Below are positions 1 through 64,000 of a stretch of DNA of 64,000 nt, in pieces. The notes beneath the pieces were generated by a model. The model ran no database searches. It saw only the letters and a list, made by a program, of their open reading frames with translations, and was not told the origin of the DNA. Position 1 is the first letter of the stretch; each line of letters starts with the position of its first letter. The stretch comes from an uncultured bacterium. GTDB lineage: Bacteria; Chloroflexota; UBA5177; JANWHV01. The position numbers were made by a program, and so were the translations under genes. The stretch spans positions 352,001 to 416,000 of the forward strand of contig CAWHAE010000014.1 of NCBI GenBank assembly GCA_963827235.1. The letters run 5' to 3'.

Positions 1-75
1 AGGGCGCCGGTCCATCCGTCGAGCCTCAAGCACTCGTCGATCGTGATCCGTAGCTCAAGATTTCGGAAATCGCAT

Positions 76-1011
76 ATGCGCGTCATAAAGATAAGTCCAA
101 GAGGTTATTGTTACGGGGTGGTAGACGCCATGCAGCTTGCCAAACGCGTGGCTCGGGATCCCGCCGTGCCGCGCCCGATCCACGTGCTCGGCCAGATAGT
201 GCACAACAAGCACGCGGTTGAAAGCCTCACCACGCTCGGCATAGTGTCCCTGGACGGCGCCGATCGCATGGCCCTGCTGGACCGGATTGACGAGGGCACT
301 GTCATATTCACGGCACACGGCGTCTCGCCGGCCATAAAGGCGGCGGCCCAGGCCAAGGGACTGAACTGCATCGATGCCACCTGCCCGGACGTAACGCGGA
401 CACACCACCTCGTCGTCGATCTGGTGTCACGCGGCTACGAGGTCATTTACGTGGGCAAGCGCGGCCATCCGGAGCCCGAGGGCGTGATCGGCGAGGCTCC
501 GGAGCACGTCCATCTCGTGGAGACCGTGGCCGACGTCAACCTGCTGTCGCTGGACGCGCCCTTGCTGGCGGTGGCTACTCAGACGACGGTCAGCCAGTGG
601 GATACCGCGGAAGTCATCGAGCGCATCAAGGCGCGCTATCCGCACGTGGAGGTCAACAACGACATCTGCCATGCCACGCTCGAGCGCCAGCAGGCCGCGG
701 TCAGCCAGGTCTCCGACGCCGACCTCGTACTCGTGGTAGGCGACGAGCGCAGCAACAACTCGCGCCGCCTCGTACAGGTCGTCCAGCAGATCGCGAATAG
801 ACCGGCGCGCCTCGTCGACTCCGTGTCGGACATCAAGCTCGAATGGCTCGACGGCGTGGAGACCGTGGCGGTCACGTCCGGTTCGTCCACGCCGACTGAG
901 ATAACTCGTGCCGTCGTCGAATACTTGCAGAGCGTCGGTGGCCGGAGCGCAGGCGAGCCTGTCGACGCTGCCGGCGACGTGTCGAGACAGCGCGCGAGTC
1001 CGCGGGCCTAA
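76..1011 (+). CDS. ispH: 4-hydroxy-3-methylbut-2-enyl diphosphate reductase
   Basis: GYCYGV, IVHN, FTAHGV, DATCPDV, GHPE, ICHAT and SNNS motifs, including three Fe-S cysteines. ATG at 76 chosen as start. Confidence 0.95.
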   Translation: MRVIKISPRGYCYGVVDAMQLAKRVARDPAVPRPIHVLGQIVHNKHAVESLTTLGIVSLDGADRMALLDRIDEGTVIFTAHGVSPAIKAAAQAKGLNCIDATCPDVTRTHHLVVDLVSRGYEVIYVGKRGHPEPEGVIGEAPEHVHLVETVADVNLLSLDAPLLAVATQTTVSQWDTAEVIERIKARYPHVEVNNDICHATLERQQAAVSQVSDADLVLVVGDERSNNSRRLVQVVQQIANRPARLVDSVSDIKLEWLDGVETVAVTSGSSTPTEITRAVVEYLQSVGGRSAGEPVDAAGDVSRQRASPRA

Positions 1012-1099
1012 CGCCGTAGCGACCGGCGACGATCGGTGCCGCCGCAGGCGTGCCGCCCAGGATCCAACGCCGAAGATCGCGCCGCTCATGGGAACTTAG

Positions 1100-1775
1100 C
1101 AGTGCCGGCCTGAACGGCACCACGCCGGTCACGACCACCTATAGCTATGACGCCGACGGCAACCAGACGGGCAGCGTAGGGCCGACCGGCACGATCACCA
1201 ACACCTGCGGTCTGCGCAACGAGCTGGTGGGCATGCAGGGACCGGCTACCAGCGTCAGCTACGTCGTGGACGGTCAGGGGGACCGCCTGCGGGAGTACGA
1301 CACCAGCCGGCAGAACTTCCAGCTGGCCACGCTGGTGCAGGACATCCGGCCGGAGGCAGGCCTCTCCAGCCTGCTCAGCGACGGCACGAACGATTACGCC
1401 TACACCGACCTGGGCAGCGGGGCGGCGCCGGTGGGCGCCTGGGGCCTGGCCACCGGTCAGTCCAGCTACCTGACGACCGACCTGCTGGGCAGCGTGCGAC
1501 TGGTGAGCACCCAGGGCCAGCAGGTGATCGGGGCGGGCGCGTATGACGCCTGGGGCAACGCCCGGCCGAATACGACGGACCTGAACGGGCAGGTGCTGCT
1601 TGCGGGGATCCTGGGCAGCCAGCCCTTCGGCTACGCGGGGCAGTATCTGGACCCAGGTAGCGGCACCCTTGAGATGCGGGCCCGAAAGTACAGTCCGTAG
1701 CAGGGGCAGTTCGAGAGCGAGGACCCGCAGGCGTCGACCGACACTGCTCCAGTGACCATCGACCTATGCGGACGG
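1100..1775 (+). pseudogene. RHS/YD-repeat associated core fragment
   Basis: YSYDADGN, YLTTDLLGSVR, YDAWGN and PFGYAGQY..MRARKYSP. An in-frame TAG at 1698-1700 is followed by QGQFESEDP, the expected continuation of the RHS core. No N-terminus and no toxin tip visible. Confidence 0.8.
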
Positions 1776-1875
1776 CCTCGAGGTGACTGGGCGCCATGAA
1801 GACATATGTCATGCCCGACACGGCGTCCTACGCCCCGCCCGGCGAGACCCAGGGCACGCGAAGGCCCCGGCTCGA

Positions 1876-2349
1876 TCAACCCGATTCATCGCGTCCTTCG
1901 CGAGCGAGGGCCGCGGCCAGACCGCGAAGCGAAGGCAGCGAGACCGTGAGCAGCGCTCTCTGCTCCGCCGATAGCCCGGCCAGAGCACGGGCTACGATCT
2001 GCAGGCGGGTGCTGATTTCCACCGCCACTGCCTCGCGACCGGAGTCTGTGATGCTGACGCGAACCTGGCGCCAATCCTTGTCGTCATGCCTGCGGTCGAC
2101 CAGGCCTTTCCGGAGCAGAATGCGCACGGTCGCCGTCATGGTCGGACCGGTGACGCCGATCGCGGCCGCGAGATCCAGCATTGAACTGGGACCGCTGTCC
2201 GCCAGCCGGCGCAGCACCGCTGCCTGGCTCCTCGTGATCACCACACCGTGCGCCTCGACGTCTCGATCGGCGATATGGGCGATGGCCGCCGCGGCTTCAA
2301 GCAGAGCAGCGCCCAGTTCGTGCATATCGGAGGTACCGGTCACGTCCAC
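1876..2349 (-). CDS. MarR family transcriptional regulator
   Basis: [40 protein letters not shown] winged-helix pattern. GGAGG lies 6 nt before the GTG. Confidence 0.88.
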
Positions 2350-2522
2350 GCTGATCCTCCCGGCAGATATCGGTCACGTTCTCACGGGGCTCCGTGCCCG
2401 GCACACTTCGCAATCACCAAGCAGAAGCGGCCACGCCACCGGACCATCGGGCCCTGCCCCGCTGCGTGCGGTCTGGACAGCGTCGTGGCCGGCCGTCCCG
2501 GCCCACTGCTGTCTACCACTTT

Positions 2523-2551
2523 GTTTTACTGGCGAATAGATTGGAAGTCAA
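2523..2551 (-). promoter_or_regulatory. putative sigma70 promoter for the marR-like gene
   Basis: Minus strand TTGACT-N17-TAAAAC in an AT-rich patch. Confidence 0.35.
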
Positions 2552-2664
2552 TGCACTGGGCCAGCGGTGGCGGCGTTGGTCGTATCATCAGGGAGGCGCC
2601 ATCATGCCTGACGGGCAGTACTGCCGTCGTCGGCGCGGCGAGGAGACAAGTTGACGGAGGGACA

Positions 2665-3357
2665 ATGGCAGAAGTACTCCACTATCGGCCCGAAGGCATT
2701 CGCATCGCACCCTCTATCCTCACTGCTGATCTGGGCCGGCTTGCCGAGAGCATACGCGCGGCCGAGGCCGGCGGCGCGGACTGGATCCACCTGGACGTCA
2801 TGGACGGCCGGTTCGTACCGAACATCTCCTTCGGACCTCTCATCGTGGCGGCAGTGCGTAACGCCACCAACCTTCCGCTCGACGTGCATCTCATGATCGT
2901 GGAGCCAGAGCACTTTGTCCCGGCCTTTGTCGACGCCGGAGCAACATCGATCACGGTGCAGGCCGAGGCATGTTTGCACCTGCATCGCCAACTGCACCAG
3001 ATCCGCGATCGGGGAGCGCGCGCCGGCGTGGCACTCAATCCGGCAACGCCGCTCAGTGCGGTCGAAGAGGTTACTGCGGACATGGACCTGCTCCTGGTCA
3101 TGACCGTGAACCCAGGCTTCGGCGGCCAGTCGTTCATCCCGCATAGCCTCGACAAGGTCAGGCGAGCCCGGGACATGCTCGCCCGGCTCGGGTCGGCCGC
3201 GAGTTTGCAGGTGGACGGCGGTATTGACGCCGGCAACATCGGCACCGTGGCGCATGCCGGCGCCGACGTCTTTGTCACCGGGTCATCCGTCTTCAACCAG
3301 AAGCACACGGTCGCCGAGTCGATTGCCCTCTTGAGGCAGGCACTGAAAAACGGTTGA
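2665..3357 (+). CDS. rpe: ribulose-phosphate 3-epimerase
   Basis: [46 protein letters not shown] before ATG 2665. Confidence 0.96.
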
Positions 3358-3441
3358 CGGCAGGGGAGTCGGTCCACCACGGCGTGTCCGAAGCCCTGGT
3401 CGCCTCGGCGGAACACTCGACTGCTGGACAGATCGGTTCGA

Positions 3442-4197
3442 CTACGACCGAGCCTGCTGTTTGACTTTCAGCCTGTCTAGTATGACCTGCCTGGCCCGAA
3501 GCTCGGCCGAGTCGTCTAGGGCGCGCAAAGGCTCCTCGTGCCCGCTCCGACTCAGCGCCAGTTGGATCAGGTGGTCGGCAAAGTCCGGATTCTTGGGCAG
3601 CAGGGAGCCGTGCAGGTAGGTGCCGAACGCGTTGCCTTCCACCGCTCCTTCGTTGCCGTCCCGGCCATTGTTGCCGTTGCCGCTGACGACGCGGGCCAGC
3701 GGCGCGGACCCGGTCAGCATCGTTCGCCCGCCATGGTTCTCGAAGCCGACGAGCCAACCTGACTCCCGTCGAGCGACAACGTTGCCCACGCAGCGCTTGA
3801 CATGGCTCCCTGGATGGACCGTATGCGCCCGGAAGTGGCCCAGTCCCGGCAGCGGATCGCCGTCGGCAGGCTTGTAGTACTCGGCAAGCAGCTGGAAGCC
3901 GCCACATACGGCCAGGCAGACCAGGCCTGCACTGAGCGCCTCCTTTAGCCCATCAGCCTTAAACAGCAGGAGGTCGTCCGCCGCTATGGTCTGCTGGCGG
4001 TCTTCCCCGCCACCCATGAACGCGAGGTCGTAGTGCGTGAAGTCAGGCTGCTCTTTGAGGTCGACCTCGTCGATCCGGAGGTCGATGTCGCGCCACTCGC
4101 AACGTCGCTGCAGGCAGACCACGTTACCCTGATCGCTGTAGAGGTTCATCAGCTTGGGGTAGAGATACGCCAGCCGCATAGTGATCCGCGCGCTCAT
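3442..4197 (-). CDS. gatD: CobQ-like glutamine amidotransferase, lipid II isoglutaminyl synthase subunit
   Basis: LYPKLMNLYSDQGN, VCGGFQLL (catalytic Cys), GFENHGG, TYLHGSLLPKNP. Start abuts/overlaps the murT stop. Confidence 0.9.
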   Translation of the reverse strand: MSARITMRLAYLYPKLMNLYSDQGNVVCLQRRCEWRDIDLRIDEVDLKEQPDFTHYDLAFMGGGEDRQQTIAADDLLLFKADGLKEALSAGLVCLAVCGGFQLLAEYYKPADGDPLPGLGHFRAHTVHPGSHVKRCVGNVVARRESGWLVGFENHGGRTMLTGSAPLARVVSGNGNNGRDGNEGAVEGNAFGTYLHGSLLPKNPDFADHLIQLALSRSGHEEPLRALDDSAELRARQVILDRLKVKQQARS

Positions 4198-5654
4198 CAG
4201 GCCCTCCGCCAGTACTGCTCGACATGGCCGGCTCGGGCGAGCTCCGAGCGCGCCGCCAGCATGGCCGTATACGTCGCCAGGATAGTCACACTCCTCTTCG
4301 CGGCCGTCATGTCGATCGCTCGCTGGACGGCCTGGCCCAGATCTCGAGAGACCACGACCGGCGCGCGAGTCTGACCGCCGTATTTCACGCGCAAGGCCAT
4401 GTCCTCGGCCCTCGTGCCTCCACATACCAGCGGCCCCGTCCACGGCAAGAGAATCTCCAGCGACGCGTCCCAGATCCAGCTCACGTCCTCTCCGTCCGCG
4501 GCATTGTCACTCAACAGCAGCACGAGAGTCGACTCGCGGTCGCCCGCTGCTACGAGGCGGAACACTTCGTCGGCGCCGGTTGGGTTCTTGATCAGGAACA
4601 ACCGGACCTCCTGGCCACTCACCATCACTCTCTCGCCGCGTCCGAACGCACCGTGCGCATCGCCCACCGCGCGCGCGGCAGTCTCAAGGGGCGTGCCCGC
4701 CGCCACCGCCGTGGCCACGGCTGCCAGCGCGTTATACACGTTGTAGCGACCGGCCAGGACCACCCGACAGGACACGCGATCGTCGAAGGCGTGAATCTCC
4801 ATGGCGCTGCCGTCCGCGTTCAGCACCGGCAGCGACGCGCAGACACCCGGCACCGGCCGGCCATAGCCGCATCCGTCACAGTGGTAGTGCCCGAGATGGG
4901 AGTATGAGATCATGGTGAACCGCAGCCCGGCGGAGCAACGCGGGCAATATATCGAATCGGCCGAAAGTGCCGGCTGCGAGCCGTTCCGGCTCTCCTCCAT
5001 CCAGCCGGACACGCCGTAAAACACTACCGGACCGGGAGCGCCTTGCGCGAGAGACGTAACCAGTGGATCGTCAGCGTTGAGAACGAGCGTCGACGTGCTG
5101 GGCAGCTTCGCCACGGCCGCTTGCCAGCGCGCCGCCGTCGTAGCGATCTCGCCGTAGCGGTCGAGCTGATCGCGAAACAGATTGGTCAGGGTGACGATCC
5201 GCGGCTTCAGCTCGTCCAGCACGGCGGGCAGCGCCGCCTCGTCCACCTCGAACAGGCCGGACAGATCCAAGGAACGTCTCAGGCGGCCGGTAGGGCTGGA
5301 CTCGCCCAGAAGAGTCGTGGCGATGCCGCGCATCATGTTGGAGCCGGCCCGGTTGTGAATTACCCGTCTGCCTCCTGCCCTCAGCGCTTCGGCAATCCAG
5401 GCAGACGTGGTGGTCTTACCGTTGGTGCCGGCCACGACGATGGCGCCGTCGCCGAGCTGCGACGCGAGCATCTGCACGGCATGGGGCTCTATACGCAGGC
5501 TGACAAGTCCCGGCAGGCTGGTAGCGCCATGGCCGAGCAGCCGGCTGACCACTGCCGCACCCCGCCCCGCCGCGAGTGCCGAAGCGAGCCGCAGCCTGCG
5601 CCCCGGCTCAAAAGGGAATCCTCTCCCGACTTCCTCGCCGCGCTTACCTCTCAC
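4197..5654 (-). CDS. murT: Mur ligase family protein, lipid II isoglutaminyl synthase subunit
   Basis: GTNGKTTT, NRAGSNM, FEVDE, TNLFRDQLDRYGE, CPRC..CDGC zinc finger, LIKNPTG, DVSWIWD, TYTAML. Start is uncertain (5654, 5714 or 5759). Confidence 0.9.
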   Translation of the reverse strand: MRGKRGEEVGRGFPFEPGRRLRLASALAAGRGAAVVSRLLGHGATSLPGLVSLRIEPHAVQMLASQLGDGAIVVAGTNGKTTTSAWIAEALRAGGRRVIHNRAGSNMMRGIATTLLGESSPTGRLRRSLDLSGLFEVDEAALPAVLDELKPRIVTLTNLFRDQLDRYGEIATTAARWQAAVAKLPSTSTLVLNADDPLVTSLAQGAPGPVVFYGVSGWMEESRNGSQPALSADSIYCPRCSAGLRFTMISYSHLGHYHCDGCGYGRPVPGVCASLPVLNADGSAMEIHAFDDRVSCRVVLAGRYNVYNALAAVATAVAAGTPLETAARAVGDAHGAFGRGERVMVSGQEVRLFLIKNPTGADEVFRLVAAGDRESTLVLLLSDNAADGEDVSWIWDASLEILLPWTGPLVCGGTRAEDMALRVKYGGQTRAPVVVSRDLGQAVQRAIDMTAAKRSVTILATYTAMLAARSELARAGHVEQYWRRA

Positions 5655-6131
5655 CAATTCACCTCGAAGCCGGAATGAATCCGCACCCGGCGCGCCGTGG
5701 CTCGGCGGGCTCATCGGATCGTGCCTACCCGGCCCAGTGTCGGGACGACCCGCCTTCAACGCACAGGCTGCCCAAGGTGCTCGTGGCGCCGTTGAACGTC
5801 GACACGCCGGCGCACCGCCACCACTGCAGCCGTGCAGCCGGCCGGCATGCGACAGGGATGCTCCTGTTCCACCGGCAACGGTCCATCGCTAGGTTCTGAC
5901 AGCATGGTGCCACCATCGCGCCTTCGGAGCAAGGCACAACTCGCTACCCCTGCGAGGCGTCGTGGTCCGGCCCGTGACCTGACTCGGGCCACACACGACG
6001 TGTCCCGAAAGGCGCGGAGCGTATATCATTTCGTTGTGCCGACGTGAACCGTGTGCTAGACTACCCCATGCCGTTCATGCTTCTTGCGCTCCTGTCAAGC
6101 GTGGTCGCTTGCCACTCATAAGGACGGGTTG

Positions 6132-8800
<2,669 letters not shown>

Positions 8801-8814
<14 letters not shown>

Positions 8815-9923
8815 CAGGATCCTCTCCCTGGACGAAGTTCGCGAGAAGATAGCGGCACTTCGGGCGCGCCTCGAAGGCCTCCTGGTGCGTCTTTGACGCG
8901 CCAGGAAAGCGCAGTCAGATACAGGAGCTCGAGCAGCAGGCGTCGGCCAGCACGCTGTGGGACGATCCGGCGCATGCCGCCGCCCTGATGCAGAAGCTGA
9001 CAGTACTCAAAGACAAGCTCAGCCGTTGGGACGCAATGTCGGACCATCTGGCGGAGCTGGGTGAGATGGTGGAGCTTGCCGATGGCGATCAGGGCTTCCT
9101 GAGCGAGATCGGCGGCCAGGTCGAGGAGGTTGCGGTTGACCTCGACAAGGGTGAGCTGGATCTCATGCTCGACAAACCTTACGCGGACCACAATGCCGTC
9201 GTGACGATCACCACCGGTGCGGGCGGTATCGATGCCCAGGACTGGACGGCGATGCTCACACGCATGTACCTCAGGTGGGCCGAGCGCCGTGGCTTCAAAG
9301 CGGAGCTCATCGAGAGCACCGAAGGTGAGGAGGCCGGCTTCAAGAACACGACCATCGAGGTCGACGGGCTCTATGCCTACGGATATCTGCTCTCGGAGAG
9401 GGGCAGCCATCGACTCGTCCGCCTCTCGCCGTTCGACTCGGCTCACCGGCGCCAGACGAGCTTCTCTGCCGTGGAAGTGCTGCCCGCCATCGACGAAGGT
9501 GCACCCGAGATCGTGATAGACGCCAAGGATATCCGCGAGGATCACTATCGTTCTACCGGCGCGGGAGGCCAGAATGTGAACAAGGTGTCGTCAGCCGTGC
9601 GGCTCACGCACCTGCCGACGGGCATCGTCGTCACCTGTCAGAACGAGCGCTCACAGCTACAGAACCGCCAGGTCGCGATGACTATCCTGCAGGCGAAGCT
9701 GCTGGACCTCGAGCTTCAGCGGCGGGAAGAGGAGCAGGCAAGACTGCGTGGCGAGCCGATCGCGGCGAACTTCGGCAATCGCGACCGCTCGTACGTGCTG
9801 CACCCCTACACGGCGGTCAAAGACGAGCGCACCGGCTACGAGACCACGGATGTCTACGGAGTGCTTGACGGCGATCTCGATCCATTGATGGAGGCTTTTC
9901 TCCGCGTTCAGATGCAAGTGTAG
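8801..9923 (+). CDS. prfB: peptide chain release factor 2 (programmed +1 frameshift)
   Basis: An ORF from ATG 8801 ends at CTT TGA C (8891-8897). The +1 frame continues into the SPF and GGQ motifs. Confidence 0.95.
8884..8897 (+). promoter_or_regulatory. prfB +1 frameshift site with internal SD-like GGTG
   Basis: GGTG-CGT-CTT-TGA-C. Confidence 0.9.
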
Positions 9924-9975
9924 TGCCGTTGTGCCCGGCTCCGCGAGGAGACCCGGGCGATAGGAACCGTGCTCC

Positions 9976-11193
9976 ATGCGTAACCAGGGTAACCGGGGCA
10001 TAGTCACTGCCGTCGCGGCGGTCCTCATTCTAGGTGTCATGGCTACCAGCTTCGCGGCAGGCGTGAGCATCGGCTCCACACACCAGGACGACAAGCAGTA
10101 TGCAATCGGCGGCCAGCCGGTGCCGGCCAACATGCGTCAGTCGTTGGATGAGCTTCTGCTCGCCTACCAGGCGCTGAACTCCGACAGCTACTGGCGGCCG
10201 TTCGACCAGAAACAGTTGCTCCAGGGCGCGATTGCAGGCCTGGTAGACGACTGTTGCCCAAGCGACCAGCACACTGTCTTTCTTCCGCCGGCAGACACCG
10301 CCTATCAGCTTCAGCAGCTCAACGACCAGCTCGTATACGGCATCGGCGCGAGCGTGAAGCAAACCAGCGGCGGCCTGCAAATCACGGCGCTAGGCTATGG
10401 ATCGCCCGCCGTAAGAGCAGGGCTGAAGCAAGGCGACGTAATAGCCGGAGTGGACGGCAAGGATATCAGGCACCTGACGTCGGACAAATCGCTGGCGCTG
10501 ATCCACGGCAAGAGCGGTACCGTAGTCAGGCTCTCCATCCAGCGCGCGCCGCGCCCGCTGCCCATTGTCGTAAGCGTCGTGCGCGGCGCCGTGCCCACGG
10601 TCATGTACTCCACAAGCGGATCGATAGGCGTGATCAGCTTCGCGGTGTTCAGCACGGACTCCGCGCAGGGCGTGCAGGGCGCGCTCCGTCTCTTGCTCAA
10701 CGTGCAGCATGTGAAGCGCCTGGTGATCGACCTTCGCAATAACCTGGGCGGGTACGTCGAACAAGCTCGCCAGATTGCCAGCGAGTTCCTGCCCAAGAAT
10801 GCGGTCATCTGGTGGGACAGGACTAATCAAGGCAACAATGTGTATCGCTCTACGGCCAACCGGGTGGTATCTCCGGGTATCGCCCAGCACGTCCCGATTG
10901 CCGTGCTGGTAAACGGTAGCACCGCCAGCGCCGCCGAGATCTTGGCCGCCGCGCTACAGGAGAACGGACGCGCGCAGGTCGTGGGCACGGAGACCTATGG
11001 CAAAGGAAGCGAGCAGGAGGAGAGACAGCTTCCCGACGGTTCGAGCCTCAGAATCACCACCACACTGTGGCTGACGCCCAAGCAGCATCAGGTGGAAGGC
11101 CAGGGCATCAAGCCGGACATCGTCGTGCAGCCGTCGAGCAGCGGGGATGCTCAGCTCCAGCGGGCCGAGCAGTACCTGCTGAAGGCCTCGTGA
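9976..11193 (+). CDS. ctpA: S41 family carboxyl-terminal processing protease (PDZ domain)
   Basis: N-terminal TM/signal, GIGA PDZ loop, DLRNNLGG, TASAAE (Ser), TYGKGS (Lys), GIKPD. Confidence 0.92.
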   Translation: MRNQGNRGIVTAVAAVLILGVMATSFAAGVSIGSTHQDDKQYAIGGQPVPANMRQSLDELLLAYQALNSDSYWRPFDQKQLLQGAIAGLVDDCCPSDQHTVFLPPADTAYQLQQLNDQLVYGIGASVKQTSGGLQITALGYGSPAVRAGLKQGDVIAGVDGKDIRHLTSDKSLALIHGKSGTVVRLSIQRAPRPLPIVVSVVRGAVPTVMYSTSGSIGVISFAVFSTDSAQGVQGALRLLLNVQHVKRLVIDLRNNLGGYVEQARQIASEFLPKNAVIWWDRTNQGNNVYRSTANRVVSPGIAQHVPIAVLVNGSTASAAEILAAALQENGRAQVVGTETYGKGSEQEERQLPDGSSLRITTTLWLTPKQHQVEGQGIKPDIVVQPSSSGDAQLQRAEQYLLKAS

Positions 11194-11241
11194 TGAGCCG
11201 CGATCGCTCGGTCGCCGCGCGACGCGGTCGGAGCTGAGAGC

Positions 11242-11511
11242 GTGTCGCCTCAGCTCCTCCTCGTGCTAATCATTGCCTTCGTCGTCGCCAGCCTCGTCGG
11301 CCTTTCCACGCGAAAGCCCCTGTACTATCTGCCGGTGTATTGGGCCATGAGCGTCGTGGCGCTGCTGATCGGACAGGTGCTCGGACGAGCGGCCGGCGTG
11401 ACCTTGCTGTGTGTAGGCTCTGTGGAAGTGGGAGCCGGCTTGGCCTGCAACGTCGCCCTGTTCACCGGCCTGAGGGTTGCGGCCGTATGGTATAATCAGT
11501 CCCGTAGTTAG
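11242..11511 (+). CDS. small 3-TM membrane protein
   Basis: Strongly hydrophobic 89 aa ORF that fills the gap between co-oriented genes. Confidence 0.65.
   Translation: MSPQLLLVLIIAFVVASLVGLSTRKPLYYLPVYWAMSVVALLIGQVLGRAAGVTLLCVGSVEVGAGLACNVALFTGLRVAAVWYNQSRS
11488..11496 (+). promoter_or_regulatory. extended -10 promoter element
   Basis: Perfect TGGTATAAT upstream of the YtxH-like gene. Confidence 0.5.
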
Positions 11512-11532
11512 GTCTGGAAGATGGGTGTTGCC

Positions 11533-11853
11533 ATGTCTCGGACCGGAGGACTAGTCTCTGGACTCGTGGTGGGCGCGGCGCTCGGAGGCGGGCTAGCCAT
11601 TCTGCTGTCCGTTCGCGCCAACGTCGCGATGCCTGTTTCCAGCGAACGTGGCTCGCGTCTTGCAAGGCCGACCCCGTTCGAGCCGATTAATGGTCTTGTC
11701 CAGCGGGTGAGACTGTTTGTCGACGACGTGAGAACGCAGATCCAACAGGCTGTCGAGGAAGGTCGTGCCACCGCCGAGACGACCAGGAAAGAGCTCACCG
11801 AGCAGTTCGAGGCGGCCAAGAAAGCTCCGAAGACAGACCAGAAGCCGCGGTAA
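11533..11853 (+). CDS. YtxH-like protein
   Basis: GLVVGAALGGGLAILL hydrophobic N-terminus followed by a charged helical region. Alternative start at 11521. Confidence 0.65.
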   Translation: MSRTGGLVSGLVVGAALGGGLAILLSVRANVAMPVSSERGSRLARPTPFEPINGLVQRVRLFVDDVRTQIQQAVEEGRATAETTRKELTEQFEAAKKAPKTDQKPR

Positions 11854-11988
11854 GCCGGCGCAATTCCTTCAAAAACGGTGGATAGCGCCTTTGCGGTGCG
11901 TTGCCATTCACGACACCATGGAGGGTAGGCGTGGCTCTGCCACACCTGCTCTCTTTTTTGTTCGCTATAGAGGTCGGTGCGCAGGACA

Positions 11989-13242
11989 ATGCCGGTGTTT
12001 CCGCTCAGGTTCCACAAAGGCTCTCAGGTGGCCTGTGCCGCCCTCGACGTCGGCACGGAATACGCCAAGGCCCTGGTCTTCACACTCGAGAACGGCATCG
12101 GCGTGGTACGCGGCTTCGGCCGGCATAGGCAGAGCAGGACGGCCATGGAAGGAGGTCTGATCACCGACATCAGTGCTGTCGTGGAGAACTGCCAGGCCGC
12201 GTTGAGCGATGCGGAGCAGATGGCCGGCCTGGCAAGCAAGCGCGCGGTCGTCGGACTGGCAGGTGAGCTCGTCAAGGGAATGGCCACTGCCATGACCGTC
12301 GAGCGCGAAAGGCCCTCAGAGCCGCTCGGCAAGGAGGAGATAGAAGACGCGCTGGAGCGCGTACAGCGCCTGGCGCTGCGGCGTGCGACCGACCGGCTCT
12401 CGGCGGAGATGGATCAGCCCACCGTCGACGTCCGGCTGGTGAACTCGTCGGTTGTCTCCATGAAGATGGACGGTCATGCGGTCACCAATCCGCTCGGTTT
12501 TCAGGGCCGCTATCTCCAAATCACGGTCTTCAATGCCTTCGCGCCCCTCGTCCACGTAGGAGCATCGGAATCGATAGCGCGCCACCTCAGCCTTGAGCTA
12601 CTGAGCGTGGTGGCCGAACCTTACGCCGTGGCAAGCTGCCTGGTGCCAGCATTCGGTTCGGACTCAGGTGGTATCTTCATCGACATCGGCGGCGGAACAA
12701 CGGACATCGCAATGGTGCGGAACGGCGGCCTGGAAGCCACGCAGTCGTTCGCGCTGGCGGGGCGCGCCTTTACCCGTCGCCTGGCGATGGACCGCGGCAT
12801 CGATCTCGACGCCGCCGAGAAGCTGAAGCTCCAATATGCCCGAGGCGAGCTTGGCGTCGGTGAGGTACGCTCGATCAGGACGGTGCTCGAGCGCGACGTA
12901 ACGACGTGGATCGACGGAGTGCAGCTCATGCTCGAAGAGTTGGGCGGCGATGGTCGGCTGCCGCCCCACGTCTATCTATGCGGCGGCGCCTCAGGGCTGC
13001 CGGATATCGTGCAGGCGCTGAGGCAGTTTCCCTGGGTGGAGCAGCTTCCCTGCGCCCGTCCCCCGAGGATAATGCTCGTCGAGCCGGCCGACGTCACGTG
13101 TATGCACGATGAGACGGGCGGACTAACCACGCCGCAGGACATCACGGCTCTCGGCCTGGCTTTTCAGGTACTGGCTATGGAGCGCCCAGCCTCGATCGCC
13201 GCCGACGCGCTGGTCCGCGCCGTTCGCATTCTGAGGCTCTAG
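11989..13242 (+). CDS. FtsA/PilM-like actin-fold ATPase
   Basis: ALDVGT, MEGGLITDI, VVAEPYA, IDIGGGTTD, AEKLK, LCGGASGLP. Not next to ftsZ. Confidence 0.85.
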   Translation: MPVFPLRFHKGSQVACAALDVGTEYAKALVFTLENGIGVVRGFGRHRQSRTAMEGGLITDISAVVENCQAALSDAEQMAGLASKRAVVGLAGELVKGMATAMTVERERPSEPLGKEEIEDALERVQRLALRRATDRLSAEMDQPTVDVRLVNSSVVSMKMDGHAVTNPLGFQGRYLQITVFNAFAPLVHVGASESIARHLSLELLSVVAEPYAVASCLVPAFGSDSGGIFIDIGGGTTDIAMVRNGGLEATQSFALAGRAFTRRLAMDRGIDLDAAEKLKLQYARGELGVGEVRSIRTVLERDVTTWIDGVQLMLEELGGDGRLPPHVYLCGGASGLPDIVQALRQFPWVEQLPCARPPRIMLVEPADVTCMHDETGGLTTPQDITALGLAFQVLAMERPASIAADALVRAVRILRL

Positions 13243-15029
13243 TGGACGACCAGGATGACAGTGATATGCCGCTTTCCTCGAACGACGCGGCCGACCAGGA
13301 CGTGGTGACGCGCCCCACCGCTCCCGACCAGGCTGCCGGCTTGGGGAGCCCTGGTGCCGATGACGCCGTTCGCCTGATCTACGTCGACGCGGACGACGAT
13401 CTTCCCATGATGCTGGATCGCCTCGAAGAGGCTGCCGGCCCGGCCATCCTGGTGCTACCGGATAACTGCCGCGCGGTGCATGGCGTTGTGGCCGCCCGAC
13501 TGCTGGTGCGGCGAGCCAATGCCGCCGGCATCGACGTGGTAGCAGTCACCTCGGACCGCGTGAGCGTCGCTCAGCTGCAGCGCGAGGGTGTGCCCTGCTA
13601 CGGTACCGTAGGCGAGGCGCGGACCGGGAGGGCCCTTCAGGCCGCCCGAGCGGCTCCACAGGGAGCCCGCGGGCTGGGCCGGCAGGCTCGCGCAGTCCCG
13701 GGCTCGTCCGGGATGCCGAGTGCGGCGGACGACGAGGAGAAGACGAATGCGAGCTCGCCACCGGCTCGCTCTGCGCGGGAGGCACCCCCGGAGTTGATTG
13801 ACGACGTCATCGATATCGCCGACGATCAGCCGGATGCGGTGCGTGCTCAGGCTGCCCCGGGCGCGCAGCCCGTGGACGATCGATCCGAACTGCTGGCGCC
13901 CTATCTCCGCCACTCGCGCCGAAGATGGCCGTTTCGAGTCATTCTCGGGATGTTGTGTCTCGTGGCCGCCGGCGCCGCCTGGGCCGCCTTCTTCCCATTC
14001 GCGACCGTGTCGATCGTCTACTCCCCACGGCCATTCGACAGGACGTACCAGGCCACTGTAGGCTCGGCAAACCTCGACAACATTCCGCTGTACCACACAC
14101 GCACCACGCAATCTCTGACCACGGATGTGGCGGGCACGGGAACATTGCTGGTGCCGGACGGTCGAGCGAAGGGAACGGTTACGCTGGCCAATACTCTCCA
14201 GGGCGTTGTCGACGTGCCGGCAGGAACGACAGTTAGCACGCAGACCGGCCTGAGCTTTACCACGTTGCAGACGGTAAGCCTGCCTGGCGCCGTGAGCAGC
14301 TTCTCAGGAGTCACTAACGGTAAGAGCCTGGTACCGGTCCAGGCGACCACCGCCGGCACGGAATCGAACGTGGGTGCCGGCACGATTACGGTCGTGCAGG
14401 GTCGCCTTGCAGGCGTGGTGATGGTCACAAATAGCTCCGCTCTCACGGGAGGATCGGTCCGCACCGAGCTCACGCTGACGCAAAGTGATGAGAGCGCGGC
14501 GGTCGAGCGTGCACAGCACACACTCACCACGAGCGAGGTTGCCTGGCTCAATCAGAAGTACGCGCAGAGCCCGCTTCGCGCTGTGGTGAGCTCAGACCAG
14601 ACCGCGGGCTCAGAGACCAGATTTGTGCGTGACGGGCGGCCGTATGCCCGCATCACGATCAGCATGACCACGGTGATGGCATACTTGCACGCCGACGACG
14701 TCCAATCGACCGGTCTTCGCATGGCCAGAGCGGCCCTCGCCGGCACCAGCCAGTCCCTGATAGACGGCTCTACAAGCGTGAAGGTTCTGCAGGCTCAGGG
14801 CACGATTCCGGCCCAGATCGGCATCCGCGTGCTTGCACAGACGGAGCCCGCGCTGGACCGCGAGTCTCTGGCCGCGAGCATCGCTGGTAAGAGCGTGCAC
14901 GACGCCACAGCGATCCTTGACGCCGCTGGCCGGCGGGCCGGCTGGTCGGCCACCGTAAGCACCGATCCGCCTCTGGTACAGCGGCTGCCCTTGACGGCGC
15001 GGCTGATCACCATACACCTCGATAGGTGA
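13242..15029 (+). CDS. single-pass membrane protein with baseplate J/gp47-like extracytoplasmic domain
   Basis: Cytoplasmic N-domain (IYVDADDDL..), low-complexity linker, TM (VILGMLCLVAAGAAWAAFF), then AKGTVTL..VPAGTTV..FTT..VQA..G..NVGAGTI baseplate-J-like pattern. Confidence 0.7.
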   Translation: MDDQDDSDMPLSSNDAADQDVVTRPTAPDQAAGLGSPGADDAVRLIYVDADDDLPMMLDRLEEAAGPAILVLPDNCRAVHGVVAARLLVRRANAAGIDVVAVTSDRVSVAQLQREGVPCYGTVGEARTGRALQAARAAPQGARGLGRQARAVPGSSGMPSAADDEEKTNASSPPARSAREAPPELIDDVIDIADDQPDAVRAQAAPGAQPVDDRSELLAPYLRHSRRRWPFRVILGMLCLVAAGAAWAAFFPFATVSIVYSPRPFDRTYQATVGSANLDNIPLYHTRTTQSLTTDVAGTGTLLVPDGRAKGTVTLANTLQGVVDVPAGTTVSTQTGLSFTTLQTVSLPGAVSSFSGVTNGKSLVPVQATTAGTESNVGAGTITVVQGRLAGVVMVTNSSALTGGSVRTELTLTQSDESAAVERAQHTLTTSEVAWLNQKYAQSPLRAVVSSDQTAGSETRFVRDGRPYARITISMTTVMAYLHADDVQSTGLRMARAALAGTSQSLIDGSTSVKVLQAQGTIPAQIGIRVLAQTEPALDRESLAASIAGKSVHDATAILDAAGRRAGWSATVSTDPPLVQRLPLTARLITIHLDR

Positions 15030-15084
15030 AACGGGAACTGCTGCCCAATGCCGCGCGGACGGAACATGAGGTTGCTGTGGTATC

Positions 15085-15528
15085 ATGTCGCTCGTGCGCT
15101 ACCTGAGCCTGGACGTCGGTAAGGTATGGATTGGGATCGCTCTTAGCGATCCAACCGGGTTCCTGGCTACGCCGTTTCGAACGCTGAAACGGGCGGACGT
15201 TCATGGTGCCTATGTGCGGGGCCTGATCGAGGAGCATGAAGTTGGAGAAGTAGTCGTAGGTCTTCCGCTGAACATGGATGGAAGCAGCGGTGCTCAAGTC
15301 GAAGAGACCTACGCCTACGTCGAAGAGCTTGGCGTGCTCCCGGTGCCGGTCCGGTTCTGGGACGAGCGCCTTTCGTCGTGGGAAGCCGAGCAGGTGATCG
15401 CGCAGGTAAAGGGCCGCGATCCCCGGCGGCGCGAACGCCTCGACGCCATAGCCGCGGCCATAATGCTTCAAGACTTTCTCGACGATGCAGGGCGTCGCAG
15501 ACGCCTGGCGGAGGATGTCGCCGGCTGA
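15085..15528 (+). CDS. yqgF: YqgF/RuvX pre-16S rRNA nuclease
   Basis: LDVG..IGIALSD, VVGLPLNMDG, DERLSS, DAIAAAIMLQ. Confidence 0.95.
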   Translation: MSLVRYLSLDVGKVWIGIALSDPTGFLATPFRTLKRADVHGAYVRGLIEEHEVGEVVVGLPLNMDGSSGAQVEETYAYVEELGVLPVPVRFWDERLSSWEAEQVIAQVKGRDPRRRERLDAIAAAIMLQDFLDDAGRRRRLAEDVAG

Positions 15529-15673
15529 ACGGCTGTGCTTGGTGCCGATGCAGCGTGACGGCAAACTCGCGATACGATACCGTGGTCAGCATGGGTACGT
15601 TGGGCCATATTCGCGGCCGAGCAGGCATCTTTACGCCTGGTCGCGTGGCATAGGCGATGAGGTGCATTCAGTA

Positions 15674-16897
15674 ATGTCGCAGGACCAGATGGACCGCCTG
15701 CAGAGGCTGCGAGCGGCGCGGGGCGAGGCCGCGACACATCCCGACACCTATCACGGCAGCCAGAACGGCGAGTTGCCGAGCGCCTTCTCTGCCAGGCGGA
15801 CCGGCTCGCGCGGCCGAGCCGGAGCACTGGTCGGATTGCTCGTGGTTGCCATCCTGGCAGTCCTTGTGCTTGGCGGCATTGGCTATGCCGTCAAGCAGAT
15901 CCACTCCTCGGTAGGTGGCCCGCGCAGAACCGTCCAGTTCGCCGTGCGGCAAGGTGAGAGCGTTTCTGATGTGGCGAATGAGCTGCAGAAGGACGGCCTC
16001 GTGTCGAGCAGTTGGCTGTTCGGAATCTACTATCGCTTCTTTGGCGGCTCGGGTAGCTTGATAGCCGGCGCCCACGCGCTGAACACCGACATGTCCATGG
16101 ACCAGATCGCCAAGAATCTCCAGACTATGCCCGTCGTCGTCGTGATCTCACCGTCGCAGAACCAGTACAACATCCTGGCCGGGAAGCGCGCCGAGGAGAG
16201 CGCCGCTATTCTGGACACGTACCATATCGCGTCCTACGCGGACTTCATGAAGCAGATCACGGATCCGTCGCCGAAGTATGACTACTGGTTCCTGAAGGAT
16301 CTTCCGGCAGGCGCGTCACTGGAAGGTTTCCTTGCCCCCGGAGAATATACCCTTCTGCCGCACTCTAGCGCTCACGCCGTCGTAGCGCTCATGCTGAGGA
16401 AGTTTGGCCAGGAGTTCACGCCTGCGATGCAGGCCGAGGCAAACCAGTCGCATCACACCGTTTTCCAGATCGTGACGCTGGCCTCGATCATCCAGCGGGA
16501 AAGCGCCTTCCCGAGGGTGCAGAAGGCGATCGCGGGAGTATTCTGGAACAGGCTCGATGCCAAGAACGATGCCGTCACAGGAGGCAAGTTGCAGGCGGAC
16601 GCGACTGTCCAGTACGCGATGGGATCGGCCCAGAGTGGGCAGGATTGGTGGCCGAAGATCCCCAGCCAGGACTACTACGCAAGCGTGGCGAGTGACTATA
16701 ATACCTATTTGCATCCTGGGCTGCCTCCTGGGCCGATTAGCAATCCCGGCCCGAGCGCCCTGGACGCGGCGCTCAACCCGACGACTTCGAATTGGCTGTT
16801 CTACGAGGTGCTGACCAAGGACGGCAAGCACTCACGCACGTATTTCTGCGAGACCCTCGAGTGCCAGACGAGCGAAGCCGGCGTAGCCGTGCAGTAG
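15674..16897 (+). CDS. mltG: endolytic transglycosylase MltG
   Basis: N-terminal TM, LEGFLAPGEY, LASIIQRE (catalytic Glu), LQADAT, YNTY..GLPPGPISNPG. Confidence 0.93.
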   Translation: MSQDQMDRLQRLRAARGEAATHPDTYHGSQNGELPSAFSARRTGSRGRAGALVGLLVVAILAVLVLGGIGYAVKQIHSSVGGPRRTVQFAVRQGESVSDVANELQKDGLVSSSWLFGIYYRFFGGSGSLIAGAHALNTDMSMDQIAKNLQTMPVVVVISPSQNQYNILAGKRAEESAAILDTYHIASYADFMKQITDPSPKYDYWFLKDLPAGASLEGFLAPGEYTLLPHSSAHAVVALMLRKFGQEFTPAMQAEANQSHHTVFQIVTLASIIQRESAFPRVQKAIAGVFWNRLDAKNDAVTGGKLQADATVQYAMGSAQSGQDWWPKIPSQDYYASVASDYNTYLHPGLPPGPISNPGPSALDAALNPTTSNWLFYEVLTKDGKHSRTYFCETLECQTSEAGVAVQ

Positions 16898-16920
16898 AAG
16901 TATTCACAAGGAGTTAGCGC

Positions 16921-17487
16921 GTGATCTCAACCGGTGACTTGAAGCGTGGTGTTTCGTTCGAAATCGATGGCGAGCTGTACCGCCTGATGGAGTTCAACCA
17001 CATCAAGATGGGGCGCGGGAGCGCTCAGGTCCGCATGAAGCTGCGCAACCTGCGTACTGGGGCTATCACCGAAAAGACTGTCCAGGCCGGTGAGCGGTTC
17101 CCGCGTGCCAGGCTGGATTCGCACACGGTGCAATTCCTCTACGCGGACGGAGATAACTACAACTTCATGAACACGGCCACGTTCGACCAGCTCTCCATAC
17201 CCGAGTCTCTGATCGGCGACGACGTCAAGTTTCTGAAGGAGAACATGGAGGTCGAGCTCATGAGCTACGGAGACGAGCCGATCGCTATCGAGCTTCCGCC
17301 CAACGTGGAGCTGCGCATCACCTACACCGAGCCTGGTGTTCGCGGCGACACCGCATCGGGCGCTACGAAGCCTGCGACCGTCGAAACGGGAGCCACAGTA
17401 CTGGTGCCGCTGTTCATCAATCAGGATGAGGTGATAAGAGTCGATACCCGGACCGGGCAGTACATCGAGCGCGTGTCGAAGGCATAG
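16921..17487 (+). CDS. efp: elongation factor P
   Basis: KMGRGSA loop, PGVRGDT, KPATVETG, VPLFI, DTRTGQY. Confidence 0.97.
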   Translation: MISTGDLKRGVSFEIDGELYRLMEFNHIKMGRGSAQVRMKLRNLRTGAITEKTVQAGERFPRARLDSHTVQFLYADGDNYNFMNTATFDQLSIPESLIGDDVKFLKENMEVELMSYGDEPIAIELPPNVELRITYTEPGVRGDTASGATKPATVETGATVLVPLFINQDEVIRVDTRTGQYIERVSKA

Positions 17488-17495
17488 GTAATGCG

Positions 17496-17942
17496 ATGAC
17501 AGATGGCGCGCAGACGCCGCAGGGCAGCGCCGGCACGCTGCCGTCGATGACCGGTATCCGTGCCCTTGCCGATCTGTGTCTTCAGGCCGGAGTGGAAGAG
17601 ATCGAAGCTGCCAGCGGATCGTGGTCCGTGCGTCTGAAGCTGGATTTGACCGGGGTGGGCGAGGCGGGGCAGTTGCCGGATGAGCTCCTGCCGGAGGAGT
17701 CGGCCGGACCGCACGTGATGCTATCGCAGTGGGTCGGCGTGTTCCACCGGGCGGCCGAGTCGGGTGCAGCGGCCTACGTGGAGGAAGGGCAGCTCGTCGC
17801 CGAAGGCGAGATCGTCGGCGTGGTCGCCGCCATGCAGCTTCAGCACGAGGTCCTAACCGACCGCGCCGGCGTGCTTCGCCGATTCCTCGTGCAGGATCGC
17901 ACCGCGGTAGAGTACGGTCAGCCTCTGCTCGAGATCACATGA
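17496..17942 (+). CDS. biotin carboxyl carrier-like protein lacking the MKM lysine
   Basis: Lipoyl/biotinyl fold pattern (VGVF..VEEGQ.V..G....V.AMQL..V....G......V..VEYGQPL), but AMQL replaces AMKM. Confidence 0.75.
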   Translation: MTDGAQTPQGSAGTLPSMTGIRALADLCLQAGVEEIEAASGSWSVRLKLDLTGVGEAGQLPDELLPEESAGPHVMLSQWVGVFHRAAESGAAAYVEEGQLVAEGEIVGVVAAMQLQHEVLTDRAGVLRRFLVQDRTAVEYGQPLLEIT

Positions 17943-18009
17943 TACTACAGATGTGGTCAATCACCGCCGTCTGGCCGGCGGGTTCTGCCCGACTGGCCGG
18001 GGTCTTCTG

Positions 18010-19278
18010 ATGGCGGGTTCCGCCCTCGGACTAGATCGTGGAGCTGACGTCGACGGTGTGTTCACCGTGGGCGAGGTCATACGTTACCTTGGCGACGTGC
18101 TCGGCGACGACGTCGTGCTTGCAGGTCTGTGGGTGCAGGGCGAGATCTCCAATCTCAGCCACTCGACCGCCGGTCACACGTACTTCACCTTGAAGGATGA
18201 GGAGTGCCAGCTCAAGTCGGTCGCCTTCCGGGGCAGCTCCGTGCACAAAGCCGTGCTCAGGGAGCTGAAGAATGGCGACCTGGTGTTGGCACACGGGCGC
18301 ATCGGAGTCTATGAGGCGCAGGGTGCCGTCCAGCTCTATGTCGACCACGTTCAGCCTGCCGGACTCGGCGTGCTACAGCAGCGGTTCGACGAGCTCTGCG
18401 CCAAGCTCAGGTCCGAGGGCCTGTTTGACGAATCTCGCAAGCGCCCGCTTCCGCCGTTTCCCCAGCGAATTGGCGTTGTCACCTCCGCGCAGGCCGCTGC
18501 CTTCCAGGACATCTGCCGCATTCTGAGCGAGCGGTTCCCGATCGTGGAGGTGGTGCTGGCACCCAGTCTCGTTCAGGGTGCCGAGGCCCCGCCCCAGATC
18601 GTGGCGGCGATAGACCACCTTTCGAACCAGGACAACGTGGATGTGATCGTCGTGGCCCGAGGCGGCGGCTCGATGGAAGATCTCTGGGCGTTCAACGACG
18701 AGTCGGTCGCTCGCGCCATCGCTCGCGCACGAGTGCCGGTCGTCACCGGCATTGGTCATGAAACCGACTTCACCGTGGCGGATTTCGTCGCGGACTTGCG
18801 CGCGCCTACGCCTTCAGGAGCGGCAGTCGCCGTGGTTCCCGACCGTGAAGCGCTGCTGGCCCAGATCCGATCCGGTCGCGAGGATCTCACCGCGGCCATC
18901 ATGGACCGTTTGAACGCGTCCCGACAGTCGCTGCTTGCGGCGCGCGATGAGCTTTCACGGCGGAGTCCCGAGCGCCGCCTCATGCAGTGGCGCCAGCGCC
19001 TGGATGAGACGGCTCAGGTGCTTGTCGAGCGGTCTGCGCGCCATGTTCAAATGAAGCGTGAACGCCTGATGGTCCGGCAGGCTGAGCTCGCCTTGCTGCA
19101 CCCCGCGGCGGCATTGCAGCGCGGCTATGCCCTTATCACCGACATGGCGGGAACGGTGCTTCGCTCTGCCGCCGCCTTCGACGTCGGCGACCAGGTGCGC
19201 ATCCGCCTGCGCGACGGCGTGGTTACCGCGACCGTGGACGACGTGGCAAGGTCGGCGGACGGCAGGCATACACCGTGA
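18010..19278 (+). CDS. xseA: exodeoxyribonuclease VII large subunit
   Basis: GEISN, GHTYFTLKD, RGGGSMEDLWAFN, GIGHETD, RAPTPS, LQRGY. Confidence 0.97.
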   Translation: MAGSALGLDRGADVDGVFTVGEVIRYLGDVLGDDVVLAGLWVQGEISNLSHSTAGHTYFTLKDEECQLKSVAFRGSSVHKAVLRELKNGDLVLAHGRIGVYEAQGAVQLYVDHVQPAGLGVLQQRFDELCAKLRSEGLFDESRKRPLPPFPQRIGVVTSAQAAAFQDICRILSERFPIVEVVLAPSLVQGAEAPPQIVAAIDHLSNQDNVDVIVVARGGGSMEDLWAFNDESVARAIARARVPVVTGIGHETDFTVADFVADLRAPTPSGAAVAVVPDREALLAQIRSGREDLTAAIMDRLNASRQSLLAARDELSRRSPERRLMQWRQRLDETAQVLVERSARHVQMKRERLMVRQAELALLHPAAALQRGYALITDMAGTVLRSAAAFDVGDQVRIRLRDGVVTATVDDVARSADGRHTP

Positions 19279-19294
19279 GGGGGGTGAACCGACG

Positions 19295-19510
19295 ATGGAC
19301 GAGAGTCTGAATGAGTTGACTTTCGAGCAGGCGCTGTCGGAGCTGATGGCTGCAGTCGAGGAGCTGCGCGGTGACGACCTCAGCCTCGACCGCACGCTTG
19401 GCCTGTACGAGCGCGGATTGTCGCTGGCAAGCCGCTGCGACGATCTACTCACCAAAGCCGAGCTCCGTGTGAGCACGAGCGCGCCGGGCAGCCCAGCGGC
19501 TAATCTCTAG
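19295..19510 (+). CDS. xseB: exodeoxyribonuclease VII small subunit
   Basis: LTFEQALSEL..LSLD..YERG..C..L..AE; directly follows xseA. Confidence 0.92.
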   Translation: MDESLNELTFEQALSELMAAVEELRGDDLSLDRTLGLYERGLSLASRCDDLLTKAELRVSTSAPGSPAANL

Positions 19511-19779
19511 CCGATCGCCGGCCGAGAGCGTTGTCCGCCGGGGCGCGCACGGCAGGTCCACTCGTCTAGTCTGGTTGCTGCCCAGATGCCGCGAGCGTCT
19601 CGCCCACGCCGAGGGGCTAACGGGCGGAGCGAACGTGGACGGCCCTGGAACCGGCTACAGACGGCTTGTCGCGCTCCTTCATCGGCCACTCTCGACACCG
19701 GGACGCCAACACCCGCCGTTGACACGGGACGAAGCACTCGCCGCCCAGGCGGCAGCGACGACTACGGGCTATACGCGAC

Positions 19780-19829
19780 GGCGGGTTGGGATCGTCCGCC
19801 GGCATTGCGGTGGACGATCCCAACCCGCC
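19780..19829. repeat. 22-bp inverted repeat, probable bidirectional terminator or REP-like hairpin
   Basis: GGCGGGTTGGGATCGTCCGCCG-gcattg-CGGTGGACGATCCCAACCCGCC, one G-T pair, between convergent xseB and secF. Confidence 0.75.
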
Positions 19830-19879
19830 CAGTCTATCCTGCGCAGTGCGACCTTTGAGAACTGCCTCCGCCGGCAAGT

Positions 19880-20926
19880 CTACCGGGCAGCCGCCGGGCG
19901 CGCAGCGCGGCGCTTCTTCATGCGCTCGATGAACTTGCCAATGCCGAGCTCGTCGTTTTCCCACACCACGAGCAGTGGGCTCGCATTGAAGATTGAGCTA
20001 TACGTGCCGCTCGTGATGCCGATCAGCAGCGTAATCACGAAGATGCGTATGCTGGCGCCGCTGAACAGCAGCAGCGCGGTCAGCGTCATGAGCACGGTGA
20101 GCGACGTGTTCAGCGAGCGCGCCATCGACTGTAGGATGGCGTTGTTAACGACCAGCTCAAACGGCTCGCCGATACGGCGGGCCATGTTCTCGCGTATCCG
20201 GTCGAAGATTACGATGGTGTCGTGCACCGAGAAGCCGATCACGGTGAGCACCGCGGTGACGAACAACGAATCCACGGTCACTCCCAGCAGGCGGCCGAAT
20301 ACGGCGAAGAGGCCCATGACCACCAAGACGTCGTGAATCAGCGCGATGATGGCACACGTGCCGTAGCGGAACGGGTGCGCCACCTTGCGGAAAGCAAACG
20401 AGATGTACAGCAGTATGAACACGGCAGCAATCACCACTGCCGTCGCCGCGCGACTGCGGATCTGCGACCCGATGGCGCCTCCGACGTCCGTCTCCTGCTG
20501 AAGCGTGATGTTCTTGCAGGTTGGCAAAGGCACTTTGTACTGCCCGTGACCCACTGTCTTGACCAGCGAGCCGCAACCATATTCCTGGTAGAGCGGTGCC
20601 AGCACGGCCGCCAGCTTCTGGGGCGAGTCGCCGATAAACGGTATGCGCACGAGATAGTGCGCGCCGGTGCCGCCAGCGCCGCCAAGCGGCGTCGAGGAGA
20701 CGACTTCGGCCTCGCTCAGTTTGGCATTGGTGAGTACCGCGTTACGGATCTGATCCTCGAGATGCGCGCTTGCCGGTGTGCTGCTGAACTGCAGCGTGAG
20801 CTCGGTGCCTCCCGTGAAGTCGATCCCCAGCTTCAGGCCCCCGGCCAGGAAGAAGATGAAGCCGGGAACGATGATCACCAGTGAAAACAGGAAGTACCAG
20901 TAGCGATATCTGATGATGTTAATCAT
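19880..20926 (-). CDS. secF: protein translocase subunit SecF
   Basis: LGIDFTGG, ALIHD, GFSVHDTIVIFDRIRE, RSLNT, GTYSSIF. Confidence 0.97.
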   Translation of the reverse strand: MINIIRYRYWYFLFSLVIIVPGFIFFLAGGLKLGIDFTGGTELTLQFSSTPASAHLEDQIRNAVLTNAKLSEAEVVSSTPLGGAGGTGAHYLVRIPFIGDSPQKLAAVLAPLYQEYGCGSLVKTVGHGQYKVPLPTCKNITLQQETDVGGAIGSQIRSRAATAVVIAAVFILLYISFAFRKVAHPFRYGTCAIIALIHDVLVVMGLFAVFGRLLGVTVDSLFVTAVLTVIGFSVHDTIVIFDRIRENMARRIGEPFELVVNNAILQSMARSLNTSLTVLMTLTALLLFSGASIRIFVITLLIGITSGTYSSIFNASPLLVVWENDELGIGKFIERMKKRRAARPAAAR

Positions 20927-20975
20927 GAGCCTAATCCCCTAGCCGCCATCTAGCCGGCCACTTCCACCACCAACG

Positions 20976-22376
20976 TCAGTCGTGCTGTCCCCTGGTCGCA
21001 CGCGGCTGAGAGGCAATACTCTCCATCCCGGCGCCGAACCACTTCGGGTCATAGCTGATGTTGCCTCGCACGAGCACCCGCAGGAATGTGCGCGTGATCA
21101 TGATCGCCGTGAACATTGAGACGGCAACGCCGATGCCCAGCGTGGTGGCAAAACCCGCGATAGTCGTGGCACCGTAGTTCTGGCCGAACCAGTACAGCAC
21201 GCAGCAGGTGATGATCGTGCTGACGTTCGAGTCGCGGATACTGGTCCACGCACGGTTGAATCCGGCCTCGATGGCAGCACCAAGCGTCTTCCCGGAGCGC
21301 AGCTCCTCTTTCAGTCGCTCAAAGATCAGTATGTTGGCGTCGACCGCCATGCCGATGGAGAGTATGAACCCGCCTATGCCCGCCAGGGTGAGCGTGATGC
21401 CGCTCGCGCCGCTGCCGCTGAATGGCCAGAGCTTGAACACGGCGACAGAAAGCGACGTGTAGATGAGCAGTGCAAGGTCCGCCAGCAGGCCGGGCAGCCT
21501 GTAGTTCATGACCATGAAGAACATCACGACGAGCATGCCGACGATGGCGGCCTTGACGCTGTCGTTGACATATTGGGACCCCAGCGTGGCGCTGATCTGG
21601 CTGCTGGCCTCGGCGGTAAACGCGATCGGCAAGGCACCATACTTGAGCCGGATTGCTATCGCCTTGGCCGTGTCGCTGCTGCCGATGTTGTTGATCTCGC
21701 CGTTGCCGCCGGTGATCGCCGACTGGATCTTCGGGTCAGTGACCACCTTGCCGTCGAGCACGAAGGCCATGTACTCGCCGACGTGATCAGTGGTGTAGGA
21801 AGAAAGCCGTCCACTGGCACCGCCCTTGGCGCCGAAGGTCACGATCGGCTGCCCGTACTGGTCGAAGGTCGAGCTGATCTGGCTGGAATCGAGCTCGTTG
21901 CCCTTCATGACGACGCAGGGAGTGGGGGCGTTCTTGGCGTCGCACAGCGTCGATGTGTTCGAGTATGGGAATGTGGCACCATCCTGGAGCACCGTCAGGC
22001 TGCCCATGCCGTACAGCACGAGCTCGCCGGTGCTGCCGATAGTCTGCCGCACCACCTCCGGGTCCCTCACGCCCGGCATCTCTACGTCGATAGCGTCGGT
22101 TCCCAGCTGCGTCACGATCGGCTCGGACACGCCGAACGCATTGACGCGCTTGGTAATGATGTCTATTGCCGCGCTCATGGCGTCGCTCGTGGCTGCTTTC
22201 GAGTTGCGTGCTTTGAGCTCCATGCTGAGGCCGCCGGTCAGGTCAAGGCCCTGGTGGATCGCGGTGCCGTGTCCAAACACCGTGAACTTGCCTGCCGTGC
22301 CCGCCAGATCCGCCAGGACGGCAGCAATCGTCAGCAGGATAATCCCGATCAGAGCTAAGTTAGCGTGTTGACGCAT
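20976..22376 (-). CDS. secD: protein translocase subunit SecD
   Basis: GLDLTGG, RVNAFGVSEP, YGALP, GMAVDANILIFER, IRDSNVST. Confidence 0.97.
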   Translation of the reverse strand: MRQHANLALIGIILLTIAAVLADLAGTAGKFTVFGHGTAIHQGLDLTGGLSMELKARNSKAATSDAMSAAIDIITKRVNAFGVSEPIVTQLGTDAIDVEMPGVRDPEVVRQTIGSTGELVLYGMGSLTVLQDGATFPYSNTSTLCDAKNAPTPCVVMKGNELDSSQISSTFDQYGQPIVTFGAKGGASGRLSSYTTDHVGEYMAFVLDGKVVTDPKIQSAITGGNGEINNIGSSDTAKAIAIRLKYGALPIAFTAEASSQISATLGSQYVNDSVKAAIVGMLVVMFFMVMNYRLPGLLADLALLIYTSLSVAVFKLWPFSGSGASGITLTLAGIGGFILSIGMAVDANILIFERLKEELRSGKTLGAAIEAGFNRAWTSIRDSNVSTIITCCVLYWFGQNYGATTIAGFATTLGIGVAVSMFTAIMITRTFLRVLVRGNISYDPKWFGAGMESIASQPRATRGQHD

Positions 22377-22510
22377 ACGTGTACCTCTCAGTCTTCATCG
22401 CAGGAAACATGGACTGGGCCGGCCCGCTTCGCCGCACGGGCTGCGTGCCGCGGCGCGGCCGGTCGCGATCGCGTGCCTGGAGGGGATGAAAACTAGGGAG
22501 CGCGTATGCG
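22372..22510 (-). promoter_or_regulatory. predicted mRNA stem-loop sequestering the secD RBS and start codon
   Basis: 22503-22510 is a perfect 8-bp inverse of 22372-22379, which covers the secD ATG. 22485-22495 pairs with 22389-22399 (11 bp, 2 G-U) next to the SD. GC-rich nested stems lie between. Confidence 0.7.
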
Positions 22511-22936
22511 CGGCGGCGACTTGGCAGCGGAGGACGAAGGCACGACCTGAGACGCCGCCACCAGTGCTCTGTTCGTAGTACTGCCGGCGGTGTCCGAGGA
22601 CTTGTCGCCAAGCAACTGGACCGATCGCGGATCCCTCGCCCTGGGAGTGCGAGCAGGAGCGATGGCCGGAGCGGCGTCCAGCGATCGAAGGTGAGAGCCA
22701 TCCTGCTCGGGGCTTGAGAGCCCGGCCGAAGGCAGCAACAACGTCTGGCCGTCAATTGCCCCGGTGCTGATTGCCGATCGGGCCTGAGACACGTCCGACT
22801 GAAGCGCGGGCTGGACCGGAGCTTGCGCGAGATCGCGCGCACCGGCAATAGCGCCCACGCCGCCGCTGCCGGCGTGAAGCGAGGCGACGAAGATGGCGAG
22901 CGCGCGCACTAACGACGATACGGACCGCACACGCAT
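22493..22936 (-). CDS. putative secretion-monitor/ribosome arrest leader peptide upstream of secDF
   Basis: GAGGTG SD; basic then hydrophobic N-terminus (MRVRSVSSLVRALAIFVASLHA); low-complexity spacer; C-terminal PPRIRAP-stop; 116 nt upstream of secD. Confidence 0.65.
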   Translation of the reverse strand: MRVRSVSSLVRALAIFVASLHAGSGGVGAIAGARDLAQAPVQPALQSDVSQARSAISTGAIDGQTLLLPSAGLSSPEQDGSHLRSLDAAPAIAPARTPRARDPRSVQLLGDKSSDTAGSTTNRALVAASQVVPSSSAAKSPPRIRAP

Positions 22937-23002
22937 CAGGCTACTGTCACCTCGAGATTATGCTGCAGGCAGCCGGCACAGGCTGCCGAATGAGCACTCA
23001 CT

Positions 23003-23032
23003 AGTATCTTGGTCCAGGTGCCCGCGTGTCAA
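23003..23032 (-). promoter_or_regulatory. putative sigma70 promoter for leader-secD-secF
   Basis: Minus strand TTGACA-N18-GATACT. Confidence 0.4.
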
Positions 23033-23056
23033 ACGCGCAGAGCCCGTGGGGCGCCT

Positions 23057-23896
23057 TCACGGACGGTCGGTATACTCCACGCCGCGCAGCCTGCGTGACC
23101 TGGGACGCGGCGACGCAGGGCCCGCGTCGACGTCTGCGCCCACCCCGCCGCGAAAGTCGCGCGAATCAATGGTCACGCAGGTGCTAATCACAGGGTCCGA
23201 CATGCGAGAGGCGAGACGGCCGCCGATCTCGTCCAGCGAGCTATTCGTGGTGATCACCGTGGGCAGGCGATAGATGTAGCGGTGATTGAAAAGCTGATAG
23301 AGCTTCTCGGTCGCCCACTGCGTGCTGATCTGAGTACCCAGGTCATCAAGAATGAGGAGCTGAGCCTGGCGGACACCCTCGAAAAAGTCGTCGTAATCGA
23401 GCTCGCTTCCGGGCGCGTAGGCAGAACGCAAGTGGTCGAGCAGATCCGGAACGACCATGAACAGTGCCGGCTCTCCGATCGAGAGCCTGTAGTTGCCGAT
23501 AGCCGCGGCCAGATGGGTCTTCCCTGTCCCGTACCCTCCCATGATCACCAGCCACCCGTCAGGGCTGAGAGCGTACTGCTGGGCACGTTTGTGAGCATTC
23601 TGCTGCGGTGAGTCGACGATAAAGGACTCGAAGGTCATGCCGGCGAGAGCTCGCAAGTTGGATTTTTCCAGCAGTCGCTGCATCCGGCGCTCCGCTATCT
23701 CGCGCTCCTTGCAGGTGCAGGGCACGATACTGCCGAAGCGCGGATCGTCTACCGGCACGTCCAGGCGCAGGTACCCGGCACCGCGGCACTGGGCGCAAAC
23801 CGGAGTGAGGTCACGACTGGACGACGTGACCGTATCGGCCCCCGGTGTATTTCTCCGGATCTCCAGGCGCTTCAGGATGTCGCCGATCGATTCCAC
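23057..23896 (-). CDS. DnaC/DnaI/IstB-like AAA+ helicase loader
   Basis: CAQC..CTC zinc motif, GGYGTGKT, LILDDLG, ITTN, RLASR. GTG start at 23896. Confidence 0.88.
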   Translation of the reverse strand: MESIGDILKRLEIRRNTPGADTVTSSSRDLTPVCAQCRGAGYLRLDVPVDDPRFGSIVPCTCKEREIAERRMQRLLEKSNLRALAGMTFESFIVDSPQQNAHKRAQQYALSPDGWLVIMGGYGTGKTHLAAAIGNYRLSIGEPALFMVVPDLLDHLRSAYAPGSELDYDDFFEGVRQAQLLILDDLGTQISTQWATEKLYQLFNHRYIYRLPTVITTNSSLDEIGGRLASRMSDPVISTCVTIDSRDFRGGVGADVDAGPASPRPRSRRLRGVEYTDRP

Positions 23897-24545
23897 TGGA
23901 CTTCCCTTCAGCCTCCCACCGCTTGAGTATCGCTCCGACGTACGCCCAGTTGCGCTTGTTCTGCTCCACGGCCAGACGCATCGCGTCCCCGATCCACTCG
24001 GGCGGATAGCTGAGCTCCGCGTCGCGCAGCCGATCCGCAATTAGCGGAGTGAGCACGCCGATATTCCGCTCATATAATGTAAAGATATTTGGTCGATAGA
24101 TGCGAACCACCTCGACCGGCCCGGTATCCGCGCCGACCACCTCGGACGGGTCTATCTCCTCGCGCCGGAGACGCTCGATTGCCTCGCGGCTAACCGGCGT
24201 ATTGATCAGGTACCAGCGCTGCAGTTCCTTCTCGGACCTACCGAGCGAGACCAGGAGCACGGTGCCTCGGGTGACGGCAAGCTCCAGGCCTTCACGGAGG
24301 TAATCCTCGGCAGCACGCGGCCCCAAGCGCGGCTTCAGCGAGCGGAGCAGCACGTGGTCGGCTTGCAGCTCTTCGAGCGACATTGCCTTGGGCAGTCCTT
24401 TGCGCCGCGCCAGGCGCCAAAACAGATGGAGCGTCACTTTAAGCTCGACGAGCGATTCGATCTCGGGAAGCAAGATACTGAAAAACGCATCCGGCACCGG
24501 CGTGTTCGGCGCCCTGCTCGGGTAGAAGCCTGCGAAGCCGCTCAT
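23811..24545 (-). CDS. DnaD domain replication protein
   Basis: VPDAFFS.LLP.I..L.ELKV, IFTLYERNIG.LTP, WAYV..IL..W DnaD pattern. ATGA overlap with the dnaB stop. Confidence 0.88.
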   Translation of the reverse strand: MSGFAGFYPSRAPNTPVPDAFFSILLPEIESLVELKVTLHLFWRLARRKGLPKAMSLEELQADHVLLRSLKPRLGPRAAEDYLREGLELAVTRGTVLLVSLGRSEKELQRWYLINTPVSREAIERLRREEIDPSEVVGADTGPVEVVRIYRPNIFTLYERNIGVLTPLIADRLRDAELSYPPEWIGDAMRLAVEQNKRNWAYVGAILKRWEAEGKSSGIDRRHPEAPGDPEKYTGGRYGHVVQS

Positions 24546-25891
24546 AGAGGCGTCCGAGCCTCGAGATCTCGGAATCTCGTCTGTACCTTGTCGAAATAGA
24601 GCGACAGCTGACCGGTCGGGCCGTTGCGGTGCTTGGCAACGTAGAGGTCCGCGATGTGCTGTTTCTCGGTCTCGGGATCGTACATCTCTTCGCGACACAG
24701 GAAGATGACGACGTCTGCGTCCTGCTCGATGCTTCCGCTCTCGCGCAAATCGGAGAGCAGAGGGACGTGAGAGGTCCGCGAGTCGACGCCGCGCGACACC
24801 TGCGAAAGCGCCACCACCGGCACGTTCAACTCCCGCGCCAGGACCTTGAGCGCGCGAGAGATGCCGCTGATCTCCTGCACGCGGTTCTCGGAGGCACGAC
24901 CCGACATGAGCTGCAAGTAGTCGACCACGATCAAGTCCAGCCCTTGCTCTGCCTGCAGCCTGCGAGCACGATTGCGCATCTCCGCGGGCGTGATGCCGGC
25001 CGAATCGTCGATGAAGATCTTGGTTTCGGAAAGCACGCCGGCCGCTTCGATCAGTCTGCCCCATTCGGACTCGTCAATGTAGCCCGAGCGCAGGCGCCCG
25101 CTGTCCAGTCGCCCTTGCATGCACAGGAGACGCTGCACGAGCTGTTCCTTCGACATTTCGAGGCTGAATAGCGCGATCCGATGCTTGAAGCGCACGGCCG
25201 CGTTATGGCACATGCCCAGCGCAAGTGCCGTCTTGCCGTGTGCCGGTCGTGCGCCAACGATGATCAGATCGGAGCGCTGCAGGCCGCCGAGAATCTTGTC
25301 GAGATCGACGAATCCCGTGGGCGTGCCGAGGATGGCACCTCGGTGCTCGTGGACATAATCGGCCTGTTCGAGTATGGTGGTCAATACCTCGCGGATCGGC
25401 ACGAAGCCGGCGCTGTTCCGGCCCTGGGAAACGGCGAAGAGCGTCTCCTCGGCGTCGTTCAGCGCCTCCTCGACTTCGACGCCATCACGTTGCGCGATGC
25501 TGATGATCTGCCCGCCGGCGCGGATCAGTCTGCGTAGCACCGCCAATCGCTCGACGATACGCGCGTAATGCTCCGCGTGCAGGGAGGTGGCGACCACGTC
25601 CACCAGCGACAGCACATACCCCCGCCCCCCGGACCGCTGGAGGAGGTCGCGTCGCTCGACCTCCTCCAGCACGGTGATCACGTCGACGGGCCGGCGCTGT
25701 TCGTACAGGTCTACCATGACGCGGTAGATCACCGCGTGCGCGTCGTGGGCAAAGTCATCCGGCCGCAGGATGGCAGTTATCTCGATAATGGCGTCGGGAT
25801 CGAGAAGCAGACTGCCAAGAACGGCCTGTTCGGCTTCAAGACTGCGCGGTAGGTGCTCTTCGCCTCCAGCCGCCAGTGTCTCCGTGATCAA
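24542..25891 (-). CDS. dnaB: replicative DNA helicase
   Basis: EAEQAVLG, GARPAHGKT, FSLEM, VDYLQLM, SDLRESGSIEQDAD, KHRNGPTG. No intein. Confidence 0.97.
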   Translation of the reverse strand: MITETLAAGGEEHLPRSLEAEQAVLGSLLLDPDAIIEITAILRPDDFAHDAHAVIYRVMVDLYEQRRPVDVITVLEEVERRDLLQRSGGRGYVLSLVDVVATSLHAEHYARIVERLAVLRRLIRAGGQIISIAQRDGVEVEEALNDAEETLFAVSQGRNSAGFVPIREVLTTILEQADYVHEHRGAILGTPTGFVDLDKILGGLQRSDLIIVGARPAHGKTALALGMCHNAAVRFKHRIALFSLEMSKEQLVQRLLCMQGRLDSGRLRSGYIDESEWGRLIEAAGVLSETKIFIDDSAGITPAEMRNRARRLQAEQGLDLIVVDYLQLMSGRASENRVQEISGISRALKVLARELNVPVVALSQVSRGVDSRTSHVPLLSDLRESGSIEQDADVVIFLCREEMYDPETEKQHIADLYVAKHRNGPTGQLSLYFDKVQTRFRDLEARTPL

Positions 25892-26346
25892 GCGGAGGCC
25901 GCCTCCTGCAGCGTGACGTTGATAGCTGCCTTAACGTCGTGCCCCAACCGCACCGGAACGGTGTAGCTGCCCAGTGTCTTCAACGCGTCGGGAAGATCGA
26001 TGTCTCGGCGGTCGATTGTGATCTCGGCGGCTCGAGCGAGCTCGTCGGCGATGTCTTTGCTCGTGATGGACCCATACAGGCGATTCTGCTCGCCCACTCG
26101 CACCTGGAACACGAGCGACACCCCGGCTAGGCGAGCGGCCAGGCCTTCTGCGTCCGTCCGTGCCTTCTCCTGAGATTTGGCAATCTGCGAGCGACGAGCC
26201 TCGAGGGACTTCAGCTCCCCGGCCGTGGCAAGCACCGCGAGGCCCTGAGGCACCAGGTAATTGCGCATGTACCCGGGCGAGACTTCCTTGAGCTCCCCCG
26301 CCTTACCCAGGTTTGCCACGTCTTTCTGCAGCACCACACGTACCAT
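25888..26346 (-). CDS. rplI: 50S ribosomal protein L9
   Basis: DVANLGKAG..VSPGYMRNYLVP, RLYGSIT. AGGAG RBS. Confidence 0.97.
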   Translation of the reverse strand: MVRVVLQKDVANLGKAGELKEVSPGYMRNYLVPQGLAVLATAGELKSLEARRSQIAKSQEKARTDAEGLAARLAGVSLVFQVRVGEQNRLYGSITSKDIADELARAAEITIDRRDIDLPDALKTLGSYTVPVRLGHDVKAAINVTLQEAASA

Positions 26347-26595
26347 GCCTGCCAACTCCTAACCGACATTGTCTGCAATGAGGGTATGCCGGTAAACAAC
26401 GTTACCCACGGCATGCCCGCGAACATCTACAACGCTACAGTGTACCCGAGGGTAGAATCGGGCGTGGAGCGCGTTCAGGCCGCCGGGTCACCGGAGAGCG
26501 CGTCACGTCCGCCCGCTTGCCTTCCGGGGCCTGCGCTCCAACCGGCTCGGTTGTGGAAAAAATAATCTCACTCGCGCTCTGATAGAAGGCATCTA

Positions 26596-26624
26596 TTGAC
26601 ATTCGTCGGGTTCGGGTATATAGT
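26596..26624 (+). promoter_or_regulatory. sigma70 promoter for the sugar isomerase
   Basis: TTGACA-N17-TATAGT. Confidence 0.65.
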
Positions 26625-26781
26625 CTCGATGGTCGTTCGAGCGGCACCGTGCGCCCGTGAGATGAGCCTCCGATGGCGTCGCACGCATGAGGACTCCGGT
26701 GTTCGGTGCGGGCGGTCGTGTCCCGTTGTTGTTTATCACTGCATAGTGACGGTGACTAGCTCACTCTTGTTAGGAGAGACC

Positions 26782-28248
<1,467 letters not shown>

Positions 28249-28651
28249 CGAGCGAGACGCAGCCGGAGTGATCTGTTCGTCGCCCTGTGAGACGGTTGGC
28301 CCGCGAAGCGTCGACACGCTACGACAAGGTATGACAAGCAGACCCGCATTACCGGGCACTGCGTTACAATCAGCCAGGCAGTAGTGTGAGAAGAGGTGCC
28401 GGACCGAAGGTAATCAGCGAGCAGGCAGCGCCAGCGACCGGCCAGCATGTGGAATCATCGTCGGAGCTACGCGCTCCATTGAACGCCACGTGACGACTCT
28501 TACCTAGGACGTGGTAGGCCGCCAGCCCGACGCAGCGTCGTAGCATGAGGGGGGTGCGCATGAGCGCAAGATGCAACCCGCCGGGTGGACGCTTGCTGCG
28601 AGTGTGCCTGACCACCCTGTCCCGGCGCGGTGCACTGCGCGATGCAGCAGG

Positions 28652-30775
28652 ATGGGTACGATCGTGAGTGTCCTGTGGTCCTACGTGCGCTTTGTCGGTA
28701 GCTCGCCGCGACTGATCCTTCAACTGGCTCTGAGCCTGCTGTTCGCCGCACTCGTCGGCGGCGTCTGCCTGGCCGGCCTGAACGCGGCGCAGGACAGGGT
28801 GATCACCGTGCCCACCGCCGGGATACCGACCCTGATCCATGCCGTCGAGTCCGACCGCATCGCGGAACGCCTGGGACTCGACTTGGTCGTGGCTGCAAGC
28901 GATTCCAATGCGGCGACCCGCGCACACGTAGACATGCCGCAAGTACTGGAAGATATCCGCTCGGCCTGGCAGCAACTGCAGCAGTACGACCCGCGAAGCC
29001 TTCGCGCGGACGGCCAGACAGCGCTGCTCGCGCGCGCCAACGCCCTCTTTCGCCAGGGACAGACGATGGCCAACCAAGCTGCCGCGCTTGACCGCACGGC
29101 AAAGGGGCGGCCAGAGAGCCAGCGCCTCCTGCACCAGATCGGAGGCGCCAGCGTCTTTCCGTTGCATCAGCAACTGGTATCACTCATCGCCCTGGACGAG
29201 GCCGCGGTAGCCCAGACCGGCAACGAGACCGCCTCGTGGCTGCAGGTCACGTCCTGGCGCGTTGTGGCCGCCGTTCTGCTTTCCGTGCTGACTGTCGACG
29301 CACTGTACGTGGTCATGGCAGCAAGAGAATACCGCCGCCGGACCACAACGCAGGAGATGGCAGACATGGTAGCGTTCGTGGACGGGCCGGGCGCTATCCG
29401 CTACGTAAGTCCGACCTTCGAGCAGGCGTTGGGTCGCCCCGCTGCCGCGGTGCTGAACCACCCCGTCCTCGAGTATGTGCATCCGGGCGACGCCGAGGCC
29501 GCCCGTGCGGCACTCGAGGGGCGCTGCAACAATCAGACCGATCCGACCGAGCGCGAGCTCCGAATCCACCACGCCGACGGTTCCTATCGTTGGCTGGCCG
29601 TCACAGCAGTCAGCAAGCTTCAGGACCCCCTTATCCGCGCTATCGTGGTGACCTGCCACGACGTCACGGCGCGCAAAGAGGCGGAAAGGGCGCTGCAGAC
29701 CAGCGAGGCGCGCCTGCGCACTGTGATCGCGCACGCCCCGATTCTGGTCTTCGCCCTGGACGGCGCCGGCCGCTTCACCCTTCTGGAGGGCGGGTCGCTA
29801 AGCGGGAGCGAGGACGTGCCGCGACCCTCCATGGGACAGTCGATTCAGGAATGGCTCCAGGAGGTGTCCGCCCAGCCCAGCGTCCGGGAGCGCGTACAGC
29901 GCGGCGAGGCGGTCTCCACCGATGTCACCGTGGGCGAGCAGGTATTCGACGTGTGGTGGTCGCCCGCTGCCGCGGACGAAGATGCCGAGGGTCAGGTGGG
30001 CACCGGCGTAGCCGTGGACGTGACCGACCGCGTACTGGCCCAACGAGAGGCGGACCGCGCGCGAACGACAGCCGAGGAGCTCGCTCGCCTGCGCAGCGAC
30101 TTCGTAGCCTCGATCAGCCATGAGCTGCGCACACCGCTGACGGCAATCGTCGGTTATGGCGAGCTCCTGCAGGCACACTGGGACCAGCTTGGCGACGCGA
30201 TGCGCAGGGACCGTCTGGGGCGCATCGTGGCCGCGGCCAACCGCCAGAAACGGCTGGTAGACGACCTCTTGTTGGTCTCCCGGCTGGACACACAGCGGCT
30301 CTCGCTGCGTGTGCAGGCGGTGCACCTGGCGAGCGTGATCGACCGCGCAGCACAGGAGATCGCCGGTGCCTATGCCCAGCAGCGATTCGAGCTGCTCGGT
30401 CCAGCAGAGCTGCAGGCGCGGGCGGACCCGGATCGCACGGCGCAGATCATTGCCAACTTGCTGGACAACGCGGCCAAATACTCCCACGAAGGCACTCGGA
30501 TCACGGTGACCTGGCAAGGTGCAGGCGACGCAGTGGTAGTGCGGGTCGCCGACCAAGGCAGCGGCATTCCGGAGGCGAGCCGGGAATTGCTGTTCACGCG
30601 GTTCGGCCGGGTGCCCGGTAGCCAGGTGAGATCCGGCCACGTAGGTACTGGCCTGGGTCTCTACCTGGGCAGAGATTTGGCTCGCGCCATGGGCGGCGAT
30701 CTCGAAGTGGAGAGCACTGGGCCGGAAGGGACGGTCTTCCGCTTGCGCCTGCCCGCCGTGCTCGCGCCTAGCTAG
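28652..30775 (+). CDS. membrane sensor histidine kinase (helical extracytoplasmic domain, 2 PAS, HisKA, HATPase)
   Basis: Two TMs, PAS (YVSP..YVHPGD..DGSYRW..DVT), SHELRTPL, NLLDNAAKYS, DQGSGI, GTGLGL. Start is uncertain. Confidence 0.92.
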   Translation: MGTIVSVLWSYVRFVGSSPRLILQLALSLLFAALVGGVCLAGLNAAQDRVITVPTAGIPTLIHAVESDRIAERLGLDLVVAASDSNAATRAHVDMPQVLEDIRSAWQQLQQYDPRSLRADGQTALLARANALFRQGQTMANQAAALDRTAKGRPESQRLLHQIGGASVFPLHQQLVSLIALDEAAVAQTGNETASWLQVTSWRVVAAVLLSVLTVDALYVVMAAREYRRRTTTQEMADMVAFVDGPGAIRYVSPTFEQALGRPAAAVLNHPVLEYVHPGDAEAARAALEGRCNNQTDPTERELRIHHADGSYRWLAVTAVSKLQDPLIRAIVVTCHDVTARKEAERALQTSEARLRTVIAHAPILVFALDGAGRFTLLEGGSLSGSEDVPRPSMGQSIQEWLQEVSAQPSVRERVQRGEAVSTDVTVGEQVFDVWWSPAAADEDAEGQVGTGVAVDVTDRVLAQREADRARTTAEELARLRSDFVASISHELRTPLTAIVGYGELLQAHWDQLGDAMRRDRLGRIVAAANRQKRLVDDLLLVSRLDTQRLSLRVQAVHLASVIDRAAQEIAGAYAQQRFELLGPAELQARADPDRTAQIIANLLDNAAKYSHEGTRITVTWQGAGDAVVVRVADQGSGIPEASRELLFTRFGRVPGSQVRSGHVGTGLGLYLGRDLARAMGGDLEVESTGPEGTVFRLRLPAVLAPS

Positions 30776-31017
30776 CACGACGTGGCACCCGAGCATGGAG
30801 CCTCTGGGCCGGGCATAGCCGAGATCGGGGTCGATCAGTTGCAGGATGTCCCGAAGACACAACGTTGCGGTGGAGCAGGTAGTCTGCCGCGCACGGTGAA
30901 GCCGGATGCTATACTCGGGCCTGAGACCGCAAGGAGGCTATTGGGGCCGGAGCGAGGGCTATTGGTACTCGCCGCGGCCCACAGGTCTGAGCCGGATGCT
31001 CACAGGGAGGAACCAGC

Positions 31018-31437
31018 ATGTTTGGCCACGGAAACGATCAGGCAGCCAATCAAGCGCCGGTGCCGCACGCCGCAACGTCGGACCTCACCGGGCAGGAATT
31101 CTGGCTCGTCAATGACGCCGGCTTCCAGGTGCTCGGCTTGGTGTTGGGCAACTGCGTCTACTCAATGGGCGCCATGCGCAACTGGCTTGCCGGCTTCAAG
31201 GCGAATTTCAAGGGCGAGATCAAAGAAGTTACCCAGCTCATGTATGATGCACGTGAGCTGGCCCTCCAGCGCATGCAGGCCGAAGCGGACGCGCTCGGTG
31301 CGGATACGGTGGTCGGCGTGGAGATCAAGATCGAGTATCTCCACAATGACGAATGGATGGAAGTCACGGCCACGGGCACGGCCGTGCGGAAGTCGGGACC
31401 GGCGCAGCATCGAGCGCAGGTGACCATCCAGGCGTGA
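31018..31437 (+). CDS. YbjQ/UPF0145 (heavy-metal-binding-like) protein
   Basis: TSDLTGQEF, GEIKEVTQLMYDARELAL.RM..EA..LGAD.VVG, ATGTAV. GGAGG RBS. Confidence 0.85.
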   Translation: MFGHGNDQAANQAPVPHAATSDLTGQEFWLVNDAGFQVLGLVLGNCVYSMGAMRNWLAGFKANFKGEIKEVTQLMYDARELALQRMQAEADALGADTVVGVEIKIEYLHNDEWMEVTATGTAVRKSGPAQHRAQVTIQA

Positions 31438-31665
31438 GCCGCCGGCAGCGCCGCGTGCGAACGTAGCTTGTGCGCCCGCCGGCACCGGCATTGACCAACT
31501 GAACCCGCTGCGACAACTGCCGTCGGAGCCCAGCCTGCTCGGCGGCAGGTAAGGCTACGCCCGCGAGCCAGCGAGCCGCTGAAGTCAGCGCGACCGAGAT
31601 GCCCGGAGATTGGACCAAAGCGCTGCTGCCGCAGAAAATGGAAATGTTTACCGGCCCCGGCCACA

Positions 31666-31694
31666 TTGACCGCGCGCAGGTGACGTGCTATGTT
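31666..31694 (+). promoter_or_regulatory. sigma70 promoter for the aminotransferase operon
   Basis: TTGACC-N17-TATGTT with an extended TG. Confidence 0.55.
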
Positions 31695-31923
31695 CGGTCC
31701 GCGAGCCCTCTCAGAGGGCCAGGGCATTCGCGGGGGGTAGCGAGCTCTGAGCAGCAGTGCCCGAGCCAGAGTGCGATGCCGGCCAGGCACCACGCTCGCG
31801 GTTGTGCATCGCGGCGTCCCGGGCGCGGCGGGAGGTAATGCTTCAGTGCGATCTACTTAGGACGCTCGCACGGGCCGAGACTGCAACCTGTAACGTGGTA
31901 GACCCCTGATTCAAGGAGCTTTC

Positions 31924-33252
31924 ATGCTTGCGACTCTCCCTGTTCTTCGCACCGCGGTCCCTGGGCCGTGTTCGCTGGCGCTGTGGGCGCGCGAGGAGTC
32001 CATCATCGCGCCAGGCCTGCAGAGCGTCACGCAGTGGGCGCGCGTGTCCTTCAGCCACGGCCAAGGCGCGGTACTCTGGGACGTCGACGGAAACGGCATA
32101 ATCGACCTCATGGCGGGAATCGGGGTCTGCAGCATCGGCCATGCGCACCCCGCCCACGCCTCGGCGGTTGCCCAGCAAGCAGCACGGCTCGCCGCCGGAT
32201 CGTTCACGTCCGAGGCGCGCGTGGAGCTCCTCGAGGAGCTGCGCGCCATTCTGCCCGAGCACCTGACGCGCATCCAGCTCTACAGCGGCGGCGCCGAGGC
32301 CGTCGAGGCCGCCCTCCGCCTGGCGCGGTGCGCTACCGGCAAGTCGACGGTGGTCAGCTTCTGGGGCGGCTATCATGGCAAGACGGAGGGAACCCGCCCG
32401 CTCTCCGAAGGCGAGCAGTTCGGTTATGGCCTGCCGTCGCCCGGCACTCATGCCGTGCCTTACGCCAATCCATACCGCAATGTATTCGGCCCGGACTCGG
32501 ACTGCGCAAGTGAGAGCGTGCGTTTCCTGCGCGAGTCCATTGAACACGGCACGAATCGCGAGATTGCCGCCATTATCCTCGAGCCGGTGCAGGGTCGTGG
32601 CGGCAATATTGTGCCGCCACCCGGATTCCTGGCAGCAGTGCAGAGGGTTGCCCGGGATCTCGGAGCACTGCTCATTGTCGACGAGATGATCACGGGCTTC
32701 TTCAGGACGGGGAAGCCGTTCGGCTTCATGCATGACGAAGGCGTGGAGCCCGATATCATCGTGATGGGCAAAGGCTTCGGCAACGGGTATCCGATCAGCG
32801 GTGTGGCGGCGCGCGAGAACGTTGCCCGCTCTCTGCCGTGGGCCAAGCCCAGTGGAAACAGCTCGAGCTACGGCGGTAACGCGCTGGCCTGCGCGGCCGC
32901 CCTGGCTACGTTGCGCGTGCTGCGGCAGGAGTCGCTTGGCGAGCATGCGGCGGCTGTCGGCGAATTCATGCTGGCGCGGCTTCGCAAGATCGCGCGGCGC
33001 GCCCCCATCGTCGGCGACGTGCGGGGTAAGGGATTGCTCATGGGAATCGAGCTGGTGCGCGATCGGCAGACCAGAGAAGGCCTGTCACGTGAGCAGATGA
33101 AGACCATCTTTTGCAACATTCTAGGCAAGGGCGTGCTCGTCATGCCAAGCGGCACAGCATTGCGCATTAATCCCCCCCTGGTCATCACGGAGGACGAAGC
33201 AGCGGCAGGGCTGGACGTCATTGAACAGGTGCTGACCGGCACGCAACTATAG
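31924..33252 (+). CDS. class III PLP-dependent aminotransferase
   Basis: DVDGN..ID, SGGAEAVE, YHGKT, LEPVQG, DEMITGFFRTG, MGKG (PLP Lys), YGGN, VRGKGLL. Confidence 0.93.
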   Translation: MLATLPVLRTAVPGPCSLALWAREESIIAPGLQSVTQWARVSFSHGQGAVLWDVDGNGIIDLMAGIGVCSIGHAHPAHASAVAQQAARLAAGSFTSEARVELLEELRAILPEHLTRIQLYSGGAEAVEAALRLARCATGKSTVVSFWGGYHGKTEGTRPLSEGEQFGYGLPSPGTHAVPYANPYRNVFGPDSDCASESVRFLRESIEHGTNREIAAIILEPVQGRGGNIVPPPGFLAAVQRVARDLGALLIVDEMITGFFRTGKPFGFMHDEGVEPDIIVMGKGFGNGYPISGVAARENVARSLPWAKPSGNSSSYGGNALACAAALATLRVLRQESLGEHAAAVGEFMLARLRKIARRAPIVGDVRGKGLLMGIELVRDRQTREGLSREQMKTIFCNILGKGVLVMPSGTALRINPPLVITEDEAAAGLDVIEQVLTGTQL

Positions 33253-33272
33253 GCAGGAGCCTGATTGAGACC

Positions 33273-34298
33273 ATGAATAGCAGGATCTTTCGAGTGGGCA
33301 TTGTTGGGTACGGGAAGATTGCCGAGCTGGCGCACATGCCCGCCTGGATGGCCTTGCCGTCGGCGGACGTTGTCGCCATCGCCGACACGTGCCCAGTGAG
33401 ACGCGCGGCCGCGCTCGATGCTCTCCCGCACGCGCATGTCTACGAGACCTGCGCCGACATGCTGAGGTCCGAGATGCTCGACGTACTCGACGTGTGCACC
33501 CCGCCGAGCAACCATTCACCGAGCATCGTCGCCGGTTGCACGGCTCGTGTCGGACGCATAGTTTGCGAAAAACCGTTGACGGCCGCTCCGGAAGAGTACC
33601 GCGCCATCGCATCAGCGCAATCCACGTCCGGCTCACAGGTCTTCACGGTAAACAGCTGGCTGCAGAGCGATCTGCACCGCTTGATCAGCCGGGAGCTGCG
33701 TAACGGCACGATCGGCCGAGTCACTCACGTGAAGCTGCGCACTCTGCGGCCGGACTGCGCACTGGGCGTTCCCAGTTGGCAGCCGCGATGGCGCACGGAC
33801 CCCAAGTACGCGGGAGGCGGCATTGTGCTCGACCACGGCTGGCATCAGCTCTACCTGATGGCGAACTGGATCGGCACCAAGCCGGAGGGCCTCAGCGCAA
33901 AGCTGGACACAGTGAAGCCGCTTCATCTCCCCGTGGAAGACGTGGCTACGCTTGACATCGACTTCCCCGATGCCACCGGACGCATCGAGCTGTCGTGGGC
34001 CGCGCCGACGCGCACCAATGACGGTGAGGTCGTGGGCACAAGGGGTACCATCGCCATAGAGGACGACCGCCTCGTGGTCCATACCGATGCGGGCGAGGAG
34101 ACGCGGCCCTACGGCGAGCGGCTGTCCGACTCGTCGTACCATCCTGAGTGGTTCATCTCTCTGTTCAATCAGATCCTCAGCGATGAAAGCAGGGCGACCG
34201 GGCAGGCGAACCTTCGCGAAGCGAAGATGTTGCTCACCACGCTCTTCCAGGCGTACGGCCTGAACGTGGAACCGGCGGAGGCCACCGCCGTAGCATAG
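33273..34298 (+). CDS. Gfo/Idh/MocA family oxidoreductase
   Basis: GIVGYGKIA, CTPPSNH, CEKP, GGGIVLDHGWH, VED. Confidence 0.92.
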   Translation: MNSRIFRVGIVGYGKIAELAHMPAWMALPSADVVAIADTCPVRRAAALDALPHAHVYETCADMLRSEMLDVLDVCTPPSNHSPSIVAGCTARVGRIVCEKPLTAAPEEYRAIASAQSTSGSQVFTVNSWLQSDLHRLISRELRNGTIGRVTHVKLRTLRPDCALGVPSWQPRWRTDPKYAGGGIVLDHGWHQLYLMANWIGTKPEGLSAKLDTVKPLHLPVEDVATLDIDFPDATGRIELSWAAPTRTNDGEVVGTRGTIAIEDDRLVVHTDAGEETRPYGERLSDSSYHPEWFISLFNQILSDESRATGQANLREAKMLLTTLFQAYGLNVEPAEATAVA

Positions 34299-34390
34299 AC
34301 CGGGCCGGCAGACTACACTGGAGTAGGTAGCCAGTATCCCCGCGCCCGCGTCATTCGTGCCGCTGGACACTAGGACTCAAAACCCCTCGC

Positions 34391-34419
34391 TTGTACGGAG
34401 TCCAAGCCCAGCCTATACT
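34391..34419 (+). promoter_or_regulatory. sigma70 promoter for the MoxR/vWA/ABC operon
   Basis: TTGTAC-N17-TATACT. Confidence 0.5.
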
Positions 34420-34476
34420 AGGGTGACGCTGACCGAGGCGGCTTCGGATTGTCTCATTCCCGGGGAACGCCACTCC

Positions 34477-37059
34477 ATGATGGCCGCTGCTCGACCATCG
34501 CTCCTCGTCTGTTTCGTACTTGCGATGGCCCTGCTTGCTGGAGCCCGCGGGTCCGCCACGCATGCGGCACAGTTGGCCGTTCGCATGCAGGTTAACGCCG
34601 GTTTTGGCGGCTATTACCGCCCTGATTCTTTTCTGCCGCTCCACGTTCGCTTGTCCAACAGCGGCAGCGAGATCGTGGCTACGTTGCAGGTCGACGACGC
34701 GGCGCAGCAGTTCTCCAGCGTGACACCCTACAACCATGTCAGCTATACGCGCACTGTGGTGCTGCCCGACGGTGGCGTGAAAGACGTGACGATGTACGTG
34801 CCGGGTGCGGACCTCGGGCCATCGGTCGACGTCGCGCTACTCGTCCAGGGTCGCATAGTGGCGCAGCAGACCGTGGGAGTAAGCCAGGTGTCGACGGCAA
34901 CCGAGCTGATCGGAGTGCTGTCGCGCACTCCCGCCGCATACGTCCAGCTGAAAAGTTTCGGCGGGTCGCTGGGAGGCATACAGCTGCGGGCGGTGCCTCT
35001 AAACTCCGAGTCGCTGGAGCCTCAGGTCTTCGCGCTGGCCAGTCTGGACGCGATTGTACTCGAGAACTTCGACACGACAACACTGACCAGCGATCAGGTA
35101 AGCGCGCTGGATCAGTGGGTTCGTCTCGGTGGAGTGCTGATTACTCTGGGCGGACCGACGGCGCAGGCAGTCTCGAATGGCCTGCCCACATCTCTCAGAT
35201 TGGCCGAGCCGGGCACGCCGGCGATTCTGGCCCGCATCCCGGCACTCGCCTCTTTCAGTGCCGCGACACTACCGAGCAGCAACATCGTAGCCGCTTTCGC
35301 AGGCACGGCGGATGCAGTGGTGTTGCTGGACGATCGCACGCCCACCGTACTCGGGCCTGGAGAAAGCGGTCGAGGCCGGCCGCTCCTCGTGCAGCGATCG
35401 CTTGGCCTCGGTGCGGTAGTCTACAGCGCAGTCGATCCCACGCTTGCCCCACTCGCCTCCTGGCCCGGTCTCCAGAACCTGTGGACGCTGTTGGCCTCGC
35501 CGGTCCGCGCGGGCGCCGCCACCGTGACTACGACGTTCGCCGGGTCCGGCGTCACCAACACGTCGACCAGCTTGAACGGGGAGATCAGCAGCGTCGCTCC
35601 GCCTTCCATGTCGCTCTTCATCGTGCTCCTGGGCATATATATCTTCGCTCTGCTGCCGGCGAATTTCGTCGTGCTCTACCGCCTGAAGCGGCGAGACCTG
35701 AGCTGGCTCACGTTGCCGTTGCTGGCCGTCGCGCTGGTGCTCTGCGTATTTGCGGGAACGTACTTCGGCAGAGGACGCGACCTTCGCGCGAACCTGGTGA
35801 GCGTCCAATACCAGGTTCCCGGTAGCACGGGCGCGATTGGGCAGCTCTACGCCGGCTTGATCTCCCCCAGCTCAGGAGACTACACCGTGACGGCGGGCAA
35901 TGAGGCCGGCCTCGCGGCGCCTCTGTACTACAACGAGCAGAATGGCGTGCCCTCGGACATCGGCAACGCTAGCAGTCAGGTCCAGATCGCCGAGGACAGC
36001 GGCAACGTTGTTATGCCTGCGATGTCGAGCTGGTCGTCACGAAGCGTGTCGTTCGCGCTGGCCTTCCCAGAGCGCTACGCGCTCTCGGCCGACCTCACGC
36101 TTTCACCGGCTGGGACGATAGTAGGTCAGATCAGGAACAGTGGCTCCTCTACGGTCTATGGCCTCCTGCTTCAGGCATTCGACGGCTCCGTGCAGATCGA
36201 GGGAGACGTCCCGCCGGGTGCGTCTCGAGCCGTATCGCTGCCTATGGGATCTGGGAGCCAGGTTCAGGGAGACATCTCGTCGGAGTACGGCAACCTTGGC
36301 GATCTGCTGCGCGGCCCAGGTGCCGGCGCGATGGGCACCGGCACTGAGCTGGCGGAGGTGCTGGGGCCGCTCCGTCTGCTGATCGCCGGAGCATCCCGGC
36401 TGGCGGCTGCCGATCAGCCTATCCCGCTCAATCCGGGTGAGTCGGCCGCCCAGCGCTTTCAGCGCATCTCCGAGGCCGTGCTCGGGGGCACTAACGCCGC
36501 TGCCTTCAACAGTGTCATCGCGGTGGGGTGGACGGCCGGTCAAGAAGTGCCGCTCCACGTCAACGGCCTGGTTCCGCAGCGCAGCGACACGAACCTGATC
36601 GTGCAGCCGCTGCCGGTGCAACTCCATCTGGGAAGCCTTGCCGTCGGCTCTGGTGTGCTGCCGGCCCGCATCGCAGGTGCCGATCAGGACTTGCAGGTGA
36701 GCGCAGGTGAAGGCGGCATCAGCTTGACTCCCAACAGCAACGCCGTGTTCGTCGCCCAGCTTCCGCCTGCGCCCAGCCTTGCCGACCGGATACGGTTGTC
36801 TGCACTCACTCTCTCGGCGGCGTCATATGGTGCAGGCATCGCCCTGAGTGACCAGACTGCGGCCCTCTGGGACTGGCAGGCGTCGAGGTGGCGACCCGTG
36901 GACATCTCCAGCGGCCAGGTCAGAGTTGCCAATCCGTCTCGCTTCTTCGACGGCGCGGGTGTACTACGGGTTCGGATGAGCGCGCAGACTGCTAGCCTGA
37001 ACATCAGTGATCCCAACGACGGCGTGACCATCGGGGTCACGGGGCGGGTGGTGAAGTGA
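34477..37059 (+). CDS. large exported/membrane protein with class-I-GATase-like domain and central TM hairpin
   Basis: Signal peptide; LDAIVL..L..WVRLGG.LI..GG and GLGAVVY pattern; TM pair flanking PANF..L.RLKRR..W.T.P. Confidence 0.75.
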   Translation: MMAAARPSLLVCFVLAMALLAGARGSATHAAQLAVRMQVNAGFGGYYRPDSFLPLHVRLSNSGSEIVATLQVDDAAQQFSSVTPYNHVSYTRTVVLPDGGVKDVTMYVPGADLGPSVDVALLVQGRIVAQQTVGVSQVSTATELIGVLSRTPAAYVQLKSFGGSLGGIQLRAVPLNSESLEPQVFALASLDAIVLENFDTTTLTSDQVSALDQWVRLGGVLITLGGPTAQAVSNGLPTSLRLAEPGTPAILARIPALASFSAATLPSSNIVAAFAGTADAVVLLDDRTPTVLGPGESGRGRPLLVQRSLGLGAVVYSAVDPTLAPLASWPGLQNLWTLLASPVRAGAATVTTTFAGSGVTNTSTSLNGEISSVAPPSMSLFIVLLGIYIFALLPANFVVLYRLKRRDLSWLTLPLLAVALVLCVFAGTYFGRGRDLRANLVSVQYQVPGSTGAIGQLYAGLISPSSGDYTVTAGNEAGLAAPLYYNEQNGVPSDIGNASSQVQIAEDSGNVVMPAMSSWSSRSVSFALAFPERYALSADLTLSPAGTIVGQIRNSGSSTVYGLLLQAFDGSVQIEGDVPPGASRAVSLPMGSGSQVQGDISSEYGNLGDLLRGPGAGAMGTGTELAEVLGPLRLLIAGASRLAAADQPIPLNPGESAAQRFQRISEAVLGGTNAAAFNSVIAVGWTAGQEVPLHVNGLVPQRSDTNLIVQPLPVQLHLGSLAVGSGVLPARIAGADQDLQVSAGEGGISLTPNSNAVFVAQLPPAPSLADRIRLSALTLSAASYGAGIALSDQTAALWDWQASRWRPVDISSGQVRVANPSRFFDGAGVLRVRMSAQTASLNISDPNDGVTIGVTGRVVK

Positions 37060-38078
37060 CAGCCGGCAACGCGATTTCTGCACGCCCGCCCGCAAACGCC
37101 GCTATCGCGGTACAGGGCCTGCTAAAGCAATACGGACAGGTGCGCGCAGTGGATGGCCTCACCATGTCCGTGGAGCGCGGCAGCATCTACGGCTTCGTCG
37201 GACCGAACGGGGCGGGCAAGACGACCACGATGCGCGTTCTCTCTACGCTTCTCACCGCCGACCGTGGCCTGTGCTCAATAGCCGGACTGGATGTCGCCGC
37301 CCAGCCTGCCCAGGTGCGTGGACTGCTCGGCTATATGCCCGACTTCTTCGGTGTGTATGAGGATCTCACCGTTCAGGAGTACCTAGAGTTCTACGCGGAC
37401 ACCTATTCCGTACCCGTGCGCGTAAGAAAGAGCACGATCGACGATCTTCTCGACCTCATCGACCTCGTCGAGAAACGCCATGCGTATGTCGAATCGTTGT
37501 CACGCGGCATGAAACAGCGCCTCGGTCTGGCGCGTTGCCTGGTGCATGACCCGCAAGTCTTGCTGCTCGACGAGCCCGCCTCCGGGATGGACCCCCGAGC
37601 GCGCTATGAAATGCGGGAGATCGTGAAGGAGCTGCGCCGCATGGGCAAGACTGTGTTGCTGAGCTCGCACATTCTGCTGGAGCTGGCGGAGATATGCACG
37701 CATATCGGGATCGTGCAGAAGGGCAGGCTCCTCCGTGAGGGCCCGGTCGCCGACATCCTCGGGAGCATGAGCTCGGGCAGAAGGATCGAGCTGCGGGCCG
37801 CAGCCGATCGTACGATCGTTCAGGCGTTGCTCGAGGACCGGCCCGAAGTGGCCTCCGTCGAGAAGCTGGAGGACTCCGGCGAAGATTCCGAGCCATCAGG
37901 CGGCGAGGTCTGCTCCGTGGCCTTTCATACGCGCTCTGACGACTACGCGCTGCGAGACGTGCTGCGAGCGCTGGTGGAAGGTGGCGTGGGCGTCATCTCC
38001 TTTGCGCCGGCGCGAGACAACCTGGAAGAAGTCTTTATGCAGCTCACCAGCGAAGACGAAGAGACGGTGGCTGTATGA
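37056..38078 (+). CDS. ABC transporter ATP-binding protein
   Basis: GPNGAGKTT, LSRGMKQR, LLLDEP, SSH. Confidence 0.95.
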   Translation: MTAGNAISARPPANAAIAVQGLLKQYGQVRAVDGLTMSVERGSIYGFVGPNGAGKTTTMRVLSTLLTADRGLCSIAGLDVAAQPAQVRGLLGYMPDFFGVYEDLTVQEYLEFYADTYSVPVRVRKSTIDDLLDLIDLVEKRHAYVESLSRGMKQRLGLARCLVHDPQVLLLDEPASGMDPRARYEMREIVKELRRMGKTVLLSSHILLELAEICTHIGIVQKGRLLREGPVADILGSMSSGRRIELRAAADRTIVQALLEDRPEVASVEKLEDSGEDSEPSGGEVCSVAFHTRSDDYALRDVLRALVEGGVGVISFAPARDNLEEVFMQLTSEDEETVAV

Positions 38079-38878
38079 TCCCCATTCTTCGCAAGGAGCT
38101 GCGCACGCGCATGCGTGGCTGGCGTTCGCCTGCCATCGTCATGTTGTACCTCGGCATAGTAGCGCTTGTCAGTTATGCCGTGTTGGTAAATGGCCTGAAC
38201 ACGCAGTCTTTCAGCGCGAACCAGGCCAGCTCTCTTGGCCTCAACCTGTTCAACACACTGGCCATTTTTCAAGGCATCCTGATCATGTTCATCACTCCGG
38301 CTGCTACCGCCGGCACGATCTGCGGGGAGCGACAGCGGCAGACTCTCGACCTACTACTGGTCACCAAGCTGTCTTCGCTGGGCATCGCTTCCGGCAAGCT
38401 CGTCGCCGCCATCGCCTTCGACTTGTTGCTCATCGTGTGTGCCTTGCCCATCTTCTCTCTTGTGTTCCTGTTTGGCGGCATCGGACTCGACGCGGTGTTC
38501 GAGCTTCTTCTGTTGTTTGTGCTGTCTATCCTGTGCTTCGGCAGCATCGGACTGGCTATCAGCGCCCTGACGAAGAAGCCGGGCGCGGCGACGGTCCTGA
38601 CGTATTTGGTCGTCCTGGTGCTCGTAGCCGGCCTTGCCTTCCTCACCATCTACCTCTACGAAGCCGGGTACGTCAGCGGCATCAGCCAGACCACGGCGCC
38701 GATCACCGCGTATCTGGATCCGGGTCTCGGTCTCGCAGCACTGCTCTATCACCAGGACTCCACGTTTGGCGCCCAGCTTCCGTTCTCAGTCTGGGTAACT
38801 TCATTGGTGACGGAAGTCGTGATTACCCTGATCTGCATGGCGATCAGCTCGCTGCTCCTCCGGCACCAGTATTCCTGA
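38075..38878 (+). CDS. ABC-2 type permease
   Basis: KELRTRMR, I.GERQRQTLDLLL.T, GKL, six hydrophobic segments. Confidence 0.9.
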   Translation: MIPILRKELRTRMRGWRSPAIVMLYLGIVALVSYAVLVNGLNTQSFSANQASSLGLNLFNTLAIFQGILIMFITPAATAGTICGERQRQTLDLLLVTKLSSLGIASGKLVAAIAFDLLLIVCALPIFSLVFLFGGIGLDAVFELLLLFVLSILCFGSIGLAISALTKKPGAATVLTYLVVLVLVAGLAFLTIYLYEAGYVSGISQTTAPITAYLDPGLGLAALLYHQDSTFGAQLPFSVWVTSLVTEVVITLICMAISSLLLRHQYS

Positions 38879-39008
38879 TCCGGATGCTCGCCCGCGTGAT
38901 GAGCGGCACATCCGGCCCTATGCTGCAGGCGCGTGTACATTGTGCGTATCGGCCGCCTGCAGGGCCAGAGTCTCCGCACGGTACCGAGTACGTGGAGCAG
39001 AGAGTGCC

Positions 39009-40841
39009 ATGGTCGCAGTTACTGGGACACAAACCGGCGATCCGCTCGACGTTATTGCGTTGGTCAGTCCGCTCCGACGCAGGATGGCAGCAGCGCTTCT
39101 TGTACGCCATGGCAGCAGGGGTATAAGTGCTGCCCTGATCGGGCTAGCGGCCGTTGTGCAATTCTTCCGGCTGTCGCCCTGGCCCGGCCAGGCGCGAGTC
39201 ATGAACGCTGTCGTCGTAGCTGTCGCGTACCTTCTGGCCGTCTCGATCGGCACCGGCATCCGCATTGCTAGCGAGTGGCCGAGTCTCGCCGCGGCTATCA
39301 GGCAAGCCGACCGCGCGCTGGGGCTGAAGAACCGCCTCGCGACCGCCTATGAGTTCGCGGATCGCCCGGAGCGGATTGTGTGCCTGCAGCGCACGGAGCT
39401 TCGGCAGTGCCTCCAGACGACTCGCCTGGCCGACGCCGCCCGGGTGCACGTGTCGCGGAGGCAGATGGCGTGGCTCGGATTCGGCATGCTGCTCTTGGTG
39501 GCGGCCATCGTTGCGCCCGATCTCCGGCACAACGTCGCCGGCAGCGACGCGCGGGCGGGCGGGCCCGCGCGGCAAGCCGCGACGGCGACCAAGAGCCTGC
39601 TCGAGCAGCTCGGGCTGCAGCCGCCATCGAGCAAGACGGCTGATCTGCAGCCGCCGGCCGAGCGCCAGCTAAGGCAGGTCTTGCAGGCGTTGCAGAAGCA
39701 GCTCTCGGCGGCGCAGACTCAACATGAGCAGCTCAAAGCCCTGACGTCGGCACAGAATCAGGTCCAGAAGCTCTCCGACTCCGCCGCGCAAGCGAAGACC
39801 GATGCCCAGCAAATTGCGGGCGCGCTTCGACAGGGTTCGACGCAGCAGATCGCTCAAGCCTTGCTGTCCGGTGATGCCGCCGCGGTGAAGCAAGCGCTTC
39901 AGGCCCTGTCACTGCAGACTGAGTCGATGACGCTGCGACAGCGAGCGGAAACCGCACGCGCCCTCGAACAGGCTGCCAACGGGGCGCCGGGCGCCCTCAA
40001 GCAGAGCCTACGCCAGGCGGCCTTCGACCTCAGCGACAACAATCCGTCGGCGGCGAAAAGCGCGCTCGCCACGGCGGCAAGCCAGGCATCTCAGCTTGAG
40101 CAGCAGGCAAGCGCGGCCGGAAGTGATCAGCAAGCTTTGTCCAGCCTTCAGAAGATCCAGAGCGATGCGGCCAACGGCACCGCGGACAACCCGGCGATCG
40201 ATTGTCCGCCGCTCGGCGGCGCTACGAGCGCGACAATCCAGGCGGCCTGCCGGGCCGCCCCTGCTCCCGTGACTACGGTAGCATCGCAGGCCGGCGGCAC
40301 GGCACGGCCGGGCAGCGCGGTGGCCCCCGAGAAGGGCGTGTCCACGCCGCGAGCGACCGGTGCAGCGCTCAGCCAGAGCGGCGGCAGCGGGCGTTCCGGC
40401 ACACCGGGCGCCGGCACCGGATCGACTTCCTCAGGGCAGTCTGAGCGGACCGCCGGTACCTCGGCCCAGGCAGGCAGCGGAAAGGCCGGCCGGGCGGGCG
40501 CCCAGGTACAACCCGGTGGCGCACAGGCATCAGCGGCCGGCGCGGCAGCTGCCGGTGGAAAGGCCGGAAGCGGCACGGGCTCCGGCGCCTCCGGCTCCAC
40601 TGGATCTGGATTGCAGAGCCACGCACAGACTGTTTACGTGCCGGGCTCGCAGCTCAAAGGACCCGGCATCACCCAAGCCGGGCCTTCAGGAGCGAGCGTC
40701 GAGGTCGGATCCCCGGGCTATCTGCGCCTGGTCCAGAAGTACGCGGCGTCTGCCGACACCGCCCTGGGTCGAGTTGCGCTGCCATCGGGTCTGCAAAGCA
40801 CTGTCAAGCGATACTTCAGCACCTTGCAGGGAACAAAGTAG
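39009..40841 (+). CDS. membrane protein with Gln/Ala coiled coil and Gly/Ser-rich tail
   Basis: Three TMs, DRALGLKNRLATA, long Q/A helical region, G/S/A low-complexity linker, conserved-looking C-terminus P..LQSTVKRYF. Confidence 0.75.
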   Translation: MVAVTGTQTGDPLDVIALVSPLRRRMAAALLVRHGSRGISAALIGLAAVVQFFRLSPWPGQARVMNAVVVAVAYLLAVSIGTGIRIASEWPSLAAAIRQADRALGLKNRLATAYEFADRPERIVCLQRTELRQCLQTTRLADAARVHVSRRQMAWLGFGMLLLVAAIVAPDLRHNVAGSDARAGGPARQAATATKSLLEQLGLQPPSSKTADLQPPAERQLRQVLQALQKQLSAAQTQHEQLKALTSAQNQVQKLSDSAAQAKTDAQQIAGALRQGSTQQIAQALLSGDAAAVKQALQALSLQTESMTLRQRAETARALEQAANGAPGALKQSLRQAAFDLSDNNPSAAKSALATAASQASQLEQQASAAGSDQQALSSLQKIQSDAANGTADNPAIDCPPLGGATSATIQAACRAAPAPVTTVASQAGGTARPGSAVAPEKGVSTPRATGAALSQSGGSGRSGTPGAGTGSTSSGQSERTAGTSAQAGSGKAGRAGAQVQPGGAQASAAGAAAAGGKAGSGTGSGASGSTGSGLQSHAQTVYVPGSQLKGPGITQAGPSGASVEVGSPGYLRLVQKYAASADTALGRVALPSGLQSTVKRYFSTLQGTK

Positions 40842-40932
40842 CATTGCATGGTTGGCGGCGCGCCATCGCGGAACGTATTCGAGCGTAAGCCAGCAAGGTA
40901 TGTGTCCAGCGAGGGGGGGTTGGGTAGGCAGC

Positions 40933-41931
40933 ATGGGCGTCGAGTATGAGGCACCTTCGGCAGGCGTGAGCCCGGAGCAGGTTCGAGAGATAGGCCGCGA
41001 GCTCGAGAGCAGTATCGCGCAGGCCGTCGTGGGGCAGGAGGAAGTGGTTCGGCAGACGTTGGTCGCCCTCTTCGCCGGCGGACACGTTCTCCTGGAAGGA
41101 GTGCCCGGACTGGGCAAGACGCTCCTGGTCCGCTCCCTGGCGCAGAGCCTCCGCATGCATTTCAGCCGCATCCAGTTTACGCCCGACCTGATGCCGGCGG
41201 ATTGCACGGGTACGAATATCATTGGCGATGACGAGCACGGCCGGCGAACCTTCCGATTTCAAGCCGGGCCGCTCTTTGCGAACCTCGTTCTCGCCGACGA
41301 GATCAACCGCGCCACCCCCAAGACGCAGTCGGCACTGCTCGAGGCGATGCAGGAGCACACCATCACGGTGGGAGACTCCACGCACCTGCTGCCCGAGCCC
41401 TTCTTCGTGCTGGCAACGCAGAATCCGCTGGAGATGGAAGGCACTTATCCTCTTCCCGAGGCCCAACTCGACCGGTTCTTCTTCAAGATTCTGGTCCCGT
41501 TCCCGGGAGCGGACGCGTTGCGCGGCATCGTTCAGCGCACCATTCAGCCACCGGATTCGCTGCCGGTCGTCGCCGATGGACCCCGGCTGCTCGAGCTGCG
41601 CGCCCTGGCACGCACTGTGCCGGTTGCCTCCAGCGTCACCGACTACGCCATCGCCCTGATCCTGGCCACCCACCCGGAAAACACGGCACGTCGCGACACG
41701 ATCCGGCGCTACGTCCGCGCCGGGGCCAGCCCGCGCGGACTGCAGGCCCTTATCACCGGCGCACAGGTCATGGCTCTGCTCGACGGCCGGTACAACGCGG
41801 CGATTGACGACGTTCGCCGGCTTGCGCTGCCGGTATTGCGGCATCGCATCCTGCTCAATTTCGAAGCGATCGCCGATGGCATCTCCTCGGATGCCGTGCT
41901 GACAGAGTTGCTGGACGGGCTCAGGGAATAG
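40933..41931 (+). CDS. MoxR family AAA+ ATPase
   Basis: GVPGLGKT, IQFTPDLMPAD, DEINR, TQNP.E.EGTYPLPEAQLDRF, GASPR. Confidence 0.96.
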   Translation: MGVEYEAPSAGVSPEQVREIGRELESSIAQAVVGQEEVVRQTLVALFAGGHVLLEGVPGLGKTLLVRSLAQSLRMHFSRIQFTPDLMPADCTGTNIIGDDEHGRRTFRFQAGPLFANLVLADEINRATPKTQSALLEAMQEHTITVGDSTHLLPEPFFVLATQNPLEMEGTYPLPEAQLDRFFFKILVPFPGADALRGIVQRTIQPPDSLPVVADGPRLLELRALARTVPVASSVTDYAIALILATHPENTARRDTIRRYVRAGASPRGLQALITGAQVMALLDGRYNAAIDDVRRLALPVLRHRILLNFEAIADGISSDAVLTELLDGLRE

Positions 41932-41932
41932 T

Positions 41933-42829
41933 ATGGCGACTCCACACTATGGCCTCGATCCCAGCTTCGTCGAGCGCCTAGAGAGGCTGGCCGTCGCGGC
42001 GCGGCAACGCCGGACAGGCTCGGGCGCCGGGCCGAGGCGCTCTCCGGCAATGGGCAGCTCGGTGGAGTTTGCCGATTATCGCACGTATGCCAGGGGCGAC
42101 GACTACCGGCGCATCGACTGGAATGTCTTTGCGCGCATAAACCGACTCTTTCTACGCATCTTCGAGGCCGAGGAGAACAGCACGGTCACGCTCTTTGTGG
42201 ACTGCTCGGCCTCAATGGCAGGCGGCACCCCTACCAAGAGTGTCCTGGCACGCCGAATCGCCTGCGCGCTGGCCTTCGTGGCGCTGGTCAACTACGACAA
42301 AGTGTCCATCGTAGGGATAGGTGAGCGCCTGGGGCCGTACCTATCGCCACGGTCGGGCCGAGGACGCGCGCCCGAAGTCTGGAGGTTCATAGCTGACTTG
42401 CCTTCAGAAGGTCCGACAGACCTCGGCCGGCTCAGGGCATACGCCGGCTACCAGGCTCCGCCCGGCATCGCGGTCGTGCTCAGCGATCTGCTCACCGGCA
42501 GCGACTGGCAGATGGGACTCAGGGCGCTGCAGGCGACGTGCAGGCAAGACGTTACGCTGATTCAGGTGCTGGCTCCCGAGGAGCTTAGCCCGAGTCTGGA
42601 TGGGGACTGGACGCTCGTCGATAGCGAATCCGGAGCCGAGACCGACGTCAGCGTCAATCCCGCCGCCCTGGAGCGCTACCGCAGAGCGCTCGCCGAGTAC
42701 ACCGGTGAGATAGGCGGCTGGTGCGGCAAGCACCGCGTTCCTTTCGGGCAGGTTGCCAGTGACGCCAACGTCGAGCAGGTGCTACTCCGCGACTTGGTCA
42801 AGATGGGCACACTGGGAGGCAGGATGTGA
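41933..42829 (+). CDS. DUF58 domain vWA-like protein
   Basis: GSSVEFADYRTY..GDDYRRIDWN, DCSASM, VLSD. Confidence 0.93.
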   Translation: MATPHYGLDPSFVERLERLAVAARQRRTGSGAGPRRSPAMGSSVEFADYRTYARGDDYRRIDWNVFARINRLFLRIFEAEENSTVTLFVDCSASMAGGTPTKSVLARRIACALAFVALVNYDKVSIVGIGERLGPYLSPRSGRGRAPEVWRFIADLPSEGPTDLGRLRAYAGYQAPPGIAVVLSDLLTGSDWQMGLRALQATCRQDVTLIQVLAPEELSPSLDGDWTLVDSESGAETDVSVNPAALERYRRALAEYTGEIGGWCGKHRVPFGQVASDANVEQVLLRDLVKMGTLGGRM

Positions 42830-44694
42830 TCGACTTCGCTGCGCCCGCTGCCGCGGCTTTCGGCCTGGCAGGTGCACTCATAGTCGCGCAGTATTTCCTG
42901 AAGCTACGCCGGGTGCGCAAGCCGGTGCCGAGCACGTTTCTCTGGGAGCGGGCCACCGTCGACACGCGGGCGAACTCACCATGGCAGCGGCTGCGGCCCG
43001 AGCCGCTGTTGATCCTGCAGGTCGCGGCGGTGGTCGCTATCACGCTCGCCCTCATGAAGCCCTACGTACTCCGTGCTGGCTCGTTCGGATCGGACATCGT
43101 CATCGTTCTCGACGCGTCCATTACCGCGCAGGCCGAGGACGGCAGTCAGACACGATTTGAAAGCGAGATCGCCGCTGCCCGGGCGCTCGTGGCCGATTTG
43201 CCCCAGGACAAGTCGGTCGGCGTCGTGCGCATGGACGGCAGGCCCCGCGTAGTGTTGGCCGCGAGCGCCAATCGCGGAGCCTTGCGCTCGGTCCTCTCCA
43301 GCCAGCGCCCGGGCTATGAGCAGCCGGACGTGGCCGGTGCTCTGAGCCTGGCCTACGCGCTGGCGTCGCCCGCCGGCGGCCTTCGCGCCGCACTCGTCCT
43401 GCTGCGTTCCGTCGACACGCGGCTGCCTACATTGCAGACGGACGTTCCCTACCGCGTCGAGACTTTCGGCAGCCCCGGAGATCGGAATCTGGGCGTCGAT
43501 TCGCTGGTTGCCTCACAGTCCTCCGCCGGCACCGTGACGGCCACGTTCAGAGTTGTGAACACGGGCAGCACGGCCGCTCAGAGCGACATCGACGTGCTTG
43601 CCGATGGGCGCCTCGAGGCCGTCGAGCATGTCTCGCTCGGGGCGCGGCAGTCTACACTCGAGACCGGCACATTCCTGGCCAGGCCGGCATCGACAGTCGA
43701 AGCGCTGTTGGTCGCGCACGACTCGCTGCCGGCCGACAACGCGACATGGGCGCCACTGCAGAGTCAGCCCGCACGGCGAGTAATGGTCGTCGGCAACGGC
43801 GACGTGTTTCTGCAAGCGGCCCTGAACTCCGTCCCCAACACCGAGGTAACCGCCGTTTCGCCTTCGGCCTACACCCCTCTCGCGGCGGAGAGTCAGGACC
43901 TGGCGGTCTTCGACGGTGTGGTCCCGAAGACTCTGCCGTCGACTAATCTGCTGCTCATCGGCCCAACAAGGGACGTGCTTGGCGTGCGGATCGGCGCCGG
44001 CAGGTCCGTCGGTCCGATTCACATCGACGATGACCCAAACGGTCTGTTGCGTTACCTGTCCACATCGGACGTCCACGTGTTCAAGGCGCGTGCCGCGACC
44101 GTGCCGGGCTGGGCGCATGCCGCGCTGCAGGACGCTCAGGGCCCGCTCATGCTCGAAGGCACCAGCGGTGGGGCAAACGGCAGGCGGGCGGTAGTGATCG
44201 TGTTCGACCTGAGCCAGTCGGATCTGGCGCTCAGCCTGGACTTCCCGGTGCTTGTGAGCGACCTGCTGGACTGGCTGGCTCCTACAGGCTTCATAGATCG
44301 CACCGTGCTCCATCCCGGCGCGTTCGTGAGCGTAATCCTACCTGATGAGCTGGCACGAGCCTCGATCGTCGATCCGGAGGGTGTCGTGCACGAACTCGCG
44401 TCAAGCATGACCGACCAGGGAAGCGTTCAGGCCGAGTTCAGCGCCACGGATCAGCCCGGTGCCTATACGCTCCGTGTCACCGCCGGGTCCGCGGTGCGGC
44501 TATCGCGATTCGTGGTCGACCCCGTGCTGCAGCCAGAGGAAGGCGCCAGCGGCCAGGTCGTCAGCTCCGTGCCGAAAAGCACGAACGTCTCCGCTGCCAA
44601 CGCCAAGGTACCCGATTCACTGACAAGCGCGGCCGCCCTGATCGTGCTCGGCGTCCTCGCCGCCGAGTGGCTGGTAGCCATGCGCCGGCAATGA
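42826..44694 (+). CDS. BatA N-terminal + vWA domain membrane protein
   Basis: BatA-like N-terminus (YFLK.RR...VPSTFLW..LLILQ..ALMKP), DASIT MIDAS-like motif, C-terminal TM ending EWLV. Confidence 0.85.
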   Translation: MIDFAAPAAAAFGLAGALIVAQYFLKLRRVRKPVPSTFLWERATVDTRANSPWQRLRPEPLLILQVAAVVAITLALMKPYVLRAGSFGSDIVIVLDASITAQAEDGSQTRFESEIAAARALVADLPQDKSVGVVRMDGRPRVVLAASANRGALRSVLSSQRPGYEQPDVAGALSLAYALASPAGGLRAALVLLRSVDTRLPTLQTDVPYRVETFGSPGDRNLGVDSLVASQSSAGTVTATFRVVNTGSTAAQSDIDVLADGRLEAVEHVSLGARQSTLETGTFLARPASTVEALLVAHDSLPADNATWAPLQSQPARRVMVVGNGDVFLQAALNSVPNTEVTAVSPSAYTPLAAESQDLAVFDGVVPKTLPSTNLLLIGPTRDVLGVRIGAGRSVGPIHIDDDPNGLLRYLSTSDVHVFKARAATVPGWAHAALQDAQGPLMLEGTSGGANGRRAVVIVFDLSQSDLALSLDFPVLVSDLLDWLAPTGFIDRTVLHPGAFVSVILPDELARASIVDPEGVVHELASSMTDQGSVQAEFSATDQPGAYTLRVTAGSAVRLSRFVVDPVLQPEEGASGQVVSSVPKSTNVSAANAKVPDSLTSAAALIVLGVLAAEWLVAMRRQ

Positions 44695-47582
44695 GCTTCG
44701 ACACTCCTGGCATACTTCTCCTGCTTCCGGCGCTGCTCGTCTGGACAGTGTGGCTGTGGATCCTGCGGCAGCGCGGCCGGCCTACGGCGAGGCGTGTGCT
44801 GTCCTTGGCGCTCCGCGCGATCATCTTCACCGCCCTGGTACTTGCCGCGGCTGGAATGACCCTCGAGCGGCCCACCGGTGTCCAGGCAGTGGCGTTCGTC
44901 GCAGACCTTTCAGCGAGCACCGGCGGCAGCCAGTCCTACGAAGCGCGCTTCATCGCCTCGGCCTTGCAGGCGCGAGGCTCGAACGATCTGGCGTCGATCG
45001 TCGCCACGGGCCAGTCCTCTGTCGTGGAACAGCCGCCGCAACCGCTCGCGGATTTCCGGCAATTCGAGTCGGTCGTCAACCCCGACTATACGAACCTCGA
45101 GTCCGGTCTTGCGCTTGGCGGTGCTCTGCTGCCCTCGAGCTACCGGCGCAGAGTCGTGCTGCTCAGCGACGGCCGGGAAAACCTTGGCGACGCGGTGGGT
45201 GAAGCCCAGCTTCTGCGCAGTGAAGGCATCCGCGTGGACACCGTGGCCGTCAGCGCGCAGTCCGGGCCCGAGGTACGCGTCGATTCGCTTACGATCCCGG
45301 CAAGCATGCATCAGGGCGAGCAGTTCACTGTCGCCGCCGCCGTACACAGCACGGTACGGACAGCGGCTAGCTATCAGTTCTTCCAGGATGGTGTTCTCGC
45401 TGCGTCAGGTACTGCGGCGATTCAGGCCGGTGAAACGACCATCAGCCGCTCGTTCCGGGCCGGATCGCCCGGAGTCCATACCTATTCCGTCCAGCTGCAG
45501 CCGGTCGAGGACACGCTTTCCGAGAACAACCAGGCAAGCGCCTTCACGACCATTTCCGGCCCTGCACGTGTGCTGGTCGTGGAAGGCACTCCGGGCGAAG
45601 GCAGTAACGTTGTGGCCTCCCTGCGTGCCTCACGACTGACCGTCGACGTGATCGAAGCCGACGCCCTCACATCCGATCTGTCAGTGCTGCAACGCTACGC
45701 CTCTATCGTGCTCGTCGACGTGCCTGCCGACGTGCTCGGCGACAGCACCATGGAAGCTATCCGATCGTTCGTCGGGGACCTTGGCCACGGCCTGGTGGTG
45801 ATAGGCGGCACGGACAGTTACGGGCTGGGCAATTACGGTTCCACGCCTCTGGAGACTGCAATGCCCGTGAGCATGGACCTGCCCAAGCGCAAGGACCTGC
45901 CGACGGCGGCCGTGGTACTGATCATCGAGGATCTGGAATCGCAGACGAGCGTCAACATCTCGAAGAAGGCAGGCGAGGGAGTGGTCGGCCTACTCAATCC
46001 CCAGGATCAGGTCGCGGTAAGCGACGCGCAGCCGGGGCTCGTGTGGCCCATGAGCCACGTTACCAACAAAGCGGCCATCGTGCAGGCCATCGAAGCGATG
46101 CAGCCGGAGGACCCTCCAAGCTATGCCCCGTTCCTCGAGCAGGCCTACGAGATTCTGAAGAGCGCCCAGGCCCAGACCAAGCACATCATTCTGCTGGGCG
46201 ACGGCGATGCCGCCAGCGGCGACACCACGAGCATTCTGCAGCAGATCTACAGGGCCGGCATTCGCGTCTCCACTATCGAGACGAACGCCGCTGCGCCGTC
46301 CGACTTTCAGAACCTTGAGGACATCGCGCGTTACGGCGGTGGCAAGTACTATCCCGCCGACAATGTGAACACCATTCCGCAGATCTTCCTCAAGGTTGCG
46401 CGCACCGTGGCCCACAGCGGCATCATGCAGGGGAAGTTCTTCCCCGAAGCCGTGGCACCCAGTCCGATCATCGACGGGCTGGTAGGCGTTCCCGCCCTGA
46501 CGGGTTACGTCATCACGACGCCCAAGCCGCTGGCCACCGTGGTGCTTGCCAGCACGAAGAGCGATCCGGTTCTGGCCCAGTGGCAGTATGGACTCGGGCG
46601 ATCGGTGGCCTGGACAAGCGACGCCGCCGGTGTGTGGACGTCGGCGTGGCTCACCTCGCCGCAGACTCGCAAGCTCTGGGCATCCATGGTGAACTGGACT
46701 CTGCCGCCGCAGCAGACCGTGAGCCTTGCGCTTTCCTCCTCGGTGTCCGACAGCACCATGAATGTCGACGTGGTCAGCGTCGACGGACAGCCGTATCGCT
46801 CGCTCACTGCACACATCGTCGGCCCACAGGGCACACAGACGATCGCTCTGCAGCCGTCGGCACCAAACGAATACGACGGGCAGGCTCCGGCTGCCGCTGC
46901 CGGTGTCTATCTCCTCGACGTGCAGGCTCGGCCGGTCTCGTCGCGATCCACCAGTTTGACGCGAACCGTGAGCGGCGGACTGGTCGTGCCCTACGCCCCC
47001 GACTATCGGGATGCCGGCGTCGATCAGACACTCCTCCGTGCGATAGCCGCCGCCGGCGGAGGCACGGTGCTCACGCGGCCAGGCGAAGCCTTCGCTCCGA
47101 ATCTCCGGCCCGTCGATGTCGCATCGCCGCTGCAGGAAGCACTGCTCATTCTCGCCCTGGCGCTGATCCCTGTCGACGTGGGTGCGCGCAGGCTGGTGCT
47201 GCAGCGCGCGGATTGGCTTGCCCTGCTGCGCGCCTTGGGTCTCCGCCGAGCGACGGCGAGCACGGGGCAAGCGCCTTCTCCGCTCGCCGGCGTCCGGGTG
47301 CGTCACAACGCTCGCGCGCGACGTCCGCGCGACCGGGCTATCGAGCCAATCGCACATGTTGCCTTCCCCGCGGCAAGTGTCCCGCCGGCGTCGGACCGCG
47401 GTGCCTTACCGGCGTTGACACAGGCTCAGCCCGGCCGGAGCGCCGCGACAGCAGCCGGCGCTACTGCGCCGCGAGGGGAAGGAGCGCTCGCGCCGCCCGA
47501 ACACGGTGCAGGTCTGGAGGATCAGCCGCCGCCGTCGTCGAGCAGATTGCTTGACGCGAAGCGGCGCGCACGGCGGCAGTAA
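44691..47582 (+). CDS. double vWA + glutamine-amidotransferase-like membrane protein
   Basis: N-terminal TMs, DLSAS..LLSDG, Ig-like DTLSENN, GLVVIGG.DSYG.G.Y, WQYGLGRSVAWTSD, C-terminal TM. Confidence 0.85.
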   Translation: MSFDTPGILLLLPALLVWTVWLWILRQRGRPTARRVLSLALRAIIFTALVLAAAGMTLERPTGVQAVAFVADLSASTGGSQSYEARFIASALQARGSNDLASIVATGQSSVVEQPPQPLADFRQFESVVNPDYTNLESGLALGGALLPSSYRRRVVLLSDGRENLGDAVGEAQLLRSEGIRVDTVAVSAQSGPEVRVDSLTIPASMHQGEQFTVAAAVHSTVRTAASYQFFQDGVLAASGTAAIQAGETTISRSFRAGSPGVHTYSVQLQPVEDTLSENNQASAFTTISGPARVLVVEGTPGEGSNVVASLRASRLTVDVIEADALTSDLSVLQRYASIVLVDVPADVLGDSTMEAIRSFVGDLGHGLVVIGGTDSYGLGNYGSTPLETAMPVSMDLPKRKDLPTAAVVLIIEDLESQTSVNISKKAGEGVVGLLNPQDQVAVSDAQPGLVWPMSHVTNKAAIVQAIEAMQPEDPPSYAPFLEQAYEILKSAQAQTKHIILLGDGDAASGDTTSILQQIYRAGIRVSTIETNAAAPSDFQNLEDIARYGGGKYYPADNVNTIPQIFLKVARTVAHSGIMQGKFFPEAVAPSPIIDGLVGVPALTGYVITTPKPLATVVLASTKSDPVLAQWQYGLGRSVAWTSDAAGVWTSAWLTSPQTRKLWASMVNWTLPPQQTVSLALSSSVSDSTMNVDVVSVDGQPYRSLTAHIVGPQGTQTIALQPSAPNEYDGQAPAAAAGVYLLDVQARPVSSRSTSLTRTVSGGLVVPYAPDYRDAGVDQTLLRAIAAAGGGTVLTRPGEAFAPNLRPVDVASPLQEALLILALALIPVDVGARRLVLQRADWLALLRALGLRRATASTGQAPSPLAGVRVRHNARARRPRDRAIEPIAHVAFPAASVPPASDRGALPALTQAQPGRSAATAAGATAPRGEGALAPPEHGAGLEDQPPPSSSRLLDAKRRARRQ

Positions 47583-47604
47583 GTAGCCCCGGCGGGCGGC
47601 GCGC

Positions 47605-48510
47605 TCACGAAGCGGCGAGGGCCACGATGACGCCGAGAACGGTCAGCCCGTTCACCATGGCATGAAGCATGATGCTGGAATACAGTGACTTGGTTCGCTC
47701 CACCAGAGTGCCGAACACGATGCCCATGAATACCAGCCAGGGCAGGACCGTGGGCGATCCGTGCAGGGCCGCGAAAGCAATGGCAGTGCTGACAACCGTT
47801 GCCAGCCCAGAGCATCGACCGCGTATCAGCCTGAACAGGAAGCCTCGGAAGAACACTTCTTCCGCCACTGGCGCAAGAACGACCAGCAGGACGAACAGCA
47901 TCAGGAAGCTGCCGGCCGAGGCGGACATGTCCTGCGTCAGCACCGACACCTGGGAGGCGCGAGGAGCCGTGCCGAGAAGGGTCTGCGACGACAGGTTGAT
48001 GGCGACGCCAGCGACGGTGACCGGCACGAACATCATCGCTACGCGGCCCACCGTGCGACGGGAGACCGGCCGCAGACCAAGTGCCGCCAAAGAAACGCCG
48101 TACTTTACGACGCTCTGCCGGTATACGGCGTAGACGAGGCCGCCATACAAGCCGGCACCTACCACGAGATCGGTCAGCACGCCAGAATACGGTCCGATCG
48201 CGGCGGTGAGCCGGTCGTACGCTCCATCGGGAAGCAGCCAGGTCATCTCGCCCACCAGGTACACCGTTGAGACCACGAGGCGAATGAGAATCATGGCAAG
48301 GATCGTGCTGGTGGCAATAGCTACTGTCCACAGCAGCACGAATCCCAGATCGTTGAATCCCCACGGAGCCGGCTCCACTGCTTCAGCCCGGGCTCCTCCA
48401 TGCTTCCAGGTTGGCCGAAAGGAGGTGACCAGTCGCACGCGATCCAGGGGTCCGCCAAGCCAACGGCCCGCATACGGGCCAAGAGTTCTTCGTTCAAGCA
48501 TCGTCAGCAC
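47605..48510 (-). CDS. CPBP (CAAX/Abi) family intramembrane metalloprotease
   Basis: EEVFFRG, FAALH, HAMVN motifs and multiple TMs. Start is uncertain. Confidence 0.9.
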   Translation of the reverse strand: MLTMLERRTLGPYAGRWLGGPLDRVRLVTSFRPTWKHGGARAEAVEPAPWGFNDLGFVLLWTVAIATSTILAMILIRLVVSTVYLVGEMTWLLPDGAYDRLTAAIGPYSGVLTDLVVGAGLYGGLVYAVYRQSVVKYGVSLAALGLRPVSRRTVGRVAMMFVPVTVAGVAINLSSQTLLGTAPRASQVSVLTQDMSASAGSFLMLFVLLVVLAPVAEEVFFRGFLFRLIRGRCSGLATVVSTAIAFAALHGSPTVLPWLVFMGIVFGTLVERTKSLYSSIMLHAMVNGLTVLGVIVALAAS

Positions 48511-48863
48511 CTACACTGCTGCTAGCCGTGGCTCGCCGTCAGCGGCCGTATGTCGTGACCGGCGAGTCGGTCGCAGCGTCTGACCGGGAATTCGCACCCC
48601 GGCGCCTCATCAGTATAGGTGAGCGGCGATCTGGTATCGGGTGGTTATGCACATCGAGCGGACCGGTTCCTGCCGGGTTGGCGACGGAGTGCTGCTTCCG
48701 GTCTCTCACGTACTGGCGAGCCCCGCGGGAATGGCCTGCTCGTCTTACCGTCTCCGCATGCGTCAAAGCACGCCTACGATGCCGAGCGGTACCGAAGCGG
48801 AACATGCTGGCCGGGCGCGCCTCACACCTGGCGAGCGGCCCGGCAATTCGCTGCGCTGACCGC

Positions 48864-49154
48864 CTACCGGCCGCGCGACAGGGGCGTGCCCGCCGGTTCA
48901 TTCATCCTGGCGGCGTTGTTCGCGGTGACCATTGCGCGGTTCCGAGCTCGCCGCCTGCGTGTGAGCATGAGCACTGCCGAGGACGATAGACCCCAGAAGA
49001 ACAGCAGAGCCCCGAGGGCCGACACGTCGACGCTGGCGACGCCGATTCCGAGGAAGAATATGGCCACACCGATCACCACGATCACCAGCGGTACCTTGAC
49101 TGGCTTTCTAGGCCGCTCCGCGCGCTTCCCGACCGTCGATTGTGACATCCCCAT
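48864..49154 (-). CDS. small 2-TM membrane protein
   Basis: GGAGG RBS; two hydrophobic helices flanked by basic residues. Confidence 0.65.
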   Translation of the reverse strand: MGMSQSTVGKRAERPRKPVKVPLVIVVIGVAIFFLGIGVASVDVSALGALLFFWGLSSSAVLMLTRRRRARNRAMVTANNAARMNEPAGTPLSRGR

Positions 49155-49254
49155 CCAGTTGTTCACCTCCCGGTTGTGCCGTTGATCCCTATGCAGTGGC
49201 GCCGCCCGCCACCGCTCCGGACGGCGGCCGAGCCTACGCTTCCCATGTGCCCGG

Positions 49255-49926
49255 TCAATTCGGATTCGAGTATTGTCGCGCGTAGGCCGACCCAAGGGCG
49301 GACATGCGCTCCAGTATGGCGAGCTCGCGGTGAAGGATCGCCAGCTCGAGCTGCAGCCGCATTTCGGCGGTCTCCGCCTCCAGCACCGCCTGCAGCGCCT
49401 CGGGAGCGCTCGGCTGGAGCTGCTGAATGATGCTCGCCAGGCGGTACGACAGATCTACCGCTCCGGTAGGTAGATCGACTTCCAGTGGCTCCTGGTCCAC
49501 TTGCTGCAACAGGAGCCCGATATATCGGCGGATAGAGTGGCTACAGGACGCGGCCAGATGAGGCGTCCACTGCTCGTCGCCGACAGGCTCCTCGAGGATC
49601 TCCACTGCAGCGTGCAGGTATGCCCGATCGAAGCAGCGCTCGTGAACGCGGAAGCGTTGCCTGCCCTCCGCCACGATGTTCATCCGCCCGTCCGACAGCC
49701 GATTTGTCTCCATTATCTCCGCGACGGTGCCGATATCGATCGACGCCGGCGCATCCGCTGCCTGTCCGTGGCGCGAGGGCTGCAGCAGCACGCCGAAGCG
49801 ACCATCAGTGGCAAGACAGTTGGCGACCATTTCCCGGTATCTGGGCTCGAAAATGTGGAGAGGCAGCGACATCTCAGGCACCAACACAACATCCAGGGGG
49901 AACAACGGAAGGTCAATGTGGCTCAT
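49255..49926 (-). CDS. Lon N-terminal (substrate-binding) domain protein
   Basis: LPLFPL.VVL.P...PLHIFEPRY, DGR.NI...G..RF. Confidence 0.92.
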   Translation of the reverse strand: MSHIDLPLFPLDVVLVPEMSLPLHIFEPRYREMVANCLATDGRFGVLLQPSRHGQAADAPASIDIGTVAEIMETNRLSDGRMNIVAEGRQRFRVHERCFDRAYLHAAVEILEEPVGDEQWTPHLAASCSHSIRRYIGLLLQQVDQEPLEVDLPTGAVDLSYRLASIIQQLQPSAPEALQAVLEAETAEMRLQLELAILHRELAILERMSALGSAYARQYSNPN

Positions 49927-50210
49927 CGTTCGTTCCCGTACCCTCAACACTACGTGCCTCGCCTCGCGAGTCGGGGCACTCCACCCGGAGCCAAAGCACG
50001 CGCACTGTCTGGTAGCTCCACGTACGATATGAGCGTTACCCTAGACTATCATCGGCCACGGCGAACAACAAGTACGCCCCCATCTACAGCCTCACACGGA
50101 GTCACGACCGGCATCTCCCGGTACCCTGGAAGTGACGCGCCGTGGCGCACACCACTTCGTACGCGACGATCGGGCGCAGTCTGACGCGACACTTGGAGGA
50201 GATCTCGAGT

Positions 50211-51050
50211 ATGGGCCCCGTGGTAGATCGTGACGTTACAGCGCCGGAATTCGCCGAGCGCGTGGTGAAGCGCTCGGCGACCGTGCCGGTTGTGGTAGAC
50301 TTCTGGGCGACTTGGTGCCAGCCTTGCCGCATTATCTCGCCGACGCTCGAGCGGCTCGAGCGGGCGGCCGGCGGAACGTGGGAGCTCGTCAAGGTCGACA
50401 TCGACCGGGAGCCCGCCCTTGCGGCCGAGTACAGGATTACCAGTATCCCGGCCCTCAAGGGCTTCCGGGACGGTCGCGTGGTGGCTGAGATGGTCGGTGC
50501 CCAGCCCGAAGCTGCCGTTCGCTCGTTCCTGGCCAGCCTGCTTCCGTCGGAAGCGGATCGATTGTACGCCGAGGCCGCGGATCTGCTCGCGGCAGGGTCA
50601 TCTGACCAGGCTGAGAATCGCCTTCGCCAGGTGCTCTCCGCCGACGCCGGTCATACGCGAGGCCTGCTTGCCTTCGGCCTCTTGCTCGCCGACCGCGGGC
50701 AGATCGACGAGGCGGCAGAAACTCTGGAGCGGATTCCTGTCATGGCGGAGGAGTATCGCGAGGCTCGCGCGAAGCTGGCCGCGATAGGCTTTGCGCGGGC
50801 TGCTACTTCGGGCGCCGTCGGTCAAAGTGCTACCACCGCTGAAGACGAACACCTGGCGGAGGGAAACCGCCTGGCTGCTACGGGCGACTATCGGGGTGCA
50901 CTTGGGCATTTTCTCTGGCTGGTGGAGCACAACCGGCGCTATCGAGACGACGAGGGCCGGCGGGCGGCGATCGCCGTCTTCGAGATCCTAGGCCCGGACG
51001 ACCCGGTCACTCTGGAATACAGGCCGCGGCTCTCGTCACTTCTGTTCTGA
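50211..51050 (+). CDS. thioredoxin-TPR co-chaperone (YbbN/CnoX-like)
   Basis: VDFWATWCQPC, GAQPE, TPR-like helices, C-terminal YRPRLSSLLF. Confidence 0.9.
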   Translation: MGPVVDRDVTAPEFAERVVKRSATVPVVVDFWATWCQPCRIISPTLERLERAAGGTWELVKVDIDREPALAAEYRITSIPALKGFRDGRVVAEMVGAQPEAAVRSFLASLLPSEADRLYAEAADLLAAGSSDQAENRLRQVLSADAGHTRGLLAFGLLLADRGQIDEAAETLERIPVMAEEYREARAKLAAIGFARAATSGAVGQSATTAEDEHLAEGNRLAATGDYRGALGHFLWLVEHNRRYRDDEGRRAAIAVFEILGPDDPVTLEYRPRLSSLLF

Positions 51051-51222
51051 GCTCGCGGTGACCACGAAAGCAACGCAGTACCTTCCACACGCTCCGGGGC
51101 TGTTGCCCCGCCGTTACCAGGCCGGCGCCCGGCGGCGCGGGCAGGGACATACTGAGCAGGTGGCGATTCGCGTGAGAGCATCGTCTTGTGCGATCGACCC
51201 CATACCAGCGTTGGCTCTGCGT

Positions 51223-51940
51223 TCATCGATCCCGAGTTGGCGCCGCGCCATCAGCCAGCCAGGTCGCCACCTCGTGCAGGCTCTCGAATCGGCGGAACGC
51301 GCCGGCAAAGTCCTGCCCATCGGTGACCGAATTCGGCACTACGACGCATCGCAGGCCCGCGGCCGTCGCCGCGCGCAGACCAACGGACGAATCCTCAATT
51401 GCCAGAGCCTCTTCTGCCGACAGGCCGAGCCGCCGCATGGCGAGCAGGTGAACGTCTGCCGAGGGCTTGCCCCGCTCGACCTGATCACCTGTGGCCAGGG
51501 CGGTAAAGGTCTGGAGCACGCCGAGCGATTCCAGTGCATGCCGTGCTGATTCGAGTGGCGAATTGGAAGCAAGGGCCACCACGAGACCGAGCCGCGTCGC
51601 CACCTCGATAAGCTCACCGGCTCCCGGCATTGGCGCCAGGCACCGGCTCCGTATGCGCAGGTACGCCTCGGTGTGGGCCGCGCCGTATTGGCTTCGTATG
51701 TCGGGCAGAACGCGGAGGGTGCACAGCTTGTTCCATTCTCCCACCCCTATCAGACCTACCATGCTTCTAATCTCGTCGGCCGTCAAGGGTGCCAGACCGA
51801 GCGAGGCCAGGACCTCATCGTGAGCCTGCCAACTCCAGAATCTCGCTGTCGATCAGCAGGCCGTCGAGGTCGAGCACCAGTGCGCGCAGTCCGACGGGCG
51901 GCTCCGCTACCTCCGCGACAATCGACTTTACTGAACGCAT
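51223..51940 (-). CDS. HAD-IA family phosphatase, with a one-base frameshift near 51841
   Basis: ATG 51940 gives ..LVLDLDGLLIDSE; the next frame gives FWSWQAHDEVL..ASNS..KPSAD..IEDS..G..AG. Confidence 0.85.
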
Positions 51941-53265
51941 CAGAAACGCGTCTCCTGTAGATGACCGTCTACCGTGCCGATGATCAGCGGCGACGGCTCC
52001 GGTAGCTCCTGCGACATTCGCAGAGCCGATTCAAGCAGGCTGGCGCCGGCATCGAGGTGCGCGGAATCGGAGCCAAAAACGGTTGCCCAGATCGCGCCTT
52101 CCTTCAGTGGCGTGCCCACTTTCACCCTCAGCAGCACGCCGGCCGCGTAGTCTATCGGATCGCCTTTCCGCTGACGACCGGCGCCGAGCGCCCGAGCGGC
52201 CTCTCCGACCGCGAGAGCGTCGACGCGGCTTACGAAGCCTGACCGGGGCGCGGCGAGATCGCGGTTCATCCGTGCGCCAGGCAGCACCGACACCGGATCA
52301 TCGACCACCCGTACATCGCCTCCCTGGGCGGCTACCAGGGCGCGGAATCGCTCCATGGCCTGCCCGCTCGACAGCAGATGCTCGAGTTCCCGGCGCAGTG
52401 CCGCTGCTTCCGCCGAGCCACGCGCGAGTGCTACCAGCCGGCCCGCCAGCCATAGGCAGACCTCCTTGAGATCGTCGGGACCACGGCCCGACAGCGTGTC
52501 GATCGCCTCACGCACTTCCAGCCCGTTACCTACCGCGAAGCCAAGCGGCTGATCCATGGAAGTTACGGTAGCTTCCACGAGGCGTCCCGCCGCCGATCCG
52601 ATCTCCACTAGGGCGCGAGCAAGGACGAAGGCCTGATCCGGAGTCGACATGAACGCGCCTGAGCCTGTCTTCACGTCCAGGATGATCGCGCGGGCCCCCG
52701 CTGCGAGCTTCTTGCTCATAATGCTGCTCGCGATCAGTGGCACGCTGTCGACCGTAGCCGTGACGTCGCGCAGTGCGTAGAGCATGCCGTCGGCAGGCAC
52801 GAGTGTGCTTGACTGGGCCGCCACAGCGATGCCGATCCGCCGGGCTTGCTCGATCATCGCGTCGGTCGTCATGCTCGTGCTGAAGCCGGGTATAGACTCC
52901 AGCTTGTCCAGAGTGCCTCCCGTGTGCCCGAGGCCCCGTCCGGACATCTTGGCCACGGTGAGCCCGGCAGCTGCTAGCAGCGGACACAGGACCAGCGTGG
53001 TCTTATCGCCAACCCCGCCCGTCGAGTGCTTGTCGACGGTCACGCCGGGCAGGGCCGAGAGGTCGGCGGAATCGCCCGATGCTACCATCGCTGCGGTAAG
53101 GTCCGCGGTCTCTCGCGCGGACATCCCGCGGAAGTAGACGGCCATAAGGAACGCCGCCATCTGATAGTCGGTGACGGCACCCGACATGTAGCCACCGATC
53201 AGATCTCGGATCTCTTCGCTGCTTAGCTCGATGCCGTCGCGCTTTTTCTTGATCAAGCTGTACAT
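51940..53265 (-). CDS. pdp: pyrimidine-nucleoside/thymidine phosphorylase
   Basis: IKKKRDG, DKHSTGGVGDK, KMSGRGLGHTGGTLDKLE, LRDVTAT, SIMSKK, DVKTGSGAFM. Confidence 0.95.
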   Translation of the reverse strand: MYSLIKKKRDGIELSSEEIRDLIGGYMSGAVTDYQMAAFLMAVYFRGMSARETADLTAAMVASGDSADLSALPGVTVDKHSTGGVGDKTTLVLCPLLAAAGLTVAKMSGRGLGHTGGTLDKLESIPGFSTSMTTDAMIEQARRIGIAVAAQSSTLVPADGMLYALRDVTATVDSVPLIASSIMSKKLAAGARAIILDVKTGSGAFMSTPDQAFVLARALVEIGSAAGRLVEATVTSMDQPLGFAVGNGLEVREAIDTLSGRGPDDLKEVCLWLAGRLVALARGSAEAAALRRELEHLLSSGQAMERFRALVAAQGGDVRVVDDPVSVLPGARMNRDLAAPRSGFVSRVDALAVGEAARALGAGRQRKGDPIDYAAGVLLRVKVGTPLKEGAIWATVFGSDSAHLDAGASLLESALRMSQELPEPSPLIIGTVDGHLQETRF

Positions 53266-53564
53266 GCGCTGCTCCCGGATCAACTCATTATGTGCAGTCA
53301 CGTAGCGCGCTACGACACCCGCCTGGACACCGCTCTCAAGCTACAGCAGCAAGGCCCGGCTCACGCTGACTTGGATGGCCTGCACTGTGTGATGCTACAT
53401 TGAGAAGGAGGGGCACGGCCAGCCCTGGCCAGCACCCCGGTGTGAGGAGAAGCGCCGCTCTCCGGCCGTCGGCTGCGTTCGTCGAACGATCAAGCTGTTG
53501 TCTGCCCCCGGGCCGTCGCCGTACTGTTTCGACCCGCTCGTCGGCCCGGCAGATTGGGAGCCCA

Positions 53565-54563
53565 ATGAAGAAGTCGTTGCCCGCGCACGAGGGACCCTCG
53601 AGTCTCCGCGGGCGTCCTTCGTACCGTATGCTCGTGACCGATATAGATGGCACGCTCCTCAATTCGGAGTCCCAGCTCGCGCCGCCAGTCGTCACGGCGA
53701 TCGAGCGCGCGCGCCGAGCCGGTGTGATCGTTACGATCGCCACCGGTAGGCGATTTGCCACCTGCGAGAAGCTCCTTCGCGACCTCGGGCTATTTGGACC
53801 GCTCGGCCCAACCCCTATTCGTGCCGTATCGGCGCAGCTCGCCCTTCAGTCACCGCCCATCGTCCTGGAGACCGGCGCCATGGTGTCGAGCGCCGACGGC
53901 TCCCACGTCCTGTATCGTGACCCGCTCGCACCGGCCAGCGGTAGGCAAGCACTGAGAATACTCGTCGAGGCCGGTCTGCAGCCTATCGCCTACGAGGACC
54001 GCGTGATCGGACAGCGGCTCTTCACCGGCACGGAGGAGTACGACTCCCCGGCAGCCACCGAGTTTCTGAGCCGGAATCCCGAGCTGGTGATCCGCATGCC
54101 GTACGCCGCCCTGGAGTCCGACATCGAGCCAGTGCATATCGTGGTGGTTGACAACTATGCGCGAGTCGAGCCTATACTCGCCCGCCTCGAGCTCGCCGAC
54201 TGCCGCACGCTGATCTCTTACAGCCCCAACCTTGACAGCTGCTTCCTCGAGGTCTTCCATGGAGACTGCTCGAAGGGCACCGCCGTGGCATGGCTGGCAG
54301 GCTACCTTGGCATGGGAATCGAGGATGTCGTCTGTATCGGCGACAACTGGAATGACGTGGAAATGCTCTCGACGGCGGGTTGCGGTATCGTGGTTGCCAA
54401 TGCCGAGCCCGGTGTCAAGCCCTACGCGAGGCGCATCACGGTGTCGAACGACCAGAACGCCGTCGCGGTCGTGCTGAATCAGATAGTTGATGGCACAGAG
54501 CCGGGCAAGGCGAATCCCGACTACCTACCCGTCGTCGAGGAGAGTGTCGGCCTCGCCGAATGA
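53565..54563 (+). CDS. Cof-type HAD-IIB hydrolase
   Basis: DIDGTLL, ATGR, SKG, IGDNWNDVEML. Confidence 0.92.
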   Translation: MKKSLPAHEGPSSLRGRPSYRMLVTDIDGTLLNSESQLAPPVVTAIERARRAGVIVTIATGRRFATCEKLLRDLGLFGPLGPTPIRAVSAQLALQSPPIVLETGAMVSSADGSHVLYRDPLAPASGRQALRILVEAGLQPIAYEDRVIGQRLFTGTEEYDSPAATEFLSRNPELVIRMPYAALESDIEPVHIVVVDNYARVEPILARLELADCRTLISYSPNLDSCFLEVFHGDCSKGTAVAWLAGYLGMGIEDVVCIGDNWNDVEMLSTAGCGIVVANAEPGVKPYARRITVSNDQNAVAVVLNQIVDGTEPGKANPDYLPVVEESVGLAE

Positions 54564-54573
54564 CTCGCCATCG

Positions 54574-55818
54574 CTAGCGATACAGAGAGACTGAGCATTC
54601 CAGCAGGCCGAATTGCAGCGAGTCGCCCTCCTGGAGCAGAAACCACTGCTGCGGCTGCAGGGTGCTCCACTGCGGCTGGCCGGCCCTCCGCACCCGCGTC
54701 CCGTTCGTGCTGCTCAGATCCCTGATCGCGAAGCCATCGCCCTGCCTCGCTATCTCCGCATGTCTTCGGGACACTCCCAGGTCCTCGGACTCGCCGGGGT
54801 CGCAGGCTTGCGAAAGGTTCACATAGGCCTGACCTTGGGTTAGCGGACCGTCAAGGCCACGGCCGACCACCGTCGGCGTTCCATTGCAGCGAAATACGAA
54901 GCCGCTACGCACTTCGATCAGCGTCAAGGCACGCACTGCTGGCGCGGCATGCGGCACGGATCCGGCCACGGGCTGCCCAAACGCCACTCCGGGCCCTGAT
55001 GGCGTCCCTGTTGCCGGCAAGCCAGGCGAGGAGTCGCCGGCGCGAATCTGCTGGCTGGCAGGCAGTACGATCTGCTGCGTCTCATCTGCCGGCGGCGTGT
55101 GAGCCGCGGACGGCTGCCTGCCGGCATCGCCGCCCAGGGCCGCTTGGGCGCGCGCGTTCGCCGACGTACGGGCCCGCTGAGCCATGTCCAAAGCACCCTG
55201 AAGCTCGCCCAGCGCCTGGTCGAGCGATGCGCGCGCGTCGTCGAACGCTCGATCGCGAACGCTCGCCGCCGCGGATGCCATGCGGACATCCTGCGCGGCA
55301 AGGATGGAGCCTATCGACCTCAGGGTGCTCTGCCAGCCGGCATCGTCGAATCCCGGTCCGCGCTGAAGCTGCATGTCAGCCAGGGCCTGGCGTAGGGCTG
55401 AGTAGCGGCGGCGAGCCGTCTCCAGCATGGCATTGCATTCGAAGGTCTGTTGAGCCCGATGAGCCTGCTCCGCGGCCGCCTTCTCTCGCGCGGCCCGGTC
55501 CGCGACTACTTGCCGCGCCGCGGTCACGCGCTGTCCAAGCTGCAAGTACGGCGCGAACAAGGGCTGGAAGCTGAGAGCCTGGTCTAGTAGCCTCCTGGTT
55601 TCGCCCCAACGCGTCTGCTGGCCGGCGCTTGGTACCGACGCAAGAAACTCACGAGCGCGCAGCGTCAACGCAGGCAGGCGCGACGCCAGATCCCGGGCCT
55701 CGGGCAAGCCAATCTGTAGCGCCGCGGCTACATTGCTTTCGGCCAGAGAGATTGCGTGATCCAGTTGCAGCAGCGCGTCCGTCAGCGACTGGACGGACTT
55801 GGCAAAAGGGTCGTTCAT
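54574..55818 (-). CDS. FHA domain protein with N-terminal helical bundle
   Basis: C-terminal VGR..VSRRHA..DLSSTNGT..GD.L.FG; Ala/Gln helical N-terminus; Pro-rich linker. Confidence 0.88.
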   Translation of the reverse strand: MNDPFAKSVQSLTDALLQLDHAISLAESNVAAALQIGLPEARDLASRLPALTLRAREFLASVPSAGQQTRWGETRRLLDQALSFQPLFAPYLQLGQRVTAARQVVADRAAREKAAAEQAHRAQQTFECNAMLETARRRYSALRQALADMQLQRGPGFDDAGWQSTLRSIGSILAAQDVRMASAAASVRDRAFDDARASLDQALGELQGALDMAQRARTSANARAQAALGGDAGRQPSAAHTPPADETQQIVLPASQQIRAGDSSPGLPATGTPSGPGVAFGQPVAGSVPHAAPAVRALTLIEVRSGFVFRCNGTPTVVGRGLDGPLTQGQAYVNLSQACDPGESEDLGVSRRHAEIARQGDGFAIRDLSSTNGTRVRRAGQPQWSTLQPQQWFLLQEGDSLQFGLLECSVSLYR

Positions 55819-55941
55819 GGCTCCATCACCGCCCTCTTCCGCACGCTCGACCTTCGGAATTGCCCGGGCACATGGGTTCCTCTTCGTGTTGTGGTGCCGG
55901 AGGACAGCGATCCCGCCCGGGCTGGGCAGTCGAGCAATCTC

Positions 55942-58046
<2,105 letters not shown>

Positions 58047-58134
58047 CAGGCCACCGGTATCCGTCTGCAGGCAGATAGCCAGGGCGGCTGCTGTATGGGA
58101 ACGTGTGTCGCCCAACCGGGGATGGACGCCTCGG

Positions 58135-58464
58135 TCACACCTGCTCGAAACGCACCACATCGACGACGAAGATTGTGGCGCCTCCAAGCTGGACGTCGAC
58201 CGGGGTCGGCATGTAGAACTCGCCCGGCTCCATCATCGGCGGTAAGGGGTTGATGTACTGCGTTCGCGTCCTGCAGTTCTTGCGCACCACTGCGATGGCA
58301 TCGTGTACCTTTTCGTCGGGCACACCGACCAGGATTGTCGCGTTACCCTGGCGGAGAAACCCACCGTGTGACTGGTAGCGCGTGCTGCGAAATCCTTCCT
58401 TGGTAAGTGCGCTGACGAGGCCGCCCGCGTCCTCGTTCTGGACGATGCAAAAGATCAGCTTCAC
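58135..58464 (-). CDS. darA: PII-like cyclic-di-AMP receptor (DarA/PstA)
   Basis: KLI..IVQNED, GGFLRQGNAT, GGATIFV; downstream of tmk as in Bacillota. Confidence 0.92.
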   Translation of the reverse strand: MKLIFCIVQNEDAGGLVSALTKEGFRSTRYQSHGGFLRQGNATILVGVPDEKVHDAIAVVRKNCRTRTQYINPLPPMMEPGEFYMPTPVDVQLGGATIFVVDVVRFEQV

Positions 58465-58652
58465 GTCTACTACCTCCATAGAGGCCCGAGAATTGCGCCG
58501 TAGTGCAGCGCATACGGCGTGGCTGGCTATACGCTTTCTTTATGAGCCTGATGAGACCGACAGCCGTACAACGCTGGTCATAGGTTATGCCTGTTGCTCA
58601 GACGATGCAAGCACTTTCGCGCACCTCCTGGGTGATGAACCGCGGCACGGCG

Positions 58653-59270
58653 CTACGGACATCGCCGCGGCAATAGCGGTGAGACTGTTTCGATGATACG
58701 CGCCAGGACGACACCAGGTGAGCACCCGGCATCCAGAACCACCCACCGGCTGGGCTCCTGAGATGCCAGCCTCAGGAAGCCCTCTCGAACGCGCTGGTGG
58801 AACTCCAGGCCGCGCCGATCGATAACGTTGAGATTACCCGCCAAATTGCGGCGGCGCAGACCTTCAGCCGGATCGATATCCAAAAGCAAGGTCAGGTCGG
58901 GCGCCAGCCCACCGGTAGCTAATCGATTGAGCGTCCTGATCTCTTCGACGGGCATTCCTTCGCCAAAGCCCTGGTAGGCGAGTGTGGAGTCCGTGAAGCG
59001 ATCGCAGAGCACAACCGCATGCCGATCGAGCGCCGGGCGGATCACGGTGGCCACGAGCTGTGCCCGGGCGGCTTGGAAGAGGAGGAGCGACGCGTAGCGC
59101 TCCAGCCGCTCGCTTTCCAGAAGGATCGACCGGATCCTTTCGCCAGCCGGAGTTCCCCCAGGCTCCCGCGCGGTCACCACTCGCGCCCCGCGCTCCACCA
59201 GCCATGCCTCTAGCTTCGCAAGCGCGGTCGACTTGCCGCTTCCCTCAGCACCCTCGAATGTGACGAACAT
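58653..59270 (-). CDS. tmk: thymidylate kinase
   Basis: FEGAEGSGKST, REPGGT, CDRFTDSTLAYQG, PDLTLLLD. Confidence 0.97.
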   Translation of the reverse strand: MFVTFEGAEGSGKSTALAKLEAWLVERGARVVTAREPGGTPAGERIRSILLESERLERYASLLLFQAARAQLVATVIRPALDRHAVVLCDRFTDSTLAYQGFGEGMPVEEIRTLNRLATGGLAPDLTLLLDIDPAEGLRRRNLAGNLNVIDRRGLEFHQRVREGFLRLASQEPSRWVVLDAGCSPGVVLARIIETVSPLLPRRCP

Positions 59271-59272
59271 GA

Positions 59273-60949
59273 TCAGGAGGTTTGCACACCGGGCGGCAGG
59301 ATTCGCACGCGCCGGTACGGCTCCTTGCCGTGACTGCGCGACGTCAGATTGTACCGTTCGGCCAGCCGGTGCTGCATGCGCCGAATATACGGATTCTGGG
59401 GATTGAGGTCCACTGCGGGACCTCCCTCAAGCACCGTGTTGATGGCGTCCTCCGCCTCCTGCAGCCCTGCGGATTGCGCGTCTGTATTAGTGTCGGGCTG
59501 CGCGGACGGAACCTCGAGATTGAACATGCCGGCCAGCGCGGTCTGCATCTGCGAGCCGGTGTTGTTCTTGAGCACCCAGATGGGCTTCCCGCCGGCCTCG
59601 GCGTCGCGCAGCACCTGCGGTTTGCGGCGATAGTACGGCTTGAGCGTGAGCACGAGATCCGCATCCTGGAGTTCGCCAGCCAGTGCCACCGGAACGCGCA
59701 GCTCGCGCGCCGCCTGCTCCAGCTTCGGCCTGCTCACGCCGAACGGCAGCACGCGAATCGGCTGCAGGACGTCGGACTCGATTGCTACACGTTGAGGAGT
59801 CTCAGCCGCCGGGGACGTGCCGTTGCGCGTCACGAAGCTGTGATTGCCCGCCATCAGGCCGCCGCCTCTGGGCGGGGCCACGCTGTTCTTACCGTGGCCG
59901 TTGGCCCCCGCGACGTCGCGGAACACGCCGAGATCTCGCACCGAGATCGCGCCGTCGTCCGACCTCGTCCGAACCTGCGCCCCTACGGGCCGTCCAAGCA
60001 ACATGGCATCGACCACTGCCGCGACGTCACTATGCACCGTGACGTGATACCAGTCCTGTATCTCCACCACGACCTGGAATGTCGGCGGCGCTTTACGCTC
60101 GAGCACCGACTTCTGGGTGCCCCGCCGCCGCGCTTCCTCGTCGCCCAGCGTTACCGTCTGGATACCGCCGATCAGATCGCTCAGGGTGGGATTCTGCATC
60201 AGGTTCTCGAGAGTGTTGCCATGTGCGGTGCCTACCAGCTGCACGCCGCGCTCGGCGATAGTGCGAGCCGCCTGTGCCTCCAGCTCAGTGCCGATCTCGT
60301 CGATCACGATCACCTGGGGCATGTGGTTCTCCACCGCTTCGATCATCACCGCGTGCTGGCTTACCGGCGTGGCTACCTGCATGCGCCGCGCCCCGCCGAT
60401 GCCCGGATGCGGAATGTCCCCATCGCCGGCGATTTCGTTGGAGGTGTCGACGATCACAACGCGTTTCTGCGCCTCGTCGGCCAGCACGCGCGCGACCTCA
60501 CGCAACATGGTCGTCTTGCCTACGCCGGGACGGCCGAGCAGCAGCATGCTTTGTCCGGACTCCACGATGTCCCGGATGATGGCTATCGTCCCGGTGACGG
60601 CTCGTCCGACCCTGCACGTAAGGCCGACCACTCGACCCTTGCGGTTACGGATCGCCGAGATGCGGTGGAGCGTTCTTTCGATACCGGCGCGGTTATCTTC
60701 ACCAAAGTCGCCGATCCGCTGGACGACGTATTCGATGTCGGCTGCCTCGATTACGAGGCCGTCAAGCCGGTATTCCCCTTGGCGGAGGCGGATGCTCGGC
60801 ACGCGTCCGAGATCCATGACGATTTCAAGCAGATCTCCTGCTGCGGCCATCTGGTTGACCGCCACTGCGATCGCAGGGGGGAGGGCGGAGACAAGTGCAC
60901 CCAGGTCATCAGTAACCACTCGCTCTGGCTGGACGGTCAAATTGGTCAT
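59273..60949 (-). CDS. SpoIIIAA/Ycf45-like AAA ATPase with C-terminal R3H domain
   Basis: [50 protein letters not shown]. Confidence 0.92.
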
Positions 60950-62009
60950 AGTACTGGTGTTCAACTTCCATACTCGACGCCAATCGATGTTGAACGACGT
61001 CGGCTCTGGTGCCGTAACGGGAGATGTCAATACCCAGCCCCTGTGCCCTGATCGCTGCGACGAGCAACTGCCGCTCCGTCACGCGGGCTACAGTGTGACG
61101 GACAAGCAACGTCTCCCGAAGACCGGCCGAGAAACCGGCCTCCAGTAGGGACGTGGACACGCCCCCATCATACTCGCGCACCTTGCAGACGGTGGTGCAG
61201 TCCGGGTCGAGCCCAAGGTGTTCGACACCGAACCTGACCAGCTCTCCGAGCCGGCTCGCCTCCTCGGGACGCACGAGGATTTCAAGCCACTGGAGTCCCA
61301 GCTGCCGGCGCGGCGACCATCGAATCCACCCGTGAATTCCACTGAGGTCGCCGGCGATTACCTCCCGGGGATGGCGCCATCGGCTGACCGTGGCATCGGC
61401 CACCCGGTTGCGCACGGACCATTCCTTGAGACTCCTTCCCTCTGCGTGCCGGATGAGCGCCGGCGTCACTGCGCAGTAGAGTGAGAACACGTCCCAGGCA
61501 TCGGACGGACGGCGATCCCGCACGTCCGGCGATATGGCACGTGTCGCCATCGCCAGCGAACGGAGCGCGCCATGGTAGATTACCTCGCTTGCATACGGGC
61601 GAAAGCCGCTCTCGGATAAGAGCGCCACGTTCGGGCTGTCCGCCGGCACCCGGGCGAACGTGCGTAATGCACCGCGCTGGGCGGCTACGCCGCCGACGTG
61701 ATCGAGCAGATCCGCACACCCTCGTAGCCACATTTCGTCATCGCAGGCCACGCAGGCCAGGCGCACGATGTCCCATGACTCCCGCCCGGGCCGGGGTCGA
61801 GCTTGCACGAAACCACGGCACTGGTCGCCGTCGTGGAGCACCAGTGTCTGCGCACGCTTGCCAGCACCACGCCATACGGACTTCACCGCCAAGGCGAACG
61901 CCGAAGGACAGGCAACAGCGGGTAAGGGCGCGAGCACGAGCGCGTCATCATTACGGACCAGCTGTCGGATCACCAGCAGGTCTGAAAGCCGAGCCGCATG
62001 GACCCCCAT
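60909..62009 (-). CDS. hypothetical protein, possible tandem GNAT-like folds
   Basis: GFVQAR..WDIVRL, LL.ESGF and LLEAGF repeats. GC3-rich long ORF overlapping the next gene. Confidence 0.65.
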
Positions 62010-62196
62010 CGAAGCCCCCCGACGTTACTGGCCGATGCGACGGAACACCTTCGACGTGTTCACTGCGCATATAGAATCGTAAGGCAGTGGCGGTCTCTGT
62101 TCAACATGGATGGCCCGAGCCTCCCGCCAAAATCGTCAGGTGACGGCGCCGGAAGCGCGCCGGAGGAAGACCATGGAGAGCATCTCAACTGCTACG

Positions 62197-62205
62197 ATTA
62201 TACCA
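62197..62205 (-). promoter_or_regulatory. extended -10 promoter element
   Basis: Minus strand TGGTATAAT upstream of the GNAT-like/R3H/tmk run. Confidence 0.5.
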
Positions 62206-62380
62206 CAGGTCCCATTTTACGCCGGACCGCGACGGTGCTCCGAACTCGCCTGCGGTCGTCGCGGATCGGTGCCAGCGCGGCGACTGTGCGGCGCCGATCG
62301 CGTGCCCGTCGCTTGAGGTGGACGGAGCGGTCGGTACGGCCTGGCTTGGTGTGCGGCATGCAATTCGTGAAGGGGAGTCT

Positions 62381-63571
62381 ATGTCGGGAACCCGTCCTGC
62401 TCTCATGGTCGCCCAATCCGGGGGTCCCACGGCAGCCATCAACGCGAGCCTCGCGGGCGTGGTGGAGACGGCCATCGCCTCACCGAGAGTTGGCAGCGTC
62501 TTCGGCGCTCGGTTCGGCGTCGAGGGCCTGTTGCGGCGAGACGTCATCGACCTGGGAATCGTTAGTCGAGACATCTGGCCGCGCATTAAGCTGACTCCCT
62601 CCGCCGCCCTCGGCTCGTGTCGGCGCCGAGTGACGGGCTCGGAGCATGAACAGATCCTGGAGACGCTGGTTGCTCTCGACGTGCACTTTCTGCTCTACAT
62701 CGGAGGCAATGACTCGGCGGACACGGCGCAGGTGCTCGATCGCGCCGCTAGAGAGCGTTCCTACGACCTGCGCGTGATCTCCGTGCCCAAGACAATCGAC
62801 AATGACCTTCCCGGCACCGACCATTGTCCGGGCTACGGTAGCGCCGCGCGCTATCTTGCACAGTCCACCCAGGACGCTGGGCTCGACACGCAGGCAATGC
62901 GCCTGACGGATCCGATCAAGATCATCGAGGTCATGGGACGCGACGCCGGTTGGCTGGTGGCGTCGTCGGCTCTCGGCAAGCTTGACGATCCCGATCCGCC
63001 TCACTTGCTCTGCGTGCCTGAACGCCCGCTCGATGTCGACTCGTTCGCCGCCAGCGTGGAGGCGATGTACAAGCGCCACGGATACGTCGTGGCAGTGGTG
63101 GCCGAGACCATAAGGGACCCGCACGGCAGGCCGATAGGCAGCCTTCACGAGGTACAGCAGGTCGATGCTTTCGGGCACGCGGTCATTCAGGGAACGGCTG
63201 CGTCCCTAGTGTCGATCCTAGGTAGTCGGCTAGGCCTGAAGGCTCGCTTCGATAAGCCGGGTACGCTGCAACGCATGTCTGGTGCGCTGCAGTCGCCGGT
63301 GGACATCGAAGAGGCGTATGCTGCCGGCGCTGCCGCAGTCCGGCTGGCCCTCGAGGGAACCAGCGGCAAGATGGTCGGCTTTCGCCGCGTGCCCGGGCCC
63401 GCCTATCAGTGCGAGATCGTGGAAGTTGATCTCGGCGAGGTTGCCAATCGGCATCGCGTGCTTCCCGCCGAGTTTCTCGGCGAGGATCCATTCGGCGTCG
63501 CGGCCGCCTTCGTCGACTATGCTCGTCCGCTCATCGGCCCCCCGCTGCTGCCCTATGCCCGCCTTCCCTGA
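62381..63571 (+). CDS. pfp: phosphofructokinase, probably PPi-dependent
   Basis: QSGGPTAAIN, LGSCR, IGGNDS (Asp typical of the PPi type), PKTIDND, EVMGRDAGW. Confidence 0.88.
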   Translation: MSGTRPALMVAQSGGPTAAINASLAGVVETAIASPRVGSVFGARFGVEGLLRRDVIDLGIVSRDIWPRIKLTPSAALGSCRRRVTGSEHEQILETLVALDVHFLLYIGGNDSADTAQVLDRAARERSYDLRVISVPKTIDNDLPGTDHCPGYGSAARYLAQSTQDAGLDTQAMRLTDPIKIIEVMGRDAGWLVASSALGKLDDPDPPHLLCVPERPLDVDSFAASVEAMYKRHGYVVAVVAETIRDPHGRPIGSLHEVQQVDAFGHAVIQGTAASLVSILGSRLGLKARFDKPGTLQRMSGALQSPVDIEEAYAAGAAAVRLALEGTSGKMVGFRRVPGPAYQCEIVEVDLGEVANRHRVLPAEFLGEDPFGVAAAFVDYARPLIGPPLLPYARLP

Positions 63572-63739
63572 GCTTCGCGTCCGGGACGCCGAAACGCCCA
63601 ATGGGACGATAAGGACCGGCTGCGTGCGTTTGCCCCGCTCGATCACGGGTGGGTACAATGGAGGCGCCAAATCCGCCGGGGCCCCGAGAGCAGGCAACAA
63701 CCGGCGGCGCCTTCAACGGAGCGGAGGGAGTGCAGCAGG

Positions 63740-64000
63740 GTGAACATCTACGACCAACTGCACGATATTCGTGATGAGCTCGAACGTCGAGGCGCAAACA
63801 GCGCTACGCTCAGCGTACTGGACAAGCTGATCGCGCAGGCCGAGCCGGAACGAGAGAACCCGCTGTCCGTCTCACAGTCCATGATGTTTAGGCATCTGCT
63901 CAGACAGCGAGACGTACTCAACAACTCGGTCGTTGAAATGGACATTCTCTCGCTGGCAGGCGACTTTGACGAGCAGCGGCCGGCGAGGCGAGACGAAGAC
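63740..64000 (+). CDS. hypothetical protein, truncated by the window end
   Basis: GGAGGGAG RBS, then GTG; open frame MNIYDQLHDIRDELERRG.. runs to base 64000. Not in the ORF track. Confidence 0.7.
   Translation, partial: MNIYDQLHDIRDELERRGANSATLSVLDKLIAQAEPERENPLSVSQSMMFRHLLRQRDVLNNSVVEMDILSLAGDFDEQRPARRDED

Follow-up and report, generated by a model that had tools for sequence, protein, structure and literature searches.

In the 64,000-nt stretch of DNA analysed here (the window), three consecutive genes lie on the minus strand: an ORF for a small leader, secD and secF, with 116 nt between the leader and secD. The genes and the features discussed below are as follows.

23003..23032, minus strand: TTGACA-18 nt-GATACT, promoter-like by its match to the consensus alone, with the leader ATG about 67 nt downstream
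22493..22936, minus strand: leader ORF, 147 amino acids plus TAG, with a long Ala/Ser/Pro-rich middle and a PPRIRAP-stop C-terminus
22493..22510, minus strand: proposed stall site, CGC AUA CGC GCU CCC UAG (Arg-Ile-Arg-Ala-Pro-stop), with Pro in the P site and UAG in the A site
22485..22511, minus strand: 5' arm of the predicted long-range helix, comprising the RIRAP codons, UAG and the next 8 nt (-13..+13 from the first base of the Pro codon, 22498)
22401..22479, minus strand: nested GC-rich inner hairpins, enclosed by the long-range helix in the minimum free energy (MFE) structure
22371..22399, minus strand: 3' arm of the predicted long-range helix, containing the secD Shine-Dalgarno (SD) sequence GAGAGG (22389-22384) and the secD start codon (22376-22374)
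20976..22376, minus strand: secD, 466 amino acids, Pfam PF22599 (9.1e-19), PF21760 (2.9e-17) and PF02355
19880..20926, minus strand: secF, 348 amino acids, Pfam PF02355 (1.6e-50) and PF07549 (2.6e-8)

After the in-frame stop, secD has a single candidate start codon, the AUG at 22376-22374, which is preceded by the SD at a spacing of 7 nt. One promoter-like site was found where 0.1 was expected in shuffled sequences, no terminator-like site was detected in 22200-23300, including the leader-secD interval, and Rfam gave no match at the locus (E up to 1). Leader, secD and secF may form a small operon read from one mRNA. The leader itself, which matched no Pfam family, begins with MRVRSVSSLVRALAIFVASLHAGSGG, a signal-like N-terminus with three Arg in residues 1-12 and the hydrophobic core ALAIFVASL at residues 12-20. 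By its ORF listing, the genome holds no RAP-type leader upstream of secA or yidC.

Among 41 related genomes, a search with the leader sequence by itself found convincing matches only in G001 (46% identity over the full length) and in G002, where the copy consists of the first 53-64 residues at a contig end, short of the motif, and where no secD was found. A search of 5.8 billion proteins added two more members (P0001 and P0002), and a profile search of 1.84 billion representatives returned 13 proteins, 12 of them new. Homologous leaders also lie upstream of secD in G003 and G004, congeners of the genome studied here (G000) with SecD 65-66% identical, and there they end in R(R/W)ARAP(D/N)AV(T/S)TGN-stop. 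With the profile, the leader was present in all five genomes of genus g1, including G000, and in none of the 16 genomes of the two other families of the class (a count that includes the unpublished G018). Outside genus g1, a survey of 401 genomes of the phylum gave only three weak matches (E 4e-4 to 7e-3), which fall in the low-complexity middle of larger ORFs. A metagenome scan recovered one leader locus, ending after leader residue 81, and two contig scans for more homologous DNA, with the leader alignment and with SecD, found nothing further.

Conservation within this family is concentrated at the two ends of the protein. The RAP near the C-terminus is invariant in 17 of the 18 full-length members; P0008, the one without the motif, was left out of the leader alignment. 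Five members (G000, G001, P0001, P0002 and P0003) end in RIRAP-stop, and the 12 others extend past RAP with C (8), N (2), D (1) or S (1) followed by 5-7 residues. The basic and hydrophobic N-terminal segment is also conserved, while the approximately 100 residues between it and RAP are variable. Judged by composition and hydropathy, all 17 aligned members have a signal-like N-terminus with 2-5 Arg/Lys in residues 1-12, and in 15 of them hydropathy peaks in a 9-residue hydrophobic core at 10-20. In the four loci for which DNA context was available (G000, G001, G003 and G004), the leader is always co-directional and upstream of secD, with gaps of 97-111 nt in the three relatives.

The sequence-only reading had taken the leader for an arrest peptide, and the family alignment independently strengthens this proposal. 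Arrest peptides related to Sec and YidC with RAPP-like C-termini are patchily distributed over many phyla (Fujiwara 2024, PMC10987492); those described include ApdA, ApdP, ApcA and the RQH family (PMC7897499; PMC10987492; Morici 2024, PMC10951233). In the accessible part of Fujiwara 2024, RAP*, RAPC and RAPD stand in the list of RAPP-like query motifs and are seen in uORFs that cluster with ApcA, and a supplementary table contains RIRAPSMQ and RIRAPNV uORFs upstream of secA (PMC10987492). With RAP in 17 of 18 members, the leader family has the RAPP-like C-terminal motif as defined in that study, and the motif is present in four of the five species-level genomes of genus g1 (G000, G001, G003 and G004), where the same study asks for at least three uORFs per order. 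The strings RIRAP, ARAPC and RARAPC did not reveal our family in the portion of its supplementary tables that was covered, which leaves its absence from them unproven, and a literature search found no paper on this leader family.

The most similar described system is uDF_NAP-stop of Bacteroidota, also a uORF upstream of secDF with an N-terminal localisation signal and x-A-P at its extreme C-terminus. Toeprinting placed the stop codon in the A site of its stalled ribosome, and residues -3 and -1 are important (PMC10987492). The leader probably works like uDF_NAP-stop but is not a member: the ending is N-A-P there and R-A-P here, uDF_NAP-stop is known from Bacteroidota only in the accessible text, and its arrest was toeprinted, while our leader is known from its sequence. 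Moreover, mRNA structure forms no part of the accessible description of uDF_NAP-stop, whereas a helix is predicted at our locus. The validated RAPP-like members for which accounts were accessible stall mostly during elongation, with Pro or Gly in the A site, in contrast to the termination stall proposed here. Taken from its sequence conservation, the leader most likely represents a new, narrowly distributed RAPP-like arrest peptide that monitors Sec, with stop-type and elongation-type variants in one family, which makes a direct comparison of the two types possible.

Folding of the mRNA with RNAfold in contexts of 171, 177, 240 and 271 nt brought the last leader codons and the secD initiation region together, by the same two helices, in every MFE structure. 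In the first helix, CGCAUACG (22510-22503, CGC-AUA-CG of Arg-Ile-Arg) is the perfect complement of CGUAUGCG (22379-22372), exactly as the sequence-only reading had described for the Arg-Ile-Arg codons and the region of the secD AUG, and all 8 pairs have ensemble probabilities of 0.997-1.0. In the second helix, UAGUUUUCAUC (22495-22485) pairs with GAUGAAGACUG (22399-22389) over 11 positions including two G-U, with probabilities of 0.95-1.0 for 10 of the 11 pairs; the terminal U22495-G22389 pair reaches only 0.42 because U22495-A22388 competes with it. This second helix, formed by the stop codon and the next 8 nt, had been thought merely to abut the SD. Its 11 positions and two G-U pairs were recovered, but the SD is itself paired, through G22387, G22385 and G22384, with C22496-C22498 of the Pro codon (p 0.87-0.95), which makes the original observation slightly stronger than first stated.

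Altogether the outer helix has 24 pairs with interruptions (22511-22485 with 22399-22371) and closes three nested GC-rich stems, which had all been named before and are all in the MFE structure: CCGGCC (22462-22457) with GGCCGG (22424-22419), a bulged CGCCGC/GCGGCG and GCACG/CGUGC. The helices are predicted to be stable from 25 to 60 C, and the secD AUG has an unpaired probability of 0.001 in the ensemble; a structure with SD and AUG unpaired, which would have spoken against the proposal, was found neither in the MFE nor in the ensemble. Two codons of the RIRAP stretch are rare in this genome, AUA (8% of Ile codons) and GCU (8.6% of Ala codons). Pairing was rejected as the reason for the rare GCU, as C22500 and U22499 are unpaired in the MFE structure.

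The 5' arm coincides with a single ribosome footprint. With Pro in the P site and UAG in the A site, 22510-22485 corresponds to -12..+13 from the first base of the Pro codon. We defined the translation initiation region (TIR) as -14..+5 around the secD AUG, and of its summed pair probability of 14.2, 13.9 goes to the stall-site footprint. The footprint was then masked by forcing -15..+15 around the P-site Pro codon to be single-stranded. In G000, this raised the predicted unpaired probability of the AUG from 0.001 to 0.58 and that of the TIR from 0.27 to 0.49, while the SD moved from 0.44 to 0.47 and was still about half paired. The earlier proposal that a ribosome parked on the last leader codons frees secD initiation is thus borne out by the prediction for the AUG, but not for the SD.

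Strong folds are common in this genome because of its GC content (65.2%), and the complementarity could have arisen in this lineage by coincidence, from GC-rich intergenic sequence and constraints on coding, with no regulatory role, in which case the leader may still arrest but act otherwise. Several measures are in keeping with such a coincidence. The stability of the whole fold was ordinary, with z-scores of -1.84 (10 of 200 shuffles as stable), -1.69 (11 of 200) and, in a further calculation, -1.5. The duplex of 31 x 20 nt (-18.8 kcal/mol) was unremarkable, as 12.7% of 20000 random genome windows were as low. Coding constraints also contribute: five of the eight pairs in the first helix follow from coding alone, because AUG-CG (Met-Arg) complements CGN-AU (Arg-Ile), and a C-rich Pro codon faces a G-rich SD.

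Other measures argue against coincidence. With the second helix taken in, a 31 x 31 nt duplex reaches -31.9 kcal/mol. Of 20000 randomly placed windows with this geometry, 1.2% were as strong, and so were 2 of 1332 same-strand junctions from a rough gene call in this genome, both ordinary in appearance, although the 31 x 31 nt window was picked post hoc, once the helix was known. Control junctions were called between ORFs of at least 120 amino acids with GC3 minus GC2 of at least 0.15, with overlaps removed greedily, gaps of 40-300 nt and starts chosen by SD-likeness; the leader-secD junction was not among them. For full partition-function folds we used 674 of the 795 junctions whose gaps measure 60-200 nt, drawn at random up to a time limit. 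The TIR-to-footprint pairing (14.66 observed) was equalled in one of them (0.15%), and 1.9% showed as large a gain in opening upon masking, whereas overall TIR pairing was as high in 15.3%. What sets this locus apart is therefore the segment with which the TIR pairs; that it is paired at all is not unusual. Codon choice pointed in the same direction, since among the 5184 synonymous recodings of RIRAP-stop only 1.5%, weighted by usage, pair as well as the real codons. The correspondence of the 5' arm with one ribosome footprint is likewise not what a coincidence would lead one to expect.

We compared the RNA of the four loci with DNA, among which G001 is the only other one ending in RIRAP-stop. 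When G001 was mapped on the 24 pairs of the outer helix, 15 were unchanged, one C-G became U-G, six were broken and two were gapped. The synonymous differences of its RIRAP codons (CGU AUU CGC GCU CCG) break pairs of the G000 type, and a U-to-C change at secD position -1 breaks pairing as well. Covariation had been suggested as a check; between these two sequences, the only comparable ones, none of the 24 outer pairs shows a compensatory change, an outcome that the sequence-only reading had named as speaking against its proposal. RNAalifold on G000 and G001 gave a consensus outer helix of 15 pairs in which all positions are identical or changed on one side, and the sequence on which it is built is conserved because of coding or the SD. 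The three compensatory pairs between the two genomes are all located in the inner hairpins.

In its own predicted fold, the G001 TIR is nevertheless paired mainly with the footprint (11.7, a value reached by 1.2% of the G000 control junctions), with the register shifted: CGUCUCCUC, located after the stop (+8..+16), pairs with the SD region, and UA of the stop codon pairs with UG of AUG. This similar pairing by other base pairs is a further point against coincidence. The stop-centred duplex of G001 is ordinary (-14.3 kcal/mol; 67% of control junctions as low), its codon choice is unbiased toward pairing (57% of synonymous recodings), and masking of its footprint gave no predicted opening (0.26 to 0.30). 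In G003 and G004, TIR-to-footprint pairing was 0.00 with the P site placed either on the Pro codon of RAP or on the last sense codon. In narrow folding windows their SD (AAGGGG) pairs with GCC-CU(A/U) of the leader, some 30 nt before the Pro codon of RAP and thus behind a stalled ribosome; wider windows no longer show these pairs. The intergenic fold is very stable in G004 (z -4.83, 0 of 200 shuffles as stable) and not in G003 (z -0.91); GC-rich strong hairpins lie between leader and secD in all four loci. According to these predictions, the closest relative, G001, arrives at a comparable outcome through a partly different set of pairs, unlike the more distant G003 and G004. The RNA design of the helix is not conserved even within the genus, and for this reason structure prediction at a single locus is weak evidence alone.

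The sequence-only reading had counted the helix as independent support for arrest. This claim held in part, and for G000 only: with no covariation, an ordinary stop-centred duplex and no opening in G001, zero pairing in G003 and G004 and an SD that stays half paired, the predicted helix would lend at best modest support to the arrest reading. The absence of covariation, the 6 of 24 pairs broken in G001 and the missing equivalent in G003 and G004 agree with coincidence, as do the z-scores near -1.7 and the lack of predicted hairpins of this kind for ApcA, ApdA and ApdP in the accessible part of Sakiyama 2021 (PMC7897499). Set against the rarity of the pairing among junctions and recodings, we consider coincidence doubtful, but a reading that deserves to be kept in mind.

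The best-supported explanation for this genome is a switch formed by arrest at RIRAP and the helix, which we hold with middling confidence. The leader would be a substrate that monitors Sec, with an N-terminal export signal, a long variable linker and the C-terminal arrest motif R-I-R-A-P-stop. In the resting mRNA, 26-27 nt (the RIRAP codons, UAG and the next 8 nt) would pair with the SD and AUG of secD, and stable inner hairpins would keep both arms together, such that secD initiation is blocked. Termination is known to be slowed by a C-terminal Pro, and arrests of the SecM, VemP and MifM type are known to be released when the translocon pulls. When export is slow, the arrested ribosome would stay in place, with Pro-tRNA occupying its P site and UAG its A site; its footprint would cover the whole 5' arm and free the secD initiation region, leading to more SecDF synthesis. 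When export is active, pulling on the nascent chain would end the arrest, and upon termination the helix would re-form.

The same arrangement could also act by plain translational coupling, in which ribosomes terminating on the leader transiently melt the 5' arm in the absence of a programmed arrest and RAP is conserved for another reason. Because the 5' arm comprises the final codons and the stop, every ribosome that terminates there would open it, the arrest at RAP-stop is something that we infer, and in the accessible text of Fujiwara 2024 even the ribosome of a non-arresting mutant transiently disrupts a stem (PMC10987492). However, an RAP that is invariant in 17 of 18 members next to approximately 100 freely varying residues is what RAPP-like arrest peptides show, and coupling offers no evident function for it, and the signal-like N-terminus is conserved too, which makes coupling alone unlikely in our view. 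Even less probable, to the point of being hard to defend, is that the intergenic hairpins act mainly at the RNA level, as an attenuator, a terminator devoid of a U-tract, a stabiliser or a processing site, with TIR masking incidental: hairpins of this strength in all four loci (G004 z -4.8, 0 of 200 shuffles) and the confinement of all three compensatory G000-G001 pairs to them would fit, but there is no U-run after the inner stem, neither the terminator search of 22200-23300 nor Rfam (E up to 1) returned a hit, and it gives no reason for the stall codons and the TIR to be the ones that form the outer arms.

The switch by arrest and helix can be placed beside systems in which a similar logic has been described. 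In secM-secA, vemP-secD2F2 and uDF_RQH_Enterobacterales-secDF2, the SD of the downstream sec gene is held in a stem-loop, which is opened when a ribosome stalls near the leader's 3' end, as would be the case here; for uDF_RQH_Enterobacterales, mutations of the stem validated the masking of the secDF2 SD, in the leader from Alteromonas (PMC10987492, accessible part). The switch in G000 is predicted. Three differences set G000 apart from these systems: the stall codons themselves would be the anti-TIR arm, with SD and AUG both paired, the stall would occur at termination, and the structure is not conserved in the genus. For the RAPP class upstream of secDF or yidC (ApdA, ApdP and ApcA), the link from stalling to expression was left open in the accessible part of Sakiyama 2021, because SD-sequestering hairpins were not predicted (PMC7897499), whereas one is predicted at the G000 leader locus.

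A broader reading, which we put forward tentatively, is that this leader family has changed over between stalling at termination, in members ending RIRAP-stop, and stalling in elongation, in members where C, D, N or S and a short tail come after RAP. In the members ending RIRAP-stop, one footprint-sized segment of 26 nt would serve both as the arrest codons and as the complete antisense of the secD SD and AUG, with pairs that are not conserved between species but re-invented by register shifts. If this is true, the single-segment design would be the most compact switch of a monitoring substrate so far. The G000 locus offers a clean testable case, as arrest codons, stop codon and the arm predicted to mask the TIR coincide in one ribosome footprint.

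In most members of the leader family, including the leaders of the same-genus relatives G003 and G004 and proteins from among P0004-P0014, recovered by a profile search of protein representatives, RAP is not terminal. The residue that follows RAP in these longer leaders is Cys in eight, Asn in two, Asp in one and Ser in one, and a further 5-7 residues come after it. Stop-type and elongation-type versions of the motif thus occur side by side within one leader family. A (P/R/K)G pair, located 6-7 residues N-terminal of RAP, is semi-conserved in the family.

We also considered codon choice at the end of the leader in the source genome, G000 (22493-22510, minus strand), where rare synonymous codons are used: AUA, which makes up 8% of Ile codons, and GCU, which makes up 8.6% of Ala codons. 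The relative G001 has AUU for Ile and, as in G000, GCU for Ala. Both leaders stop at UAG, which accounts for 38% of stops in a rough gene set.

The RNA between leader and secD was folded in two relatives:

L024 (G004 leader-secD locus) 2863-3047, minus strand: leader-secD intergenic RNA, fold of -100.4 kcal/mol

The G004 RNA is well above shuffled sequences in stability (z -4.83; 0/200 equally stable), and in its predicted fold the Arg-Ala-Arg-Ala-Pro codons of the leader themselves make one hairpin; the G003 fold is unexceptional (z -0.91).

Three ORFs precede the leader:

Window 23057-25891, minus strand: gene group preceding the leader

One encodes an IstB/DnaC-like AAA+ ATPase (PF01695, 1.2e-15), and the others are 417 aa and 449 aa long, the latter reading, by eye, like a putative DnaB-type replicative helicase. 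G001 has these neighbours ahead of its leader as well.

By ORF listing, no RAP-type leader was seen in G000 upstream of yidC (contig C8), where the small ORFs ahead of the gene are presumably yidD, rnpA and rpmH, judged by eye; the ~450 nt that precede secA likewise showed none.

In G000, secA is split between two frames:

Window 6132-8814, plus strand: secA, break near 6250-6256

At CTTGCGCGAAAAG, G000 carries one more base than G001 (CTCGC-CGAG...) and G003, so that the first ~45 codons are out of frame with the remainder. The extra base may be a genuine frameshift, or an error introduced during sequencing or assembly; only one full-length secA copy was found in the genome.

Follow-up and report, generated by a model that had tools for sequence, protein, structure and literature searches.

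The window analyzed here is a 64,000-nucleotide stretch of DNA, and we call the genome that carries it G000. On its reverse strand lie secD and secF, and directly ahead of secD there is a small open reading frame, the uORF (Table 1). The secD gene is the sole SecD match in G000 at E ≤ 1e-20. The uORF begins with ATG, its product starts with MRVRSVSSLVRALAIFVASLHA and ends with KSPPRIRAP, and its TAG stop codon (22495..22493) follows directly after RAP. An earlier note on this DNA had described a 147-aa ORF with its own Shine-Dalgarno sequence (SD), 116 nt before secD, that ends in KSPPRIRAP and a stop, and we confirmed all of this. The uORFs of two congeneric genomes, G001 and G003, have GAGGTA or GAGAGGA at an equal distance before their start codons. 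The putative promoter of the uORF matches the sigma-70 consensus at 10 of 12 positions (1 site found versus 0.1 expected in shuffles), and TTGACA-18-[G/C]ATACT is also present upstream of the uORF in G001 and in a further congener, G004. Neither an Rfam search (E ≤ 1) nor a terminator scan of positions 22200..23200 returned a match. The uORF product matched no Pfam family at E ≤ 0.1, SecM (PF06558) and YajC (PF02699) included, and the source record of one homologue gives it the name "hypothetical protein." As the note had anticipated, annotation alone would leave the uORF "hypothetical." We found no similar uORF upstream of secA or yidC in G000.

Table 1. Features of the uORF-secD-secF locus (coordinates within the window)
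Feature	Position	Strand	Details
Sigma-70-like promoter	23003..23032	-	TTGACA-18 nt-GATACT; just 3' of dnaC-like gene
uORF Shine-Dalgarno sequence	22948..22953	-	GAGGTG; 11 nt ahead of ATG
uORF, candidate Sec-monitoring arrest peptide	22493..22936	-	147 codons plus TAG; syntenic homologues
Signal-peptide-like segment, residues 1-22	22871..22936	-	basic n-region, short hydrophobic core ALAIFVASL, LHA|G
Fast-evolving spacer, residues 23-142	22511..22870	-	AlphaFold2: no secondary structure, pLDDT 41-61
Candidate arrest site, R143-I-R-A-P147 plus TAG	22493..22510	-	Pro147 in P site and UAG in A site proposed
uORF-secD intergenic leader, G+C-rich	22377..22492	-	116 nt
5' strand of predicted long-range helix over secD start	22485..22511	-	MFE fold; RNAalifold consensus of G000 and G001
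C-rich tract CCCCTCC, possible alternative anti-Shine-Dalgarno	22479..22485	-	TCTCCTCC in G001
3' strand of predicted helix, secD start region	22371..22399	-	SD GAGAGG 22384..22389; AUG 22374..22376
secD	20976..22376	-	Pfam SecDF_P1_head, SecD_1st, SecD_SecF_C
secF	19880..20926	-	Pfam SecD_SecF_C (1.6e-50), Sec_GG

By comparison with its relatives, the uORF is a real protein-coding gene. G001, G003, and G004 are the congeners with DNA over the whole locus, and the frame is open and syntenic in all four genomes, G000 included. Between G000 and G001, nucleotide identity at the first, second, and third codon positions of the uORF is 0.615, 0.723, and 0.365, and omega is 0.25, versus 0.055 for secD. 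The two alternative frames contain stops, and their identity is 21 to 25%. GC content by codon position (0.68/0.62/0.74) gives a weak compositional coding signal. We also found that a terminal RAP alone is not rare in G000: in a crude ORF set from this genome, 8 of 6,293 long ORFs end in RAP, versus 4.1 expected. The uORF rises above chance because it is conserved, in its open frame, its codon pattern, and its RAP (17 of 18 homologues).

A profile search of a library of 1.84 billion proteins gave 13 hits and brought the uORF family to 18 members. Only two parts are conserved across the family, a signal-like N-terminal block and R-A-P; the spacer between them is hypervariable. The N-terminal block is the best-conserved part of the family alignment (A4). 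In the uORF itself, the net charge of residues 1 to 12 is +3, and the Kyte-Doolittle hydrophobicity over 11 residues peaks at 2.13 (residues 8 to 18). Throughout the family, the N-termini carry a charge of +2 to +5, a peak of about 2 on the same scale, and an A-x-A-like site, which we take together as a proxy for a signal peptide. AlphaFold2 predicted a single helix in the uORF peptide, at residues 6 to 23, and no fold elsewhere. Spacer sequences cannot be aligned across sub-groups in A4, and codons 106 to 140 are near neutral (pN, 0.575 for G000 versus G001). Some mid-region residues are invariant inside a close sub-clade. The comparative test proposed in the earlier note, which was whether a signal segment and RAP are kept around a divergent spacer, thus came out positive. 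We searched for related loci with the uORF alignment and with SecD; genome contigs gave no match, and metagenome contigs gave one partial locus (L030, residues 1 to 81). For this reason, DNA spanning both the motif and the leader comes from only four sequences.

The C-terminal motif is x-[A/I/T]-R-A-P in 17 of the 18 family members, with RAP at residues 133 to 157; P0008 is the single member without RAP. Among the 17, RAP is followed by Cys in eight, by a stop in five, by Asn in two, and by Asp and Ser in one each, and none has Pro or Gly at this fourth position. The 12 members without an immediate stop continue for 6 to 8 further residues after the Cys, Asn, Asp, or Ser. All five members of the RIRAP-stop sub-clade end in the same way: G000, G001 (where the DNA reads CCG TAG), and the metagenome proteins P0001 to P0003. 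Over codons 141 to 147, G000 and G001 differ by four synonymous changes and one nonsynonymous change. The alignment indicates that the conserved family feature is RAP, not the stop that follows it. Where the note had taken RAP-stop as the feature, the RAP part stands and the stop does not hold beyond the five. Since the other 12 read on past RAP, arrest at termination would be limited at most to the RAP-stop sub-clade. The note had also suggested that a missed base might hide RAPP, and the identical RIRAP-stop ends of G001 and P0001 to P0003 speak against this. A public DNA run yielded one 151-base contig at 22941..23091 and short G+C-rich fragments, and its reads did not cover 22489..22839.

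Fujiwara et al. 2024 describe four in silico criteria for monitoring substrates: a small unannotated ORF immediately ahead of secA, secDF, or yidC and in the same orientation, an N-terminal signal or transmembrane segment, a conserved C-terminal sequence, and more than 30 residues between signal and motif. The uORF is small, unannotated, co-oriented with secD, and 116 nt upstream of it. A signal segment is indicated by proxy, from charge, hydrophobicity, and the AlphaFold2 helix, and the C-terminal sequence is conserved as described above. The signal would end at about residue 22 to 25, and RAP lies at residues 133 to 157, well over 30 residues away. We screened 57 secD upstream regions for a small ORF whose N-terminus is hydrophobic and that ends in Pro or has a RAP-like motif among its last 14 residues. 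This screen selected the four uORFs of genus g1 and one marginal, unrelated ORF. Separately, by language-model features, a SecM cluster is the second-nearest Atlas cluster to the uORF; its score of 0.85 falls under the 0.9 line, and we regard it as a weak lead.

We modeled the RNA around the secD start. For G000 and G001, the folds predict a helix between the RIRAP-stop codons and the SD and AUG of secD, and a ribosome whose P site holds Pro147 would cover the whole 5' strand of this helix. Among the 548 duplex windows of G000, the RIRAP-stop window ranked first (-26.9 kcal/mol versus a mean of -12.3, with a standard deviation of 3.5). For G001, the exact footprint ranked 172 of 543, and a window 11 to 12 nt downstream ranked 4th to 5th. 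The RAP windows of G004 and G003 ranked 89 of 516 and 99 of 514, and the consensus fold of these two genomes leaves the secD SD unpaired.

Ribosome-position scans covered the last 25 and the last 75 codons of the uORF. Because the SD re-pairs locally, we used the opening energy of the whole start site as the measure. With the ribosome on Pro147, the predicted cost of opening the secD start at this locus fell from about 20-21 to 12-14 kcal/mol across the calculations. In the 75-codon scan, it fell from 21.4 to 14.3 kcal/mol in G000 and from 19.0 to 11.4 kcal/mol in G001, and this position gave the lowest or second-lowest cost among the last 75 codons in both. The drop of about 7 to 8 kcal/mol in G000 and G001 compares with 1.7 to 4.3 kcal/mol in G003 and G004. 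In G003, the 75-codon scan has its minimum at a codon other than RAP, and the drop is not RAP specific. We concluded from these models that G004 shows a weak RNA effect and G003 none. In G000 and G001, placing the ribosome alters only the unpairing of the AUG and the opening energy. It hardly changes the SD core, whose unpaired probability goes from 0.35 to 0.25 in G000 and from 0.17 to 0.18 in G001, irrespective of how long the footprint was made.

Conservation of the leader bears on the same structure. Leader identity between G000 and G001 is 64%, versus 36% at uORF third codon positions, and the inner leader helices contain three double compensatory changes. The C-rich tract forms a conserved island in alignment A5 and pairs with GAGG in the MFE fold of G001. 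Three synonymous differences in the RIRAP codons sit at unpaired or wobble positions of the long-range helix; thus, RNA constraint could contribute to the conservation of RIRAP in this sub-clade.

Taken together, the conserved sequence, the RNA models, and the analogy with known leader peptides suggest that the uORF probably encodes an arrest peptide of the RAPP-like (R-A-P-x) kind, restricted to this genus, that would monitor Sec and exert feedback on secD-secF. As part of this reading, the RAP-stop members would form a derived sub-clade. We assembled the mechanism from the anatomy of the locus and from analogy. According to this model, the operon would be transcribed from its own promoter. 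The signal peptide, which precedes the stall site by about 125 residues, would emerge and engage the Sec machinery. In G000 and its close kin, UAG would occupy the A site at the stall, and the blocked step would be release by RF1; the other family members would stall with a codon for Cys, Asn, Asp, or Ser there, and the blocked step would be peptide-bond formation. When export is working, the pull on the nascent chain would end the stall. When export is slow, the stall would last longer, and the parked ribosome would stop the last uORF codons from pairing with the SD and AUG of secD. The freed secD start would then allow more SecDF to be made. The earlier note had called the ORF a lineage-specific SecDF monitor, and this claim is supported in part: the ORF is real, occurs in one lineage, and lies directly before secDF with the layout of a Sec monitor.

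By analogy with characterized RAP arrest, stalling without a Pro or Gly in the A site is a point against the monitor reading. In the (R/Q/H)-(A/G/D)-(P/G/S) class, the last three P-site residues fit R-A-P, which we presume to be the P-site end in the 17 members, and in the toeprinted consensus the fourth, A-site residue is Pro or Gly, found in none of them. When placed in ApdP or SecM, RAPG does not arrest, and a RAPP-like motif needs a suitable sequence upstream of it to be sufficient (EMBO J 2025). The structural model of RAPP arrest depends on the nitrogen of the A-site proline (Morici 2024), which leaves stalls at Cys, at Asn, or at a stop codon unexplained. A further idea, less likely than not and more doubtful than the monitor reading itself, is that one R-A-P end within one family would block two reactions, namely, bond formation to Cys-, Asn-, Asp-, or Ser-tRNA and, in the G000 sub-clade, release by RF1 at UAG. 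The switch to RAP-stop would have come with the use of the arrest codons as the strand that hides the secD start. If true, this would be a natural series showing RAP-type arrest independent of the A-site proline, on which the Morici 2024 model relies.

The uORF might instead be a leader that acts by ordinary translational coupling without programmed arrest, with its RIRAP codons kept mainly as an RNA partner of the secD start. The helix predicted in G000 and G001 would suit this, as a ribosome at the uORF end would briefly melt it, and all synonymous changes in the RIRAP codons are compatible with it. However, RAP is kept at the peptide level in G003 and G004, whose RNA does not show such pairing and in which 7 codons separate RAP from the stop. 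Coupling also gives no role to the conserved export signal or to the 110- to 125-residue spacer, and it does not account for the match between the post-RAP residues and the A-site set listed as permissive for ApcA arrest (Sakiyama 2021). We consider coupling alone unlikely.

A small secreted or envelope protein with a function of its own, which merely shares the secDF operon and keeps RAP for a nonribosomal reason, would agree with the conserved signal-like N-terminus and with the invariant mid-region residues of the close sub-clade. We rate this as unlikely, too, since such a protein would be at odds with the absence of a predicted fold past the signal helix, the lack of a Pfam family, and a spacer that is near neutral over codons 106 to 140 and cannot be aligned across sub-groups. 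The only conserved mature part is a ribosome-stalling tripeptide, placed as in known monitors.

We also considered a divergent YajC-like accessory subunit of Sec. The position upstream of secD is one where yajC often sits, and no PF02699 match was found anywhere in G000. This absence is not special, because few of the sampled genomes have YajC at all (4 of 61). With no Pfam match for the uORF, PF02699 included, a chain predicted to be unstructured, and a hydrophobic core of about 9 to 12 residues between charges, too short for a membrane anchor, we rejected a YajC identity as highly improbable. Least probable is a chance open frame within G+C-rich noncoding DNA: the weak compositional signal and a 162-codon ORF that overlaps in another frame would fit it, but this is the sole frame open across G000, G001, G003, and G004, and the substitution pattern, with third codon positions least conserved and stops in the other frames, together with the 13 profile matches, already contradicts it.

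Among the papers matched in the library that we searched, none used the term "RAP-stop," and we found no further secDF monitor from 2024 on. The terms "Chloroflex," "Dormibacter," and "RAP-stop" are absent from the main text of Fujiwara 2024. The uORF adds a candidate monitor in an uncultured lineage; the genome collection we used includes only 21 species representatives of its class. If stalling occurs, RAP-Cys, RAP-Asn, RAP-Asp, RAP-Ser, and RAP-stop would be matched natural variants, which could probe to what extent the A-site substrate matters to the RAP mechanism and whether arrest at elongation and arrest at termination are interchangeable.

Sec and YidC monitors are textbook examples of nascent chains that report on a cell process through force-sensitive stalling, and they are patchy and lineage specific. 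As proposed for the uORF, SecM (RAGP, upstream of secA) and VemP (upstream of secD2F2) have a signal, a long spacer (medians, 131.5 and 133 residues), and a C-terminal arrest site, and their downstream Sec gene is controlled through a structure that sequesters the SD. They have no sequence relationship to the uORF: the Pfam SecM family is unmatched, and the Atlas likeness is below the reliable range. TnaC resembles the arrest proposed for the RAP-stop members in that a C-terminal Arg-Pro on the P-site tRNA faces a stop codon in the A site and release-factor action is blocked. Unlike the uORF, TnaC lacks an export signal; its stall requires free tryptophan and governs Rho termination.

At the motif, the uORF family is like ApcA. 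Both have R-A-P at the P-site position, which is presumed for the uORF family, and a variable A-site residue, with the same spectrum of Cys, Asn, Ser, Asp, and stop. In the ApcA A site, Cys enhanced arrest; Asn, Thr, Ser, Asp, and Ala kept it; and 12 other listed substitutions impaired it (Sakiyama 2021). RAP before a stop, RAPC, RAPD, and RAPS are among the search motifs or the ApcA-cluster uORFs given by Fujiwara et al. 2024. The likeness is one of motif. ApcA is actinobacterial, precedes yidC, starts with transmembrane segments followed by a short spacer, and arrests at RAPG; the uORF precedes secDF, its N-terminus is signal-like, and its family has spacers of 110 to 125 residues. ApdA, ApdP, and the RQH uORFs of secDF are similarly small and signal bearing and have a C-terminal RAPP-like motif. 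In uDF_RQH_Enterobacterales, arrest opens an SD-hiding stem and induces secDF2 (Fujiwara 2024), and the same logic is predicted for the G000 and G001 uORFs. Unlike in the uORF family, the fourth residue of the RQH uORFs is Pro or Gly, and an A-site Pro is a strict need for ApdA and ApdP.

In uDF_NAP-stop and uA_NSP-stop of the Bacteroidota, the toeprint put the A site over the stop codon, which was itself needed for arrest (Fujiwara 2024). The earlier note had viewed arrest at RAP-stop as a mechanistic variant; this would be less new than it supposed, given the RAP-stop motifs and the stop-dependent arrest in Fujiwara et al. 2024. These uORFs differ from our family in their phylum, in having Asn rather than Arg at -3, and in the conservation of the terminal Pro-stop across homologues (5 of 17 in the uORF family). 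As uORFs of secDF and secA that end in x-A/S-Pro-stop, they are nonetheless the closest precedent for the G000 sub-clade.

We found the 147-codon ORF upstream of secD-secF (the uORF) where the earlier note had placed it, with its own Shine-Dalgarno sequence (GAGGTG, 11 nt 5' of the ATG) and a gap of 116 nt to the secD ATG at 22376. Its C terminus is ...KSPPRIRAP, followed by TAG. Only one SecD match at an E value of ≤1e-20 was found in the source genome, G000, so no secDF other than the one behind the uORF was detected there. The uORF had no Pfam match at an E value of ≤0.1. A search of 22200..23200 for terminator-like sites and Rfam families found none. The dnaC-like ATPase gene ends at 23057.

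Features around the uORF in the window
Feature	Coordinates	Strand	Remarks
uORF	22936..22493	minus	ATG start, 147 codons
Promoter-like site, TTGACA-18-GATACT	23032..23003		Between the dnaC-like gene and the uORF; 1 site vs 0.1 expected in shuffles
secD	20976..22376		Pfam-confirmed
secF	19880..20926		Pfam-confirmed

The gene order 5' of the uORF (23057..26355, minus strand) is rplI (L9), the dnaB helicase gene, a 417-codon ORF (length as listed), and the dnaC/IstB-like ATPase gene, which is the direct neighbor 5' of the uORF promoter. The conserved part of the 417-codon ORF matches an ORF 5' of the dnaC-like gene in two same-genus relatives, G001 and G002. A dnaC-like gene also lies 5' of secD in G005 and G017 (family f2), with a gap of 200 to 270 nt and no uORF. 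Elsewhere in the window, secA (6132..8814, plus strand) appears frameshifted. Its first 46 codons (ATG at 6132) meet a TGA at 6270..6272, and the remaining SecA lies in the next frame as an 865-codon ORF (6217..8814); the join, after ..LSDQQL, resembles a single-base insertion near 6255-6260. The same SecA N terminus lies inside one open frame in G001 (941 aa) and G003 (1,069 aa), so the break is either an assembly indel or a G000-specific change.

A C-terminal RAP by itself is no more than chance. Among 6,293 long ORFs of G000, a crude set, 8 ended in RAP, with 4.1 expected from composition; the base composition of the uORF is weakly gene-like. It is the comparison with relatives that places the uORF above chance. 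In G001, the dnaC-like gene and secD likewise flank a 147-codon ORF, which is 46% identical and ends ...NDPQRIRAP-TAG. Nucleotide identity between the two was 0.615, 0.723, and 0.365 at codon positions 1, 2, and 3, with an omega of 0.25, and both alternative frames carry stops. Constraint varies along the ORF: codons 141 to 147 had four synonymous changes and one nonsynonymous change, and in codons 106 to 140 nonsynonymous sites were near saturation (pN, 0.575). G003 and G004, congeners at a greater distance (SecD 65 to 66% identical), carry a syntenic 142-codon ORF, and G002, in which the locus is at a contig end, has only the N-terminal 63 to 67 codons.

Two other long ORFs of G000 (C10:294045..295178, plus strand, 377 aa; C16:790812..792176, minus strand, 454 aa) have hydrophobic N termini and end RAP-stop. 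In the crude ORF set RAPP and RGPP occur about half as often as expected (42 versus 89.8 and 32 versus 64.2), which agrees with the proteome-wide avoidance described in the available text of a 2025 EMBO J paper.

A word-indexed search returned two metagenome proteins, each of 147 aa and each ending RIRAP. A six-sequence profile run against 1.84 billion representatives gave 13 matches at an E value of ≤0.001, of which 12 were new, and the family alignment then held 18 sequences. Two blocks are conserved, the first ~26 residues (M-R-x-R-S-x-P-x-x-L-R-T-x-x-x-F-x-A-S-L-x-A-x-x-x-G) and R-A-P near the C terminus; the stretch between them cannot be aligned across subgroups. Thus, the pattern that the earlier note had proposed looking for, a conserved signal segment and RAP around a divergent spacer, is seen. 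RAP is present in 17 of 18 members at residues 133 to 157, in one copy each except for two in P0007; only P0008 lacks it. The first ~65 residues of P0008 are near-identical to those of P0006 and then diverge completely, ending ...RALLCRWTDPAR; this copy may have decayed or suffered a frameshift. RAP is followed by a stop in five members (G000, G001, and P0001 to P0003), by Cys in eight, by Asn in two, and by Asp and Ser in one each, and the 12 RAP-bearing members with a residue there run 6 to 8 residues past RAP before their own stop. Since the residue after RAP differs by subgroup, RAP-stop is a derived state of one subclade and not a family signature. The proposed C-terminal RAP therefore stands as a conserved motif, and the stop directly after it holds for just those five.

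The N terminus is signal-like, as had been proposed, by several proxies. Across the family, net charge over the first 12 residues is +2 to +5, and there are a hydrophobic core of ~9 to 12 residues (Kyte-Doolittle 11-residue mean near 2) and an A-x-A-like site, which reads LHA|G in G000 and mostly ARA|G in the other members. AlphaFold2, given a six-sequence alignment, predicted a single helix at residues 6 to 23 and no secondary structure outside it (mean pLDDT, 55; pTM, 0.17).

The gene is lineage specific, as had been suggested. The 18-sequence profile found it in 5/5 genomes of genus g1 (family f1), in 0/16 genomes of the class's other two families, and in 5 of 401 genomes of an even phylum sample, the same five. 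A 61-genome sample contained 57 genomes with a SecD match, and in each of these we inspected the region 5' of secD for ORFs of 50 to 300 aa that end ≤1,200 nt 5' of the SecD match, have a hydrophobic N terminus, and either end in Pro or carry a RAP-like motif among their final 14 residues. The four uORFs of g1 passed this filter, as did one marginal ORF of 90 aa (G029, ...EIEVAP); 51 genomes outside the genus were assessable, including the unpublished G018, and G016 and G020, with <300 nt upstream of secD, were not judgeable. At loci of family f3, which belongs to the same class (L036, L039, L040, L042, L044 to L047, and L090), a conserved gene of ~270 to 340 aa that ends R[FV][RW]A.PE... lies 82 to 99 nt 5' of secD, with no uORF there. 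YajC (PF02699) was found in 4/61 genomes of the phylum sample and in 0/21 of the class.

In the minimum-energy fold of G000, 22511..22485 pairs with 22399..22371. On the first strand lie the last base of the Pro142 codon, the Arg143, Ile144, Arg145, Ala146, and Pro147 codons, UAG, and ten further bases; on the second lie the secD Shine-Dalgarno sequence (SD) GAGAGG and AUG. Of 548 mRNA windows of 28 nt, the five best binders of the secD start region are all offset by 1 to 5 nt in the 5' direction from the stretch that a ribosome covers when Pro147 is in the P site; that footprint window ties the fifth best at -25.2 (best, -26.9 kcal/mol; mean, -12.3; standard deviation, 3.5). RNAalifold found the closing helix in both G000 and G001, with 14 of 15 pairs unchanged and one held as G-U through a synonymous CGC-to-CGU change; three double compensatory changes all fall within inner helices. 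The intergenic leaders are 64% identical, versus 36% for uORF third positions. To mimic a ribosome, we kept positions -12 to +15 relative to the P-site codon unpaired and computed the ensemble cost of opening secD -18..+13. In G000 this cost was 21.4 kcal/mol without a ribosome and 14.3 kcal/mol with one on Pro147; in G001 it was 19.0 and 11.4 kcal/mol, respectively. The values with Pro147 occupied were the lowest or second lowest among the last 75 codons, and a shorter scan gave similar results. Other findings speak against such a switch. The probability that the six SD bases are unpaired was almost unmoved because they re-pair locally, and in G001 the exact footprint window ranked 172 of 543, with a window 11 to 12 nt further on ranking 4th to 5th. 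In G003 and G004 the secD start site is weakly structured (9 to 12 kcal/mol), the consensus fold leaves the SD unpaired, and the RAP window ranked 99 of 514 and 89 of 516, respectively. The RAP codon was lowest in both in a 25-codon scan; over 75 codons it tied for lowest in G004 and was not lowest in G003. An RNA switch is thus reasonably supported by modeling in the RAP-stop subclade and unsupported in the remainder of the family. The RIRAP codons themselves form one helix strand, so constraint at the RNA level may help to conserve them within the subclade, where the three synonymous differences sit at unpaired or wobble positions.

Taken together, the sequence comparisons suggest that the uORF is probably a Sec-monitoring arrest peptide controlling secDF, and the core idea of a SecDF monitor holds up that far; stalling, export-driven release, and secDF induction are what we infer. 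Plain translational coupling, to which the leader pairing would be suited, is unlikely; the case for peptide-level selection rests on the whole family, since RAP persists there without that pairing. We rank next, and also consider unlikely, an unrelated secreted protein, which would account for the signal-like N terminus and in which RAP would be kept for a reason other than the ribosome. A YajC-like subunit is very improbable, and a chance ORF, given the relatives, is the least credible of all.

Among 7.7 million clusters of the Atlas, a protein collection compared by language-model features, SecM ("Secretion monitor") was second nearest to 22493..22936 (minus strand), after an unnamed 173-aa cluster from Thermodesulfobacteriota; both scored 0.85 to 0.86, below the 0.9 reliability line, and are a lead only. 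According to the available text of Fujiwara et al. (2024, Nat Commun), 30,175 annotated GTDB r202 genomes were screened for small signal-bearing uORFs of secA, secDF, and yidC with conserved C termini. RAPP-like ("RQH") groups were found in nine phyla, with eleven groups 5' of secDF, and the third motif residue was in the P site in every toeprinted RQH member. Bacteroidota uDF_NAP-stop and uA_NSP-stop stall with the stop codon, which is required, in the A site, and query motifs from ApcA-clustering uORFs include RAP*, RAPC, RAPD, and RAPS. "Chloroflex" is absent from the main text in its available form, and "RAP-stop" was absent from the three listed papers that matched at least two of four terms. 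In the accessible part of Sakiyama et al. (2021, NAR), arrest by ApcA (RAPG) is stronger with A-site Pro or Cys, at wild-type level with Asn, Thr, Ser, Asp, or Ala, and weakened by twelve other listed substitutions, and Pro is required by ApdA and ApdP. By that account, the Cys, Asn, Asp, and Ser that follow RAP in the uORF family all fall within ApcA's permissive set, and the commonest, Cys, enhances ApcA arrest. As the available text of Morici et al. (2024) describes, the RAP Arg enters a 23S rRNA pocket and the A-site proline nitrogen is held by the Ala carbonyl; this last contact cannot apply to the stop codon or Cys of the uORF family. The 2025 EMBO J paper, in its available text, gives RAPP and RGPP as versatile cores, with RAPG failing in ApdP and SecM contexts and residues upstream of the motif mattering.

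All four published in silico features of monitors are seen in the uORF. Because the family departs at position four from the strict RQH consensus of four residues, we filed the uORF as one that may work in the manner of an ApcA-type RAPx arrest peptide, located 5' of secDF, and not as a member of the ApcA, ApdA, or NAP-stop family. The family is a new, genus-restricted candidate for a known kind of arrest peptide. It is more than a routine entry in that a natural stop-codon form occurs within a family that has no A-site proline.
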